From: Firmicutes bacterium CAG:103
Lineage (GTDB): Bacteria > Bacteroidota > Bacteroidia > Bacteroidales > Bacteroidaceae
Assembly (NCBI GenBank): GCA_963600865.1
Contig: CAVCDC010000001.1
Location: 46,709-110,708, forward strand
DNA: 64,000 nt
Direction: 5' to 3'
A program made the translations under genes and the position numbers. Positions 1-64,000 of this stretch are shown one piece after another (the first letter of the stretch is position 1; each line of letters starts with the position of its first letter). Under the pieces are notes generated by a model. It did not search any database, was not told the origin of the DNA, and was given only the letters and a program-made list of their open reading frames with translations.

Positions 1-189
1 CGCAACAAGAGTATGGTGAAAAGTCTCTTCAAGGAGGCTACCGCCAACCACAGGCTCTTCAACGACAAGGACGAAGAGTTGACCTTGGCATATTATCGGC
101 GCGACGATTATCCCATACAGTTCTGTATCGACTGCGACTGGGTAAAGACACTTGCCTTCATCCGTTCCATCGACTGGAGCAAGATATAG
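1..189 (+). CDS. partial CDS (3' end only), product unknown
   Basis: Frame +1 is open from base 1 (RNKSMVKSLF...FIRSIDWSKI) to TAG at 187-189, with coding-like codon usage; family not recognised. Confidence 0.6.
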   Translation, partial: RNKSMVKSLFKEATANHRLFNDKDEELTLAYYRRDDYPIQFCIDCDWVKTLAFIRSIDWSKI

Positions 190-295
190 AGTTAAGAGTT
201 AAGAGTTAAGAGTTAAGAGTTAAGAGTGAAGAGTTAAGAGTGAAGAATGAAGAACGAAGAGTGAAGAGTGAAGAATCCAATACTCTCGAAGGTTA
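188..295. repeat. heptamer tandem repeat (AGAGT[T/G]A variants x12) plus diverged 22-bp core; copy A of dispersed element
   Basis: 12 units at 188-271, then AATCCAATACTCTCGAAGGTTA (274-295), a 17/22 match to the core at 32259 and 35906. Confidence 0.9.
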
Positions 296-330
296 TGGCC
301 TTAGCTTCTTGAACTTCACATGTTAATCAA

Positions 331-843
331 ATGATAAAAATAGCTACTATGAAAGTTATGAAGAAAAGAGTAATGCTGTTAATCGCCATGGCTATGCTGT
401 GCCTTGGCTCTTTTGCCGGAAATCCAGGAGTGACATTCCTTTTGACCAACGGCGAAAAAGTTAGTTTTATTTTCTTGGCAAAACCTGTTGTTTCAGTTAC
501 TTCTGATGGCATAAAGGTGTCAGCCACGGAGAGTTCTGATGTCAGTTATATGTTCTCGGAGGTTGACCGTTTCTATTTCGAGGACGATATAGTGACAGGC
601 ATCGAAGGTGTGAAGACAGAGACTAAGGCAACTCCAGTGTTCAGTTGTGAAAATGGTGTCGTGTCAGTCTGCGGTCTCGCAGCAGCAGAGCAGGTGTCGG
701 TCTATTCCCTCAACGGCAACAAGGTGGCTGGAGCAAAGGCAGACCAGACAGGTAGTACCCACGTAAATATCAACCATGTACCCGCAGGAGTGTATGTGGT
801 AAGTGCAGGAAGTGGCGTGAGCTTCAAACTGCTAAAGAAATAA
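331..843 (+). CDS. small secreted protein with T9SS (Por) C-terminal sorting domain
   Basis: Signal peptide MKKRVMLLIAMAMLCLGSFA (start may be 349 or 358); TGIE linker; CTD-like VYSLNG...PAGVYVV...FKLLKK. Confidence 0.8.
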   Translation: MIKIATMKVMKKRVMLLIAMAMLCLGSFAGNPGVTFLLTNGEKVSFIFLAKPVVSVTSDGIKVSATESSDVSYMFSEVDRFYFEDDIVTGIEGVKTETKATPVFSCENGVVSVCGLAAAEQVSVYSLNGNKVAGAKADQTGSTHVNINHVPAGVYVVSAGSGVSFKLLKK

Positions 844-868
844 GAGTGTTGCTATCCACACTCTTATT
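841..868. terminator. hairpin between convergent genes
   Basis: TAAGAGTG...CACTCTTA inverted repeat. Confidence 0.5.
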
Positions 869-900
869 CTCTAAAGTCATGCCATCCCTGTTGGACAGCC

Positions 901-2934
901 TTATTTCGCATCCAACTCTTTCTGCAGTCTGATGATTTCATCCCTGTATTGGGCTGCTTGCATGAAGTCCAGGTCCTTTGCCGCCTGCTTCATGAGAGCA
1001 GTCGTGTTGTCGATGCTCTTCTGCAGTTCCTCTTTCGTCATGGAGTGTATGATCGGGTCAGCGGCAAGCGAGGCTCCTTCTGGTTCGACATAGACATAGT
1101 TGTTTGCCTTTCCTGAGGTCTCTGTTGCCGAACTATCCTTGCCCGTCGGCAAGGCAGAGGTGATGGCTTTGTGAATCTGTTGCGGAGTGATGCCGTGCTC
1201 TTCGTTGTATTTCAACTGAATGGTACGTCTCCTTGCCGTTTCGTCAATGGTACGCTTCATACTCTCCGTGATGTTGTCGGCGTACATGATGACCTTGCCG
1301 TTGACATTGCGTGCGGCACGTCCTGCCGTCTGAGTCAGAGAGCGATGACTGCGCAGGAATCCCTCTTTGTCAGCGTCGAGTATGGCAACGAGTGAAACCT
1401 CCGGAAGGTCAAGACCCTCGCGCAACAGGTTGACACCCACCAATACATCATACGTACCGGCACGCAGGTCATTCATGATTTTCACACGGTCGAGTGTCGC
1501 CACATCACTGTGAATGTATGCCGCCCGGATGTCATGGTTGAGCAGATATTCTGTCATTTCTTCCGCCATGCGCTTGGTGAGCGTAGTAATCAGCACTCGT
1601 TCGTCGCGCTTTATGCGTGTGAGTATCTCGTCCAACAGGTCGTCTATCTGGTTCTCGCTCGGGCGCACCTCTATCTCTGGGTCCAACAGTCCTGTGGGGC
1701 GTATCACCTGCTCTACGACAACGCCCTCTGCCTCTGCGAGTTCATAGTCGGCAGGGGTGGCAGATACATATATCGTCTGGTGGAGTAGGGAATGGAACTC
1801 ATCGAACGTGAGCGGACGGTTGTCAAAGGCAGCAGGTAGGCGGAAACCATACTCCACCAAGTTCTGCTTCCTCGCCCTGTCACCACCATACATGGCACCA
1901 ATCTGCGGTATGCTGACATGACTCTCGTCAACCATCAGCAGGAAGTCGTCGGGGAAGAAGTCCAACAGACAGTATGGGCGATCGCCAGCCTTTCTTCCGT
2001 CAAAATATCTGGAGTAGTTCTCTATGCCAGAGCAGTGTCCCAACTCTTTGATCATCTCCATGTCGTACTCCACACGCTCCTTGATGCGCTGTGCCCTGAT
2101 AGGGTCGCCCAAGTCCTTGAAGAACTGTACGCGCTCGGTCAGGTCATCCTGAATCATGCGTATGGCGTGCTCCGTCTGTTCCTTGGTAGTAACGAAGAGG
2201 TTGGCAGGGTAGAGCTCATATTCCGCAAACGCCTCTATCCGCTGGAACGTAACGGCATCTACCTCCTCGATAGAGTCTATCTCGTCGTCCCACCAGTTTA
2301 TCCTGAGGACATTGTCGCTATAAGCCATGAACACATCCACAGTCTCACCTTTCACACGGAAGCAGCCGCGCTTCAACTCGATGTCGTTGCGAACGTAGAG
2401 CGCATCGACGAGGCGGCGCAAGAACTCATTGCGGTCTAACGTCTGTCCCCTCTTCAACTTGATGATGTTCTCCTGTAGGGCAACAGGGCCTCCCATTCCG
2501 TATATGCATGAGACAGAAGATACTACCACCACATCTTTTCTACCGGAGAGAAGGGCGGAGACAGCTCCCAGGCGCAGTTTGTCTATCTCTTCGTTGATGG
2601 CAAGGTCCTTCTCGATATAGGTGTCCGTTGTCGGCAGATAAGCCTCCGGCTGGTAGTAGTCGTAGTAAGACACATAGTATTCGACGGCGTTATCGGGAAA
2701 GAACCCCTTCATCTCCTGATAGAGTTGTGCGGCAAGGGTCTTGTTGTGACTCAGGATGAGTGTAGGCTTCCCTGTGTTGGCGATGACGTTGGCCATAGTG
2801 AACGTCTTGCCGGAACCGGTGACACCCAACAGCACCTGGGCGGCATCACCATTGTTGATGCCTTCGGTAAGGTGAGCTATCGCCTGCGGCTGGTCGCCTG
2901 TGGGCTTGTATTTTGAAGTCAACTTGAAATTCAT
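901..2934 (-). CDS. uvrB: excinuclease ABC subunit B
   Basis: PTGDQP, Walker A GVTGSGKT, YYDYYQPEAY, DESH, C-terminal UVR coiled coil; start corrected to MNFKLTS. Confidence 0.98.
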   Translation of the reverse strand: MNFKLTSKYKPTGDQPQAIAHLTEGINNGDAAQVLLGVTGSGKTFTMANVIANTGKPTLILSHNKTLAAQLYQEMKGFFPDNAVEYYVSYYDYYQPEAYLPTTDTYIEKDLAINEEIDKLRLGAVSALLSGRKDVVVVSSVSCIYGMGGPVALQENIIKLKRGQTLDRNEFLRRLVDALYVRNDIELKRGCFRVKGETVDVFMAYSDNVLRINWWDDEIDSIEEVDAVTFQRIEAFAEYELYPANLFVTTKEQTEHAIRMIQDDLTERVQFFKDLGDPIRAQRIKERVEYDMEMIKELGHCSGIENYSRYFDGRKAGDRPYCLLDFFPDDFLLMVDESHVSIPQIGAMYGGDRARKQNLVEYGFRLPAAFDNRPLTFDEFHSLLHQTIYVSATPADYELAEAEGVVVEQVIRPTGLLDPEIEVRPSENQIDDLLDEILTRIKRDERVLITTLTKRMAEEMTEYLLNHDIRAAYIHSDVATLDRVKIMNDLRAGTYDVLVGVNLLREGLDLPEVSLVAILDADKEGFLRSHRSLTQTAGRAARNVNGKVIMYADNITESMKRTIDETARRRTIQLKYNEEHGITPQQIHKAITSALPTGKDSSATETSGKANNYVYVEPEGASLAADPIIHSMTKEELQKSIDNTTALMKQAAKDLDFMQAAQYRDEIIRLQKELDAK

Positions 2935-3008
2935 GCTTGCAAAAGTACAAAAAACAATGCAATATTCGTTATAAAGACTAATTATTTGCGAAAAAATGTA
3001 TCTTTTCC

Positions 3009-3039
3009 TTTGCCGAAAGGTAAAATATAAGTATCTTTG
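3009..3039 (+). promoter_or_regulatory. Bacteroidota sigma-A promoter for bamD operon
   Basis: TTTG(3009-12)-N19-TATCTTTG(3032-39). Confidence 0.75.
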
Positions 3040-3057
3040 CAACTCAAAACGTAACCA

Positions 3058-3918
3058 ATGAGAAAAACTGTTTTAATCATGGCTTGTGCGGTGGCACTCC
3101 TCACGGGGTGTACCAATCAGTTTAATCAGGTTTATAAATCTGACAATTATAATTTCAAATACGAATATGCCAAGGAATGCTTTGCCTCGGGTAAGTATTC
3201 CCGTGCCGTCATGCTCCTTCAGGAACTCGTTACGCTGAAGAAAGGAAGCATCGAGGCAGAGGAGTGTCTGTATATGTTGGCGATGTCGGAATATGGGTTG
3301 CGTGACTATGAGACGGCATCTGAATATTTCAAGAAGTACTATCAGAGTTATCCCAAGGGTATCTATGCCGAGAATGCCAAATTCTATGTGGGCGAGAGCC
3401 TCTATATGAATGCTCCCGAACCAAGACTCGACCAGACTACGACAGTGTCGGCTATCGCTGCCTACCAGGAATTCCTTGACCTCTATCCCGATGCCAAGTT
3501 GAAGTCAAAGGCAACAAACCGTCTCTTTGAACTGCAGGATCTCTTGGTGGAGAAGGAATACAAGAACGCCAAGCTCTACTTTGACATGGGAACCTATTTC
3601 GGTAACTGCACGAACGGCGGCAACAACTACGAGGCTTGCATCGTGACAGCGCAGAACGCCCTGAAGGACTATCCTTACAGCAACAAGCGTGAAGATTTCT
3701 CCATCCTCGTGATGAAGGGTAAGTATGAACTGGCAAAGATGAGCGTCGAGAGCAAGCAGTTGGAGCGTTATCAGGATGCCGAGGATGAGTGCTACGGATT
3801 CATCAACGAATATCCTGACTCCAAAGAGCGTGCTACTGCAGAGAAGTATATAGAAAAATGCAAGGAGTTTGAGAAGAAACATCCCGACGACAGTTACAGC
3901 AAACTGGAAAACAATTAG
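3058..3918 (+). CDS. bamD: outer membrane protein assembly factor BamD (TPR lipoprotein)
   Basis: Lipobox LTGC, TPR-like helices, PRLDQ motif, typical position upstream of rpoZ in Bacteroidota. Confidence 0.9.
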   Translation: MRKTVLIMACAVALLTGCTNQFNQVYKSDNYNFKYEYAKECFASGKYSRAVMLLQELVTLKKGSIEAEECLYMLAMSEYGLRDYETASEYFKKYYQSYPKGIYAENAKFYVGESLYMNAPEPRLDQTTTVSAIAAYQEFLDLYPDAKLKSKATNRLFELQDLLVEKEYKNAKLYFDMGTYFGNCTNGGNNYEACIVTAQNALKDYPYSNKREDFSILVMKGKYELAKMSVESKQLERYQDAEDECYGFINEYPDSKERATAEKYIEKCKEFEKKHPDDSYSKLENN

Positions 3919-3973
3919 TCAAGCAAGCATAGCATAAAGATAATAACAAGCATAAAGATTATAAAATAAGATT

Positions 3974-4324
3974 ATGGATTACAAGAAATCAAACGCACCG
4001 GTCAATACCGTTACACGCAACATTATGGATCTTTGTGACGAGACAGGCAATATCTACGAGAGCGTAGCCATCATTGCCAAGCGAAGCAACCAGATAGCCA
4101 TGGAGATCAAGCAAGATCTGAGCAAGAAACTTCAGGAGTTCGCCTCGTACAACGATTCTTTGGAGGAAGTGTTCGAAAACCGTGAGCAGATTGAAATCTC
4201 CCGCTACTATGAGAAACTCCCCAAGCCAACACTCCTTGCTACAGAGGAATTTGTTGAGAATAATATCTATTGGCGTGACCCTTCCAAGGATGCACAGCAG
4301 CAGAGTGATACCTTTGATCTGTAA
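3974..4324 (+). CDS. rpoZ: RNA polymerase omega subunit (Bacteroidota type)
   Basis: TGNIYESVAIIAKR, EEVFENREQIEISRYYEKLPKP. Confidence 0.9.
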   Translation: MDYKKSNAPVNTVTRNIMDLCDETGNIYESVAIIAKRSNQIAMEIKQDLSKKLQEFASYNDSLEEVFENREQIEISRYYEKLPKPTLLATEEFVENNIYWRDPSKDAQQQSDTFDL

Positions 4325-4357
4325 TTGGATATTCTAATCGCATAAACTAAGACCAGT

Positions 4358-4831
4358 ATGATACAGCGGAAACAGTCCATCTTTCTTCTGCTTGCCGTAG
4401 TGGCTTATCTACTTTGCCTGTTCTTGCCTGTCGGAGTGGTTTCTCCTAAAGGCATGGGTAGTGATGTCATCGTTTACAACTTAGGCATCGTGAACGGAGA
4501 GAATGGTTCTATTAATATAATAGGTACGTGCGTACCTCTTTTTATATTAGCGGCAGTCTCGGCACTGCTCTCTTTGGTCACCATTTTCATGTACCGCAAC
4601 AGACAGTTGCAGATGACACTCTGTGCCGTAACGATACTCTTCTCCTGCCTGTGGTGCATCGATTACGCACTGCTCTATCTGGGCATGGTGCAGATACCTG
4701 AGGTGGAGGGTACATTCGGTATCTCTTTCGGCGTATGCCTTCCGATAGTAGGACTCATCCTTGTCGCTATGGCACGCAAGGGAGTCCAGGACGACGAGAA
4801 GTTGGTAAAGGCAGCAGACAGAATACGTTAA
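4358..4831 (+). CDS. DUF4293-like membrane protein
   Basis: MIQRKQSIFL N-terminus, 4 TM segments, DEKLVKAADRIR C-terminus. Confidence 0.8.
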   Translation: MIQRKQSIFLLLAVVAYLLCLFLPVGVVSPKGMGSDVIVYNLGIVNGENGSINIIGTCVPLFILAAVSALLSLVTIFMYRNRQLQMTLCAVTILFSCLWCIDYALLYLGMVQIPEVEGTFGISFGVCLPIVGLILVAMARKGVQDDEKLVKAADRIR

Positions 4832-4944
4832 AAAACAAGAAAAGAGCAAGTAAAATTTGTGAGGGATACGAAAAAGTCGTACCTTTGCACGGCTGTTACG
4901 AGATGACAGCATAAAATTCAAACCTTTTAAAACAAAAACAAAAA

Positions 4945-5475
4945 ATGGCAACAAAAATCAGATTGCAGCGCGGCGGTCGCAAGAACTATGCTTTCTACCG
5001 TATCGTTATCGCTGACGTAAGAGCACCACGTGATGGTAAGTTTACAGAAAAGATTGGTTCTTTCAACCCTAACACCAATCCTGCTACCGTAGATTTGAAT
5101 TTCGAGCGTGCACTCTACTGGGTAGAGACTGGCGCACAGCCTACCGACACTGTTCGTAACATCCTCAAGGGTGAAGGCGTTTACTTGATGAAGCACCTCC
5201 GTGGTGGCGTGAAGAAGGGCGCTTTCGACGAGGCTGAGGCACAGAAGCGTTTCGATGCTTGGAAGGCTGGTAAGACACAGCAGACTGCTGCTGTTGCTGA
5301 GGGCGTAGCAAAGGCTAAGAAAGAGGCTGCTGCTAAGGAGCTTGAGGCAGAGAAGAAGATTAACGAGGCTATTGCCAAGAAGGTGGCTGACAAGAAGGCT
5401 GCTGAGGCTGCTGCCAAGGCTGAGGCTGAGGCTGCTCCTGCTGAGACAGCTGAAGAGGCTCCTGCTGAGGCTTAA
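4945..5475 (+). CDS. rpsP: 30S ribosomal protein S16 with Ala/Glu/Lys-rich extension
   Basis: [10 protein letters not shown]...[16 protein letters not shown]...GAQPTDTV; highly biased codons. Confidence 0.98.
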
Positions 5476-5500
5476 TCTTACTTACAAGATTGAAAGTATA

Positions 5501-5533
5501 AAGGCCGGATTTCCTATGGGAGTCCGACCTTTT
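5501..5533 (+). terminator. intrinsic terminator of rpsP
   Basis: AAGGCCGGATTTCC-TAT-GGGAGTCCGACCTT followed by a T tract. Confidence 0.8.
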
Positions 5534-5625
5534 GTGTATAAAGAAATCTTGTTTACGACATAATAAGTTGACAAGTCGCTCGTTATATTATATATATTAC
5601 AGCTAAAACCTATCTCTAAAGGCGA

Positions 5626-7107
5626 ATGGAAAAGGTTGAAGAGCAAGACAGTTACTCTCACATTCTGAAATACACTGGCATTTTTGGCGGTGTACAGGGG
5701 CTTAATATCCTCATTGGAATCGCAAGAAATAAGTTTGCTGCGATTCTGTTGGGAGCTAACGGAATGGGACTTGTCTCTCTCTTTAGTTCAACCATCAATA
5801 TGCTCGTGTCTGCAACCAACTTCGGGATACCCACCAGTGGTGTGCAGGTCATATCTTCTAAGTACCAATCTCAATCCGACCAACTGGCAGGGTCAATTAA
5901 GTCTATTCGCTCTTGGAGTTTGCTAACGGCATTGTTAGGTACTCTCGTCTGTGTTCTTTTCAGTTCGTTTCTTGACAAACTTACTTTCACATGGGGAAAC
6001 CACGTTCTCCATTTTGTCTTGTTGTCTCCTGTTGTCGGACTAACGATTCTCGCAGCTGGTGAAATGGCCGTCCTTAAGGCGACCAGGCAGTTGAAGTCCT
6101 TGGCAAGCAGTTCCCTTCTTGTCATTGCTTCTTCCTTGGTCATCTCCGTCCCTGTTTATTATGTCTGGAATCAGAAAGGTATTATCGCCGTTCTTGTCTT
6201 CCAGGCTTTGGCGCAATGTTTGGCTACATTCTATTTCTCTTTGCGTTATTATCCATACTCTGTATCATTCTCAATTCCTTTTTTGCGAAAAGGAATAGGA
6301 GTCATCAAACTTGGAGTAGCCTTTGTGTTGGCAGGCTTGTTGAATTCGGGAGCCGAGTTCTTGATACGGACATATATTAATAATGTAGGTGGACTGGACC
6401 ATGTCGGTTTTTTCAATGCGGGATGGACTTTGGCTGTAGTATATTCCGGTTTGGTATTCTCTTCCATGGATGCTGATTATTTCCCTCGGCTGTCATCAGT
6501 CACTGGTGCCATCACAGAACAAAATGATTGCGTCAACAAACAGATAGAGATGAACGTCCTCTTGGTGAGTCCTATTCTTACTGTCATGTTGATAGGTTTG
6601 CCCATAGGTATTCCCATCTTGTACGACAGCGACTTTATGACGATACTTCGCATGACTCAGTTGGCTCTGGTCAGCATGCTTTTCAAGGCAATCTATATTC
6701 CCATAGAATATCTGCCATTGTCCAAAGGGAAGTCGTGGATATTTCTTTGCCAGGAGGCAGCCTGTGTCTTGTTGCTCATCGTTAGCCAGATAGTGGGATA
6801 TCACTATATGGGACTCGACGGCTTAGGTTTGGGTATTTTGGTTGCTTACTTCGTGGAGACGATGTGTGTGCTCCTGTATAGCAAGTTCTATTTTACCTTT
6901 CAGCTCTCTCGACAGGTGATCTTTGCAATTTTGCCTCAGGCGCTGTTCCTTTCCGTTGCTGTCGTTTGGATTTTCATGGACGTTCCCGTTTGGTGCTATT
7001 GGCTGGTAGGAGCTATTCTTGCCGTTGGACACTTGTCATATGCATTCCGTCAGTTGAGAAATAAGACAAACGTGCAGAATGTGTTTGCAAGAAAGTTGAG
7101 AAAGTAA
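5626..7107 (+). CDS. wzx: Wzx-type oligosaccharide flippase (MOP superfamily)
   Basis: About 12-14 TM segments; SYSHILKYTGIFGGVQ N-terminus; DYFPRLS motif. Confidence 0.8.
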   Translation: MEKVEEQDSYSHILKYTGIFGGVQGLNILIGIARNKFAAILLGANGMGLVSLFSSTINMLVSATNFGIPTSGVQVISSKYQSQSDQLAGSIKSIRSWSLLTALLGTLVCVLFSSFLDKLTFTWGNHVLHFVLLSPVVGLTILAAGEMAVLKATRQLKSLASSSLLVIASSLVISVPVYYVWNQKGIIAVLVFQALAQCLATFYFSLRYYPYSVSFSIPFLRKGIGVIKLGVAFVLAGLLNSGAEFLIRTYINNVGGLDHVGFFNAGWTLAVVYSGLVFSSMDADYFPRLSSVTGAITEQNDCVNKQIEMNVLLVSPILTVMLIGLPIGIPILYDSDFMTILRMTQLALVSMLFKAIYIPIEYLPLSKGKSWIFLCQEAACVLLLIVSQIVGYHYMGLDGLGLGILVAYFVETMCVLLYSKFYFTFQLSRQVIFAILPQALFLSVAVVWIFMDVPVWCYWLVGAILAVGHLSYAFRQLRNKTNVQNVFARKLRK

Positions 7108-7246
7108 GCATTTTCTTCTCCAAAAGTAGTGTCTTTGATGACATAATCGTTATTTTTCCGTTAAACGGATATAAAATTTCGTTCTTTTTGCCGCTCATGT
7201 AAAGAATATTCGTTATCTTTGCGTTCGAAATGATAAGATAACGCGT

Positions 7247-8662
7247 ATGACGATAGTCATTGTGTCCATATTGCTTGTTGGGTGTCTCCTTATAGCGACG
7301 GAGAACATTACCAAGGTGAACCGTGCTGCCGTGGCGATTTTTGCCGGAACGGTGGGATGGGTTCTCTATATTTGTTTCGGTATGGATTTCGTCACGAGTC
7401 AGCACGCATACGATTTTTCCCATTATCTGCATGCGGATTATTTGAATACCATGCCAGATGACAGCATTACTGTCAAGAATTATATTGCCCGATACATATT
7501 CCTTCCTTATGTGGGAAGAGCTGCGGAAATCGTGCTTTTCCTCTTGTCAACAATGACCATTGTGGAGATTCTCGACAACAACGGCTGTTTTGATTTCGTG
7601 CGCCAGTTGTTGCGCACTCGTAGGAGTCGGAAGATGCTTTGGACGCTCGCTGTTGTCACCTTTATTATCTCCGCCAATCTCGACAACCTTACGACAACGG
7701 TCATGATGCTCACCATTATGCACGGGGTTGTGACCAGTAGGAGGCAACGGTTGTTCTATGGTAGTGCCATCCTTTTGGCGGCAAATTGTGGCGGTGCACT
7801 GACTGTGATTGGCAATCCAGAAGGGTTGGTGCTTTGGAACAGCGGTTTTGTCACAGCGACGCGCTTTTCCATGTCGCTGTTGTTGCCTTGCTTGGTGGCG
7901 TGGCTTCTTCCCACTTGGCTCTTGGCAAGTAAGTTGCCTGAGAGGGTGGAGACTGAATGGATAGTCATGCCCTATAGGGGTGATGATACCCGCCTGAACG
8001 TATGGCAGCGCCTCGTGATGCTTTTTGTCGGCATCGGAGGACTGTGGTTTATTCCCACTTTCCACAACATTACGAAACTTAGTCCGTTCCTCGGCGCCCT
8101 TTGTGTGTTGAGCATCCTTTGGATAGTCAACGAGATATTCAACCGTAAGTTGATGAACATGGACTATATGGCAGAACGCCGTATGCCTAAGGTGCTGCAA
8201 TATGGGTCGATACAGATGATACTGTTTGTCATGGGCATCATGTTGGCAGTAGGAGTGGTAAAAGAGACGGGGGCGTTTGATGGCGTTTCTGCCTACATGA
8301 CTCCAGATTCCTATGCTGGTAATCCCTGGATAACCGGTGTTGTGGCAGGAGTGCTGAGCACCGTTCTTGACAATTTTGCCACGGCGATGACATTCTTCTC
8401 TTTTCCTGATACGATGGCTCCTGCTGGTATGCCCCTCCTGGAGGCTGGAAATTACGGATGTAATGGGATGTATTGGAGAATAGTGGTCTATTGCGTCATG
8501 GCGGGTGGCAATGTGCTCAGTGTAGGAACAGTGAGCGGACTGGCTTTGATGAAAATGGAACATATGCGTGTAGGATGGTTTTTCCGCAATGTGGGTTGGA
8601 AAGCACTGCTTGGCGGATGCGTAGGACTGTTCCTTATGTGGTTCATGGAATGTAATATATAA
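7247..8662 (+). CDS. NhaD/ion-transporter (IT) superfamily Na+/H+ antiporter-like protein
   Basis: MTIVEILD, SANLDNLTT, AANCGGA, VLDN, GGNVLSVGT motifs; many TM segments. Confidence 0.75.
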   Translation: MTIVIVSILLVGCLLIATENITKVNRAAVAIFAGTVGWVLYICFGMDFVTSQHAYDFSHYLHADYLNTMPDDSITVKNYIARYIFLPYVGRAAEIVLFLLSTMTIVEILDNNGCFDFVRQLLRTRRSRKMLWTLAVVTFIISANLDNLTTTVMMLTIMHGVVTSRRQRLFYGSAILLAANCGGALTVIGNPEGLVLWNSGFVTATRFSMSLLLPCLVAWLLPTWLLASKLPERVETEWIVMPYRGDDTRLNVWQRLVMLFVGIGGLWFIPTFHNITKLSPFLGALCVLSILWIVNEIFNRKLMNMDYMAERRMPKVLQYGSIQMILFVMGIMLAVGVVKETGAFDGVSAYMTPDSYAGNPWITGVVAGVLSTVLDNFATAMTFFSFPDTMAPAGMPLLEAGNYGCNGMYWRIVVYCVMAGGNVLSVGTVSGLALMKMEHMRVGWFFRNVGWKALLGGCVGLFLMWFMECNI

Positions 8663-8690
8663 GGTATAATTATAAATAAAGGTATAGTTT

Positions 8691-9668
8691 ATGGCAAAGA
8701 TTAAGACAATAGGAATCATGACTTCCGGAGGTGATGCTCCTGGCATGAATGCAGCTATCCGTGCGGTAACACGTTCGGCTATCTACAACGGTTTCAAGGT
8801 AAAAGGTATCTTCCGTGGCTATGATGGTTTGATCAATGGAGAAATCAAGTCTTTCACCACAGAGAACGTAAGTGGAATCATCGGTACGGGTGGTACCATT
8901 CTCAAGACGGCACGCTCCAAGGAGTTTATGACTGAGGAAGGTCGACAGAAGGCTTATGAGAATATTCAGAAGGAAGAGATTGATGCTCTTGTTGTCATTG
9001 GCGGTAATGGTTCTTTGACAGGTGCCATGAACTTTGCGCAAGAGTATGATATCTGCTGCATCGGACTTCCTGGTACCATTGACAATGACCTTTATGGTAC
9101 GGATAACACCATCGGTTATGACACGACCATGAATACCATCGTGGAGTGTGTGGACCGTATTCGAGACACGGCGCAGAGCCATGAACGTATCTTCTTTATT
9201 GAGGTAATGGGACGTGATGCCGGTTTCTTGGCCCAGAACAGTGCCATCGCCAGTGGTGCAGAGGCTGCCATCATCCCGGAAGACAGTACTGACGTCGACC
9301 AGTTGGCACAGTTTATGGAGCGAGGCATCCGTAAGTCCAAGAAGAGCTGTATCGTCATCGTCTCAGAGAGTCCTAAGTGTGGCGCCCTCTACTATGCAGA
9401 CCGTGTGCGCAAGGAGTTCCCTGAGTTTGATGTAAGGGTTTCCATCCTTGGCCATCTTCAGCGAGGTGGTCGCCCTTCAGCCCGTGACCGCATCCTTGCC
9501 TCGCGTACAGGCTGTGGAGCGATAGAGGCCATCATCCAGGGACAGCGCAATGTGATGATTGGCGTGCGTAACAACGAGGTTGTGTACGTACCTCTGTCAG
9601 AGGCCATCCGTTCGGACAAACCATTCGATCGCAAACTCATCAAGGTACTTGACGAGTTGAGCATCTAA
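8691..9668 (+). CDS. pfkA: ATP-dependent 6-phosphofructokinase
   Basis: [35 protein letters not shown]. Confidence 0.97.
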
Positions 9669-9793
9669 GAGGTGTTGTAGACAGGCGAAAGTAGCGCTTG
9701 TCCTCTTATGCAGCGTACTTTTAGACATGAAAAAAGCCGTTTTGTCTAATATACGCTAAAAAGGGTAAAAATAGGAACAAAACTCCGAATAAG

Positions 9794-9825
9794 TTTGGAG
9801 TTTTCGGGAATGTTTGTTACTTTTG
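9794..9825 (+). promoter_or_regulatory. sigma-A promoter of atp operon
   Basis: TTTG(9794-97)-N20-TACTTTTG(9818-25); overlapped by hairpin AAAACTCCGAA-TAAG-TTTGGAGTTTT (9779-9804, possibly the pfkA terminator). Confidence 0.75.
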
Positions 9826-9924
9826 CAGTCGCTCAGCCACAACAGTGACTGAATCATTAACGAAACAAAAAACATCAAGGGCGGGAATGAAAACCGTCCC
9901 AACAACAACATTAAAAACGAATAG

Positions 9925-11454
<1,530 letters not shown>

Positions 11455-11461
11455 TCCTCTA

Positions 11462-11564
11462 TGAAGTGAAGAGTGAAGAACGAGGCGTGAAGAATCAGAA
11501 TACTTTATCGCAAAGATGGATTTTACACGAATCATTTAACATTCAACACTTATCACTTAACATT
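11462..11564. repeat. decayed heptamer element (copy B) between atpD and atpC
   Basis: GAAGTGAAGAGTGAAGAACGAGGCGTGAAGAATC arm; CATTTAA-CATTCAA-CACTTAT-CACTTAA heptamers at 11533-11560. Confidence 0.7.
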
Positions 11565-11578
11565 ATAAATCAAGGATT

Positions 11579-11818
11579 ATGTTAAAGTTAAAGATCGTTT
11601 CTCCTGAGAAAGTCGTTTTCCAAGGCGATGTGGTGAGTGTCTTGGTTCCTGGAACGCTCGGCTCGTTCGAGATATTGACAGACCATGCACCCATTATCTC
11701 TTCGCTCGAAGAGGGTAAAGTGGAGTTTGGCACTAACGAAGGTAAACAGTCCCTCAACATCATGGGTGGCTTTGTAGAAGTAAAGAAAAACGAAGTGAAC
11801 CTGTGTGTGGAAGTGTGA
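11579..11818 (+). CDS. atpC: F1 ATP synthase epsilon subunit (short; N-terminal domain only)
   Basis: LKIVSPE, PGTLGSFEILTDHAP, GGFVEV. Confidence 0.95.
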   Translation: MLKLKIVSPEKVVFQGDVVSVLVPGTLGSFEILTDHAPIISSLEEGKVEFGTNEGKQSLNIMGGFVEVKKNEVNLCVEV

Positions 11819-11864
11819 CACGTCAAGTGGCAGTGTAGAATAACGGATTTGAACCATCTATTCA

Positions 11865-12299
11865 ATGGAAAAGGAAAATATTTTGAAGATTAAGCAGATA
11901 GCTAACCGCTACAAACAGATTTCGCTCTGGTTGACAGCAGGCTTGGCATTGGCAATACTCTTTGCTTGCCGCATTTCTGCTTCTTCTGACAGTATTACTC
12001 CCCGCGTAGTCAGTCCGTTGGTAGTGGCTGCTATCTTTTCACTTGTTGCCAGTACGGTTTATGGTGAAGCATGGAAAGCCGTCGCAAAGTCTTCTCCCAA
12101 CAGCCTTGCCAAGTTTTATTTGGCAGCTTCTGCCCTGAAGATGATGGCCGCGGCACTTGTGTTCCTCATCTATGCTGTGGTGGCGGACAAGTCGGAGATT
12201 ATTGGCTTTACAGTCATTTTCGCTGCCTTTTATGTCGCACTACTGGTGTTCGACTGTATTTACTTCGCTCGTGTCGAGAAAAGAACATCACTTTCCTGA
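11865..12299 (+). CDS. 4-TM atp-operon accessory membrane protein (AtpI-like)
   Basis: Four hydrophobic segments; lies between atpC and atpB. Confidence 0.65.
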   Translation: MEKENILKIKQIANRYKQISLWLTAGLALAILFACRISASSDSITPRVVSPLVVAAIFSLVASTVYGEAWKAVAKSSPNSLAKFYLAASALKMMAAALVFLIYAVVADKSEIIGFTVIFAAFYVALLVFDCIYFARVEKRTSLS

Positions 12300-12349
12300 A
12301 CGAAACGAAGGTATAATAGGAAAAAATAAACAACAAAAAGAATAAGAAT

Positions 12350-13450
12350 ATGAAATATCTCAAACAATTCCTCCTCATGGTGGTCCTTTTCTTTACAATG
12401 GCTCCCATACAGGTGTCAGCAAAGGAGAGTATCGATGTCAAGGAGATATTGTGGGGTCATATCAAGGATTCTTATGAGTGGCACATTACTCAGGTGGGAG
12501 ACCACCCTGTTGTGATACATCTCCCCATCATCGTCAAGACGACGAGCGGGTGGCATGTGTTCTGCAGTTCCGAGTTCAAAGAGGAGAGGGATGCCAATGG
12601 CGACCGCCCCGGTCCTTACAATCTTGTCATCAAGAATGGAGATGCTGCGAGCAACCCCAACAAGATTGTTGAGAAAGTGGGCAATGAGGAAGTCAGACCT
12701 CTCGACCTCTCGATCACAAAGACCGTGTGCGTGCTCTTCATAGATGCTGTCATTCTACTTATCTGTGTTCTCGTACCAGCTCGCTGGTGTAAGAAACATA
12801 AGGTAGATGACCCAGCCCCAAAGGGATTTGTCGGCCTGATGCACATGTTTATCATGTCTGTATATAATGATGTGATCAAAGCCACTCTTGGTAAGGAAGC
12901 TCCTAAGTATGCCCCCTGGTTGCTTACCTGTTTCTTCTTCATCTTTGTGGCGAATATCATGGGTATCGTACCATTCCCTCCAGGAGGAGGAAACCTGACA
13001 GGTAACATCGCCTGTACATGTTTCTTTGGAGTGACCACATTCATCATTACGAATGTGACAGGCACCAAGGAGTATTGGAAGGAAATCTTTTGGCCGGAAG
13101 TACCGACTTGGTTGAAGGTGCCCGTGCCACTGATGCCGTTCATCGAACTCTTTGGTATCTTCACGAAACCATTGGCGCTTATCATCCGTCTCTTTGCCAA
13201 CATGATGGCAGGTCATGCAATAGCCTTGAGCTTTGCTGCTATTATCTTCATCATGTTCAATATCAGCGAAAATGCCGTAGCCAACTATCTGGCAGGTTCG
13301 GGCATGACGGTAGTGAGTGTGGCAATGAGTGCATTCATGATGCTCCTTGAAGTTCTGGTGAGCTACATCCAGGCATTGGTGTTTACCATGTTGAGCGCAG
13401 TGTTCATTTCTCTTGCTCATGTCCGTGAGGCTGAGCCGGAGGTGGCTTAA
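12350..13450 (+). CDS. atpB: Fo ATP synthase subunit a
   Basis: KPLALIIRLFANMMAGH, IQALVFTML; Bacteroidota N-terminal signal/periplasmic extension. Confidence 0.97.
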   Translation: MKYLKQFLLMVVLFFTMAPIQVSAKESIDVKEILWGHIKDSYEWHITQVGDHPVVIHLPIIVKTTSGWHVFCSSEFKEERDANGDRPGPYNLVIKNGDAASNPNKIVEKVGNEEVRPLDLSITKTVCVLFIDAVILLICVLVPARWCKKHKVDDPAPKGFVGLMHMFIMSVYNDVIKATLGKEAPKYAPWLLTCFFFIFVANIMGIVPFPPGGGNLTGNIACTCFFGVTTFIITNVTGTKEYWKEIFWPEVPTWLKVPVPLMPFIELFGIFTKPLALIIRLFANMMAGHAIALSFAAIIFIMFNISENAVANYLAGSGMTVVSVAMSAFMMLLEVLVSYIQALVFTMLSAVFISLAHVREAEPEVA

Positions 13451-13475
13451 CACCGATTATTTATAAAACAATTAA

Positions 13476-13748
<273 letters not shown>

Positions 13749-13854
13749 TTTGCGCTTCTCTGTTTCCTGCTCCAAGTGAGCAGGGAGACAGAGCATGAGG
13801 TGTGGATTACCGGCAACGGCGTTAAAACATTTAGTAACACTTTAACCAGTATAT

Positions 13855-14358
13855 ATGGATTTATTGATTCCTGATAGCGGTTTGCTTTTCTGGATGACTT
13901 TGGTCTTCATCATCGTCTTCCTCATCCTTTGGAAGTTTGGCTTTCCTGCCATTATCAATATGGTGACAGAGCGCAAGGCTTTCATTGATGAGAGTTTGAA
14001 GAAGGCACACGAAGCCAACGAGAAACTTGCCAATATCCAAAAAGAAGGTGAATCCATCTTGCAGGAAGCACGCGAAAAACAAGCAGCCATTCTCAAGGAT
14101 GCTGCCAATACACGCGATGCTATTGTTGAGAAAGCTCAGGACAAGGCTCGTGAAGAAAGCGCTCGTCTTCTCTCTGATGCCAAGGCGCAGATAGAGACAG
14201 AGAAGCAGAACGCTATCCGCGAGATACGTACACAGGTGGCAGAGTTGTCTGTCCAGGTGGCAGAGAAGATTCTCCGTGAGAAGCTTTCGGATGACAAGGC
14301 ACAGATGGATATGATAAATCGGCTGCTGGATGAAGTAGCTTCTGACAACAAACAGTAA
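13855..14358 (+). CDS. atpF: Fo ATP synthase subunit b
   Basis: N-terminal TM segment plus long coiled coil; operon position. Confidence 0.95.
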   Translation: MDLLIPDSGLLFWMTLVFIIVFLILWKFGFPAIINMVTERKAFIDESLKKAHEANEKLANIQKEGESILQEAREKQAAILKDAANTRDAIVEKAQDKAREESARLLSDAKAQIETEKQNAIREIRTQVAELSVQVAEKILREKLSDDKAQMDMINRLLDEVASDNKQ

Positions 14359-14363
14359 AGCTT

Positions 14364-14900
14364 ATGGATATAGGTGTAATATCGGTGCGTTATGCGCGCG
14401 CGCTCCTCAAGAGTGCTGTCAGCATGAAGCTCGAAGATCAGGTTTATCAGGAGATGCAGTCGCTCTACAAGAGTTATCTCGACGTGCCTGAACTGAGATT
14501 TACGATAGACAACCCTATGCTTCCCAAAAGCAAGAAACAAACCCTTCTCACGACTGCCTTGGGAAAGAACCCGTCAGCGTTGAGCAATAAGTTTGTTGCA
14601 CTTGTCTTAAGAGAGGGTAGGGAGAGCACCCTGCAATTCATGGCTGCTTCGTATATCACTCTTTACAGGAAACAGAAGAACATCATCCGTGGTAAGCTGA
14701 CTACCGCTACTGCCGTCAGTCCTGATACAGAGGGAAAGATGCGCAGGATGGTAGAGGCGAGAACACAAGGAACTGTGGAGTTCAAGACTGAGGTGAACCC
14801 CGACATCATCGGCGGTTTTATTCTTGAATATGACACTTACCGAATGGACGCAAGTGTCAAGAAGAAACTCAATACTGTTCTTGCACAGCTCAAAAAGTAG
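14364..14900 (+). CDS. atpH: F1 ATP synthase delta subunit
   Basis: RYARAL, VNPDIIGGFIL, DASV. Confidence 0.95.
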   Translation: MDIGVISVRYARALLKSAVSMKLEDQVYQEMQSLYKSYLDVPELRFTIDNPMLPKSKKQTLLTTALGKNPSALSNKFVALVLREGRESTLQFMAASYITLYRKQKNIIRGKLTTATAVSPDTEGKMRRMVEARTQGTVEFKTEVNPDIIGGFILEYDTYRMDASVKKKLNTVLAQLKK

Positions 14901-15015
14901 GAGATAAGTGAGGAGAAGACAGACAATAAATGAAGTAACATCGCTTTCTTAGGGTGCCAAGTTCATTATACATGTTCTCTTCATGGATTTCTAAAATTAA
15001 TTAAAAGTAAAAACA

Positions 15016-16602
15016 ATGTCAGATAAAATTAAACCAAGTGAGGTGTCTGAGGTGCTTCTGCAGCAACTTCAGGAGGTGAATAGCTCTGAGAAGTTTGACG
15101 AGGTGGGTACCGTGCTTACCGTCAGCGATGGCGTGGCACGTATCTATGGCCTTCGTAATGCAGAGGCTAACGAACTTCTGGAGTTTGAGAATGGCACAAT
15201 GGCCATCGTCATGAACTTGGAAGAGGACAACGTAGGCTGCGTGTTGCTCGGTCCAACGGCTGGCATCAAGGAAGGACAGAGTGTGAAGCGTACCCATCGC
15301 ATCGCTTCTATCCGTGTGAACGATAATTTCCTTGGACGTGTAGTCAATCCATTGGGTCAGGCTATCGACGGTCTGGGAGACATCGATCTTACAGACTCTT
15401 TCGAGATGCCATTGGATCGCAAGGCTCCTGGTGTTATCTACCGTCAGCCTGTGAAAGAACCTCTTCAGACAGGTTTGAAGGCTGTCGACTCGATGATTCC
15501 TATCGGTCGTGGCCAGCGTGAGCTTATCATCGGTGACCGCCAGACTGGAAAGACTGCGATTGCTGTTGACACCATCATCAACCAGAAGAGTTTCTATGAT
15601 GCAGGCAAACCTGTCTACTGTATTTATGTAGCTATCGGCCAGAAGGCTTCTACCGTGGCTGCTTTGGTACAGAACCTGAAGGAGCATGGAGCATTGCCTT
15701 ATACCATCATTGTGAGTGCAACGGCTGCCGACCCAGCTGCCATGCAGTACTATGCACCGTTTGCCGGTGCTGCCATCGGAGAATACTTCCGTGACCGTGG
15801 TTATTCAGCCCTCGTCGTATACGATGACTTGAGTAAGCAGGCTGTGGCTTATCGTGAGGTGTCTTTGATTCTTCGTCGTCCGTCAGGACGTGAGGCTTAT
15901 CCTGGTGATGTGTTCTATCTCCACTCTCGTCTTTTGGAGCGTGCAGCACGTATCAACGACCAGCAGGAAGTAGCAGAGAAGATGAATGACCTTCCTGAAT
16001 GTATGAAGGGTCATGTCAAGGGTGGTGGTTCGCTCACAGCGCTGCCTATCATCGAGACACAGGCAGGTGACGTTTCTGCGTATATTCCTACCAATGTGAT
16101 TTCCATCACGGACGGTCAGATATATTTGGAGACAGACCTCTTCAACCAGGGCTTCCGTCCAGCTATCAACGTGGGTATCTCTGTATCCCGTGTCGGTGGT
16201 TCTGCCCAGATCAAGAGTATGAAGAAGGTGGCAGGTACGTTGAAGATTGATATGGCTCAGTATCGTGAGTTGGAGTCCTTCTCCAAGTTCTCAAGCGATA
16301 TGGATGCAGTTACCGCTATGACCCTTGATCGTGGTCGTAAGAACAACCAGCTCCTTGTTCAGCCCCAGTACAGTCCAATGCCTGTGGGTGAGCAGATTGC
16401 CATTCTTTACTGTGGTGTACACGGCTTGATGCATGATGTCCCAGTGGAGAAGGTTCGTGAATGCCAGGATCAGTTCCTTGATGCCATGCGCAGTCAACAT
16501 GCTGATGTTGTCAGCACATTGGGCAGCGGTCAGCTTACTGATGAAGCTATCAAGGCAGTCGAGGAGACCATGGCAAATGTTGCAGGACAATATAAAGCTT
16601 AA
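15016..16602 (+). CDS. atpA: F1 ATP synthase alpha subunit
   Basis: [27 protein letters not shown]. Confidence 0.99.
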
Positions 16603-16608
16603 TAGCCT

Positions 16609-17580
16609 ATGCCGTCGTTAAAAGAGATAAAGACTCGCATTGCAAGCGTCAATAGCACCCGTAAGATTACGAGTGCTATGAAGATGGTGGCTTCCAGTAA
16701 ACTTCATCACGCACAGGTAGCTATACAGAACATGTTGCCTTATGAGAATATGCTGGAACACATCCTCAAGAGTTTCCTGGTAAGTACTCCTTCTATTCTG
16801 AGGGAGTTCGAGGAGCAGCATAAACGCACCAACCGCGTGGCTCTTGTGGTCTTCAGTTCCAACAGTTCTTTGTGCGGTGGCTTCAATAGTAACGTCATCA
16901 AGATGATGGTACAGGCAGTGGAAGAGTATAAGGCTCAAGGCATAGACGACATTACTGTTTATCCTGTCGGTCGCAAGGTGGCAGAAAAGGTGCAGAAACT
17001 TGGTCTGAAATCAGCCGGCGACTTCACTGAACTTGCTGAAAAGCCCAATCCAGCTGACTGTACGGCGATAGCCCGTGAACTTGCTCTGAAATACATTGCT
17101 GGAGAGATGGATAAGGTGGAACTGATCTATCACCATTTCAAGAGTGCCGGTTCGCAGGTTCTCACCCGCAAGACTTTCTTGCCCATCGACCTCTCTACGG
17201 AGGCTATTGGTGAGGACAACGACCGTGACCTTACCTCCAATGTCATCACAGCCAAGGCTCAAGAGTATCTGCGCAACAAGAAGGTAACGGAGAAGAGAGT
17301 AGTGGAAGAGGCTGTGCCTCTCAATGATGACTTCATTGTTGAGCCAGACTTGGAAACTGTTCTTCGTGCTTTGGTGCCTAAGTTGTTGCACCTGATGGTC
17401 TATACAGCTCTGCTCGACAGTCAGGCAAGTGAGCATGCGGCAAGAATGGTGGCTATGCAGACTGCAACGGACAATGCCGATGAACTGCTTCGTACGCTCA
17501 ACCTGCAATACAACAAGAGCCGTCAAACAGCTATTACCAATGAGCTTCTTGATATTGTAGGTGGTTCTACTAATAATTGA
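16609..17580 (+). CDS. atpG: F1 ATP synthase gamma subunit
   Basis: KITSAMKMVA, LCGGFN, SEHAARMVAM, RQTAITNEL. Confidence 0.98.
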   Translation: MPSLKEIKTRIASVNSTRKITSAMKMVASSKLHHAQVAIQNMLPYENMLEHILKSFLVSTPSILREFEEQHKRTNRVALVVFSSNSSLCGGFNSNVIKMMVQAVEEYKAQGIDDITVYPVGRKVAEKVQKLGLKSAGDFTELAEKPNPADCTAIARELALKYIAGEMDKVELIYHHFKSAGSQVLTRKTFLPIDLSTEAIGEDNDRDLTSNVITAKAQEYLRNKKVTEKRVVEEAVPLNDDFIVEPDLETVLRALVPKLLHLMVYTALLDSQASEHAARMVAMQTATDNADELLRTLNLQYNKSRQTAITNELLDIVGGSTNN

Positions 17581-17604
17581 CCATACGCTAAAATTTTGAA
17601 TATG

Positions 17605-17653
17605 AGGTGGTGTGCCGTTATGAGAAGACGTCGCACCACCTTTTTTTCTTTTT
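17605..17653 (+). terminator. intrinsic terminator of atp operon
   Basis: AGGTGGTG...CACCACCT stem followed by T-rich tract. Confidence 0.85.
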
Positions 17654-17757
17654 GCAAAGAAATGGCAAAAATATGAAGGTTATATGAGCGATGATGTGAG
17701 AGATTACATGAGAGAGCATGTGAATGTTGCTATCTTTGGCATTTTCTTTGCTCTTCA

Positions 17758-17789
17758 TTTGTTTTATTGGTAAATAATCTCTATCTTTG
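17758..17789 (+). promoter_or_regulatory. sigma-A promoter of His-rich leader gene
   Basis: TTTG(17758-61)-N20-TATCTTTG(17782-89), 12 nt before ATG 17802. Confidence 0.75.
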
Positions 17790-17801
17790 CAACGCAAATT
17801 C

Positions 17802-18215
17802 ATGATTATGCGAAGTAGACTGTTTTACCTGTTTGCCATTTGGACAGCAACCATCGGAATGTTGCTTTCTACAGTGATGATGCATCATCATCACTATCAG
17901 CGCATCTGCATGGTTGAACAGGAATGTCCTCAAGACGGACATGTAAACGATGAGCATACTTCCCATCATGACAACGAACAGGATGGATGTCAGATTCATC
18001 AGATGCATCATTTCTTCACCAATGCCAAGTTGGTGAAGGGAATAGACAAAAATATTTTTCTTGGTGGTCATCTCTTGACTGCCTTTTTCTCTTCACATAT
18101 TCCCCTTGCCCTCGGTAAAGACAAGTCTTTGGAAGCTTGGTGTAGTGAGTCATTCTACCTACCTGACGAATTCTTGTCTCAACAGGGACGACGTGGACCT
18201 CCTTGTCTCCTTTAG
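17802..18215 (+). CDS. His/Cys-rich exported-type small protein with C-terminal RGPP motif (resembles DUF6769; candidate arrest peptide)
   Basis: Hydrophobic N-terminus, then MMHHHH..C..C..H-rich region; ends GRRGPPCLL*; start ATG 17802 or 17808. Confidence 0.8.
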   Translation: MIMRSRLFYLFAIWTATIGMLLSTVMMHHHHYQRICMVEQECPQDGHVNDEHTSHHDNEQDGCQIHQMHHFFTNAKLVKGIDKNIFLGGHLLTAFFSSHIPLALGKDKSLEAWCSESFYLPDEFLSQQGRRGPPCLL

Positions 18216-18322
18216 GGAGAATTGTTTTGCTTTCTGTGCTTTTATTACTGCTACGATGTGATGTAGTAATACGTTCCAGAAAGCGAGGATCGTTTTAAAA
18301 CTCCAAATGGAATAAAGAAAAA

Positions 18323-18394
18323 TGCAACCCAGTTGCCAAACTTTCTTTGGAAAGCATGATGCAACTGTGTTGCAAGTACGTGTTTGTATCTTTG
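18323..18394 (+). promoter_or_regulatory. two palindromic operator-like boxes plus -7 promoter element of efflux operon
   Basis: TGCAACCCAGTTGCC (18323-37), TGCAACTGTGTTGCA (18360-74), TATCTTTG (18387-94). Confidence 0.65.
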
Positions 18395-18465
18395 CAAACA
18401 TGAATCGGGCAGTGGCAGACCTCTCGGGGATTTTTGTTGCTGTCCAGTAAAAACAATTAAAAGTT

Positions 18466-19650
18466 ATGAAGAGAATCATTTTTGTAGTTGTCATTACTGT
18501 GATGGCATTGGTAGGCTTTACCTTTTTTACAACGCATTCCGTTGCCAAATCGCAGGACCGTGAAGAAGAACATGAAGAAGAAGTTGACTACGCTGACATT
18601 CCGCTCACGGAGAAACAGGTAAGTGCTGTAGACCTCAGAATGGACGAGGTGAGCAAGCGTAGCATGGATCAGGTTGTTGAAGCAACGGGTGTCCTCTATC
18701 TTCCTGCCCAGAACAAGGGAGAAGTGTCGTCGTTGATGGGAGGTGTCGTGAAGAATATCTACGTCAAAGAAGGGCAGACCGTAAGTAAAGGACAGATAGT
18801 TGCATCTGTAGAGAATACCGATGTGATGAGTCTACAGCGAGAGTATTATTCAATCTATAAGGAATGTGAGTTTGCCAAGGCAGAGATGGAACGGCAGAAG
18901 TCACTTTCCCAAAGCGGTGCAGGGGTGAAGAAAACGCTCCAACAGAGTATTAAAGACTACCAAGTGGCACATGCCAGTCTGACAGGCATTGGACGTCAAC
19001 TGCAGCAGATAGGCATTTCCACGTCAGCTGTGGCACAGAGAAAGTTTGTTACCACATTCCCCCTGAGAGCCCCCATCTCAGGTGTCGTCTCTCAGATTAT
19101 GTCAAGTCTTGGGAGCTTTGCCGACATGCAGACACCAGTCATGAGTATCCGCGACAATCAGGCAGTGGAGTGCAACCTGAACGTTTTTGAGAAAGACTTG
19201 TCCAAGGTGAAGCCGGGTAATCGTGTATGGCTCTCCCTTACCAACCAGTCAGGGGTGAGTCTGTCAGGTGAAGTGTATGGCATGAATCAGTATTTCACGG
19301 ATGGTACGAAGAGCGTGGCAGTTCATGTGAGACTCCATCCTACGAAAGGTGTGAAGTTGTTTGATGGAATGTATGTGACTGGCAAGATAGCCACGAGTGC
19401 ACAACTCTGTCAGACCTTGCCTTCCAAAGCCATCGTCAAGACCGATGGCAAACAGTATATCTTTGCCTTGAACGGTTCTCCACGTAAAGGGAAATACAGT
19501 TTCTCCCGTCACGAGGTGTCTACTGGTGTAACAGACGGTAGATATACGGAGGTACAACTCTGCAAACATATCAAGGAAGGGCAGAAAATAGTGACTGACA
19601 ACGCTTTCTATCTTGCCTCCCTTACGGGTGACCATGGAGAAGAAGAGTAA
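18466..19650 (+). CDS. heavy-metal RND efflux periplasmic adaptor (CzcB/CusB-like MFP)
   Basis: N-terminal anchor, EEEHEEE patch, GGVVKNIYVKEGQTVSKGQ lipoyl half, LRAPISG, EKDL. Confidence 0.9.
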   Translation: MKRIIFVVVITVMALVGFTFFTTHSVAKSQDREEEHEEEVDYADIPLTEKQVSAVDLRMDEVSKRSMDQVVEATGVLYLPAQNKGEVSSLMGGVVKNIYVKEGQTVSKGQIVASVENTDVMSLQREYYSIYKECEFAKAEMERQKSLSQSGAGVKKTLQQSIKDYQVAHASLTGIGRQLQQIGISTSAVAQRKFVTTFPLRAPISGVVSQIMSSLGSFADMQTPVMSIRDNQAVECNLNVFEKDLSKVKPGNRVWLSLTNQSGVSLSGEVYGMNQYFTDGTKSVAVHVRLHPTKGVKLFDGMYVTGKIATSAQLCQTLPSKAIVKTDGKQYIFALNGSPRKGKYSFSRHEVSTGVTDGRYTEVQLCKHIKEGQKIVTDNAFYLASLTGDHGEEE

Positions 19651-19682
19651 ATCCTATAGTTGAACAAAAGTACTTTTTAGTT

Positions 19683-22600
19683 GTGTTTCAGAAACTTATT
19701 ACTTACTCCATTCATCATAAGATGGTGATAGGAGTGCTCACTATAGTCCTTGTCGCATGGGGCGTATGGTCATTGGTCAACCTGCCGTTTGACTCCACTC
19801 CCGACATAACCAACAACCAGGTGCAAGTCATTACCCAGGCACCTTCACTTGGAGCGCAGGAAGTGGAACAATATGTCACCACACCTGTCGAGATGGCACT
19901 TGCCAATATTCCCCGTATAGAGGAAAGAAGAAGCATCTCGCGCAACGGCCTCTCCGTCATAACCCTCGTCTTCGACGACGATGCTGACATCTACTGGGCA
20001 AGAGAACAGGTCAATCAAGTGCTCGACCAAGTGAAGGAGACTTTGCCAAAGAATGCAGACACAGACATGGGACCCATAGCAACGGCATTGGGTGAGATCT
20101 ATCACTATACCGTGCGGGCAAAGAAGGGATATGAGGATAAATATTCGCTTACGCAGTTGCGTACCATACAAGACTGGATTGTCCGCAAGCAACTGTCTGG
20201 TACCCCCGGTGTTGCAGAAGTGAGCGGGTGGGGCGGTTATGTAAAACAATACGAGGTGGCGGTTAACACCGATCGCTTGAATGCCAGTAACGTGACGGTA
20301 GGAGAAATATTCGAGGCATTGCAGAAGAACAATGCCAATACCGGTGGTAGCTATATCGAGCATAACAGTAGCCAGTATTATATTCGTGGCATCGGTGTGG
20401 TGAACACCATGGACGATATAGCTAACATCCCCGTGAAGACTGTTGGTGGAACCCCCGTTAAGGTGGGGGATGTCGCCAAGGTGCAGATGGGACACGCAAC
20501 CCGTTTCGGTGCTGTGACGCGCAACGGGGAAGGCGAGGTGGTGGCAGGAATAGCTATCATGCTCAAGGGAGAGAACTTCCAACAGGTGAGCCGTAACGTG
20601 AAAGCACGCATCGAACAGATACGGAAGTCATTGCCAGAGGGCGTTGTCATCGAACCCTTCATAGACCGTACTGACTTGGTGAAGAGGGTAGAGGGAACTA
20701 TTGCCCGCAACTTAGTGGAAGGTGGACTGATAGTCATATTCGTGCTTGTCCTCTTTCTTGGCAACTGGCGTGCCGGCATGGTGGTGGCTTCTGTCATTCC
20801 CCTCAGTATGCTCTTTGCTTTTGGGATGATGAAGGCTTTTGGTGTCGACGGTAACTTGATGAGTTTGGGTGCCATTGACTTCGGTATGATTGTCGACTCG
20901 GCTGTCATCATCGTGGAGGCAGTGGTGGCGCATCTGAGAATGAAGGCGACAGGGATAGGTGCTCAGGGAGCAGGAACAGAGATGAATGTCCAGAGTACAG
21001 AAACAGAGAAACTGGAACCTCGTCCATTGGTCTTGTCTCGTAAGGAGATGGACGAGGAGGTTCACTTCTCTGCATCGCGTATCAGACAGAGTGCAGCATT
21101 TGGCGAAATCATCATCATGATTGTCTACTTGCCTCTCATGACTTTGGTAGGCATTGAGGGTAAGATGTTCCGTCCCATGGCACTCACCGTGTTCTTCGCC
21201 ATTTTGGGTGCCTTTATACTTTCCCTCACCTACGTACCCATGGCAAGTTCGTTGCTGTTAAACCGTAAGGTGAGTGTAAAAGCGACGATTAGCGACAGAC
21301 TCATATCCAAGCTTCAAGGCATTTACCGTAAGGTGCTCGACTGGGTGTTGGCGCATAGCAAGGACGTTATAACGGCAGCCGTAGCCTTGTTCTGTGTCAC
21401 GGTTGTCAGTTTTAAGTTCTTGGGCGGTGAGTTTATCCCGAGTCTGGAGGAGGGAGATTTTGCCGTGGAGATGAGTATGTCACAGGGTACGTCGCTCTCT
21501 CAGATGGTAGAGAGTTGTACTAAGGCAGAGAAACTTCTCATGGCGCAATATCCAGAGGTAAAGCAAGTGGTGAGTCGCATCGGAAGTGCCGAGATTCCCA
21601 CCGACCCGATGCCCGTGGAACGAGCCGACATCATGATAGCCCTCAAACCCAAGGCAGAGTGGACTTCTGCAAAGAGCACAGCCGAACTGATGGAGAAGAT
21701 GGAGGAGACGCTCCAGACCATACCTGGTTTGGAGGCAGAGATATCCCAACCCATACAGATGCGCAACAACGAGTTGCTTACGGGCATCAAACAGGATGTT
21801 GCCATCAAGATATACGGTGCCGACCTTGAAGAACTGACAGCCCAGGCAGAGAAAGTAGAGCGTCTTATCAAAAGGGTGGAAGGTGTGAGTGGAATCACGG
21901 TGGAACAAGTGTCCGGTCTTCCGCAGATCCAGGTGAAGTACAAACATGAAAGTATGGCACGATACGGCATCAGCGTAGAGGATGTCAACCAGGTTCTGGA
22001 AACCACTTTTGCAGGTGGTGTGGCTGGAGTCGTCTTTGAGGGCGACAAGCGTTTTGACATAGTACTTCGCATCGACCAGACCGACCGCAGTGTAGAGGCT
22101 TTGCACGATTTGCCTATTCCCTTGGCGGATGGCAGCAGGGTGCCACTTTCGCAGATAGCGGATATCGTGTATGAGACAGCACCTGCCCAGATTTCCCACG
22201 AAGAAGGGGCGCGCCGCATCTATGTCGGCTTCAATGTGAAGGGAAGAGATGTGCAGAGTACGGTAGCGGAGATAGAGTCTATACTCGATCACAAATTGCA
22301 GTTGCCTGATGGGTATTATTATCAGTATGGCGGAGAGTTCCAAAACCTTCAGAGTGCCTCTCGCCGCCTGATGATGGTTGTCCCGATAGCCCTTGTTGTC
22401 ATTCTGTTGCTGCTCTATGCTACGGTCAAGAATGTACGGGAGACCTTGTTTGTCTTCTCTGCTGTTCCTCTTGCGGCTATCGGTGGCGTATGGGCACTGT
22501 GGTTCCGGGGAATGCCTTTCAGCATCTCTGCGGGAGTAGGGTTTATTGCCCTCTTTGGTGTGGCAGTGCTCAACGGCATTGTTCTTATTGGACAGTTGAA

Positions 22601-22874
22601 CCTGTTGCAGCGGGAGCATCCACTGTCTATAGGCGATGATGTGCAGGAATGCATCCGACAGAGAATCAAAGAAGGGTGTATGGTTCGTCTCCGTCCAGTG
22701 CTGATGACGGCATTGGTAGCATCTATGGGTTTTCTGCCCATGGCTTTTTCTCAAGGTGACGGTGCTGAGGTTCAGCGACCATTAGCTACGGTGGTCATTG
22801 GCGGTCTTGTCACGTCGACCCTCCTGACACTACTTGTCCTTCCTGCCGTCTATAAGACGTTTACCAAGGAATAG
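19683..22874 (+). CDS. CzcA/CusA-family heavy-metal efflux RND transporter
   Basis: PDITNNQVQV, GAIDFGMIVDSAVIIVE, GIEGKMFRPMA, RLRPVLMTA; GTG start. Confidence 0.95.
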   Translation: MFQKLITYSIHHKMVIGVLTIVLVAWGVWSLVNLPFDSTPDITNNQVQVITQAPSLGAQEVEQYVTTPVEMALANIPRIEERRSISRNGLSVITLVFDDDADIYWAREQVNQVLDQVKETLPKNADTDMGPIATALGEIYHYTVRAKKGYEDKYSLTQLRTIQDWIVRKQLSGTPGVAEVSGWGGYVKQYEVAVNTDRLNASNVTVGEIFEALQKNNANTGGSYIEHNSSQYYIRGIGVVNTMDDIANIPVKTVGGTPVKVGDVAKVQMGHATRFGAVTRNGEGEVVAGIAIMLKGENFQQVSRNVKARIEQIRKSLPEGVVIEPFIDRTDLVKRVEGTIARNLVEGGLIVIFVLVLFLGNWRAGMVVASVIPLSMLFAFGMMKAFGVDGNLMSLGAIDFGMIVDSAVIIVEAVVAHLRMKATGIGAQGAGTEMNVQSTETEKLEPRPLVLSRKEMDEEVHFSASRIRQSAAFGEIIIMIVYLPLMTLVGIEGKMFRPMALTVFFAILGAFILSLTYVPMASSLLLNRKVSVKATISDRLISKLQGIYRKVLDWVLAHSKDVITAAVALFCVTVVSFKFLGGEFIPSLEEGDFAVEMSMSQGTSLSQMVESCTKAEKLLMAQYPEVKQVVSRIGSAEIPTDPMPVERADIMIALKPKAEWTSAKSTAELMEKMEETLQTIPGLEAEISQPIQMRNNELLTGIKQDVAIKIYGADLEELTAQAEKVERLIKRVEGVSGITVEQVSGLPQIQVKYKHESMARYGISVEDVNQVLETTFAGGVAGVVFEGDKRFDIVLRIDQTDRSVEALHDLPIPLADGSRVPLSQIADIVYETAPAQISHEEGARRIYVGFNVKGRDVQSTVAEIESILDHKLQLPDGYYYQYGGEFQNLQSASRRLMMVVPIALVVILLLLYATVKNVRETLFVFSAVPLAAIGGVWALWFRGMPFSISAGVGFIALFGVAVLNGIVLIGQLNLLQREHPLSIGDDVQECIRQRIKEGCMVRLRPVLMTALVASMGFLPMAFSQGDGAEVQRPLATVVIGGLVTSTLLTLLVLPAVYKTFTKE

Positions 22875-22935
22875 AGAAGTAGGTGTTTCTGTGAACGCAG
22901 CAATACAGAGAGTGTATGATAACAAAAAACAAACG

Positions 22936-24195
22936 ATGAAAACAATGAAACGAACGGTAATATATATGATATTCATGTCCTGTGCGCTAACTGTTGTCGC
23001 ACAGGAAGAAGGAGGTGTAAAAAAGGAACGCAGTCTCACACTTGATGAGTGTGTGTCACTTGCCATGAAGCAGAATTATGATGTACTGCAGGCAGGCAAG
23101 TCTGTAGAGCGGTCCAAGTTGATGCAAGGGACAGCCTGGGATGTAGGGAAGACCGACCTGTCTTTATCGCAAGACCCCACGTCAGGAGGAAGTCCCGACA
23201 ACTCGCTTAGTTTGTCGCAGACCATCGACTTCCCGACTGTCTATATCTCACGTCGCAAGCATCTGAAGGCAGAAACAAGTGCCGAGGCGGCAAAAATGGA
23301 GATGACTCAGAAAGCGGTGGAGGCAGATGTAAGTAGTGCTTATTACCGCATTGTTTACGAAGAGGAGCGACTTCGCATATTCGCATTGCAAGACAGTCTG
23401 TTGCAACGCTTCTATGGAATCGCCGAGAAGCGTTACCGTGCTGGAGAGACGCGCCAGTTGGAGGTGCTCTCTGCAGAGCGTCTTTTGGGTGAGTGTAGGG
23501 CGGAGAAGGCTTCAGCCGAGAGCGATGCAGAAGAGGCACGTCTGTCCTTGTGCCGCTTGATAGGGAGCAGTGAACCGATTGTTCCAGCCGACAAGGTGTT
23601 AAGACCTGTCTCCTTTGTGACAGGGCAAGGCTTTAACTACCTGTCAACCCCCGAGGGGCGTTATGCAGACAAGTGTGTAGAGGTGGCAGACAAAGCCGTC
23701 GCAGTGGCGAAAAACGGTTATGCGCCGAGTTTGTCACTGTCTTTGCGCAACCAGTTGGTACTTAGTTCTTGGAATCCATACCATCAAGACCGTTCCCGTT
23801 TTGACGGTGGCAATTTCATGGGGTTTGAGGTAGGGGTTGGTATTCCTCTTTTCTATGGAGCCACCCGTGCAAAGGTGAAGGCTGCCAAGAAGGAGCGTGA
23901 AATGGCAGAACTTGAACTAAAGGCGCAAGGTCAGCGTAGAGAGAAAGAGTATGATGCGCTGTTGAGTCGCATCAATGCCTCTCGTGTCCGTGTGGAATAT
24001 TATACGGAGAAAGGATTGCAGACAGCAGAGAAACAAGTGTCACTTGCCGCCTTGGAGTATGAGGCTGGAGAGATAGGCTATATAGAATATGTAGATATCC
24101 TGCGGCAACACTTGGATGAGAGGTTGAAGGCAGCTTCTGCCGTTTCCGAATACAATGAGACCGTAGTGGAATTGAAGCGAATGATGCCGTATTAG
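22936..24195 (+). CDS. TolC/CzcC-family outer membrane efflux protein
   Basis: Signal peptide MKTMKRTVIY..VVA-QE; LTLDECV, RYRAGE, GIPLF, YEAGEI. Confidence 0.9.
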   Translation: MKTMKRTVIYMIFMSCALTVVAQEEGGVKKERSLTLDECVSLAMKQNYDVLQAGKSVERSKLMQGTAWDVGKTDLSLSQDPTSGGSPDNSLSLSQTIDFPTVYISRRKHLKAETSAEAAKMEMTQKAVEADVSSAYYRIVYEEERLRIFALQDSLLQRFYGIAEKRYRAGETRQLEVLSAERLLGECRAEKASAESDAEEARLSLCRLIGSSEPIVPADKVLRPVSFVTGQGFNYLSTPEGRYADKCVEVADKAVAVAKNGYAPSLSLSLRNQLVLSSWNPYHQDRSRFDGGNFMGFEVGVGIPLFYGATRAKVKAAKKEREMAELELKAQGQRREKEYDALLSRINASRVRVEYYTEKGLQTAEKQVSLAALEYEAGEIGYIEYVDILRQHLDERLKAASAVSEYNETVVELKRMMPY

Positions 24196-24220
24196 TGAGT
24201 AATGATGACCTTTCAGTCTT

Positions 24221-24796
24221 TTATTTTGCGGATGGTGCAATGGTAAGTTTTTCGAAGACAAACCGTGTTCCTTTGTTTCCGTCATACTTGGTTTCTCCGC
24301 AAAGGCAGAAACCCAAGGAGGAGAGAAGACTTACCATGGGCATGTTGTCATAGTTGGTGTCAACCTTGATACTTGGCACATGCTCTACTTCGCAAAGGCT
24401 GGCAGTCTTGTTGATGAATATCTTTGCATATCCCTCGCGCTGTAGTTCGGGAAGTGTGGCAAAACGATGGATGACATAGTAGTTGCCATTGGTCAACCAC
24501 TTTCCCTTGATGGTCTCATAGCGTGGTTCACCATTGAGGATGACAGCCCCATAGACCGCTATCTGGTTGTCTACGGTCAGCACGTGTGCAACGCCGTTGT
24601 TGATGTCGTCCAAGATGTCTTGTCTGGATGGGTAAAGCGGTGTCCATTGGTGGCGGTTGGAGGCTATCATCTGCTGGCGTGCCTCGTCAATGACCCTCCA
24701 GCAACCTTCAAAATCCTTCATGTAGGCGGGTCTGAAATCAATATTCATGCTAACTGTCTTCTCGTGTTGGTTTGGGTGTATTATCTCGTCCTGCAT
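24221..24796 (-). CDS. GNAT family N-acetyltransferase
   Basis: QWTPLYP, IHRFA..QREGYA (acetyl-CoA motif A), VDTNYDN..M..LGF. Confidence 0.85.
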   Translation of the reverse strand: MQDEIIHPNQHEKTVSMNIDFRPAYMKDFEGCWRVIDEARQQMIASNRHQWTPLYPSRQDILDDINNGVAHVLTVDNQIAVYGAVILNGEPRYETIKGKWLTNGNYYVIHRFATLPELQREGYAKIFINKTASLCEVEHVPSIKVDTNYDNMPMVSLLSSLGFCLCGETKYDGNKGTRFVFEKLTIAPSAK

Positions 24797-24929
24797 AGGA
24801 AACGAAGTAGTATTATCTCTCTATCGGATGCAAAATTAACAAAAAAAAACGAAATAAAACAAATAATCGGAGAAAAACTGCTTGATAAGTGTCAGTTTTT
24901 CTCCGATAAAAAGGGTTGGCGTATGTTTT

Positions 24930-26261
24930 TTAGTCAACTAAGCATTTGTCGAGTTCTTGGCAGATGGCATCTTTAGGCATGTGTTGTCCTATGAAGACAA
25001 TCTTTACCATTCTGTCACCAACCTTCTCGTCCCATTCCTTGCGCAACTGTTCCTCTCTTGCCAAGAGATCATCGAGTTGATCCTTGGGCATAGTTGCCAA
25101 CCATTGACCAGCCTGTTTCACAGTTTTCTGTTTGCCAGCCTGCTCGAAGACGTAGCACATGTCCCGTTCGTCGGCGAAGTAGCAGATACCTTTGGCACGG
25201 ACTACATCGCGTGGCCATTTTCTTGCCACAAACTCATCGAAGAGCCCCAGGTCGAATGGCTTCCTGCTGTAATAAACGAAGGTGCCGATTCCGTATTCCT
25301 CTGCCTCTCCTTCTTCATGGTCGTGGTGATGGTCATGATGGTGGTGGTGCTCATGGTCGTGATGATGATGTCCATGCTCATGCTCCTCATGCTCATGGTC
25401 TTGATGATGCTCATGGTGTTCATGCTCCTCATGTTCGTGATGGTGCTCATGTTCGTGATGGTGTTCATGTTCATGTTCATTGTGCTCATCTTCGTCCTCA
25501 TCATCCTCCTCATGCTCTTCTTTAGCCTTTCTTTCGGCTTCGATTTCCTGAATCCATCCTGCCGATGTGGCAACGGTGTTCCAGTCAAACTTATGAGTAT
25601 TGACGATTTTGTCGAGGTCGACATCACCATAGTTGCATTCGAATATTTCAGCCTTAGTCTGAAGTGCACGGATGATGGTCTTGAGCTTTTCCAACTTCTC
25701 TGGTTCCACATCGTCCACTTTGTTGAGCAGGATGATGTTGCAGAACTCGATCTGCTGGATGACGAGAGAAGCGAGGTCTTCCTCATCGATGTCTTTCTTC
25801 ATGAGTTCGTCGCCGCCACCAAATTCGTCTACCATGCGCAGGGCGTCCACGACGGTAACGATGCTGTCCAGACGGAGTATTCCATTCTTGATGTATTCTG
25901 GACCGAGAGAAGGTATGGAGCAGATGGTCTGTGCGATAGGGGCTGGTTCGCAGATGCCGCTTGCCTCGATGACGATATAATCGAACTTCTGCATGTCTAC
26001 GATTTCTTTGAGTTGTTCGACGAGATCCATCTTCAGTGTGCAGCAGATGCATCCGTTTTGCAGAGCCACGAGAGAGTCGTCCTTCTTTCCCACAACGCCA
26101 CCTTTCTCGATGAGTGCTGCGTCGATGTTGACTTCTCCGATGTCATTGACGATAACTGCGAACTTGATGCCTTTCTGATTGGCCAAGATTCTGTTAAGCA
26201 GTGTTGTCTTGCCGCTTCCCAAATAACCGGTCAGCAGCAGTACTGGAACTTCTTTTGTCAT
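24930..26261 (-). CDS. COG0523/CobW-family G3E GTPase (putative Zn metallochaperone) with long His/Glu linker
   Basis: TGYLGSGKTT, VNDIGE, NGCICC, IEASG, NKVD, RAKG, VFIG. Confidence 0.95.
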   Translation of the reverse strand: MTKEVPVLLLTGYLGSGKTTLLNRILANQKGIKFAVIVNDIGEVNIDAALIEKGGVVGKKDDSLVALQNGCICCTLKMDLVEQLKEIVDMQKFDYIVIEASGICEPAPIAQTICSIPSLGPEYIKNGILRLDSIVTVVDALRMVDEFGGGDELMKKDIDEEDLASLVIQQIEFCNIILLNKVDDVEPEKLEKLKTIIRALQTKAEIFECNYGDVDLDKIVNTHKFDWNTVATSAGWIQEIEAERKAKEEHEEDDEDEDEHNEHEHEHHHEHEHHHEHEEHEHHEHHQDHEHEEHEHGHHHHDHEHHHHHDHHHDHEEGEAEEYGIGTFVYYSRKPFDLGLFDEFVARKWPRDVVRAKGICYFADERDMCYVFEQAGKQKTVKQAGQWLATMPKDQLDDLLAREEQLRKEWDEKVGDRMVKIVFIGQHMPKDAICQELDKCLVD

Positions 26262-26339
26262 TTTACAATCCTTTCTTATTATGTGGGGGCATGTATTCCC
26301 ACCTTATTATATATATAGGTGGGTATGTCCCTACTTCTT

Positions 26340-28412
26340 TTATTTCTTAAAGTTGTCAAGAGCTGCGTCGAGGAACGCTGAGTATGCTTGGGTGTCCTCT
26401 TTGTAGCTGAAGGCGGAGTTGAGCGGTTTGGCGTTGTTGTCCACGGCCACATAGAAGGGCTGTGCGTTGGCACCGAACTTGCTTGCCTGCAGATAGCTCC
26501 ACTTGTCGCCGACGGTGCGCAAGGTTCTCTTCTCTCCATTGAAGGTCACTTCTATGGGTGATGCGAGAGGTGTCTTGTCATCTACATATAGGGAGATGAG
26601 TACGAAGTCTTTCGTCAGTTTTTGTGCGATGGTGGGGTCTGTCCATACGGAAGCCTCCATCTTACGGCAATTGACGCAACCAAATCCGGTGAAGTCTATC
26701 AGTACAGGTTTCCCTTGTGCCTTGGCGGCAGCCATACCCGTCTCATAGTCTCTGTAGGCTGGTTCCACCACCTTGTTGTTAAGGTTGAAGTCTTGTGTGT
26801 TCACTGGTGGTGCGAAGGCACTTACCGCCTTGCATGGAGCACCCCACAGACCAGGAACCATATAGATGGCGAACGCCAATGAACAGAGTCCGGCAAGGAT
26901 GCAGGGTACTGGCATGGGCTTGTCTATTTCTCCTCCGATAGCATCTACCTGGAATTTCAGTTTGCCTATGAGGTAGAGTCCCAAAGCACCGAAGATGACG
27001 ATCCACAGTGAGAGGAACACCTCTCTGTCCAAGATATGCCATCCATAGGCAAGGTCGGCTACCGAGAGGAACTTGAGTGAGAATGCGAGTTCTACGAAAC
27101 CGAGTACGATCTTTATCGTCTCCATCCATGAGCCTGATTTGGGGGCAGACTTAAGCCATGAAGGGAAGAGGGCGAACAAGGTAAAGGGCAATGCCAAGGC
27201 GAGTGCAAATCCGAACATGCCGATGGTCGGTGCAAGCCAGTCGCCAGAGGTTACCGTCTGTACCAACAGGAGTCCGATGATAGGAGCTGTGCACGAGAAG
27301 GAGACGAGCACGAGTGTGAATGCCATGAGGAAGATGGAGATGAGACCGGTGGTTGCCGATGCCTTGCTGTCTACTGCGTTGCCCCAACTGTCAGGCAGTT
27401 TTATTTCGAACCATCCGAAGAAGGAACATGCGAAGACTGCGAGGAGCAGGAAGAGGATGATGTTGAACACGGCACTTGTAGACAGTTCGTTGAGCTTGCT
27501 CGGCCCGAATATGGCAGTGACCAACAGTCCTAATCCCAAGTAGATGATGACGATGGACAGTCCGTAGGTGATGGCATCACGTATACCTTTCTTCTTGTCG
27601 TCCTTCGCACGTTTCAAGAAGAAACTTACGGTCATGGGGATGATGGGCCAGATGCAAGGCATGACGAGAGCGAGCAGTCCGCCTACGAGTCCCATCAGGA
27701 AGATGTATATGAGAGAGTGGCTTGCGATGTCTCCTGTGCCCCCGAAACTTTGCAGTTCCTTGATGACGGGCTTCCAAAGCATGTCGTTGTCAATGCTTGT
27801 GTTCGCTGTGGCAAGCATGGTGGAGTCTGCCGTTGCCGAAGAGTCGCTGTTGGCAAGGTCTTCTTTGGCAATTTCCAGTGCCTTGTCAGTATTCTCTTGG
27901 CTGTTGTCTGCTTGTTCCGTGGCGCTTGCCGCTGTTTTCCCGGCAGGAGCCTCTACAGCTGGCGAGTTACCTTGTTGCTTGAATGTCACCTCACTGGGGG
28001 GCAGACAACTCTCGTCGTTGCAAGCACCATATTCGAGATAGGCATCGATGACGTACTTTGGTGCTGTAAACTTGATTTTCTGAACGAAGGTGGCACTGTT
28101 CTCGAAGAAGCGCAACTTCATTCCGAAGAGGTTGTCGTACTTGGATATCTCGTTGCCGCGTGCCTGCAACTTGCCTACCAGTTCCACACCCTCCAATTTC
28201 GTCGTGTTGAAAGAGGCTGAGATAGGACCGTCGCTGCCTAATCCTGTAGAATAGACATGCCAGCCTGGTTGAATCTTTCCGTTGAATACAATCTCTGCTT
28301 CTGCAGTCCCGTTGGTCTTCAGTTGTGAGGAGAATTTCACGGGGTTCAGCATCTGTGCTTGTGTCATCAGCACAACCAACAACAGTTGGAGTGCGAGTAG
28401 TGCTCTTTTCAT
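26340..28412 (-). CDS. dsbD: DsbD-like thiol:disulfide interchange protein
   Basis: N-domain ACNDESCLPP, TM domain MPCIWP...FSCTAP, thioredoxin domain DFTGFGCVNC; start corrected to MKRALL; promoter TACCTTTG at 28460-28453. Confidence 0.9.
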   Translation of the reverse strand: MKRALLALQLLLVVLMTQAQMLNPVKFSSQLKTNGTAEAEIVFNGKIQPGWHVYSTGLGSDGPISASFNTTKLEGVELVGKLQARGNEISKYDNLFGMKLRFFENSATFVQKIKFTAPKYVIDAYLEYGACNDESCLPPSEVTFKQQGNSPAVEAPAGKTAASATEQADNSQENTDKALEIAKEDLANSDSSATADSTMLATANTSIDNDMLWKPVIKELQSFGGTGDIASHSLIYIFLMGLVGGLLALVMPCIWPIIPMTVSFFLKRAKDDKKKGIRDAITYGLSIVIIYLGLGLLVTAIFGPSKLNELSTSAVFNIILFLLLAVFACSFFGWFEIKLPDSWGNAVDSKASATTGLISIFLMAFTLVLVSFSCTAPIIGLLLVQTVTSGDWLAPTIGMFGFALALALPFTLFALFPSWLKSAPKSGSWMETIKIVLGFVELAFSLKFLSVADLAYGWHILDREVFLSLWIVIFGALGLYLIGKLKFQVDAIGGEIDKPMPVPCILAGLCSLAFAIYMVPGLWGAPCKAVSAFAPPVNTQDFNLNNKVVEPAYRDYETGMAAAKAQGKPVLIDFTGFGCVNCRKMEASVWTDPTIAQKLTKDFVLISLYVDDKTPLASPIEVTFNGEKRTLRTVGDKWSYLQASKFGANAQPFYVAVDNNAKPLNSAFSYKEDTQAYSAFLDAALDNFKK

Positions 28413-28693
28413 TCTTGTTTTCTTGCTTGAATAACTTGTTTCTATTATTTTGCAAAGGTACAAGAAAAATATGGAATGACCAAAGTTTCTCTTCCCTAAT
28501 GTACTTTCAGTGCTGATTTCCACTACAATCCCATCAACTTTTCCTCTTCCGTAGCTTCTTGCCTTCTCCTGTCCCGCCATTATGTCTCCAAAATTTGGTC
28601 ATGTCTGAAAAAAACAGTAACTTTGCCGCCGATATGGCAATCATCCCCTTGGGGGATTTGCTGAATGCATTATTGATTACTAACATTAGGAAA

Positions 28694-29809
28694 ATGGAAA
28701 ACGAAAATAACAGGCGCGTCAAGAAGATTGTGCTGACAGGAGGACCGTGTGCCGGTAAGACGACAGCATTGGTCAAGATCATGGAGCACTTCTCCAGCAT
28801 AGGCTATAAGGTGTTTACTATTCCCGAGGTGCCTACGATGTTCACACAGGCGGGTATGAATTACCTCACAGACAATCATGCCTACTTCGTCGAGGGCGAG
28901 AAGGCTACCCTGCAGACGCAACTCCTGTTGGAAGATAGTTTCGAGCGGATGGCATCCCACTTGGACAGTCCTGTGCTCATCGTCTGCGACAGGGGTACCA
29001 TGGACATCTCTGCTTATGTCCCTGAGGATATCTGGGAAGGCATCGTTGCCGAATTAGGCTATACGTCTGTGCAGTTGAGGGAGAAACGCTATGACGCCGT
29101 GCTCCACCTTGTGTCTGCCGCCGATGGAGCAGAGCAGTTCTATACCACGAGCAATAATGCCCAACGCCTTGAGCAGGCTAACGAGGAGGGCTTGCGCATA
29201 GCGCGCCGTCTTGACAAGAAGATTATCATGGCGTGGACGGGACATCCCCATCTGCGAGTCATCAACAACCATGAGGACTTCAACAACAAGATGAACCGCG
29301 TGCTGAAGGAAATCAACAGTGTGCTCGGACTGCCGCAGCCTGTTGAGGAGGAGCGCAAGTATATCGTCCGCCTTGCTGGTGAGGTGGAGGGTGGTATCCA
29401 TAGCGACATTGTGCAGACTTATCTCACGTCGAGTCCTGACTGCGAGGTTCGTCTGCGCCAGAACACCATGGACGGGAAGTGTGTCTATGTGCACACTACC
29501 AAGAAGAGGGTGCCCGGCAACGAACAGGTAGAGACGGAGAGGCAGATAAGCAAGAATCTTTATGAGTCGCTGTTGCAGCAGGCTGACCCTTATCGCGTCA
29601 CCATACACAAGCACCGTGTGAGCTTCATCTGGCGTGGACAGTATTTCGAACTCGATGAGTTTCTTGTGCCAGACAAGGGACTGATGATTCTTGAAACAAA
29701 GGGTATTGCTGAGCACGAAGATGTCAATTTCCCGCCCTTTATAGAGGTGGTGGAAGACATTACGGGCAATCTGCGCTACTATAACTATAATATTGCGTTG
29801 AACAAATAG
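28694..29809 (+). CDS. AAA_28 (NadR/Ttd14-like) P-loop NTPase fused to CYTH-like domain
   Basis: IVLTGGPCAGKTT, VCDRGTMD, YDAVLHL; C-terminal EEERKY, EVRLR, FELDEF, ILE; promoter TAACTTTG at 28618. Confidence 0.85.
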   Translation: MENENNRRVKKIVLTGGPCAGKTTALVKIMEHFSSIGYKVFTIPEVPTMFTQAGMNYLTDNHAYFVEGEKATLQTQLLLEDSFERMASHLDSPVLIVCDRGTMDISAYVPEDIWEGIVAELGYTSVQLREKRYDAVLHLVSAADGAEQFYTTSNNAQRLEQANEEGLRIARRLDKKIIMAWTGHPHLRVINNHEDFNNKMNRVLKEINSVLGLPQPVEEERKYIVRLAGEVEGGIHSDIVQTYLTSSPDCEVRLRQNTMDGKCVYVHTTKKRVPGNEQVETERQISKNLYESLLQQADPYRVTIHKHRVSFIWRGQYFELDEFLVPDKGLMILETKGIAEHEDVNFPPFIEVVEDITGNLRYYNYNIALNK

Positions 29810-29932
29810 TGCCAACCATGCGGTGGTGGTTCGCCGCATGGTCACAATAGGACTATGTCAACATGGTCTGCATAGTCGGCAATATCCTTTGCCTGGAAAG
29901 GTAGAAAGGGTGAGGATAACTTCAAGAGAATA

Positions 29933-31438
29933 ATGAACAAATACTTGATACGAAACTTATTGTACGCTGTACTCCTTGTTGTTACGGCATTTGTCTTGAA
30001 TTCATGCGGTAGTGGCGAGGAGCATCCTGTCAGTCGTCTCTCCGACTTGCGTGGGGCGAGGATAGGTGTGCAACTCGGTACCACCAATGATGTGCAGGCT
30101 TCACGCCTTGAGACGAAAGATGACGGCACGCGTGTGGAGCGTTTCACGAAGAGCGCCGATGCAGTCCAGGCATTGCGCCAGGGTAAGATAGACTGTATGA
30201 TAGAAGACCTGCAGCCTGCCAAGGCGTTCCTGCGCAACAATCCTACGCTTCGCATACTGCCTGAGGTGTTCAGTTCTTCGGATATTGCCGTCTGTGTGGC
30301 GCAAGGCAATGAACGGCTTCTCGCAGACATCAACAGAACTATTGTGCAACTCAAGAACGACGGTACGATAGACAGTATTGTGGCACGGCATATAGACCGA
30401 GGAATGGCTGTGGCTTATCACTCCAAATTGTCTGCTGAGACACCCCGAAAGGGAACCCTGTCCTTCTCTACGAATGCTGCTTTTGAACCGTTCGAATATT
30501 ATTCGAATGGTAATATAGTGGGCATTGACATCGATGTGGCGCGTGCTGTCTGCGACTGCCTCGACATGGATCTGAAGATTGTCGACATGGAGTTTGATGC
30601 TGTAATTACCTCTGTGCAGACTGGTAAGGCTGATGCTGCCATCTCCGGACTTACCATCACGGAAGAGCGCAAGAAGAATGTCCATTTCTCGGTTCCCTAT
30701 ACCGACGTGAAGCAGGTAGTCATCGTGCGGACTGGTGAGGTTGTCTCTGAGGGGCAGAGTATCATGGAGAAGTTCCGTGCCTGTTTCGTTACAGGACAAC
30801 GTTATCAGTATCTGTTGAAAGGTCTCGGCAATACGCTTGTCATCACGTTCTTTGCCTTGTTGCTCTCACTTGCGTTGGGTACGATAATCGCCATTGTGCG
30901 TTCCACACACGAGCGTAATGGTAACCTCCGACTGCTCAATTTCCTCTGTCAGATCTATCTCTCCGTCATCCGTGGTACTCCGTCCATGGTGCAGCTGCTT
31001 ATTATATATTATGTGGTGTTCGCTTCTGCCGATGTCAATAAGGTTGTGGTTGCCATCACAGCATTCGGACTCAACAGCGCTGCGTATATGGCGGAGGTGG
31101 TTCGCTCGGGCATCATGTCGGTGAGCCAAGGACAGATGGAGGCGGGGAGAAGTCTCGGATTGTCGTATGCCCAAACCATGCGCTTCGTGATCCTGCCACA
31201 GGCTTTCAAGAATGTCTTGCCTGCCATGGGCAACGAGTGTATTACCCTGCTCAAGGAGACTTCCATTAGCGGTTACATCGGACTGGTAGACCTTACCAAG
31301 GGTTCTGACATCATACGTAGCGTGACCTATGATGCCATGATGCCGTTGGGCATGGTGGCGATTATCTATCTGCTTCTCGTACTCGCCCTCTCTGCTGGGG
31401 TTTCTCGTATAGAGAAACGTCTTGCCAAGACGAAATGA
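29933..31438 (+). CDS. polar amino-acid ABC transporter, fused substrate-binding domain plus permease (GlnP-like)
   Basis: Lipobox LNSC; SBP_bac_3 motifs (FEPFEY, GIDID, TITEERK); permease motifs [26 protein letters not shown]. Confidence 0.92.
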
Positions 31439-32229
31439 TGTGTGAGGGAAAACTTGAAAACGACCTAATTTACAAAGACATGCAAACCAACGGTACTGGT
31501 GACATAATCATAGAGGTAAAGAATCTCTGTAAGAGTTTTGGTGGCAATCAGGTGCTGCACGATATTTCCTTGCAAATCAAGCGCGGTGAGGTGATTGCCA
31601 TCATTGGTCCTTCGGGGTGTGGCAAGAGTACTTTCCTGCGCTCCATCAACCTGTTGGAACAGCCTGACAGTGGACAGGTCTTCATGGATGGCACAGACAT
31701 CGTTTCGCATCATGTCGATATCAATAAGGTGCGACAGCGTATAGGTATGGTGTTTCAGCAGTTCAACCTTTTCCCCAACATGACGATCAAGAGCAATATT
31801 ATGCTTGCCCCTGTGGAGTTGGGGAAGATGTCAAGTGAAGAGGCATCGCAACGTGCCGATGAACTCCTCCAGCGCATCGGGTTGGCAGACAAGGCAGATG
31901 CCTATCCTTCAAGTTTGTCGGGTGGACAGCAACAGCGCATCGCCATCATCAGAGCACTTGCCATGCAGCCTGACGTGATGCTGTTTGATGAACCGACATC
32001 TGCGCTCGACCCGGAGATGGTGGGGGAGGTGCTCTCTCTGATGAAGGGCGTGGCAACAGCGGGAATGACGATGGTCGTGGTGACCCATGAGATGGCTTTT
32101 GCCCGCGAAGTGGCAACGCGTGTGCTCTTCTTCTCCGACGGGCGTATCACAGAGGAGGGTACACCGCAACAGATATTTGAGCATCCACAGACACAACGCC
32201 TGCAGGAGTTCTTAGGAAAAGTGCTTTAG
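31435..32229 (+). CDS. polar amino-acid ABC transporter ATP-binding subunit (GlnQ-like)
   Basis: [41 protein letters not shown]; start 31435 or 31480. Confidence 0.95.
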
Positions 32230-32352
32230 AAGTTAAGAGTGAAAAGTTAAGAGTGAAGAATCCAATACCCACAAAGGCTGTTGGATTCTTCACTCTTCCC
32301 TCTTCGTTCTTCACTCTTCGTTCTTCACTCTTCCCTCTTCGTTCTTCACTTA
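32230..32352. repeat. complete heptamer inverted-repeat element (copy C); likely bidirectional terminator
   Basis: Perfect 17-bp IR AAGAGTGAAGAATCCAA (32249-65)/TTGGATTCTTCACTCTT (32281-97); right arm of 9 heptamers (TTCACTC/TTCCCTC/TTCGTTC). Confidence 0.92.
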
Positions 32353-32961
32353 AAAGTAGATTCCTTTGAGTGCTTTCTGTGCGATGCTTTCGTATTCTTC
32401 GCCTAAGTCGCAGAAGCGCATGATACAGTTGGCGGCGGCATGCTTCACGCCCATGTTCTCGCCTTGAAGGGCTACGGCAGCCTGGTCAAGAAATTCGTTG
32501 ATTCCTCTCTCGTTGGCTTCCTTGCCGTTGGCAAAGAGGCGGCTCAGGATATTGAAGCCAGCTATCTCGTAAAGTGTTTTGTCCGATGCAATCCACTGGT
32601 AGGCGATGACTGGGGCATAGTCTACATATTGAAGAAGGTTGAAAGCTAACATCTCGACCATCTCCTGACTCTCTGTCTGTTCCATCCACAGGTCGGTGAG
32701 CTCGGGCAGCATACGCTCAGATGGCATGATGAGGGTTGCAAGGATCTTACATTCCCTGATGTTCTCTTTCCACAGTTCCACTGCCAGTTCGTAGTCTTTC
32801 CCGTAGCCCTCCGCCATCTTTTTCAGTTCGGTGAAGGGTACGCCCCAGTTTATCTTGTAGCTTACTCCCTTCTCCCTCATCGACTGTGACGCAGGACCAT
32901 TCATGAGCAGACGGAATGACTGCTTGATCTCTTTTAGTTTCTCGTGTGTCTCTTCTTGCAT
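32350..32961 (-). CDS. DNA alkylation repair protein (AlkD-like HEAT repeat)
   Basis: MNGPASQSMREKG, GVPFTELK, LWKENIRECKILA. Confidence 0.75.
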   Translation of the reverse strand: MQEETHEKLKEIKQSFRLLMNGPASQSMREKGVSYKINWGVPFTELKKMAEGYGKDYELAVELWKENIRECKILATLIMPSERMLPELTDLWMEQTESQEMVEMLAFNLLQYVDYAPVIAYQWIASDKTLYEIAGFNILSRLFANGKEANERGINEFLDQAAVALQGENMGVKHAAANCIMRFCDLGEEYESIAQKALKGIYF

Positions 32962-32991
32962 AGTTTTCTGTGTTGATAAAGGCGGTTTTTA

Positions 32992-33831
32992 CTATAGCTT
33001 CACCGTCGTGCAGTACATCCCTTCGAAGTTTTTCTCCATATCGAGAGGCTTTTGTCTGAAGATGCCGAAGATGGCACTTCCACTGCCACTCATTGCTGCA
33101 TAGACAGCACCCTTGTCGTATAGTTTCTGTTTGATGTCTGCCAATTCGGGGTATATGGCGAAAACGGTTTTCTCAAAGTCGTTGGTGAGTTCGTCGCGCC
33201 AGGTGTCGATGGGTTGTCTCACGATTTCGCGGCAACATTTGGCAGGTTTCGCCGGGGTGATGGAAGCATATGCCTCGCGTGTGCTGACGGCTATGTCGGG
33301 TTTCACTACGGTGAGGTAGTATCCAGCGAGGTCGCCTCCCTTACCGTCTATAGGCATCAGTTCGTTACCGATACCCTCTGCGTAGGCTGGTTCTGCAGTG
33401 ATGAAGAAGGCGCAGTCGGCTCCAAGTCTTGCCGCATAGCGCTCCATCTCTGGTATTCCTATGTTCAGACGGAACCGCTCGTCGAGCAGCCTTATCATGT
33501 AGGCAGCATCTGCCGAACCGCCTCCGAGTCCTGCCTGTGAGGGAATGCGCTTGACAAGGTGTGCGTGCACCCTTGGCAGTTGGTAGTCGGCGGCAAGAAG
33601 GTTGTAGGCTTTCACCACGAGGTTGTCGTCTTCCTTACAGTCTACGGCATTGCCCGTTATCTTCAGATCGCATGGTGAAGGACTTGGAAACTTCTCGTCC
33701 ATGTATTTTATCTCAAGGGCATCAGTGATGGGGATGGGATAGAACACCGTTTCAAGGTTGTGGTATCCGTCATCGCGCTTGCCGACAATATTCAGTCCAA
33801 GATTGATTTTTGCACAGGGGAATGTTATCAT
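32992..33831 (-). CDS. ispE: 4-diphosphocytidyl-2-C-methyl-D-erythritol kinase
   Basis: AKINLGL, DGYHNLET, IPSQAGLGGGSADAA, MSGSGS. Confidence 0.96.
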   Translation of the reverse strand: MITFPCAKINLGLNIVGKRDDGYHNLETVFYPIPITDALEIKYMDEKFPSPSPCDLKITGNAVDCKEDDNLVVKAYNLLAADYQLPRVHAHLVKRIPSQAGLGGGSADAAYMIRLLDERFRLNIGIPEMERYAARLGADCAFFITAEPAYAEGIGNELMPIDGKGGDLAGYYLTVVKPDIAVSTREAYASITPAKPAKCCREIVRQPIDTWRDELTNDFEKTVFAIYPELADIKQKLYDKGAVYAAMSGSGSAIFGIFRQKPLDMEKNFEGMYCTTVKL

Positions 33832-33988
33832 AATCGTATGTCTTAAGGTTTACGGTTACAAAGTTAATCATTATTTTTCTTATGAACAAATATGGGAGGG
33901 AAATATTGCAACCGTACTGGCTGAATTATTTTCCCAGTTAGAAAAAAAAAATTATCCAACTGGAAAGTTCGTAACAAGGGCGTTCCAC

Positions 33989-34070
33989 GGTAGTCGGCAG
34001 ACTTGCTGACTAAGGTCAGCAGACTTGCCGACTGCAGTCAGCAGACCTGCTGACGGTAGTCGACAGACCT
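33989..34070. repeat. 22-bp-period array of palindromic units
   Basis: GTC[G/A]GCAGAC[T/C]TGC[T/C]GAC at 33993, 34015, 34037 and a partial unit at 34059, separated by 4-nt linkers. Confidence 0.9.
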
Positions 34071-34074
34071 AAGC

Positions 34075-34235
34075 TCCTATAGTTCCTGCACCTGCTATCC
34101 TATAGTTCCTGCACCTGCTATCCTATAGTTCCTGCACCTGCTATCCTATATTACTTGCACCTGTTATCCTATATTACTTACACCTGCTATCCTATATTAC
34201 TTACATCTATTCTCCTATACTTCTTGCCCTACAAA
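34075..34235. repeat. 23-bp tandem repeat, about 7 copies
   Basis: TCCTATAGTTCCTGCACCTGCTA exact at 34075, 34098, 34121; diverging copies at 34144, 34167, 34190, 34213. Confidence 0.92.
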
Positions 34236-34309
34236 CCTACTTTCGCCTCATGCCACCTTATTTATATTTATACAAATGAAGAGTAAATACAAAAAACTTT
34301 TACAAAACC

Positions 34310-34341
34310 TTTGTGTCATGATGAAAAAAGCATTACCTTTG
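34310..34341 (+). promoter_or_regulatory. sigma-A promoter of radA
   Basis: TTTG(34310-13)-N20-TACCTTTG(34334-41). Confidence 0.75.
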
Positions 34342-34364
34342 CCGATGCAAAAAGGATAGAGACT

Positions 34365-35807
34365 ATGGCAAAAGACAAAATAGCTTATGTTTGCAGTCAT
34401 TGTGGACAGGAGTCTGCCAAATGGATAGGCAAATGCCCGGGCTGTGGACAGTGGAACACATTCAAGGAGATACGCATCGCTGCAGACAGTGGGATGCAGG
34501 CTGCCAAAAACGTGGGAATGACGATGAGGCAGGGTGGTGCGGCAACCTTGTTTGGCGGCAACCACCATGAGGGTGGCAACCGTCCTGTGCGCTTGCCAGA
34601 CATCTCTGTGCTCGACGAGGAGCGCATTGACATGCATGATGCTGAACTGAACCGCGTGCTCGGTGGTGGCATGGTGCCTGGCAGTATTATCCTCCTTGGC
34701 GGAGACCCGGGTATCGGCAAGAGTACGCTCACGCTACAGACCATGCTTAACATACCTGAACACAAGGTGCTGTACGTCAGCGGTGAGGAGAGCGCCCATC
34801 AGATTAAGTTGCGTGCCGACCGCCTGTCGGCAGTAGGCATGGGAAGGGCGGATGGCTCCGGCCTTGGTCATGTGAGCGTCCTCTGTGAGACATCACTCGA
34901 AAAGATTTTCTCCTATGTGCAGGAGGTAAGTCCGGAAATCATGGTTGTCGACTCCATCCAGACCATAGCCACCGACGCTGTAGAAAGTTCGCCGGGTAGT
35001 GTCTCGCAGGTGAGGGAATGTGCTGCCGCCTTGTTGCGCTTTGCCAAGACAAGTGGTATTCCAATTATCCTGATAGGACATATAAATAAGGAGGGAACGC
35101 TTGCCGGACCAAAGATATTAGAGCATATCGTCGACACCGTCCTGCAGTTTGAGGGCGACCAACATTATATGTATCGTATTCTGCGCAGTATCAAAAACCG
35201 ATTCGGTAGTACGTCGGAGTTGGGTATCTACGAGATGCAGCAAGGTGGACTGCGTCAGGTGAACAACCCCTCAGAACTGCTTCTCTCCGAAGACCACGAA
35301 GGACTCTCCGGGGTGGCGATAAGCAGTGCCATAGAGGGTGTGCGCCCGTTCCTGTTGGAGACGCAGGCTCTTGTCTCTACGGCGGCATACGGTACTCCGC
35401 AACGGTCGGCTACGGGCTTTGACCAGCGCCGTCTCAATATGCTTTTGGCTGTGCTGGAGAAGCGTGTCGGTTTCAAACTGATACAGAAGGACGTGTTCCT
35501 CAACATCGCTGGCGGTCTGCGTGTCACCGACCTTGCCATGGACCTCAGTGTGATAGCCGCTGTACTGAGTAGCAATGTAGACACTCCGATAGAGGCTGGA
35601 TGGTGCATGGCTGGTGAGGTGGGACTGAGTGGCGAGGTGCGCCCTGTGAGTCGCATCGAACAGCGTGTCGCCGAAGCTGAGAAGTTGGGCTTCAGTCACA
35701 TCATCATCCCTACATACAACTTCAAGGGCTTCGACCATTCCCGGTATAAAATAGAGATTCATCCCGTACGCAAGGTAGAGGAAGCACTGCGCTGCCTCTT
35801 TGGATGA
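34365..35807 (+). CDS. radA: DNA repair protein RadA/Sms
   Basis: C4 zinc finger CSHC..CPGC, GDPGIGKST, KNRFG, GEVGLSGE; start corrected to MAKDK. Confidence 0.97.
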   Translation: MAKDKIAYVCSHCGQESAKWIGKCPGCGQWNTFKEIRIAADSGMQAAKNVGMTMRQGGAATLFGGNHHEGGNRPVRLPDISVLDEERIDMHDAELNRVLGGGMVPGSIILLGGDPGIGKSTLTLQTMLNIPEHKVLYVSGEESAHQIKLRADRLSAVGMGRADGSGLGHVSVLCETSLEKIFSYVQEVSPEIMVVDSIQTIATDAVESSPGSVSQVRECAAALLRFAKTSGIPIILIGHINKEGTLAGPKILEHIVDTVLQFEGDQHYMYRILRSIKNRFGSTSELGIYEMQQGGLRQVNNPSELLLSEDHEGLSGVAISSAIEGVRPFLLETQALVSTAAYGTPQRSATGFDQRRLNMLLAVLEKRVGFKLIQKDVFLNIAGGLRVTDLAMDLSVIAAVLSSNVDTPIEAGWCMAGEVGLSGEVRPVSRIEQRVAEAEKLGFSHIIIPTYNFKGFDHSRYKIEIHPVRKVEEALRCLFG

Positions 35808-35811
35808 TATT

Positions 35812-36031
35812 TAAAGGTAAAAAGGTAAAGAGTAAAAAGGTAATTTAAGTGAAGAACGAAGAGGGAAGAGTGAAGAAACAACGTTCGCCGGCCGAAGGGA
35901 AAGGCAATCCAATACCCACAAAGGCTGATGTCCCTTAACTTCTCTAACTTCCCTTAACTTCTTTAACTTCCCAAAAGGCCGATGTCTTAACTCCTTAACT
36001 CCCTAACTCCTTAACTCCTTAACTCCCTAAC
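35812..36031. repeat. composite short-tandem-repeat element (copy D) with shared 22-bp core
   Basis: AAAGGTAA octamers, GAAGA[G/A][T/C/G] heptamers, core AATCCAATACCCACAAAGGCTG (35906-27), then CTTAACTT/CTTAACTC units. Confidence 0.9.
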
Positions 36032-36050
36032 ATCATAAGACAAAAAAGAC

Positions 36051-36704
36051 ATGAAAGATTCTGCAATCATTGTGAGCGGAGGCATGGACAGCATCACTCT
36101 GCTCTACGACAAAAAAGACGAGATAGCACTCGGTATCAGTTTCAACTACGGTTCGAACCACAACGAAAAGGAGATACCTTTGGCACGTATGCACTGTGAG
36201 CGATTGGGCATCAAGCACATCACCATAGACCTCGGTTTTATGCACCAGTACTTCAAGAGCTCGCTCTTGGAGGGTGCCGATGCCATTCCTGAAGGTCACT
36301 ATGCCGCAGAGAACATGAAGTCGACCGTCGTGCCTTTCCGCAACGGTATCATGCTCAGCATCGCCATCGGTATAGCCGAGAGCAACAACCTGAAGAAGGT
36401 GTTCATAGCCAACCATGGTGGTGACCATACCATCTATCCTGACTGCCGTCCTGAGTTTATCGAAGCCATCGACCGTACTGCTGTAGCAGGAACATACGTG
36501 GGTGTACACGTCGTGGCTCCCTATACCAATATCAGCAAGGCTGACATTGCACGCATCGGCAAGAAACTCGGACTCGACTATTCAGAGACATGGAGCTGCT
36601 ATAAAGGCGGCGAAAAACACTGTGGAAAGTGCGGCACCTGTGTGGAACGCAAGGAGGCGCTTGCCATGGCAGGTATCGTCGACACTACCGTCTATGAGGA
36701 ATGA
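36051..36704 (+). CDS. queC: 7-cyano-7-deazaguanine synthase
   Basis: SGGMDS, VVPFRNGIML, YPDCRPEF, TWSCY..HCGKCGTC. Confidence 0.95.
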   Translation: MKDSAIIVSGGMDSITLLYDKKDEIALGISFNYGSNHNEKEIPLARMHCERLGIKHITIDLGFMHQYFKSSLLEGADAIPEGHYAAENMKSTVVPFRNGIMLSIAIGIAESNNLKKVFIANHGGDHTIYPDCRPEFIEAIDRTAVAGTYVGVHVVAPYTNISKADIARIGKKLGLDYSETWSCYKGGEKHCGKCGTCVERKEALAMAGIVDTTVYEE

Positions 36705-36880
36705 AAGTTAAAATTTATTCGAGAATAGTGGATAATCGTACCGTGACAGAATGAATGATATAAATAATCTTAAAACACTTGGCGATACAAAAAAGATATA
36801 GTACCTTTGTCTGCGAAAAACTACCTTTCCTGAAAAGGAATCAACAAAAATCTAAATTCATATACAAAAACAAAACTATT

Positions 36881-38359
36881 ATGGTAAGTAACAACATTCC
36901 TTCAGTCAAGCTCGGTATCATTGCCGTAAGCCGTGACTGTTTCCCTATTGCGCTTTCTACACAGCGCCGTGAAAACATCGTTAAAGAGTACAAAGGCGAC
37001 ATTTTCAACTGCCAGACAACGGTAGAAAACGAACAAGATATGCTCAAGGCGTTGGGCGAGGTAAAGGAGCAGGGATGCAATGCCCTTGTTGTCTTCCTCG
37101 GTAACTTCGGTCCTGAGACTCCTGAAACCTTGCTTGCTAAGCACTTCGACGGTCCTGTCATGTTTGTGGCTGCCGCTGAGGGTGACGGCGATATGATCAA
37201 CGGTCGTGGAGATGCTTACTGCGGTATGCTCAACTGCTCTTACAACCTCGGTATGCGTCACTTGAAGGGTTATATCCCTGAGTATCCTGTTGGTACTGCT
37301 GAGGAAGTGGCTCAGATGATTGCTGACTTCGTGCCTGTTGCTCGTGTTATCTTGGGCTTGAAGGGCTTGAAGATTATTACCTTCGGTCCACGTCCACAGG
37401 ACTTCTTCGCTTGCAACGCTCCTATCAAGGGACTTTATGAGTTGGGCGTTGAGATCGAGGAGAACTCTGAGCTCGACCTGCTCGTTTCTTACAAGGAGCA
37501 TGAGGACGATCCACGCATCGACGCTATCTGCAAGGAGATGGCTGAGGAGATGGGTGAGGGCAAGTATTATCCTGACCTGAGCCGTCGTATGGCACAGTTT
37601 GAGTTGACTCTCCTCGACTGGGCTGAGAACCACAAGGGCTCACGCCAGTATGTTGCTTTCGCTGACAAGTGCTGGCCTGCTTTCCCAAGCCAGTTCGGTT
37701 TCGAGCCTTGCTATGTCAACAGCCGTTTGGCAAGCCGCGGCATCCCTGTAGCTTGCGAGGTGGATATCTATGGTGCTCTGTCTGAGTATGTTGGTATGTG
37801 CGCTTCTGACGATACTGTTACTTTGCTCGATATCAACAACTCTGTTCCTAAGTATATCTATGACGAGGATATCGTAGGCAAGTACGACTACAAACTCACT
37901 GATACCTTCATGGGCTTCCACTGTGGTAACACTCCTCAGTGCAAGATGTGCTCTACTCGTGCCATCAAGTATCAGCTCATCCAAAACCGTATCTTGGAGA
38001 AAGGTGGCAAACCTGACTTCACACGTGGAACTCTTGAGGGTGACATCGCTGCCAGTGACATCACATTCTATCGTTTGCAGTGCGACTCTGAGGGTAACCT
38101 CCGTTCATACATCGCTGAGGGTGAGGTTCTCGATGTTCCTACACGCTCATTCGGTGGTATCGGTATCTTCGGTATTCCTGAGATGGGCCGCTTCTATCGT
38201 CACGTACTCATCCAGAAGGGCTATCCTCACCATGGTGCTGTTGCCTTCTCTCATGTCGGCAAGACCTTGTTCGAGGCATTCAAGTATCTTGGTGTCAAGG
38301 ATATCGCTTATAACCAGCCTAAGAGCTTGCCTTACCCAACAGAGAATCCTTGGAAGTAA
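36881..38359 (+). CDS. L-fucose/arabinose isomerase-family sugar isomerase (XylA-II-like)
   Basis: GIIAVSRDCFP, LGNFGPE, RGDAYCG, KCWP, ACEVD, FHCGN, PHHGAV; start corrected to MVSNN. Confidence 0.8.
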   Translation: MVSNNIPSVKLGIIAVSRDCFPIALSTQRRENIVKEYKGDIFNCQTTVENEQDMLKALGEVKEQGCNALVVFLGNFGPETPETLLAKHFDGPVMFVAAAEGDGDMINGRGDAYCGMLNCSYNLGMRHLKGYIPEYPVGTAEEVAQMIADFVPVARVILGLKGLKIITFGPRPQDFFACNAPIKGLYELGVEIEENSELDLLVSYKEHEDDPRIDAICKEMAEEMGEGKYYPDLSRRMAQFELTLLDWAENHKGSRQYVAFADKCWPAFPSQFGFEPCYVNSRLASRGIPVACEVDIYGALSEYVGMCASDDTVTLLDINNSVPKYIYDEDIVGKYDYKLTDTFMGFHCGNTPQCKMCSTRAIKYQLIQNRILEKGGKPDFTRGTLEGDIAASDITFYRLQCDSEGNLRSYIAEGEVLDVPTRSFGGIGIFGIPEMGRFYRHVLIQKGYPHHGAVAFSHVGKTLFEAFKYLGVKDIAYNQPKSLPYPTENPWK

Positions 38360-38415
38360 GACGCAGATGGTAGCTTGATTTCTTTGATTTAAGCTTCCTA
38401 ACCAAATGATAAAAT

Positions 38416-38458
38416 AGGGAGAGGAATGGTACTACGCCATTCTTCTCCTCTTTTTTTT
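38416..38458 (+). terminator. intrinsic terminator of isomerase gene
   Basis: GGAGAGGAATGG...CCATTCTTCTCC stem plus T8. Confidence 0.85.
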
Positions 38459-38517
38459 GTCCTTTGGATAGTGTTAATGTTTCTCTTTCCTCAGCAATAA
38501 GAGGAGTTGTAGGGAAC

Positions 38518-38560
38518 AAAAAAAGAGGCAGGAAAATCCAATAAGGAGTTTTCTGCCTCT
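38518..38560 (-). terminator. intrinsic terminator of pgm
   Basis: AGAGGCAGGAAA...TTTTCTGCCTCT stem preceded by A tract. Confidence 0.8.
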
Positions 38561-38605
38561 CTGATTGTTTATGGTAGAGAAAAATAATCTCTGTGTTTAG
38601 GTCTT

Positions 38606-40354
38606 TTACAGACCAAGGCTTTTCTTGATAGCCTCAATCTTTTCTTCTGCAGCTTTCGTGCAACGGGCGTAGCAACCAGCACACTTGAAGGATGGGTCTT
38701 TCACCTCGATGTAGAATTTGATCTTGGGTTCTGTGCCAGAAGGACGGACACTCACCTTGGTGTTGTCGTCGCAGAACCACTGGAGCACGTTGCTTGTTGC
38801 AGGCATGTCGAGTTTCTCAACACTGCCGTCTGCATGCTTTGTCTCCAATGACTGGTAGTCCTTCCATGTGACAATCTTGCTGCCACCCAACTCCTTTGGA
38901 GGATTCTGGCGGAAGTCTGCCATCATCTGCTTGATCTCGTCGGCACCAGTCTTGCCTGGGCGTACTACGTTGACAGTGAATTCCTTGCTGAAGCCATATT
39001 CGGCATAGATTTGCATCAAGAGGTCGTAGAGCGTCTTGCCCTGGTCCTTTGCCCATGCTGCAATCTCGCAGATGAGGCAGATAGAGGCAGGAGCGTCCTT
39101 GTCGCGTACCTTGTCGTATGGCAAGAAACCAAAGCTCTCCTCGCCACCACCGATGTAGTCTTGCTTGCCCTCAGAGATGGCTATCTCACGAGCAATCCAC
39201 TTGAAACCAGTGTAGCAGTCGCGTAGCTCCACATTGTTCTTCTTTGCAATCTCAGCGATAACCTCTGTGGTTACGATGGTCTTCACGAGGTAGTCTGTGG
39301 GTTTCAACTTACCGAGCTTCTTCTTGTTCTCGATGATGTAGTAGCAGAACATCATCGCAGTCTGGTTACCATTGATGATCATCCATTCACCCTTGTCATC
39401 GCGGCAGACAATAGCGAGACGGTCAGCGTCTGGGTCGGTAGCTACCACAAGGTCAGCGTTCAACTTTGTTCCGAGTTTCATGCCGAGGGTCATTGCCTCT
39501 GCATTCTCTGGGTTAGGAGAAACGACAGTGGGGAAGTTGCCATCAACTACCATCTGTTCTGGAACCACGTTGATGTTCTGGAAACCCCATGAACGGAGGC
39601 AGAGTGGTACGATGACACGACCTGTACCATGCATGGCAGAGTAGACGATGTTGAGGTCTTTCTGGCGGTTGATGACATCCTGGTCTATCATGGCTGAGTG
39701 AACGGCAGTCATATAGTCGTAGTCCATCTCACCACCGATAATCTTGATCTTGTCCCAGTTGGCTTCGAATTTCACCTGGTCGATGGTCACCTTGTTCACC
39801 TCTTCTATGATGCCTGTGTCGTGGGGTGCCAATACCTGTGCTCCGTCCTCCCAGTATGCTTTGTAGCCATTATACTCCTTTGGGTTGTGTGAGGCTGTCA
39901 CGTTGACACCAGCCTTCGCACCGAGCTGACGGATGGCAAAGGAAATCTCTGGAGTAGGACGAAGGCCTTCGAAGAGATAAGCCTTGATGCCGTTGGCTGA
40001 GAAGATGGCTGCAACGGTCTCGGCGAAAAGACGGGAGTTGTTGCGGCAGTCATGGCCTACGACAACAGAGAGGTTGTCCTGACCAGGGAATGCCTTGAGG
40101 ATGTAGTTGGCAAATCCTTGTGTCGCCATACCTACAATATACTTGTTCATGCGGTTGGTGCCGGCACCCATGATGCCACGCAAACCGCCTGTACCGAACT
40201 CTAAGTTCTGATAGAATGCATCTACGAGAGCAGACTTGTCTTCTGCGTCGAGCATTGCTTGTACTTCCTTGCGGGTTTCTTCGTCGAATGCTGGGCTGAG
40301 CCACTGCTGCGCTCTTTCCTCGCACTGCTTGATTAATTCTGTGTTGTTAGCCAT
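38606..40354 (-). CDS. pgm: phosphoglucomutase/phospho-sugar mutase
   Basis: FGTGGLRG, TASHNP, DPDADR, GEESFG, RPSGTEPKIK. Confidence 0.93.
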   Translation of the reverse strand: MANNTELIKQCEERAQQWLSPAFDEETRKEVQAMLDAEDKSALVDAFYQNLEFGTGGLRGIMGAGTNRMNKYIVGMATQGFANYILKAFPGQDNLSVVVGHDCRNNSRLFAETVAAIFSANGIKAYLFEGLRPTPEISFAIRQLGAKAGVNVTASHNPKEYNGYKAYWEDGAQVLAPHDTGIIEEVNKVTIDQVKFEANWDKIKIIGGEMDYDYMTAVHSAMIDQDVINRQKDLNIVYSAMHGTGRVIVPLCLRSWGFQNINVVPEQMVVDGNFPTVVSPNPENAEAMTLGMKLGTKLNADLVVATDPDADRLAIVCRDDKGEWMIINGNQTAMMFCYYIIENKKKLGKLKPTDYLVKTIVTTEVIAEIAKKNNVELRDCYTGFKWIAREIAISEGKQDYIGGGEESFGFLPYDKVRDKDAPASICLICEIAAWAKDQGKTLYDLLMQIYAEYGFSKEFTVNVVRPGKTGADEIKQMMADFRQNPPKELGGSKIVTWKDYQSLETKHADGSVEKLDMPATSNVLQWFCDDNTKVSVRPSGTEPKIKFYIEVKDPSFKCAGCYARCTKAAEEKIEAIKKSLGL

Positions 40355-40483
40355 AGTTTGGTATTTTGTTATTTGTTTATAGTTTCAATTGCAAAGATAT
40401 ACAAAATAACCGAAAAACAAAGACTCTTTCCTCTTTTTTTATTATTTTTGTAGTCTATAATGCCGTATAAAGGCAAAAAAGGC

Positions 40484-41197
40484 TTATGGATGTTTTATCT
40501 CCATAAGCCTTTCTGCTATTTTCTTGTCTATTTTCTTGTCTAAAGCTGTGTTGAGTGCTCTCAGAGCATGGAGGTCAGACCCCATATAACTGTAGAATCC
40601 CTCTTTGAGCAGCCATTCGGCTTTCTTGCGCGCTGTAGTGCCATACATCTCTACGAGAGAGAAAACGTTCAGTTGGAACTGTACGCCCATCTCTTGCAAC
40701 TCGCGATAGTCGTCCTTCTCCATGTAGACATACCGCTCAGGGTGGGCAATGATAGGGTAGTAGCCTGCCGAGGCAATACCACTGAGGAGGGCTTGCAAAC
40801 CCGTAGGTGAGAAGAAGCATGATGTTTCTACCAACAAGTGGTCGTTGTTCTCTCCCCATGGTAGGAGGTCTCTCGCAGCAAAGCGTTCCTTGAAGAGATT
40901 GTCGAGCATGTTCTCTGCAGCGAGATGGAGCTTAGTACTTCCCTGATAGGCTTCGCATAGTTCTTGATAACGCTCCTTAAGATGTGTAGTAGTGTTGGGG
41001 ATGTCTTCCATGATGTGTGGCGTGAGCCATACTTCCTTTATTCCCAACTCTTCATAGCGGGCGAGGATGGCAAGTGACTCTTCCGTGTTCCTTACCCCAT
41101 CGTCTACTCCAGGGAGTATGTGCGAGTGGCAGTCTGTAAAACCGTCCCACAGCGCACGGCACTCTCCTAAAGTTATCTTCTTGCTGAACAGTGACAT
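40484..41197 (-). CDS. PHP-family tyrosine phosphatase (CpsB/CapC type; Wzb role)
   Basis: DCHSHILPGVDDG, LTPH, IAHPERY, GSDLH. Confidence 0.9.
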   Translation of the reverse strand: MSLFSKKITLGECRALWDGFTDCHSHILPGVDDGVRNTEESLAILARYEELGIKEVWLTPHIMEDIPNTTTHLKERYQELCEAYQGSTKLHLAAENMLDNLFKERFAARDLLPWGENNDHLLVETSCFFSPTGLQALLSGIASAGYYPIIAHPERYVYMEKDDYRELQEMGVQFQLNVFSLVEMYGTTARKKAEWLLKEGFYSYMGSDLHALRALNTALDKKIDKKIAERLMEIKHP

Positions 41198-41203
41198 GGG
41201 CGC

Positions 41204-43651
41204 TTACTTCTTTTCGTCGTCCTTGTTGCCGTAGCCATAGCCGTAACCATATCCGTAGCCATAACCATAGCGGTAGCTGTAACCATACTTGTTGCCGTAG
41301 CGAGTTCCGCTGCCCTTTGTTCCGTTCAGGATAAGACTCATGTTCTTGTAAGTGTTCTCGTCGTAGAGTTTCTGCAGTTCGCCTATCATGCTGCGCTCTA
41401 ACAATCCAGCTCTTACCACGAAGATGACACGGTCAACATACTGCTCGATAATCTTTGTGTCGGCAACGACCTCGATAGGTGGACAATCGAGGAAGATGTA
41501 ATCATATTCCTTGCTGAGTATCTCAATCATCGAAGCAACACGGTCGGTATAGAGCAACTCGGTCGGGTTGGGTGGAATGGTACCTATCGGGAGCACATCG
41601 GCCGCTATCATGAGTTTGTCGCTGACAATGACATCATGTATGTCGTCGATTCTCTCGCTAAGGTAGTCTGTAAGACCCTTCGATGGATTGCCTACATAGT
41701 TGGATGTAGAACCATGGCGGAGGTCAAAGTCGATGACTAATGCTCGCTTGTTTCTGATGGCAAACGACTGGGCTATGTTGGCAGAAAGGAAACTCTTTCC
41801 ACTGCCTGGGTTGAACGAGGTGAGCAGGATGATGTTTGCCCTATCCTGTTTGTTTGCCACAAACTCGATATTGGTGCGCAGTACACGGAATGCCTCGTTG
41901 ACAACATCGCGCTTCCCACTCTTTACAACAAGCGGGTGCTTGTCTGTCTTTTTCTTCTTTTTCTCCCACCAGTGACGCTTGACGGCAGTTGCATACATTG
42001 GTATCTCACCAAGGAATGGAACGTTGATGTGCTCAAGGTCTTTACGACCGCGCAACTTGGTGTTTGTCGTTTCCTTCAGGTAGATGATACCTACAGGGAT
42101 GAGCAGACCTAAGGCGAAGGCGATGAGCAATATCTTGTTGCGGACTGGAGAAATAGGAGTGAGCTTTCCTGTCGGTGGGGCTATGATGCGCGTGTTATAG
42201 GCGGTGAACGCCTGTGAGAGTTCGTTCTCCTCACGCTTCTGCAAGAGGAAGAGGTAGAGCGCCTCTTTCACCTTCTGTTGACGGCCAACAGACTGCAGGT
42301 ATTTTGCCTGGTTAGGACTGGAGGCTATCTGTGAAGTGGTGCGGTTCTCATTCTGCTCAAGGTGACGTATCTGAGTCTCGATGCTTTCCAAGAGGTTGTT
42401 CACACTTGCCAATATGGCCTTGCGCTGTGAAGCAAGTGCTTGGTCGAGGTCTTGTACCAAAGGGTTTCGCTCGCTGGAGTTGGTCACCAAACTGTTGCGC
42501 TCCAACAATTGGCTGTTGTATTCGCTGATCTGTTTCTCTATGGCTGAGCTCTCTATACCCGAGTTGGAAGGCAGCAACTGGTTGGGTTTGCTGTCTGTGA
42601 GGTAGTTCTTCATGTAGTTGGCAATAGAGCGCTGTGTGGTGAGCTGCAGCATCTGTGACATGTTCTCCTTTGTCTGATCCATGTAGAGACTTGCAACCTC
42701 TTGTACGTCTGGTACAAGATGGGTACTCTTGTAGGAAGAAATGTCCTCGTCCACGTCTCCTAATTCACGTTCTATTACGCCAAGACGCTCGGTGATAAAG
42801 TTGGAGGTGGCAACGGTCATGAGGTTCTTGTCTTTCAACCAACTCTCCTTGTAGACGGTGATGATCATGTTGATGACATCCTCTGCACGGCGTCCCAACA
42901 CGTCATTGTATGTCAGTTCGATGATGGTGGCATTCTTGTCTACGATGTCTGCCTGCAGACTTGCCTTGATGCGGTCTGTCATGTTGTAGAGGTTGGAGCG
43001 GCTAACGTACAGTGGCTGCTCTTCCTTGACAAACTTATCATAATTGGCGGTAGTGTAGACCGTCATCCTTCCCATAGGAGTTCTTATGGTAGTGTTGCAT
43101 TTGCCGTCAAAGTCGTCAATCTCCTTCTTTGTACCAGAAAAACGAACTTTAGTTGCCTTGAAAGTCCTGTCTGGGTTCAGTGTGAAAACAAGGGATGCAC
43201 TCTCCTCTGGCTTGATGTCATGGAACACCACCTTGACAGGCAGGCTGTCTGTGTAGAGCACATTCTTGTGGAAAGTCCCCTTCACCTGATAAGTCATGTC
43301 GTAGTTGAGACGTTTGCCAGCTTCCAAGAGTACGGCAGGCGACTGTATGGCGTTCAGTTCGTTGTATACGTTGGAAGTACTTCCGTTCAACCCCATTTGT
43401 GAAAACATGGAAGCTACATCGCTGCTTATCGACTTCGTCTTGCTTTCTTCTTTGATGAGAAGTTGGGCTGAGCGCTGGTAGGTAGGGAGAGTGGTGAGAA
43501 GGTAATACATCGCTATTCCCAAGCAGACAGCGAGGGAAAGGACAAACCACTTCCATTTGGAGAGACAGAGGTACACGATGTCGTGAATGTTGAGGAAGGA
43601 CTCTTCCTGCTGACCGCCGTCTTTCTGTTGTATGGTTGTTACTTCATTCAT
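41204..43651 (-). CDS. wzc: polysaccharide co-polymerase/tyrosine autokinase
   Basis: 2 TM segments, EAFRVLRTN, PGSGKS, IDFDLR, LDCPP, C-terminal (YG)n Tyr cluster; start corrected to MNEVT. Confidence 0.93.
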   Translation of the reverse strand: MNEVTTIQQKDGGQQEESFLNIHDIVYLCLSKWKWFVLSLAVCLGIAMYYLLTTLPTYQRSAQLLIKEESKTKSISSDVASMFSQMGLNGSTSNVYNELNAIQSPAVLLEAGKRLNYDMTYQVKGTFHKNVLYTDSLPVKVVFHDIKPEESASLVFTLNPDRTFKATKVRFSGTKKEIDDFDGKCNTTIRTPMGRMTVYTTANYDKFVKEEQPLYVSRSNLYNMTDRIKASLQADIVDKNATIIELTYNDVLGRRAEDVINMIITVYKESWLKDKNLMTVATSNFITERLGVIERELGDVDEDISSYKSTHLVPDVQEVASLYMDQTKENMSQMLQLTTQRSIANYMKNYLTDSKPNQLLPSNSGIESSAIEKQISEYNSQLLERNSLVTNSSERNPLVQDLDQALASQRKAILASVNNLLESIETQIRHLEQNENRTTSQIASSPNQAKYLQSVGRQQKVKEALYLFLLQKREENELSQAFTAYNTRIIAPPTGKLTPISPVRNKILLIAFALGLLIPVGIIYLKETTNTKLRGRKDLEHINVPFLGEIPMYATAVKRHWWEKKKKKTDKHPLVVKSGKRDVVNEAFRVLRTNIEFVANKQDRANIILLTSFNPGSGKSFLSANIAQSFAIRNKRALVIDFDLRHGSTSNYVGNPSKGLTDYLSERIDDIHDVIVSDKLMIAADVLPIGTIPPNPTELLYTDRVASMIEILSKEYDYIFLDCPPIEVVADTKIIEQYVDRVIFVVRAGLLERSMIGELQKLYDENTYKNMSLILNGTKGSGTRYGNKYGYSYRYGYGYGYGYGYGYGNKDDEKK

Positions 43652-43748
43652 GATGATAATGTTGCTTAAGTATCTGTTTCTAAACTGATAGGAACTTATA
43701 GACAATGTTTTGCTTAAAGGAGCTTTCCGATTCTACTGCAGTTTTCTT

Positions 43749-44546
43749 TTATCTGAATATGAGTACTGCGATAGAGGTGGCAAGTGATGCGATACTAATC
43801 CAGAACGAAGAAGAGAGCACATTGTTTCCGTTTACGGTAGCCTGACGTTTCCTCATGTCGTTGGGGTCTACATACACGATGTCGTTCTGTTGCAGGTAGC
43901 ACACGGGTGAATCGAGAAGTTCGTTGCCCTTGGTAAGGTCTACGCGGTAGATGTGTTGTTCGCCGTTCTCCTGTCTGATGACCATAACATTGTCGCGTCT
44001 ACCGTAGATGGTAAGGTCTCCAGCACTACTCAAGGCGTCGAGCAAGGAAACTTGGTCACGGTCTATATTATATTGTCCAGGAGATTTTACCTCGCCAACA
44101 ACAGAGTAGTGGAGGTTCTCAAACTCAACAGTAACCACAGCGTCTTTCAGTAGGTCTTTCGAGAGAAGTTGTTTCTCAACATCGCGCGCTATCTCCTCGC
44201 GTGTCTTGTCGGCTACGTTGACTTTGCCAAGTACGGGTATCTCTACTGTGCCGTCCGATGCCACGGTGTAGCAAGAAATCTGCTGACTGTAATTTTGTCT
44301 TGAATAAGAACCTACACGGGAACCAGCAATAGAAAGGTTGAACAACTCGGACAACTGTGCATCCTTGCTTTTCACAACGATAGATATCTTGTCGCCCTTC
44401 TGCACCTTGATAGTCTTGGCGGCAACTGCTACCGACTTTCCGTTCTCTAAGTCTTGCATGTAACTGAGGTTGGGTGTGGTACATGCTGCTAACAGCAATG
44501 GAAATGCCATTGCAATACTCCATTTTTTGATAGGATGTAAATTCAT
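43749..44546 (-). CDS. wza: polysaccharide export outer-membrane lipoprotein
   Basis: Lipobox LAAC, GDKISI, DGTVEIPVLG, GEVKSPG, AGDLTIYGRRDNV, LQQNDIVYV. Confidence 0.92.
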   Translation of the reverse strand: MNLHPIKKWSIAMAFPLLLAACTTPNLSYMQDLENGKSVAVAAKTIKVQKGDKISIVVKSKDAQLSELFNLSIAGSRVGSYSRQNYSQQISCYTVASDGTVEIPVLGKVNVADKTREEIARDVEKQLLSKDLLKDAVVTVEFENLHYSVVGEVKSPGQYNIDRDQVSLLDALSSAGDLTIYGRRDNVMVIRQENGEQHIYRVDLTKGNELLDSPVCYLQQNDIVYVDPNDMRKRQATVNGNNVLSSSFWISIASLATSIAVLIFR

Positions 44547-44750
44547 ATTAGGTACAATGTATCTTTTTTGTAATATTTAGCTAAATGATTTTTTCTTTTG
44601 TGAATTGTTTCAACTGCGAAACATGTGTGTACATCCATTCTTTCATGGACAATACACTACGATATTGAGGATGCCTATATATAATAGGTGTAATCCTATA
44701 GCAATTTTGATTCTTTCTCTAATCTTAACCTTGTTTTTTTATAACGCGTG

Positions 44751-44824
44751 CAAAATTACACAAATTTGCCATAACTTCCAAAACTTTTGTTGCAAAAGTA
44801 TTTGCCCCCCCATAATTTAACAAA
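44751..44824 (-). promoter_or_regulatory. two tandem sigma-A promoters for wza-wzc-wzb
   Basis: Minus strand TTTG(44782-79)-N20-TAATTTTG(44758-51) and TTTG(44824-21)-N20-TACTTTTG(44800-44793). Confidence 0.7.
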
Positions 44825-45016
44825 AAAATCGTGCTCTTGGGGACTGTACTTGTGCATAACGATGAGTGAATTTCCTGTTCTCTTTGTACTTTTCTGTTGT
44901 CAGTCTGCAAAAGTACACAAAAAAAAGGACTTTTGTTTGGAGGGAATAAGAAAAAAGCGTATTTTTGCAAATATCAAAACAAAGTTTTCCAAACATTGGA
45001 CATAACTATATATAAA

Positions 45017-45949
45017 ATGGAAAAGATAAAGAATATTGTTGTCGCTGCAATGACAACGGTCGTGCTCGCCTCATGCGGTACGACACAGACGGTGCCCTTG
45101 ACAGGGCGTACACACCGCATCTCTGTATCAGACGAGCAGGTGCTCAGCCTCTCCAACCAGGAATATACCAAGTACATGGCTTCTGCCAAGAAGTCTACCA
45201 ACGCTCAGAATACCGCCATGGTACAGAGGGTTGGCCGCAAACTTGCCAATGCCGTGGAGACCTACTTGAAACAGAATGGATACGCAAGTGACGTGAACAA
45301 CTACTCTTGGGAATTTAACTTGGTGCAGGACAACAGTGCCAACGCTTTCTGTATGCCTGGAGGAAAAATTGTGGTCTACGAAGGACTCCTCCCATATACT
45401 CAGAACGAAACGTCGCTCGCCATCGTCCTTGGTCACGAGATAGCTCATGCTGTGGCGAAACATAGTGCAGAGCAACTTACCAAACAGCAAAACCAGCAGA
45501 CGGGAACCAACATCCTCGGAACTGTGCTCAACCAAACTGTGGGAAGTGGAGTAGGCTCGGTGGCAAGTGCTGTGGCTGGACAGTATTTCTCTTTCCGAAA
45601 TCTGAAGTATTCGCGTGACAATGAGACAGAGGCAGACTATATGGGACTCATCTTTGCGGCAATGGCAGGATACGACCCGCAACAGGCTATCCCTTTCTGG
45701 CAGCGCATGTCGCAGGGAAGCAGTTCCAATCAAAACGACATCTTCAGCGACCATCCTTCGGATGCCAAGCGTATAGCTGCTCTACAGAAAGAGATGCCTA
45801 CGGCTCTGAAATACTATCAGGCAACATCTTCTTCTACCAAGACTTCCACTACAAAGTCTTCTTCAGCCTCTAAGTCTTCGTCTTCATCAGCAAAGAAGGC
45901 AACTAAGTCAACGAAAACCATCAAGGCTTCCTCGTTGTTCGGAAAGTAG
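45017..45949 (+). CDS. M48 family zinc metallopeptidase, lipoprotein
   Basis: Lipobox LASC, NAFCMPGG, GHEIAH, YSRDNETEAD, SDHP; Ser/Thr/Lys-rich tail; start corrected to MEKIK. Confidence 0.92.
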   Translation: MEKIKNIVVAAMTTVVLASCGTTQTVPLTGRTHRISVSDEQVLSLSNQEYTKYMASAKKSTNAQNTAMVQRVGRKLANAVETYLKQNGYASDVNNYSWEFNLVQDNSANAFCMPGGKIVVYEGLLPYTQNETSLAIVLGHEIAHAVAKHSAEQLTKQQNQQTGTNILGTVLNQTVGSGVGSVASAVAGQYFSFRNLKYSRDNETEADYMGLIFAAMAGYDPQQAIPFWQRMSQGSSSNQNDIFSDHPSDAKRIAALQKEMPTALKYYQATSSSTKTSTTKSSSASKSSSSSAKKATKSTKTIKASSLFGK

Positions 45950-45996
45950 AGGTGACACCAAAATCCATTTTAACAACTCACTAAAAGAAATACTGT

Positions 45997-46449
45997 ATGG
46001 ACTACATCGTGCAAAATCTATGGCTCTTCTGGACAGTCGTCACGTTCGTCTGTCTTATTCTGGAACTTTCTTCCGGTGACTTCTATGTCACATGCTTTGC
46101 CATAGGAGCCCTCTTCTCTGTCATTGGCGCTTTGGTTGGTTTGCCGTTTTGGATACAAGTAGTGGTGTGGGCGGTTTTCTCCGTCCTCAGCATCTGGCTG
46201 GTGCGCCCAAGGTTGGTCAAGTTGCTCAGGCATGGTGCCGAGTATAGGAAGAGTAATGCTGATGCCCTTGTGGGACAGATAGGAGAGGTGAGCCAATGTA
46301 TCGTAAAAGGTGGATACGGGCGTGTCAAACTCGACGGTGATGACTGGAAGGCGGAAGCCCCGGAAGCGAGTGATGATATTGCCGAAGGTGTAAAAGTACG
46401 AGTTACGGGTAGAAACTCTATCATTTTGAGTGTTGAAACCATAGAGTAA
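45997..46449 (+). CDS. NfeD-like (short) membrane protein
   Basis: TM N-terminus plus OB-fold LVGQIGEV...GRVKLDGDDWKA. Confidence 0.88.
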   Translation: MDYIVQNLWLFWTVVTFVCLILELSSGDFYVTCFAIGALFSVIGALVGLPFWIQVVVWAVFSVLSIWLVRPRLVKLLRHGAEYRKSNADALVGQIGEVSQCIVKGGYGRVKLDGDDWKAEAPEASDDIAEGVKVRVTGRNSIILSVETIE

Positions 46450-46482
46450 GACTGCAAGAAATAACCAATAAATCTTATAATT

Positions 46483-47433
46483 ATGAGCATCGGAATTGTT
46501 GTACTGATAGCCATCGTTGTGCTGGCTCTCGTTTTTGTAAAGAAAACCATCGTGATCATCCCGCAGAGCGAGACGAAAATCATTGAACGCTTGGGACGTT
46601 ACTATGCTACGTTGAAGCCGGGCATCAACATCATCATCCCGTTCATTGACCGCGCCAAGGACATCGTGTCCATGCGTGGCGGCAGGTATACCTATACTGA
46701 TAGGATTGACTTGCGTGAACAGGTATATGACTTTGATAGGCAAAATGTGATCACCAAGGATAATATCCAGATGCAGATCAATGCACTGCTTTACTTCCAG
46801 ATTGTCGACCCGTTCAAGAGTGTTTATGAGATAAACAACCTTCCCAATGCCATTGAGAAGTTGACTCAGACAACTCTGCGTAACATCATCGGTGAGATGG
46901 AACTTGACCAGACGCTTACCTCGCGAGATACTATCAACACCAAGTTGAGAGCTGTCCTTGACGATGCCACCAACAAGTGGGGTATCAAGGTGAACCGTGT
47001 GGAATTGCAGGACATCACACCGCCGGAGAGCGTTCTTATGGCTATGGAGAAGCAGATGCAGGCAGAACGTAACAAACGTGCTACGATCCTTACTTCCGAG
47101 GGTGAAAAGGAAAAGCAGAGACTGCTTTCCGAGGGTGAGAAGGCTGCTATCGTCAACAAGGCGGAGGCGCTCAAACAACAGGCAATCCTTAATGCTGAGG
47201 GTGAGGCGACAGCCCGCATCAGAAAGGCTGAAGCTGAGGCTGTTGCTATTCAGAAGATTACAGAGGCTGTAGGTCAGTGTACCAACCCTGCCAATTATCT
47301 CTTGGCGCAGAAATACATCCAGATGATGCAGGATGTGGCACAGGGTAAAGATAGCAAGGTGGTTTACCTTCCTTATGAAGCTTCCAACCTGCTCGGTTCC
47401 ATTGGTGGAATAAAGGATCTCTTCAAGGGATAA
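46483..47433 (+). CDS. SPFH/stomatin (QmcA-like) protein
   Basis: IIERLGRY, IDLREQV, ITKDN, TTLRNIIG, MEKQMQAER. Confidence 0.93.
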   Translation: MSIGIVVLIAIVVLALVFVKKTIVIIPQSETKIIERLGRYYATLKPGINIIIPFIDRAKDIVSMRGGRYTYTDRIDLREQVYDFDRQNVITKDNIQMQINALLYFQIVDPFKSVYEINNLPNAIEKLTQTTLRNIIGEMELDQTLTSRDTINTKLRAVLDDATNKWGIKVNRVELQDITPPESVLMAMEKQMQAERNKRATILTSEGEKEKQRLLSEGEKAAIVNKAEALKQQAILNAEGEATARIRKAEAEAVAIQKITEAVGQCTNPANYLLAQKYIQMMQDVAQGKDSKVVYLPYEASNLLGSIGGIKDLFKG

Positions 47434-47525
47434 CCAATGAGTAGGCACGGATAACAAAGAATGACGGAGGGATGACATAGTAGTACAAGAGATTTTGTCG
47501 CAAGACAGATATATTGAATGATATA

Positions 47526-48608
47526 ATGAAGAAAAACATTTGTATAGTTGCAGGAGCACGCCCTAATTTTATTAAGGTGGCTCCATTGGCAAGGGCTATA
47601 GAGCGTGCCCGTAACGAGGGTAGGGAGGTTGACTATAAATTGGTGTATACTGGTAGGGCTGATGATCCTACACTTGAGGACTCCCTCTTCGAAGACTTGG
47701 AAATCTCACGTCCTGACGTTTGCCTCGGGGTGGATTGTGTCAACCTCAACGAACTGACAGGTATGGTTATGGCAAAGTTTGAACAATACCTGCAGCAACA
47801 GCCTACTGATATTGTTATCGTTGTTGACGACCTTGCCTCTACGATGGCGGTGGCTATCGTCACCAAGAAGCAGGGACTTCAACTTGTCCATATTGCGGCA
47901 GGAACTCGTAGCTTTGACATCAATATGCCGAAGGAGATTAACCGCCTCGTGATAGACGGTCTGTCGGATATGCTCTTTACGGCAGGTATGTCTAACAACA
48001 GTATTGCCAACAAGGAAGGTGCAGAACTTTCCAAGGTTTATATGGTGGGAAATGTGCTGATTGATAACATTCGTTTTCTGCAGCAGCGCATGAAACGCCC
48101 AGAAGTGATGGACACCCTCTCCTTGAAGGAAGGAAAGTACATCGTGCTTACTCTCAACCGCCCTGCCATCATCAATAATGAAGGAGAGATGAAACAGTTG
48201 CTCTCTGTTGTGGCAGACAAGGCGCATGAGGCTGGTGTTCCTGTAATCGCTCCTCTCAGAGGGAAGGCGCGCGAGGAAGTGGAAGACATGCAACTTGGCA
48301 TTCAATTGGTGGAACCGTTGGGGTATCTGGACTTCAGTTATCTTACATCCTCTGCCATGGGCATTGTCACCGATTCGGGAAACATGGCTGAGGAGGCTAC
48401 ATTCAACGGAGTGCCTTGCATCACGCTCAATGACTACACGGAACATATAGAGACCGTTACCATAGGAACCAACGAACTGGTTGGCGAGGATGCCAGTCGC
48501 CTTGCAGACATGATGCAGCTCATGCTCCAAGGCAAGTGGAAGAAGGCTGCTATCCCTGACAGATGGGATGGGCGTAGCGCAGAACGTATACTGCAAACCA
48601 TCTTGTAG
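47526..48608 (+). CDS. UDP-GlcNAc 2-epimerase (WecB)-like protein with degenerate active site
   Basis: GARPNFIK, AGTRS, VGNVLID, TDSG..EE..GVPCITL, WDGRSAERI; catalytic positions substituted (see findings). Confidence 0.85.
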   Translation: MKKNICIVAGARPNFIKVAPLARAIERARNEGREVDYKLVYTGRADDPTLEDSLFEDLEISRPDVCLGVDCVNLNELTGMVMAKFEQYLQQQPTDIVIVVDDLASTMAVAIVTKKQGLQLVHIAAGTRSFDINMPKEINRLVIDGLSDMLFTAGMSNNSIANKEGAELSKVYMVGNVLIDNIRFLQQRMKRPEVMDTLSLKEGKYIVLTLNRPAIINNEGEMKQLLSVVADKAHEAGVPVIAPLRGKAREEVEDMQLGIQLVEPLGYLDFSYLTSSAMGIVTDSGNMAEEATFNGVPCITLNDYTEHIETVTIGTNELVGEDASRLADMMQLMLQGKWKKAAIPDRWDGRSAERILQTIL

Positions 48609-48725
48609 GAAAACTTTGTAAAGATAGAAATAACTTGGTGCATATTTGTGCCAAGTTGTTTTTTTTCATTGCATGCCAATGTGTGTGGATGCTGACACCA
48701 ACATGGAAAAGAATTGGCCTGAAAC

Positions 48726-48765
48726 AAAGAAAAAGGTGCGTCATCTTGTACGAATGACACACCTT
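48726..48765. terminator. hairpin terminator between WecB-like gene and tRNA
   Basis: AAGGTGCGTCAT...ATGACACACCTT with flanking A tract. Confidence 0.7.
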
Positions 48766-48790
48766 ATTAAAAGTTGTTTTTTTTTGCTTG

Positions 48791-48861
48791 AGGTGCCTAG
48801 CGGAGTCGAACCGCTCTACACGGTTTTGCAGACCGTTACCTAACCGCTCGGTTAAGGCACC
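48791..48861 (-). tRNA. tRNA-Cys(GCA)
   Basis: Reverse complement GGTGCCT...ACGGT-CTGCAAA-ACCGT...GCGGTTCGACTCCGC-TAGGCACCT; CCA not encoded; promoter TACCTTTG at 48897-48890. Confidence 0.95.
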
Positions 48862-48903
48862 ATGTAGATTGATTTCTCAATTGCGGTTGCAAAGGTAATG
48901 CTT

Positions 48904-49092
48904 TTATTTTGTTCCACCAAATTTTTTCTGATGTTTTTTGCCGTCTTTCTTGCATTTGTCATAGAAAGCACATCCGGAGCAGTGAAAGTCCTTGCATTTT
49001 TTGGATTGCCTGATGACTTTCAGAATGCAAAAGGCGGCATACAGAATGCATGCCGCCAATATGATTGCAATGATAGTATACTGTACCGTCAT
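48904..49092 (-). CDS. small Cys-rich membrane protein (FeoB-associated type)
   Basis: One TM segment, then CKDFHCSGCAFYDKC. Confidence 0.7.
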   Translation of the reverse strand: MTVQYTIIAIILAACILYAAFCILKVIRQSKKCKDFHCSGCAFYDKCKKDGKKHQKKFGGTK

Positions 49093-49314
49093 TTAGCCTA
49101 CGGCATTGTAGCCATTGGTAGAGTTCTTGCGCATGATGTCGCGGATGTTCATCTCTTTGAAGCCTTCTTCGCGGTGCTCGCTCTCCAGGAGTTCTTCCTC
49201 TTCTATATCCTTGGCAGACCGTGTGAAGGTGAATGCCTTGTATTTGAACTCAGCAATAGCCCATCCTATAAGGGCTACAACCACTAATGCGATAAATCCT
49301 ATAAGTGCGTTCAT
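49093..49314 (-). CDS. small single-TM hypothetical protein
   Basis: 73 aa; N-terminal TM segment, acidic middle; abuts the next gene with no gap. Confidence 0.65.
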   Translation of the reverse strand: MNALIGFIALVVVALIGWAIAEFKYKAFTFTRSAKDIEEEELLESEHREEGFKEMNIRDIMRKNSTNGYNAVG

Positions 49315-49361
49315 TGTTTGCTATTTTTATTTGTTGTTGTACAAAGGTGTATTTCGTCTGT

Positions 49362-50201
49362 TTAATAGTCGTCATCGTCAGCTACCCCGTCTGCGTCGTC
49401 GAGACCTAAATTCTCAGGCTCGTCGAATGTGGTGCGGTAACTTTCTTCTGTCAGTTTGTCATCATCGAAGGTGTCGTCATCGTCATCGGGGTCATTGTAG
49501 TGGTCTTCAATCTCTGGAGCATCCTCGTCGTCATCGTCCTCTCCAAGACCATCGCCGAGAAGGTCGTCATTCTCGTCGTCATCATCCTCATCGAAGTCGT
49601 CATCGTCACCAAACTTCATGCGCACTTTCTCCATGAGAGGCTTTTCTTTCGCAAAGATGGCTTCTGTCCATGTACCCTTGGGGATTTCGAGAACCTCAAA
49701 ACCATCGGCAACCTTCTTCTCGTAGAGACCGCCAGCCTTGTGGAGACGGTCTTTGGGGAGAGTGGTGGTGCTGATTTCAAAACCGCTCAGGATGATGTCC
49801 TGGATACTTTGTGGAAGACTGTCCCAACCGCCGCCGAAGTTACGCTCCAATACCTCCATGAGCTTGGAGGCGGTAATATGGCGTATGTTCTCGTAGGTCA
49901 GGTCAGTGACGCGCATGATGGGACGTTTCTTGATGGCGTATTTTTTCTTGCCGTCACCAAAGTAGAATGTTCCAATCTTAAAGCCGCGCAGAATGTATTT
50001 GTCAATGACTTCGGGGCGGTCTATCTTTACCTCCTCTATTTCGAAGGCACTGCGTATGACATCGAGGTAACGGTTCTGGTTGTCTCTCAAATCGGAGTCC
50101 TTTTCGGCTCCTTCCCATAGACGGAACACGTCGTTTTCCTGAATGTCCCAAGCTCCGCTCTTGGTCAGCGTCTTGAGTGTCAAAGCTTTTTCTTTCTTCA
50201 T
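49362..50201 (-). CDS. hypothetical protein with internal duplication and Asp/Glu-rich tail
   Basis: 279-aa ORF with coding-like codons; about 80-aa acidic C-terminus; own TACTTTTG element near 50283-50290. Confidence 0.85.
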   Translation of the reverse strand: MKKEKALTLKTLTKSGAWDIQENDVFRLWEGAEKDSDLRDNQNRYLDVIRSAFEIEEVKIDRPEVIDKYILRGFKIGTFYFGDGKKKYAIKKRPIMRVTDLTYENIRHITASKLMEVLERNFGGGWDSLPQSIQDIILSGFEISTTTLPKDRLHKAGGLYEKKVADGFEVLEIPKGTWTEAIFAKEKPLMEKVRMKFGDDDDFDEDDDDENDDLLGDGLGEDDDDEDAPEIEDHYNDPDDDDDTFDDDKLTEESYRTTFDEPENLGLDDADGVADDDDY

Positions 50202-50417
50202 CTTTTTCTCTTTTATGATGGTGTTTTAAGACCTAATCTTATTTATAATAGAGGTGTTTCTGTATTACTTTATTTACGGCTGCAAAAGTAAATACTATAT
50301 TTCTAATATCCAAATTTTCTGCATGTTTTTTGTGGAAAATTGTCATCTTTTGTGCCTGTCTCATTTTTTTTGATTACCTTTGCACGACTTGAATGTAAAC
50401 AGATTATCTTAGAGATT

Positions 50418-51692
50418 ATGAGTGAACCATTGGCTGAGAGGATGAGACCTCGCTCCCTTTCCGATTATGTAGGGCAGAAGCACCTTGTAGGAGAGGGGGC
50501 TGTCTTGCGCAAGATGATTGAGGCTGGACGCATTTCTTCCTTTATTCTATGGGGGCCTCCGGGTGTTGGAAAGACCACGCTTGCCCAGATTGTGGCGCAG
50601 ACGCTGCAGGTGCCGTTCTTTACGTTGAGTGCGGTGACGAGTGGTGTGAAGGATGTACGTGAGGTGATAGAGCGTGCCAAGAATGGGCGCTTCTTCAATT
50701 CTGCATCCCCCATTCTCTTCATTGATGAGATTCACCGTTTCTCGAAGAGCCAGCAGGACTCGTTGTTGGGGGCCGTGGAGAAGGGGATAGTGACCCTTAT
50801 CGGTGCTACAACGGAAAACCCGTCATTTGAAGTGATACGGCCGTTGCTCTCCCGTTGTCAGTTGTATGTCTTGAAACCGCTCGGGAAGTCAGATTTGGAA
50901 GAACTTCTGAAGCGTGCAGTGGAACAGGATGTAGAACTATGTAAGAAACATATCGAGTTGAGGGAAACGGCTGCCATGATGCGTTTTAGTGGTGGCGATG
51001 CCCGTAAGTTGCTGAATATTCTTGAACTTGTGGTTGAGTCGGCGGGGACTGATGACATTGTCATTACCGATGCAATAGTAGAAAACCAACTGCAGCAGAA
51101 TCCCCTTGCCTACGACAAACAAGGAGACATGCATTACGACATCATCTCTGCCTTCATCAAGAGCATTCGCGGAAGCGATCCTGATGCCGCCCTTTACTGG
51201 ATGGCTCGTATGATTGAGGGTGGCGAAGACCCGCAGTTTATCGCACGTAGGGTGGTAATCAGTGCTTCTGAGGATATAGGACTTGCCAATCCCAATGCCT
51301 TGCTCCTTGCCAATGCGGCATTTGATACGGTGATGAAGATTGGATGGCCTGAAGGGCGTATAGCCCTTGCCGAGGCTGTGGTCTACTTGGCGACGAGTCC
51401 CAAGAGTAACAGTGCTTACTTGGCTATAGACGCTGCCCTTGCTGAGGTTCGCAAGACGGGCAATCAACCAGTGCCGCTCCATATCCGTAACGCTCCTACC
51501 AAGTTGATGGCGGAATTAGGATATCATGATGGTTACAAGTATCCCCATGACTATCCGGGACATTTTACGGAACAACAGTATTTGCCCGACCAACTCAAAA
51601 ACTGTCGCTTTTGGCATGCACAACATTCTCCCTCTGAGGAAAAACTTTACCAGTGGATGTTGAACTGTTGGGGAGAGAGGTTTAAAGAGTAA
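50418..51692 (+). CDS. rarA: replication-associated recombination protein A
   Basis: PLAERMRP, WGPPGVGKTT, IDEIHRF, GATTENP, SAFIKSIRGSDPDA. Confidence 0.96.
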   Translation: MSEPLAERMRPRSLSDYVGQKHLVGEGAVLRKMIEAGRISSFILWGPPGVGKTTLAQIVAQTLQVPFFTLSAVTSGVKDVREVIERAKNGRFFNSASPILFIDEIHRFSKSQQDSLLGAVEKGIVTLIGATTENPSFEVIRPLLSRCQLYVLKPLGKSDLEELLKRAVEQDVELCKKHIELRETAAMMRFSGGDARKLLNILELVVESAGTDDIVITDAIVENQLQQNPLAYDKQGDMHYDIISAFIKSIRGSDPDAALYWMARMIEGGEDPQFIARRVVISASEDIGLANPNALLLANAAFDTVMKIGWPEGRIALAEAVVYLATSPKSNSAYLAIDAALAEVRKTGNQPVPLHIRNAPTKLMAELGYHDGYKYPHDYPGHFTEQQYLPDQLKNCRFWHAQHSPSEEKLYQWMLNCWGERFKE

Positions 51693-51782
51693 GGTTTATG
51701 TGGATTTGGAAAAGTGTGTTGCCCCTACATTATTATATTAAGAAGCAAGAAAAATATAAAATAAGAAACAAGAAAGAAAACA

Positions 51783-52418
51783 ATGATAAGTCAAGACCCG
51801 GAATTTGTGTCAAACCTGTTGCGGTTTATAGAGTTTATTGGTACTTTTGCTTTTGCCCTTTCTGGCATAAGGTTAGCGGCAAGCAAACATTATGACTGGT
51901 TGGGAGGATTTGTCTGCGGTGTCGCTGTAGCCATCGGCGGAGGAACTTGCCGTGACGTGATGTTGGGGGTGCGTCCTTTCTGGATGCTCAGCCCCATATA
52001 TCTTGTCTGTACACTTTTTGCGCAAGGAGTGGTTATCTTGTTCCATAACTATGTGAAGCGTCTTGACAATACATGGTTTCTGTTCGACACGTTGGGACTG
52101 GCATTGTTCAATATCGCTGGAATCCAAAAGACCCTTGCGTGTGGTCAGCCCTTCTGGGTGGCGATCATCATGGGATGTATCACTGGCGCTGCTGGTGGAG
52201 TGCTTCGTGATGTGCTGCTCAATGAAGAGCCCGTTATCTTCCGTAAGGAAATTTATGCCATGGCGTGCATCCTCGGAGGGGTGGTGTACTGGGCGTTGTC
52301 GGCATTTGGCGTAAGTCTCTACATTACGGTAGTGGCGGCCTTTGTCGTGGTGTGCGCCATCCGTTTGGTGGCAGTGAGATATCATATTTCACTGCCGAAA
52401 CTGAGAGATGATGATTGA
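51783..52418 (+). CDS. TRIC/UPF0126 (YadS-like) membrane protein
   Basis: Duplicated GGGTCRDVMLG / AGGVLRDVLL repeats; 7 TM segments. Confidence 0.9.
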   Translation: MISQDPEFVSNLLRFIEFIGTFAFALSGIRLAASKHYDWLGGFVCGVAVAIGGGTCRDVMLGVRPFWMLSPIYLVCTLFAQGVVILFHNYVKRLDNTWFLFDTLGLALFNIAGIQKTLACGQPFWVAIIMGCITGAAGGVLRDVLLNEEPVIFRKEIYAMACILGGVVYWALSAFGVSLYITVVAAFVVVCAIRLVAVRYHISLPKLRDDD

Positions 52419-52424
52419 GGGTGA

Positions 52425-53453
52425 TTACAGGTTCAGCTTGTTCTGAACCAGTTTGCTGAGGGCTTCAATCTTCTTGCCCTGCCGGCTAATGTCTTGGCGC
52501 ACGTTGTTGATGTCGTTGAAGAGGTCGGCAAAGGCAGACTGTACGACATTGGGCTTTCTCATGTTTTTGTCAGCCCATGGATTGACAATCATCTTTACGC
52601 CCTTCTCTTCCAAGTGAACTTCTATCTCGGCTCCTGTCATGACGGGATCTCCGTCGTAGTGGATAACACCAGGGGAAGTGCGGCTGATGCGCAACTTCTT
52701 ACAACGGAATGTCTTGATCTTAGAATGCTTGTCCAAGGTCTTGTTAAACATGTCGAAACTTACTTGCGGAGCTTCGATCACATCGAACGGTTCCATGATG
52801 ATGACATCCATCAGACCGTCTCTCATGGATGCTTGTGGGGCAATGTAGGCATTGTTGCCGTATTGTGAGGCGTTGGCGCAAGAGATGAGGAATGCCTTGT
52901 ACTGTTTGGTGCCCGTCTCGTCTTCAAGTGTATAGGTTTCTGGCTTGTACTTCAGACCTTCTCGCAACACATTCTCTACGTAGCTTATAGGACCACGCTT
53001 GCCGCTTTCTGCAAATTTCATACTCACAAAGGCATCGAAGCCCATGCCGCAGGTGCAGAAGAACGGATAACCGTTGATTACACCGTAGTCAAGGTCGTGT
53101 ATCTCGCACTGGTTGATGATCTCTATGCTCTTTTTCAAGTTCATGGGAAGCATGAGGTGGCGTGCAAGTCCGTTGCCAGACCCACAAGGGAGGATGCCCA
53201 ATGCCGTTCCAGAATGGACTATGGCACGTGCCACTTCGTTTACTGTTCCGTCTCCACCGACGGCAACAACGATGTCTATGCCCTTGTCCTTTGCCTCGGA
53301 GGCAATCTCGGAGGCGTGCCCAGCATGCTCCGTCGTTTTTATCTCATAGTCGAAGAGATTCTTGTCCAATGTGGAATCTATCAGTTGCGGAATGGATGCT
53401 TTGCTCCCCGTGCCAGAGATAGGGTTCATGATAAAAACAATCTTCTTCTTCAT
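52425..53453 (-). CDS. DAGK/YegS-family lipid kinase (putative sphinganine kinase)
   Basis: NPISG, VGGDGT, GSGNGLAR, GMGFDA, YDGD; divergent from spt. Confidence 0.85.
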   Translation of the reverse strand: MKKKIVFIMNPISGTGSKASIPQLIDSTLDKNLFDYEIKTTEHAGHASEIASEAKDKGIDIVVAVGGDGTVNEVARAIVHSGTALGILPCGSGNGLARHLMLPMNLKKSIEIINQCEIHDLDYGVINGYPFFCTCGMGFDAFVSMKFAESGKRGPISYVENVLREGLKYKPETYTLEDETGTKQYKAFLISCANASQYGNNAYIAPQASMRDGLMDVIIMEPFDVIEAPQVSFDMFNKTLDKHSKIKTFRCKKLRISRTSPGVIHYDGDPVMTGAEIEVHLEEKGVKMIVNPWADKNMRKPNVVQSAFADLFNDINNVRQDISRQGKKIEALSKLVQNKLNL

Positions 53454-53643
53454 TGTCTTCAATATGGATATCTTGTTCTTCTTTTATAGTTGCAAAAGTA
53501 ATAATTTTAGGTTAAAGATAGGTTTCTAACCACTAAAAAAACGCTAAAAAATAACTTTCTTGAAAAAAAATATGGTATATTAGTCTTTTTTTGTATCTTT
53601 GCACCTTGAAAACTAAGAAAATATAAAAGTACACCTATTAAAA

Positions 53644-54834
53644 ATGGGACAATTACAAGAAAGATACAAGAATTATCGTGAACCACAGAAGTACATGGAA
53701 GCAGGTGTGTATCCTTATTTCCGTGAGATCACAAGTAAGCAGATGACTGAGGTGACAGACATCGACGGTCATAAAATATTGATGTTCGGTTCTAATGCCT
53801 ATCAGGGACTTACCAACGACCAGCGTGTCATCGATGCTGCCAAGGCTGCTCTTGACAAGTATGGTTCAGGATGTGCCGGTAGCCGTTTCCTTAACGGTAC
53901 ACTCGACCTTCATGTACAGTTGGAGAAGGAACTTGCCGAATTTATGCACAAGGATGAGACGCTTTGCTTCTCTACTGGTTTCTCTGTCAATCAGGGTGTG
54001 TTGGCTTGTGTCGTAGGTCGCAATGACTATATTATCTGCGATGACCGTGACCATGCTTCTATCGTAGACGGTCGTCGTCTGTCGTTCGCGACCCAATTGC
54101 ATTACAAGCACAATGACATGGAGGATTTGGAGCGTGTGCTCAAGAATCTTCCCCATGAGGCTGTCAAGCTGATCGTTGTTGACGGCGTGTTCTCTATGGA
54201 GGGTGACTTGGCAAATCTTCCTGCTATCGTGGAGTTGAAGCACAAGTACAACTGCTCTATCATGGTGGATGAGGCTCACGGTCTTGGTGTGTTCGGAAAG
54301 CAGGGACGTGGTGTTTGTGACCATTTCGGTCTTACCGACGAGGTGGATCTTATCATGGGTACATTCTCCAAGAGTTTGGCTTCCATCGGTGGCTTTATCG
54401 CTTCTGATAAGGATACCATCAACTTCTTGCGTCATTCTTGCCGTACGTACATCTTCAGTGCTTCCAATACTCCTGCTGCCACAGCTGCCGCTTTGGAGGC
54501 TCTTCATATTATACAGAATGAACCTGAGCGTTTCGAGAATCTTTGGGATGTTACCAACTATGCCTTGAAGCGTTTCCGTGAGGAGGGCTTTGAGATTGGT
54601 GAGACGGAGAGTCCTATCATTCCGCTTTATGTTCGTGATGCCAACAAGACTTTCCTTGTGACCAAGAAGGCTTACGATCGCGGCGTATTCATCAATCCTG
54701 TGATTCCTCCTGCTTGTGCTCCTCAGGATACATTGGTGCGTTTTGCCCTTATGGCTACACACAATAAGGAGCAGGTTGAGAAAGCTGTCGAGATTCTGAA
54801 ACAGATATTTGTTGAGGAAGGCATTATCAAGTAA
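53644..54834 (+). CDS. spt: serine palmitoyltransferase (AOS family, PLP)
   Basis: GVYPYFR, GSNAYQG, GSRFLNGT, DGVFSMEG, DEAHG, GTFSKS; promoter TATCTTTG at 53594. Confidence 0.88.
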   Translation: MGQLQERYKNYREPQKYMEAGVYPYFREITSKQMTEVTDIDGHKILMFGSNAYQGLTNDQRVIDAAKAALDKYGSGCAGSRFLNGTLDLHVQLEKELAEFMHKDETLCFSTGFSVNQGVLACVVGRNDYIICDDRDHASIVDGRRLSFATQLHYKHNDMEDLERVLKNLPHEAVKLIVVDGVFSMEGDLANLPAIVELKHKYNCSIMVDEAHGLGVFGKQGRGVCDHFGLTDEVDLIMGTFSKSLASIGGFIASDKDTINFLRHSCRTYIFSASNTPAATAAALEALHIIQNEPERFENLWDVTNYALKRFREEGFEIGETESPIIPLYVRDANKTFLVTKKAYDRGVFINPVIPPACAPQDTLVRFALMATHNKEQVEKAVEILKQIFVEEGIIK

Positions 54835-54999
54835 TGGTATACTTTGGCTAATGAGCGAGGTGTGAGCCTTGAAAGGGAGCCCAGCTTCTCATTTTTGCCA
54901 TTTGTATCAACGATATTGACATGTTGACAACAATTCCATATAGAAAGGCAGTTCTTTTCTGAAGGGCTGCCTTTCTGTGGTTTCAAAGAACAGGAAATA

Positions 55000-57006
55000 A
55001 TGATTTCGGTAGAAAGATTGAAGGTGGAATTTGGTGTAAAACCTCTGTTCCACGATGTAAGCTTTGTCATCAACGAACGTGACCGTATCGCACTTGTAGG
55101 AAAGAATGGTGCAGGTAAGTCTACCATGCTGAAGATATTGTGCGGACTGCAGAAGCCTACCGATGGTACTGTGGCTGTGCCCAACGATACCACTATTGGT
55201 TATTTGCCCCAGGTGATGAAGCTACAGGACGATACCACCGTGAAGGAGGAAACTCGCAAGGCTTTTGCTCACAACACAGAACTGAAGGAGAAGCTCGACC
55301 GTATGCAACGGGAGATGGCGGAACGTACAGATTATGAGAGTGATGCCTATGCTTCGCTTGTGGAGAAGTTTACCCAGGAGCATGAGCGATACATGATGAT
55401 GGGTGGTGAAAATTATGAGGCAGAAATAGAGCGTACACTCTCAGGACTTGGTTTTGAGCGCACAGACTTCGACCGTCCTACGAAGGAATTCTCTGGTGGT
55501 TGGCGTATGCGTATAGAATTAGCAAAGATCCTGTTGCAGAAACCGGATGTCCTTCTCCTCGACGAGCCTACCAACCACCTTGATATCGAGAGTATACAAT
55601 GGCTGGAACAGTTCTTGGCACAGAGTGCTAAAGCGGTTGTGCTGGTTAGTCACGACCGTGCATTCATCAATAATGTGACCAATCGCACGTTGGAGATTAC
55701 CTGCGGAAGGGTGGAAGACTACCGAGTCAAGTACGACCAGTATGTGCAGTTGCGCAAGGAACGTCGTGAGCAACAGTTGCGTGCTTATGAAAACCAGCAG
55801 AAGGAGATTGCAGACCTCAAGGACTTCATAGAACGTTTCCGTTACAAACCCACCAAGGCTGTGCAGGTGCAGAGCCGCATCAAGCAGTTGGAGAAGATAG
55901 TGCCCATAGAGGTGGACGAGGTGGACAACAAACAGATGCACTTGAAGTTCCCGCCTTGTCTGCGCAGTGGCGACTACCCTGTCATCTGCGATGAAGTGCG
56001 CAAGGACTATGGTGAGCATACTGTCTTCAGCCATGTCAACCTTACCATACGGAGAGGGGAGAAGGTAGCGTTTGTCGGAAAGAATGGTGAGGGAAAGTCT
56101 ACCCTCGTCAAGTGTATCATGGGTGAAATACCATTTGATGGAACACTGAAGGTGGGGCACAATGTGCAGATAGGTTATTTTGCACAGAACCAGGCTCAGT
56201 TGCTCGATGAGAATATTACCATTTCTGACACGATAGACCGAGTTGCCACCGGAGAGATGCGCCTTCGCATCAACGACCTCTTGGGGGCTTTCATGTTTGG
56301 AGGTGAGACATCTGAAAAATATGTCAAGGTGCTCAGTGGTGGAGAACGAAGTCGTCTGGCAATGATTCGCCTGCTCTTGGAACCGGTAAACCTCCTTATC
56401 CTCGATGAGCCTACCAACCATCTTGACATGCAGTCGAAGGATGTGCTTAAGGAGGCAATCAAGGCTTTTGACGGTACCGCCATCATCGTGAGTCACGACC
56501 GTGAATTTCTCGACTCGTTGGTAGACAAGGTCTATGAGTTTGCTGGAGGACAAGTACGTGAGCACTTAGGTGGCATCTATGACTATCTGCGCGCTCACAA
56601 TGCAGAGACTGTGGAGCAGGCTCTTGCTGGCAAGGAAAACAGCATGCAGGCAAATGCTTCTTCCGATTTGCATTCCGGAAGCGGTGATGTGGCGAAGGCT
56701 GTCGGGAAACAGCAGTCTGCCGCACAGGCAACGTCTGGTGTTTCTGCAGGAAAACAGAACTATGCCGACCGCAAAGAGCAGCAGAAGAAAATACGCAAGG
56801 CTGAGAAGGCTGTAAAGGAGTGCGAACAGAGAATTGCATCACTTGAAAAGCGTAAGGCGGAGATAGATGCCTTGCTTATGAAACCAGAGAATGCCACCAA
56901 TATGGAACTTGTGACAGAGTATACCTCGCTCATGAAGAAACTTGACGAGGAGAACGACCAGTGGCTCTTGCTTTCAGAGACTCTCGAAGAGGTGATGAAT
57001 GGATAA
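55000..57006 (+). CDS. ABC-F family ribosome-associated ATPase
   Basis: Two ABC domains (GKNGAGKS/FSGGW/LDEPTNHLD; GKNGEGKS/LSGGE), no TM segments, C-terminal coiled coil. Confidence 0.95.
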   Translation: MISVERLKVEFGVKPLFHDVSFVINERDRIALVGKNGAGKSTMLKILCGLQKPTDGTVAVPNDTTIGYLPQVMKLQDDTTVKEETRKAFAHNTELKEKLDRMQREMAERTDYESDAYASLVEKFTQEHERYMMMGGENYEAEIERTLSGLGFERTDFDRPTKEFSGGWRMRIELAKILLQKPDVLLLDEPTNHLDIESIQWLEQFLAQSAKAVVLVSHDRAFINNVTNRTLEITCGRVEDYRVKYDQYVQLRKERREQQLRAYENQQKEIADLKDFIERFRYKPTKAVQVQSRIKQLEKIVPIEVDEVDNKQMHLKFPPCLRSGDYPVICDEVRKDYGEHTVFSHVNLTIRRGEKVAFVGKNGEGKSTLVKCIMGEIPFDGTLKVGHNVQIGYFAQNQAQLLDENITISDTIDRVATGEMRLRINDLLGAFMFGGETSEKYVKVLSGGERSRLAMIRLLLEPVNLLILDEPTNHLDMQSKDVLKEAIKAFDGTAIIVSHDREFLDSLVDKVYEFAGGQVREHLGGIYDYLRAHNAETVEQALAGKENSMQANASSDLHSGSGDVAKAVGKQQSAAQATSGVSAGKQNYADRKEQQKKIRKAEKAVKECEQRIASLEKRKAEIDALLMKPENATNMELVTEYTSLMKKLDEENDQWLLLSETLEEVMNG

Positions 57007-57088
57007 GAATATCGCCCTTTTGCTACGAGATAATCCCGAAATAGAATGACAATAACAATTCTATAATCATTTAAATAATACAATAAGT

Positions 57089-59125
57089 ATGATGAACATT
57101 AAAACGATTCTCCCGATGGTACTTATGGCTGCCATGCCGTTTGGTATGGAAGCCCAGAACAAATCGGGACTTGTCATGGAAAACCTTGACAAGACGGTGA
57201 AACCCACCGAAGACTTCTACCGCTTTGCTACTGGCGGATGGCAGAAAAATCATCCGTTGCCTGCTGCTTACAGCCGTTTTGGTAGCTTTGACCAGTTGCA
57301 GGAAGATAACAACAAGCGCATCAACGACATCCTTACCGAACTGCAGAAGAAGTCGTACAAGAAAGGTACTATAGAACAGAAACTCTCCGACTTCTACAAA
57401 CAGGCTCTCGATGTGGACAGCCGCAACAAGGCTGGCATTGCACCCGTTAAGCCTGTTCTCGACGAGATAGAGGCTGCCAAGTCTAAGGAAGCCCTCCAAC
57501 AGTTGCAACTGAAGTATGCTGACCATGGTTATGGTGTTTGTTTTGCTGGTGGCTTCGGTGCCGACGAGAAGAATGTCACTATGAACATCTTCAATGTGTA
57601 CCAGGCTGGTCTTACGCTCGGACAGAAGGACTATTACGTGAACAACGATGAGGCTACTGTTGCCATCCGTGAGGCTTTCAAGAAGTACATTGCCAAGATG
57701 TTCCAACTCTATGGCTTCTCAGCCCGTGACGCACAGAAGAAGGCACAGGCTGTGTTCCAGCATGAGACGATGGTTGCGCTCGTTTCCAAGAGCATGACAG
57801 AACTGCGTGACCCGCAGGCTAACTACAACAAGATGTCGCTCAAGGAATTCCAGCAGAATTATCCCAATATCCCTTTGGAGAAGTTGGCGAATGCAGAGGG
57901 TATCAAGAGCGACTATATACAGGATATTATCGTAGGTCAGCCTTCCTTTATGGCAGGACTTGACAAAATCACCGCCGTCGAAGATGCCAACACGCTCAAG
58001 GCTTTGATGGAGTGGGATGTCATCTCGGGTTCGTGTGCCTATCTTACAGACGAGATTCGCGAGGCTAACTTCGATTTCTTCGGTAAGACAATGAGTGGTC
58101 GTCAGGAAGACTATCCTTTGTGGAAACGTGCCACCAACCAGGTGCAGTCGCAGATGGGTGAGGCGTTGGGCAGAATGTACTGCAAGCGTTACTTCCCCGA
58201 GTCGTCAAAGAAACAGATGGAGACTCTCGTGCGCAACCTGCAGAAGAGCTTGGGTGAGCGTATCGACGCACAGACTTGGATGAGTGATACTACCAAGGCT
58301 GCTGCACACAACAAGTTGGATAAGTTCTATGTCAAGATTGGTTATCCTGACAAGTGGACTGATTACAGCAACCTTACCATCGATCCTTCAAAGAGCTTCT
58401 ATGAGAACGTGATGGCTTGCCGCAAGTTTGCTCATGACAAGCATATCAATGACAAGGCTGGTAAGCCTGTTGACCGCGACGAGTGGCAGATGACGCCTCA
58501 GACGGTGAACGCTTACTACAACCCTACTACCAACGAGATTTGTTTCCCTGCCGGTATTCTGCAGTATCCCTTCTTTGATCCCAAGGCTGATGAAGCATTC
58601 AACTATGGTGCCATCGGTGTTGTGATTGGTCACGAGATGACTCACGGCTTTGACGACCAGGGGCGTCAGTATGATGCTGACGGAAACATGAAGGATTGGT
58701 GGACACCTAATGATGCCAAGGGCTTCGAGAAACGTGCAGACCTGTATGCTGACTTCTTCAGTAATATCAAGGTTCTTCCCGACCTCAATGCCAACGGTCG
58801 TTTCACATTGGGTGAAAACCTTGCAGATCATGGTGGTTTGATGGTTGCGTTCAACGCCTTCAAGGAGGCAACGGCAAAGAAACCTCTCAAGAACAAGGAT
58901 GGCTTCACTCCTGAGCAGCGCTTCTTCATCGCTTACGCTGGTGTATGGGGACAGAACATCACAGAGAAGGAAATACGCAACCGTGTAAAGCGTGACCCTC
59001 ATGCTCTTGGCGAGTGGCGTGTCAATGGTGCACTCCCTCACATCGCTGCATGGTATGAGGCGTTCGGCGTAAAGAAGGGTGACAAGATGTTTATCCCTGA
59101 GAGCGAGCGTCTCGAACTCTGGTAA
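57089..59125 (+). CDS. pepO: M13 family endopeptidase (PepO/neprilysin-like), secreted
   Basis: Signal peptide, VNAYY, GHEMTHGFD, GENLAD. Confidence 0.93.
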   Translation: MMNIKTILPMVLMAAMPFGMEAQNKSGLVMENLDKTVKPTEDFYRFATGGWQKNHPLPAAYSRFGSFDQLQEDNNKRINDILTELQKKSYKKGTIEQKLSDFYKQALDVDSRNKAGIAPVKPVLDEIEAAKSKEALQQLQLKYADHGYGVCFAGGFGADEKNVTMNIFNVYQAGLTLGQKDYYVNNDEATVAIREAFKKYIAKMFQLYGFSARDAQKKAQAVFQHETMVALVSKSMTELRDPQANYNKMSLKEFQQNYPNIPLEKLANAEGIKSDYIQDIIVGQPSFMAGLDKITAVEDANTLKALMEWDVISGSCAYLTDEIREANFDFFGKTMSGRQEDYPLWKRATNQVQSQMGEALGRMYCKRYFPESSKKQMETLVRNLQKSLGERIDAQTWMSDTTKAAAHNKLDKFYVKIGYPDKWTDYSNLTIDPSKSFYENVMACRKFAHDKHINDKAGKPVDRDEWQMTPQTVNAYYNPTTNEICFPAGILQYPFFDPKADEAFNYGAIGVVIGHEMTHGFDDQGRQYDADGNMKDWWTPNDAKGFEKRADLYADFFSNIKVLPDLNANGRFTLGENLADHGGLMVAFNAFKEATAKKPLKNKDGFTPEQRFFIAYAGVWGQNITEKEIRNRVKRDPHALGEWRVNGALPHIAAWYEAFGVKKGDKMFIPESERLELW

Positions 59126-59152
59126 GAGAGAGATTCCCTTCTTATATATATT

Positions 59153-59210
59153 AAGCGGGTGTTTCATAAGCACAATAGTGTGACTTATGGAATACCCGCT
59201 TTATTTTCTT
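59153..59210. terminator. bidirectional terminator pepO/recQ
   Basis: AAGCGGGTGTTTCATAAG...CTTATGGAATACCCGCTT long stem. Confidence 0.85.
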
Positions 59211-59223
59211 GCTTTTGACAACA

Positions 59224-61185
59224 TTACCCCTTTTGTATGTACGAACCTTCTATTCGGATATATTTCTCTGCAATGAGGTTTTGCAGTGCGCAGTCTATGC
59301 TTTGCTGAGGCAAGGTGATAGCGTGCAATTCCTCTGTATGATGGCGGTTGCCGTCATCCAACAACAGGAGTATTTCCTTCTTCGCTTTTTCGTATGTTTC
59401 AAGTTTGGAAGAAGTGTCAGGCTTGTGTTCAAGACAAACATCGCACTGGTGGCAGTCTTCTCGTGAATCCTCTCCGAAGTATGCCAACAACTGGCGTGAA
59501 CGGCAGATATAGTCGTTTGTGGCGTAGCCTATCATGCTTTCGATGCGCTTGCAGTACTGTTCACGCCGCAGTTCCCATACCTCGGGTGGAATGATGACCT
59601 TGTCTCCGTCTACACGGTCTCTTGTGTAGGTGATGAAGGGTGTCTTGCGGCGGGGTATGAAATATATAATGTGGCGGGCGGCAAGGTTTTTGAGTATCAT
59701 ATACACTTGTTGCCCTGTGAGTTCCGTCTTTTGTTCCACAAGACTCTCGTCTATGTATACATAGTCTGTGAACAGACCGCCATAAAGGCGTAGCAGTGCC
59801 GTGATCACCTTGTCTTCGTTGGCGGAGAGAGAGTCGAGACGGTAAAGTTCGTTGCGGTCCAGACAGAACATGAGCCTTGCTGCGTTGTCTGGTTCCCTTT
59901 CGTAATGGAGGTAGCCGCTTTGTTCGAGTATATGGAGAGCTGCATCCACCTTGGTAGGGAAAAACTTGAAGGTGTATGAGAACTTGTCGATGTCGAAGGC
60001 GAATGTCTTTCCCGCTCCGCTTTCCACACCGATCTCAAAGAAGTAGGCAAGTTTTTCGTACACATCCCGCACCAGTTGTCTTTCTGGAAAATTGTCGTTT
60101 ACGCGGTTGCGTAGTTTTCGCTCGTCGCTGGTGTCGTAGAGCAGAACGGCATAAGACTTCTTGCCGTCACGTCCCGCACGCCCTGCTTCTTGGAAGTAGG
60201 CTTCGAGCGAGTCTGGACAGTCTATGTGTATGACAATCCGCACATCCGGTTTGTCTATACCCATACCGAAGGCATTGGTCGCCACCATCACCCTCACCTC
60301 GTCACGCTGCCATGCCTTCTGCCGTTCGTCTTTGACAAGAGGGTCAAGACCGGCATGGTAGAAGGTGGCACTGATACCGAAGTCGTTCAGTTGTAGGGCA
60401 GTCTCCTTGGTTCGTCTCCTGCTTCTGGCGTATACGATGGCAGCTCCGTCCACACACTGCAGGATGTGTACCATCTCTTTAAGCTTGTCTGACGTAACCC
60501 TGACGATGTATGCCAAGTTCTGTCTCTCAAAGCTCATGCTGTAGACGTTGCGCTCGGCAAACATCAGTTTGTCTTGTATGTCGTTCACCACCTCTGGTGT
60601 GGCTGTTGCGGTAAGGGCCAAAATGGGCACATTAGGTTTTTCCTTTCTGATGTCGGCAATGCGTAGGTAAGAAGGGCGGAAATCATATCCCCACTGACTG
60701 ATGCAGTGAGCTTCGTCAACCGTGATGAAGCTCACTTCCATGTGGCGCAGTTTGGTAATGAAGAGGGGAGAGGACAACCTCTCTGGCGAGATATAGAGGA
60801 TCTTGACGCCACCGAAGATGCAGTTGTCCAATATTTGGAGGTTTTCTCGTTGCGAACGGTCTGCGTAGACGGCATCGGCAAGGATGCCACGCTCACGGAG
60901 GTGGGCTACCTGGTCTTTCATCAGGGCGATGAGGGGCGTTATGACGATGCATACTCCCTCTTGTGCAAGAGCAGGTACCTGGAACGTGATGGACTTTCCT
61001 CCGCCCGTGGGCATCAGTCCCAACGTGTCTTTTCCAGAAGCGATGCTCTCTATGATGTTGCGTTGGATGCCCCTGAAGTCGGAGTACCCCCAGTAGGTGC
61101 GAAGTATGTCTTGGTATTTGTCCATCTCCTGTGCCCTGTTGAAGATTTCTTTCTGCAGAGGAGGAAGGGGAACAGGAAATGTCAC
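59224..61185 (-). CDS. recQ: RecQ family DNA helicase (no evident HRDC domain)
   Basis: MPTGGGKS, DEAHCISQWGYDFRP, LTATA, QEAGRAGRDG, Zn-binding CR...DCHQCDVC; start GTG 61185 (overlaps recJ stop) or ATG 61125. Confidence 0.92.
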   Translation of the reverse strand: MTFPVPLPPLQKEIFNRAQEMDKYQDILRTYWGYSDFRGIQRNIIESIASGKDTLGLMPTGGGKSITFQVPALAQEGVCIVITPLIALMKDQVAHLRERGILADAVYADRSQRENLQILDNCIFGGVKILYISPERLSSPLFITKLRHMEVSFITVDEAHCISQWGYDFRPSYLRIADIRKEKPNVPILALTATATPEVVNDIQDKLMFAERNVYSMSFERQNLAYIVRVTSDKLKEMVHILQCVDGAAIVYARSRRRTKETALQLNDFGISATFYHAGLDPLVKDERQKAWQRDEVRVMVATNAFGMGIDKPDVRIVIHIDCPDSLEAYFQEAGRAGRDGKKSYAVLLYDTSDERKLRNRVNDNFPERQLVRDVYEKLAYFFEIGVESGAGKTFAFDIDKFSYTFKFFPTKVDAALHILEQSGYLHYEREPDNAARLMFCLDRNELYRLDSLSANEDKVITALLRLYGGLFTDYVYIDESLVEQKTELTGQQVYMILKNLAARHIIYFIPRRKTPFITYTRDRVDGDKVIIPPEVWELRREQYCKRIESMIGYATNDYICRSRQLLAYFGEDSREDCHQCDVCLEHKPDTSSKLETYEKAKKEILLLLDDGNRHHTEELHAITLPQQSIDCALQNLIAEKYIRIEGSYIQKG

Positions 61186-62903
61186 CCTTCGTTGGGACGA
61201 ATGTCCTCTATCTGCAGCTGTACTTGGTTTTTCTTGAAAATGTTTTCCTCTATGGTGTATGCAATGTCGAAACTGCGCTTGCTCTTGATGTAACGGGCTG
61301 ATGCACTTTGTCCGAAGGCTATGCCGTTGACGACGGTGCTCGACTTGGAGTCAACAAGTTCCAGTTTGATGTGCTCCTGTTCCCTGCCCACCACCTTGCT
61401 TGTGCCGTAGTCGTATACTCCGTTGGTAGAGAACACGGGTTTGGTATTACACGGTCCGAAAGGTGCAAAGCGTTTCAGGTCATTGTGCAGATGCTTGGTA
61501 ATGTCTCTGAAGTCGATGGTGGCATCGATGTGCAGTATCGCCTCTGTCTGCTCTGGTGAGATGTGCTCTTCCACGTATTGCTGGAAGCGGTTGCGGAACT
61601 CTCGTACGTATTCCCATTTCATGGTGAGACCGGCTGCATAGGTATGGCCTCCGAAATTGAGAAGTAGGTCACGACAACTCTTGATGGCTGAGTATACATC
61701 GAAGCCTGTCACGCTGCGAGCAGACCCTGTAGCCATGTCTCCGTCTCGTGTCAGCACGACGGTGGGACGGAAGTATATCTCGGTGAGTCTGGATGCCACG
61801 ATACCGATGACTCCCTTTTTCCAACTTTCGTCGTATAGGACGATGCTTGAGTTGTGCTTTTGGCTTTCAAGGCGCGAGACGATGACGTTGGCTTCCTCCG
61901 TCATCTGCTTGTCTATGTCTTTCCTCTGTTCGTTATATTCGTTGATGTGCTTTGCCATGTGCAAAGCGTAGGCGAAGTCTTTCTCGACAAGGAGGTCTAC
62001 ACTCAACTTACCGTTCTCCATGCGACCGGAGGCGTTGATGCGCGGTCCTATCTTGAAGATGATGTCGCTCATGGAGATTTCCCTTCCGTTGAGTCCGCAG
62101 ATATCGATAATCGATTTCAGACCGATGCTGGGGTTGGTATTCAACTGTTTGAGACCATGGAAGGCGAGGATGCGGTTCTCGTCTGTGACAGGCACTATGT
62201 CGGCGGCTATGCTCACGGCACAGAAGTCGAGTAGGGGGATGAGTCGAGAGAAGGGAATGTTGTTGTCCTTGGCAAAAGCCTGCATGAACTTAAAGCCTAC
62301 ACCACATCCGCACAGGTGTTTGAAGGGGAAGGGATCATCTGGACGTTTGGGGTTGAGTATAGCCACGGCAGGAGGCATCACCTCGTCGGGGACATGATGG
62401 TCGCAGATGATGAAGTCTATGCCGAGAGACTTGGCGTAGGCGATCTCTTCGTTGGCCTTGATGCCACAGTCGAGTATGATGACAAGCTTCACGCCTGTCT
62501 GTTTGGCATACATAATGCCTTTGTTGCTTACACCGTATCCCTCATCGTAGCGGTCTGGGATGTAGTAGTCTATATTGGAATAGAACTGCTGCAAGAACTT
62601 GTAAACCAGCGCCACTGCCGTACATCCGTCTACATCGTAGTCGCCGTAGACGAGGATGCGCTCCTTACGTCCCATGGCATCATTGAGCCTGTCTACAGCC
62701 ACGTCCATGTCTTTCATGAGGAACGGGTTGATGAGGTCTGAGAGCTGTGGTCGGAAGAAGCGTTTGGCGGCAGATTCGGTGGTGATGCCGCGCTTGATGA
62801 GCAGTTGCCCGAGTATGGGACTGATGCTTAGTTTGTCGCCCAGTTCTTTGGCTGCTTTCTGTTCTTCGGGTGTAGGTGCGTCATAAATCCACTTGAAATG
62901 CAT
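61182..62903 (-). CDS. recJ: ssDNA exonuclease RecJ
   Basis: YGDYDVDG, DCG, CDHH, PRINASGR, GSARS, FGGHTYAAG. Confidence 0.97.
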   Translation of the reverse strand: MHFKWIYDAPTPEEQKAAKELGDKLSISPILGQLLIKRGITTESAAKRFFRPQLSDLINPFLMKDMDVAVDRLNDAMGRKERILVYGDYDVDGCTAVALVYKFLQQFYSNIDYYIPDRYDEGYGVSNKGIMYAKQTGVKLVIILDCGIKANEEIAYAKSLGIDFIICDHHVPDEVMPPAVAILNPKRPDDPFPFKHLCGCGVGFKFMQAFAKDNNIPFSRLIPLLDFCAVSIAADIVPVTDENRILAFHGLKQLNTNPSIGLKSIIDICGLNGREISMSDIIFKIGPRINASGRMENGKLSVDLLVEKDFAYALHMAKHINEYNEQRKDIDKQMTEEANVIVSRLESQKHNSSIVLYDESWKKGVIGIVASRLTEIYFRPTVVLTRDGDMATGSARSVTGFDVYSAIKSCRDLLLNFGGHTYAAGLTMKWEYVREFRNRFQQYVEEHISPEQTEAILHIDATIDFRDITKHLHNDLKRFAPFGPCNTKPVFSTNGVYDYGTSKVVGREQEHIKLELVDSKSSTVVNGIAFGQSASARYIKSKRSFDIAYTIEENIFKKNQVQLQIEDIRPNEG

Positions 62904-62977
62904 TTCGTTGTTTTTTATTTTGCCGTCAAAGTTACAAAAATATTGTCACAATACGAAATGTTTTATATGAAAATAAC

Positions 62978-63013
62978 AAAATAAGGGACTGCGAACTTTT
63001 GTCGCAGTCCCTT
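62978..63013 (-). terminator. intrinsic terminator of pepC
   Basis: AAGGGACTGCGA...TCGCAGTCCCTT with upstream A tract. Confidence 0.85.
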
Positions 63014-63036
63014 GTCTCTATGTTTTTCGGGTTGTC

Positions 63037-64000
63037 TTAGATACCCAATTTCTTGCGGATGTCCTTAGGAATGGCATTCTTGTTGACCATATAGTCCATG
63101 GTCTTGTATGCTACGAATGCCTTTGTCATGTACCATGTTCCCTTGTAGTCGCCATATTCGCCCCAAGAGTTCTTTACCATGTAGTACTCCTTGCCGTTCT
63201 GGTCCTTGGCGATACCGTAGATGTGCATGCCGTGGTCGTCGGTTGTCTCCCAGTTGTCGAAAGCTTCCTGACGCATTGCCTGTGTAGGAACAACTTCGGG
63301 AGCGTTGACACCGAGAGAGTCAAACTTCTCTTTCTTCTCGTCTTTGGAGAGCTTGAACCAGTGGTCGGCATCGGTGCCTGACAAGGAACGAACCTTCTTT
63401 ACGTCGTATGCAATACCCAATCCTTTGCGGGTGAAGCCGTCTTCTGTCACATCACCGCCCCAGGCTACTGTGTATCCGTTGTTAATGGCATTGTCTATGA
63501 TGCGGCAAAGATCCTCCATCGGGACGTTGTAGCTCATAGGCCAGCGCCAGTTGTCCTGTACCTCTACAGCAAACTGACTCCACATGGGGTGGTGGGTGAA
63601 GCTGGTGATGCTTACATAGTCATCGAGGTTGAGACCCAGGCTCTGGCAGAATGACTGTGGAGTATATTGTTTGCCCTCGTAGGTAAACTTCTCAGGAGCC
63701 TTGCCGATGTAAGAGTCAATGATGCCCTGCAGACCGCTCTTCCAAGCTGTCGAAATCTTCTTGGCACTGCTCTTCGCCACGGCTTCTACATAGGGAGTCA
63801 TCACGTTGAAGAACTCACCGAAGTTGGCGAGTGAGTCACCAGTAAGAGTACCGGGAGCTGGCATTGCTGTCTCAGGTACGATACCATAGTGCTGCAGAGC
63901 ATAGAGTACGTCGTATGCGCTACCACCCTGTGAGAAGCTTACGTCACCGTGCATTCTTACTGCCATGGTGGCGCGGTCCATGTATGTCTTGTTGGCAACG
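63037..64000 (-). CDS. pepC: aminopeptidase C / bleomycin hydrolase (C1B), 5' end outside window
   Basis: YGIVPE, DDHGMHIYG (catalytic His), VKNSWG (catalytic Asn). Confidence 0.9.
   Translation of the reverse strand, partial: VANKTYMDRATMAVRMHGDVSFSQGGSAYDVLYALQHYGIVPETAMPAPGTLTGDSLANFGEFFNVMTPYVEAVAKSSAKKISTAWKSGLQGIIDSYIGKAPEKFTYEGKQYTPQSFCQSLGLNLDDYVSITSFTHHPMWSQFAVEVQDNWRWPMSYNVPMEDLCRIIDNAINNGYTVAWGGDVTEDGFTRKGLGIAYDVKKVRSLSGTDADHWFKLSKDEKKEKFDSLGVNAPEVVPTQAMRQEAFDNWETTDDHGMHIYGIAKDQNGKEYYMVKNSWGEYGDYKGTWYMTKAFVAYKTMDYMVNKNAIPKDIRKKLGI

Follow-up and report, generated by a model that had tools for sequence, protein, structure and literature searches.

The small leader ORF that precedes a metal efflux operon in the window (the whole stretch of 64,000 nucleotides analysed) encodes a DUF6769-like protein, whose His/Cys block, C-terminal R[AG]PP motif and position directly ahead of RND pump genes are conserved among its relatives. 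That leaders of this family act in cis by arresting translation is, in our judgement, highly probable. A fuller account, in which the arrest leader acts in cis, the stalled state is the ON state and two parallel inputs reach a divalent-metal efflux pump, has a slightly better than even chance of being correct for this locus.

The sequence-only reading of this DNA described an ORF of 137 aa with 13 His and 5 Cys that ends in GRRGPPCLL*, and translation reproduces each of these features (Table 1). An in-frame ATG at 17808 provides an alternative start. The N-terminal signal or transmembrane segment of that reading holds as a hydrophobic stretch (hydropathy 1.6), but a cleavage site is not evident. 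The leader appears to be a small exported protein with R[AG]PP close to its C-terminal end, and a search of all its 137 residues finds no CxxC motif. Under the CutF-like rule of PMC9973294, it has a length of 137 aa (limit below 150), PP at residues 133–134 (within the last 15) and a same-strand neighbour at 250 nt (up to 1000). CruR serves as the model for the predicted arrest, which would hold Pro133 in the P site and Pro134 in the A site; the two Pro codons are 18198-18203. RGPP occurs in 0 of 1374 ORFs of at least 300 aa in the source genome, and the leader is the only His-rich one of three short ORFs that end in R[AG]PP, so that its RGPP stands above chance. PF20558 (DUF6769) matches the leader with 20.4 bits (E 8e-4) and does not reach its gathering cut-off of 27 bits; the DUF6769 label is carried by 2 of 22 leader homologues, and the leader has a score of 0.97 against DUF6769 clusters by Atlas features. 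The leader is filed here as DUF6769-like rather than as a DUF6769 member. PF11162 (DUF2946) gives 15.4 bits, below its cut-off of 23.7.

Table 1 Features of the leader–pump locus (positions in the window)
Positions	Strand	Feature	Basis
17606..17647	+	terminator-like hairpin and T run after atpG	by eye; absent from hairpin scan list
17758..17789	+	P1, housekeeping-type Bacteroidota promoter TTTG-N20-TATCTTTG, no operator box	sequence; presumed consensus
17802..18215	+	leader ORF, DUF6769-like, 137 aa	translation, Pfam, homologues
17820..17882	+	hydrophobic N-terminal segment, signal peptide or uncleaved anchor	hydropathy; helix in low-confidence model
17883..18029	+	His/Cys block, residues 28-76, predicted metal sensor	alignment; pN/pS 0.26
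18063..18093	+	terminator-like hairpin and T run in leader linker	z -4.9; position not conserved
18192..18203	+	RGPP codons, predicted arrest site	conservation; pN/pS; PMC12992588
18199..18220	+	local hairpin over leader stop with U-rich tail, private to source locus	fold, shuffles, comparison
18220..18228	+	residual 9-nt pairing strand (predicted)	duplex and opening-energy computation
18323..18337	+	distal operator box, 1 mismatch, 37 bp ahead of proximal box	box scan
18360..18394	+	P2: perfect TGCAAC-N3-GTTGCA box, 12 bp, -7 element TATCTTTG	sequence; box scans
18407..18445	+	13-bp hairpin, 5' leader of predicted P2 transcript	fold, shuffles
18450..18468	+	A-rich adaptor start region; 18450-18458 predicted to pair with 18220-18228	duplex computation
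18466..19650	+	RND periplasmic adaptor, CzcB-like	TIGR01730
19683..22874	+	CusA/CzcA heavy-metal RND pump	TIGR00914, 1161 bits vs cut-off 701
22936..24195	+	outer-membrane efflux protein, TolC/CzcC-like	profile matches

A protein search returned 22 leader homologues with 34–94% identity. Conservation of HHHH and of the terminal R[AG]PP, which the earlier reading had proposed to examine, is complete in their alignment: all 22 carry both HHHH and RGPP, the latter opened by R131. The invariant positions of the His/Cys block are H28-31, C36, C42, D45, D50, H52, H55, E59, C63 and H69, three of them Cys. The homologue with 94% identity keeps RGPP, the His block and the spacing, as does the source leader. 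A larger collection of 79 loci combines 49 named loci, whose titles are mostly Prevotella or Segatella, with 30 from across the family, the source locus among the latter. R[AG]PP ends the leader in 79 of 79 loci (78 of 78 without the source locus); the search profile included RGPP, and 21 loci that matched through their N-terminal half alone still have R[AG]PP at the end. Linkage to metal RND genes, also raised by the earlier reading, is nearly universal, the next gene encoding an RND adaptor (MFP) or CzcA in 78 of 79 loci and the remaining locus stopping at a contig edge. Among 45 representatives less than 70% identical to each other, the motif takes the forms RRGPP (23), LRAPP (17), LRGPP (4) and RRAPP (1) and is followed by 2–11 residues. 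The spacing from HHH to Arg is 97–110 aa in 43 of these 45. All synonymous codons for Arg, Gly/Ala and Pro occur at the motif, and this codon use and the pN/pS values that follow show selection at the level of the peptide. pN/pS is 0.03 at RGPP, 0.26 in the His block and 0.71 in the linker (13 of the 14 representatives with an internal promoter, one distant locus excluded), so that the motif is still under selection in loci that carry P2. A looser filter applied to later loci gave 78 candidate homologues, of which 66 end in R[AG]PP, 2 in RGSP and 10 lack the motif; a DUF6769 relative (L214) has RGSP at its end in place of RGPP. A weak search for longer or fused leader homologues found none, and a DNA search of 61 relatives found no match above 76% identity across the leader. 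The leader tree has 3 of 42 branches starred and requires 9 changes for the internal-promoter label; because of this poor resolution, no order of architectural events is claimed.

Between atpG and the leader, the terminator-like hairpin would keep transcription of the ATP synthase operon from running into the leader. The leader's own consensus promoter, P1, was located as the earlier reading had it, the Bacteroidota consensus used being the one we take to apply. Counted by eye, 33 of 39 loci with the same architecture have a TTG 19–21 nt ahead of the -7 element. The MFP-CzcA-TolC order also proved correct and begins after a leader–adaptor gap of 250 nt. In the pump, the positions that we take to be those of the CusA methionine triad align to E, R and E, which does not match the Cu(I)/Ag(I) CusA subtype and makes a divalent-cation pump likely. 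ZneA and CusA are the nearest solved structures. Two genes beyond the pump operon, a convergent gene for a His-rich CobW-family GTPase (24930-26261 of the window, minus strand) has no box upstream.

The 250-nt gap was already noted in the earlier reading to hold a second promoter-like element. The element is present, and it is not noise but a conserved box at a fixed 12-bp spacing, that is, a conserved operator–promoter likely to drive the pump independently of the leader. TTG is absent from the usual -33 spacing of P2. The source genome holds three perfect boxes where 0.2 are expected, all 12 bp ahead of TAnnTTTG; conversely, 3 of 2417 TAnnTTTG sites have a box with up to 3 mismatches, all of them perfect. 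These three sites precede the pump, feoAB and a gene for a Cd/Zn-type P1B ATPase. When the spacer was left free between 6 and 20, a scan of 151 family genomes gave 99 matches, of which 92 had a spacer of 12 (table count), and a reversed-pattern control gave 0. A GTDB scan yielded at least 123 box loci, nearly all titled Bacteroidota. Among 77 genes downstream of the box, taken from 80 loci with full flanks, 55 belong to export or metal handling: 38 P-type ATPases, 6 CDF, 5 permease-HMA, 1 HMA and 5 RND adaptors. The box heads metal-export genes across Bacteroidota. The remainder are 4 DUF6769, 4 DUF6660, 4 TonB receptors, 2 FeoAB, 1 Fur, 2 others and 5 without a family; feoAB and the TonB receptors are out of place in a regulon of efflux alone. 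In the source genome the feoAB genes behind the box are fused, an importer among exporters (G000:C5:58540, L080; likewise L098 and L165), and the Cd/Zn-family ATPase (G000:C91:5504, L081:2077-3765) has 562 aa, with a cytoplasmic part that looks short.

A Fur-family gene (G000:C97:8660-9085, L085), which is divergent and one of three such genes in the source genome by Pfam, is the likely candidate for an activator at the box, judging from gene context. In 17 of 80 loci an orthologue is found no more than 1.5 kb from the box. Of 151 family genomes, 122 have an orthologue, which often adjoins the box or the ATPase gene, and the box occurs in 74 of these 122 genomes as against 2 of 29 without the Fur-like gene, both of the latter being less than 90% complete and related genomes not being independent. 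The rigid 12-bp phase together with the missing -33 TTG suggests activation. The Fur-like protein does not qualify as Zur: it scores 19 bits against NCBIfam Zur, with a threshold of 167, and the box targets are mostly exporters. A Zur-type starvation regulon is likewise rejected, the box not being found before cobW of the source genome. RegPrecise holds Fur-family regulogs for Bacteroidaceae and may already include this box.

Sorted by the position of the box-promoter, the 79 loci divide into 39 that have it in the leader–pump gap, 12 that have it ahead of the leader, 1 with both and 27 in which none was found. A consensus promoter precedes the leader in 33 of the 39 loci with the box in the gap, as against 0 of the 12 with the box upstream. 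Where the box is in the gap, the predicted P2 transcript lacks the strand that is predicted to block the pump start. Several contigs (L003, L004, L013, L016-L018, L020, L021, L159) are titled Bacillota and carry Prevotella- or Bacteroidota-type loci; they are probably mis-binned.

A helix is predicted between a U-rich strand at the leader stop and the A-rich start region of the first gene in the pump operon, a region without a Shine-Dalgarno sequence. For each locus, the duplex between 33 nt from the first Pro codon and 36 nt up to the pump AUG was compared with those of all swapped partners, and a locus passed if its own duplex was better than at least 95% of these. Of 42 representatives (3 of 45 were removed as having no usable start), 20 passed and 22 failed, with shifted windows passing in 1–5 of 42. 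In a second set less than 70% identical to the earlier loci, 12 of 27 passed and 15 failed, with 2–3 for shifted windows; 13 of its 40 candidates had been removed, 10 as motif-less and 3 as start-less. Loci in both sets are related by descent, so that kin are not independent. Ordinary junctions of the source genome pass in 13 of 150 cases, sampled from 355. Passes are most frequent where the box lies in the gap (10 of 14 representatives). The helix sequences vary by locus and mostly start 2–14 nt inside the footprint predicted from standard ribosome footprint sizes. Masking to +16 makes the start region easier to open, the drop in opening energy being 2 kcal/mol or more in 27 of 42 loci and in 12 of the 14 with P2, although removal of sequence tends to open folds regardless of biology. 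By the same measure, the start region in predicted P2 transcripts of the representatives is as open as in the stalled state. RNAalifold did not recover the helix from 18 aligned gaps, so that a column-wise count of covariation is absent. Taking the second ATG as the start gives a stronger duplex in two weak loci (L002, -12.2; L021, -18.6), a post hoc result that is left uncounted. The gaps of L028, L016 and L043 hold repeat or palindromic insertions, and L028 retains the helix despite about 250 extra nt.

These features suggest how the leader may operate. RGPP would stall the ribosome while the His/Cys block undergoes export; the block precedes the Arg by about 100 residues, a distance that would place it clear of the tunnel and the translocon. 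In the first input, a constitutive-looking transcript from P1 would be kept silent for the pump because its U-rich strand pairs across the looped-out gap and blocks the pump start. Bacteroidia ignore the Shine-Dalgarno sequence and use adenines at -3, -6, -12 and -13 together with low structure (PMC13000457); because these upstream adenines must be open, the helix would block translation of the pump. Binding of metal, likely Zn, Cd or Co, to the His/Cys block would prolong the stall, so that the ribosome stays on the U-rich strand and the pump start is freed; stalling would thus mean ON, as in CutF and SecM. In the second input, the Fur-family activator would bind the palindromic box under cytoplasmic metal excess and fire P2, whose transcript would start downstream of the blocking strand and so bypass the leader. 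A more specific proposal, which we regard as tentative and somewhat short of an even chance, is that these inputs form an OR gate in Prevotella and Segatella, where a leader responding to periplasmic metal frees the upstream adenines from the helix and an activator responding to cytoplasmic metal fires the P2 transcript lacking the blocking strand. Other lineages have this promoter, found across the phylum, ahead of the leader, which would make the logic AND, or have none, and the source genome may be losing or rewiring its leader input.

In the source genome itself, the predicted duplex has 9 bp at -7.0 kcal/mol, a rank of 0.55 and a position +23 to +31 from the P-site codon, outside the footprint; it is the second weakest of the 39 loci with the same architecture, the predicted helix being strong in the majority of close relatives. 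The opening energy is 5.2 in the free state, 4.7 in the stalled state and 5.0 in the P2 transcript. A SecM/CutF-type start-hiding structure that overlaps the stalled ribosome is therefore found in silico in the 20 of 42 and 12 of 27 loci above, with the source genome not among them. The claim that the leader controls this pump in cis accordingly gains a plausible element in many relatives, but the switch barely works in silico here. Because the helix is short and lies beyond the footprint, the contribution of the leader is likely weak and P2 likely dominant; the leader may be coupled weakly or no longer at all, or attenuation at the private hairpin may have taken over. Uncoupling of the leader from the source-genome pump, with the peptide stalling or binding periplasmic metal in trans as suggested for CzcI and P2 alone in control, is unlikely. 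The weak helix and the absent in-silico switch point that way, as do the 250-nt gap with several strong hairpins, the terminator-like hairpins within the ORF and at its stop, the complete operator–promoter in the gap and the long branch of the source leader (0.85). However, RGPP, the His block and their spacing are intact here and in the 94%-identical homologue, the leader family is found only directly ahead of pump genes, and the AlphaFold model (pLDDT 53) predicts no confident free-protein fold.

Less likely still is that the stall acts on transcription, with the parked ribosome preventing termination at the stop hairpin or blocking Rho as in CruR, so that P1 reads into the pump operon. The earlier reading had reported a small hairpin spanning the stop, TCTCC-TTTAG-GGAGA, and it is present at 18206-18220; the favoured fold is a 7-bp variant at 18199-18219 with -8 kcal/mol. 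Its 5' arm falls within the predicted footprint and a U-rich tail follows, the T fraction near the stop being 0.47 compared with 0.23 genome-wide, and CruR uses Rho across a 162-bp gap. However, the hairpin is no better than shuffled sequences (z -1.2) and is not conserved in relatives; only 8 of 45 representatives have a terminator-like hairpin near the stop, and its geometry differs among them, so that the hairpin was rejected as a conserved element. The C/G ratio along the leader is only 0.9–1.9, and the U-rich tract is accounted for by pairing with the start region in many relatives. This modest ratio and the conserved operator–promoter inside the gap do not match Rho attenuation of the CruR type, for which a C>G region and a gap free of promoters would be expected. 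Terminator-like hairpins within the ORF occur in 11 of 45 leaders as against 2 of 43 pump stretches, at scattered positions; in 5 of the 45 representatives such a hairpin lies 103–119 nt ahead of the Pro codons. Rfam gives a single match at chance level.

C. glutamicum Zur is said to repress zinc-inducible genes, which counts towards the least likely alternative, namely the same architecture with another sign or signal: metal or a disulfide would relieve the stall, secretion, copper or iron would be sensed, or the box would be a repressor site. The opposite responses of CruR and CutF, the three invariant Cys, feoAB behind an identical box and the iron response of the B. thetaiotaomicron pump genes speak for it, and it is disfavoured by box targets that are mostly exporters, by the Cd/Zn family of the source-genome ATPase, by the lack of the CusA methionines in the pump and by the rigid 12-bp phase without a -33 TTG, which would favour activation over repression. 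In B. thetaiotaomicron, the pump behind a DUF6769 leader (BT2038-40) is up 2.5–3.3-fold in iron depletion (PMC10434189); this rise is not plainly a zinc-excess pattern and counts against the proposed mechanism of a metal-prolonged stall. The sign of CruR is also opposite to the proposed stall = ON (PMC9426467).

The closest mechanistic parallel is CutF of Rhodobacter capsulatus, a leader that is small and exported, combines a metal motif with a C-terminal Pro-Pro and, on stalling, opens an RNA structure over the start of the next gene (PMC9973294; bioRxiv 10.1101/2025.02.05.636593). Stalling of CutF has been confirmed (bioRxiv 10.1101/2025.02.05.636593), and CutF-like genes have been listed before RND genes and in Bacteroidota (PMC9973294). 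In contrast to the CxxxC and PPP of CutF, the leader has a His-rich block and RGPP; its predicted helix hides upstream adenines, whereas the CutF structure hides a Shine-Dalgarno sequence; and the predicted helix spans gaps of about 30–330 nt, whereas PMC9973294 expects unfolding to be limited to short gaps. The internal operator–promoter at the leader locus is a further difference from CutF. CruR, a DUF2946 protein of Bordetella pertussis, is similar to the leader in size (about 140 aa); it too has a C-terminal R[AG]PP and a long gap ahead of metal-homeostasis genes. CruR differs in having CxxC, in controlling an importer through termination by Rho, in being signal-independent and in lacking a start site within its gap (PMC9426467). 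Arrest by CruR has been demonstrated, and RGPP is a strong arrest core (PMC12992588). The DUF6769 (PF20558) RAPP uORFs share with the leader a hydrophobic N-terminus, HHHH, a Cys/His block, R[AG]PP and an RND adaptor or CusA/CzcA as the next gene (PMC12992588); the leader's Prevotella/Segatella branch differs from them in lying below the Pfam cut-off and ending in RRGPP. In Caulobacter crescentus, the CC2720(DUF2946)-czrCBA-zntA operon likewise opens with a small leader gene, and there a Fur-family protein (Zur) activates an RND pump together with a ZntA-type ATPase, but the box is a different one and the site lies upstream of the -35 and the leader (PMC4176598). The Caulobacter Zur also represses uptake genes (PMC4176598), whereas the P2 box is not found before source-genome cobW. 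CzcI of Cupriavidus metallidurans is a small leader ahead of czcCBA and, unlike the leader, is without a C-terminal proline motif (PMC9973294).

The earlier statement that no characterisation of such a leader was known holds in that no test of DUF6769 was found, but the class has been listed in silico (PMC12992588; PMC9973294). Among the entries listed in the Fig. 4B source data, RAPP uORFs precede RND adaptors in 620 vs 148 and CusA/CzcA in 50 vs 7 cases, with at least 45 mentions of DUF6769 (PMC12992588). No experiment, RNA helix or operator for DUF6769 leaders was met in the portion of that paper at hand, and it may discuss them further. Bacteroidales RAPP-like leaders of sec genes have been tested (PMC10987492). 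In the literature searched, which covered few subscription papers, DUF6769 was nowhere tested and neither a helix of this kind nor the box was described, and no account of the box appears in the available parts of PMC10434189, PMC3878776, PMC6613475 and PMC12574912. Two features go beyond this catalogued class and were not found in the literature searched: a predicted helix that would hide the start without needing a Shine-Dalgarno sequence, and a promoter, supplied with a candidate activator, that would bypass the leader. How arrest regulates downstream genes is an open question for the RAPP class (PMC12992588), and the proposed helix offers a testable answer as to how arrest peptides could control downstream genes where ribosomes ignore the Shine-Dalgarno sequence. 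A 2025 review describes zinc export in gut commensals as not understood (PMC12574912); the box and the Fur-like gene point to a metal-export regulon with a candidate activator across Bacteroidota. Small DUF6660 proteins, directly behind the box-promoter in L118, L120, L122 and L152 and in three of these right after a Fur-like gene, are possibly a second leader family.
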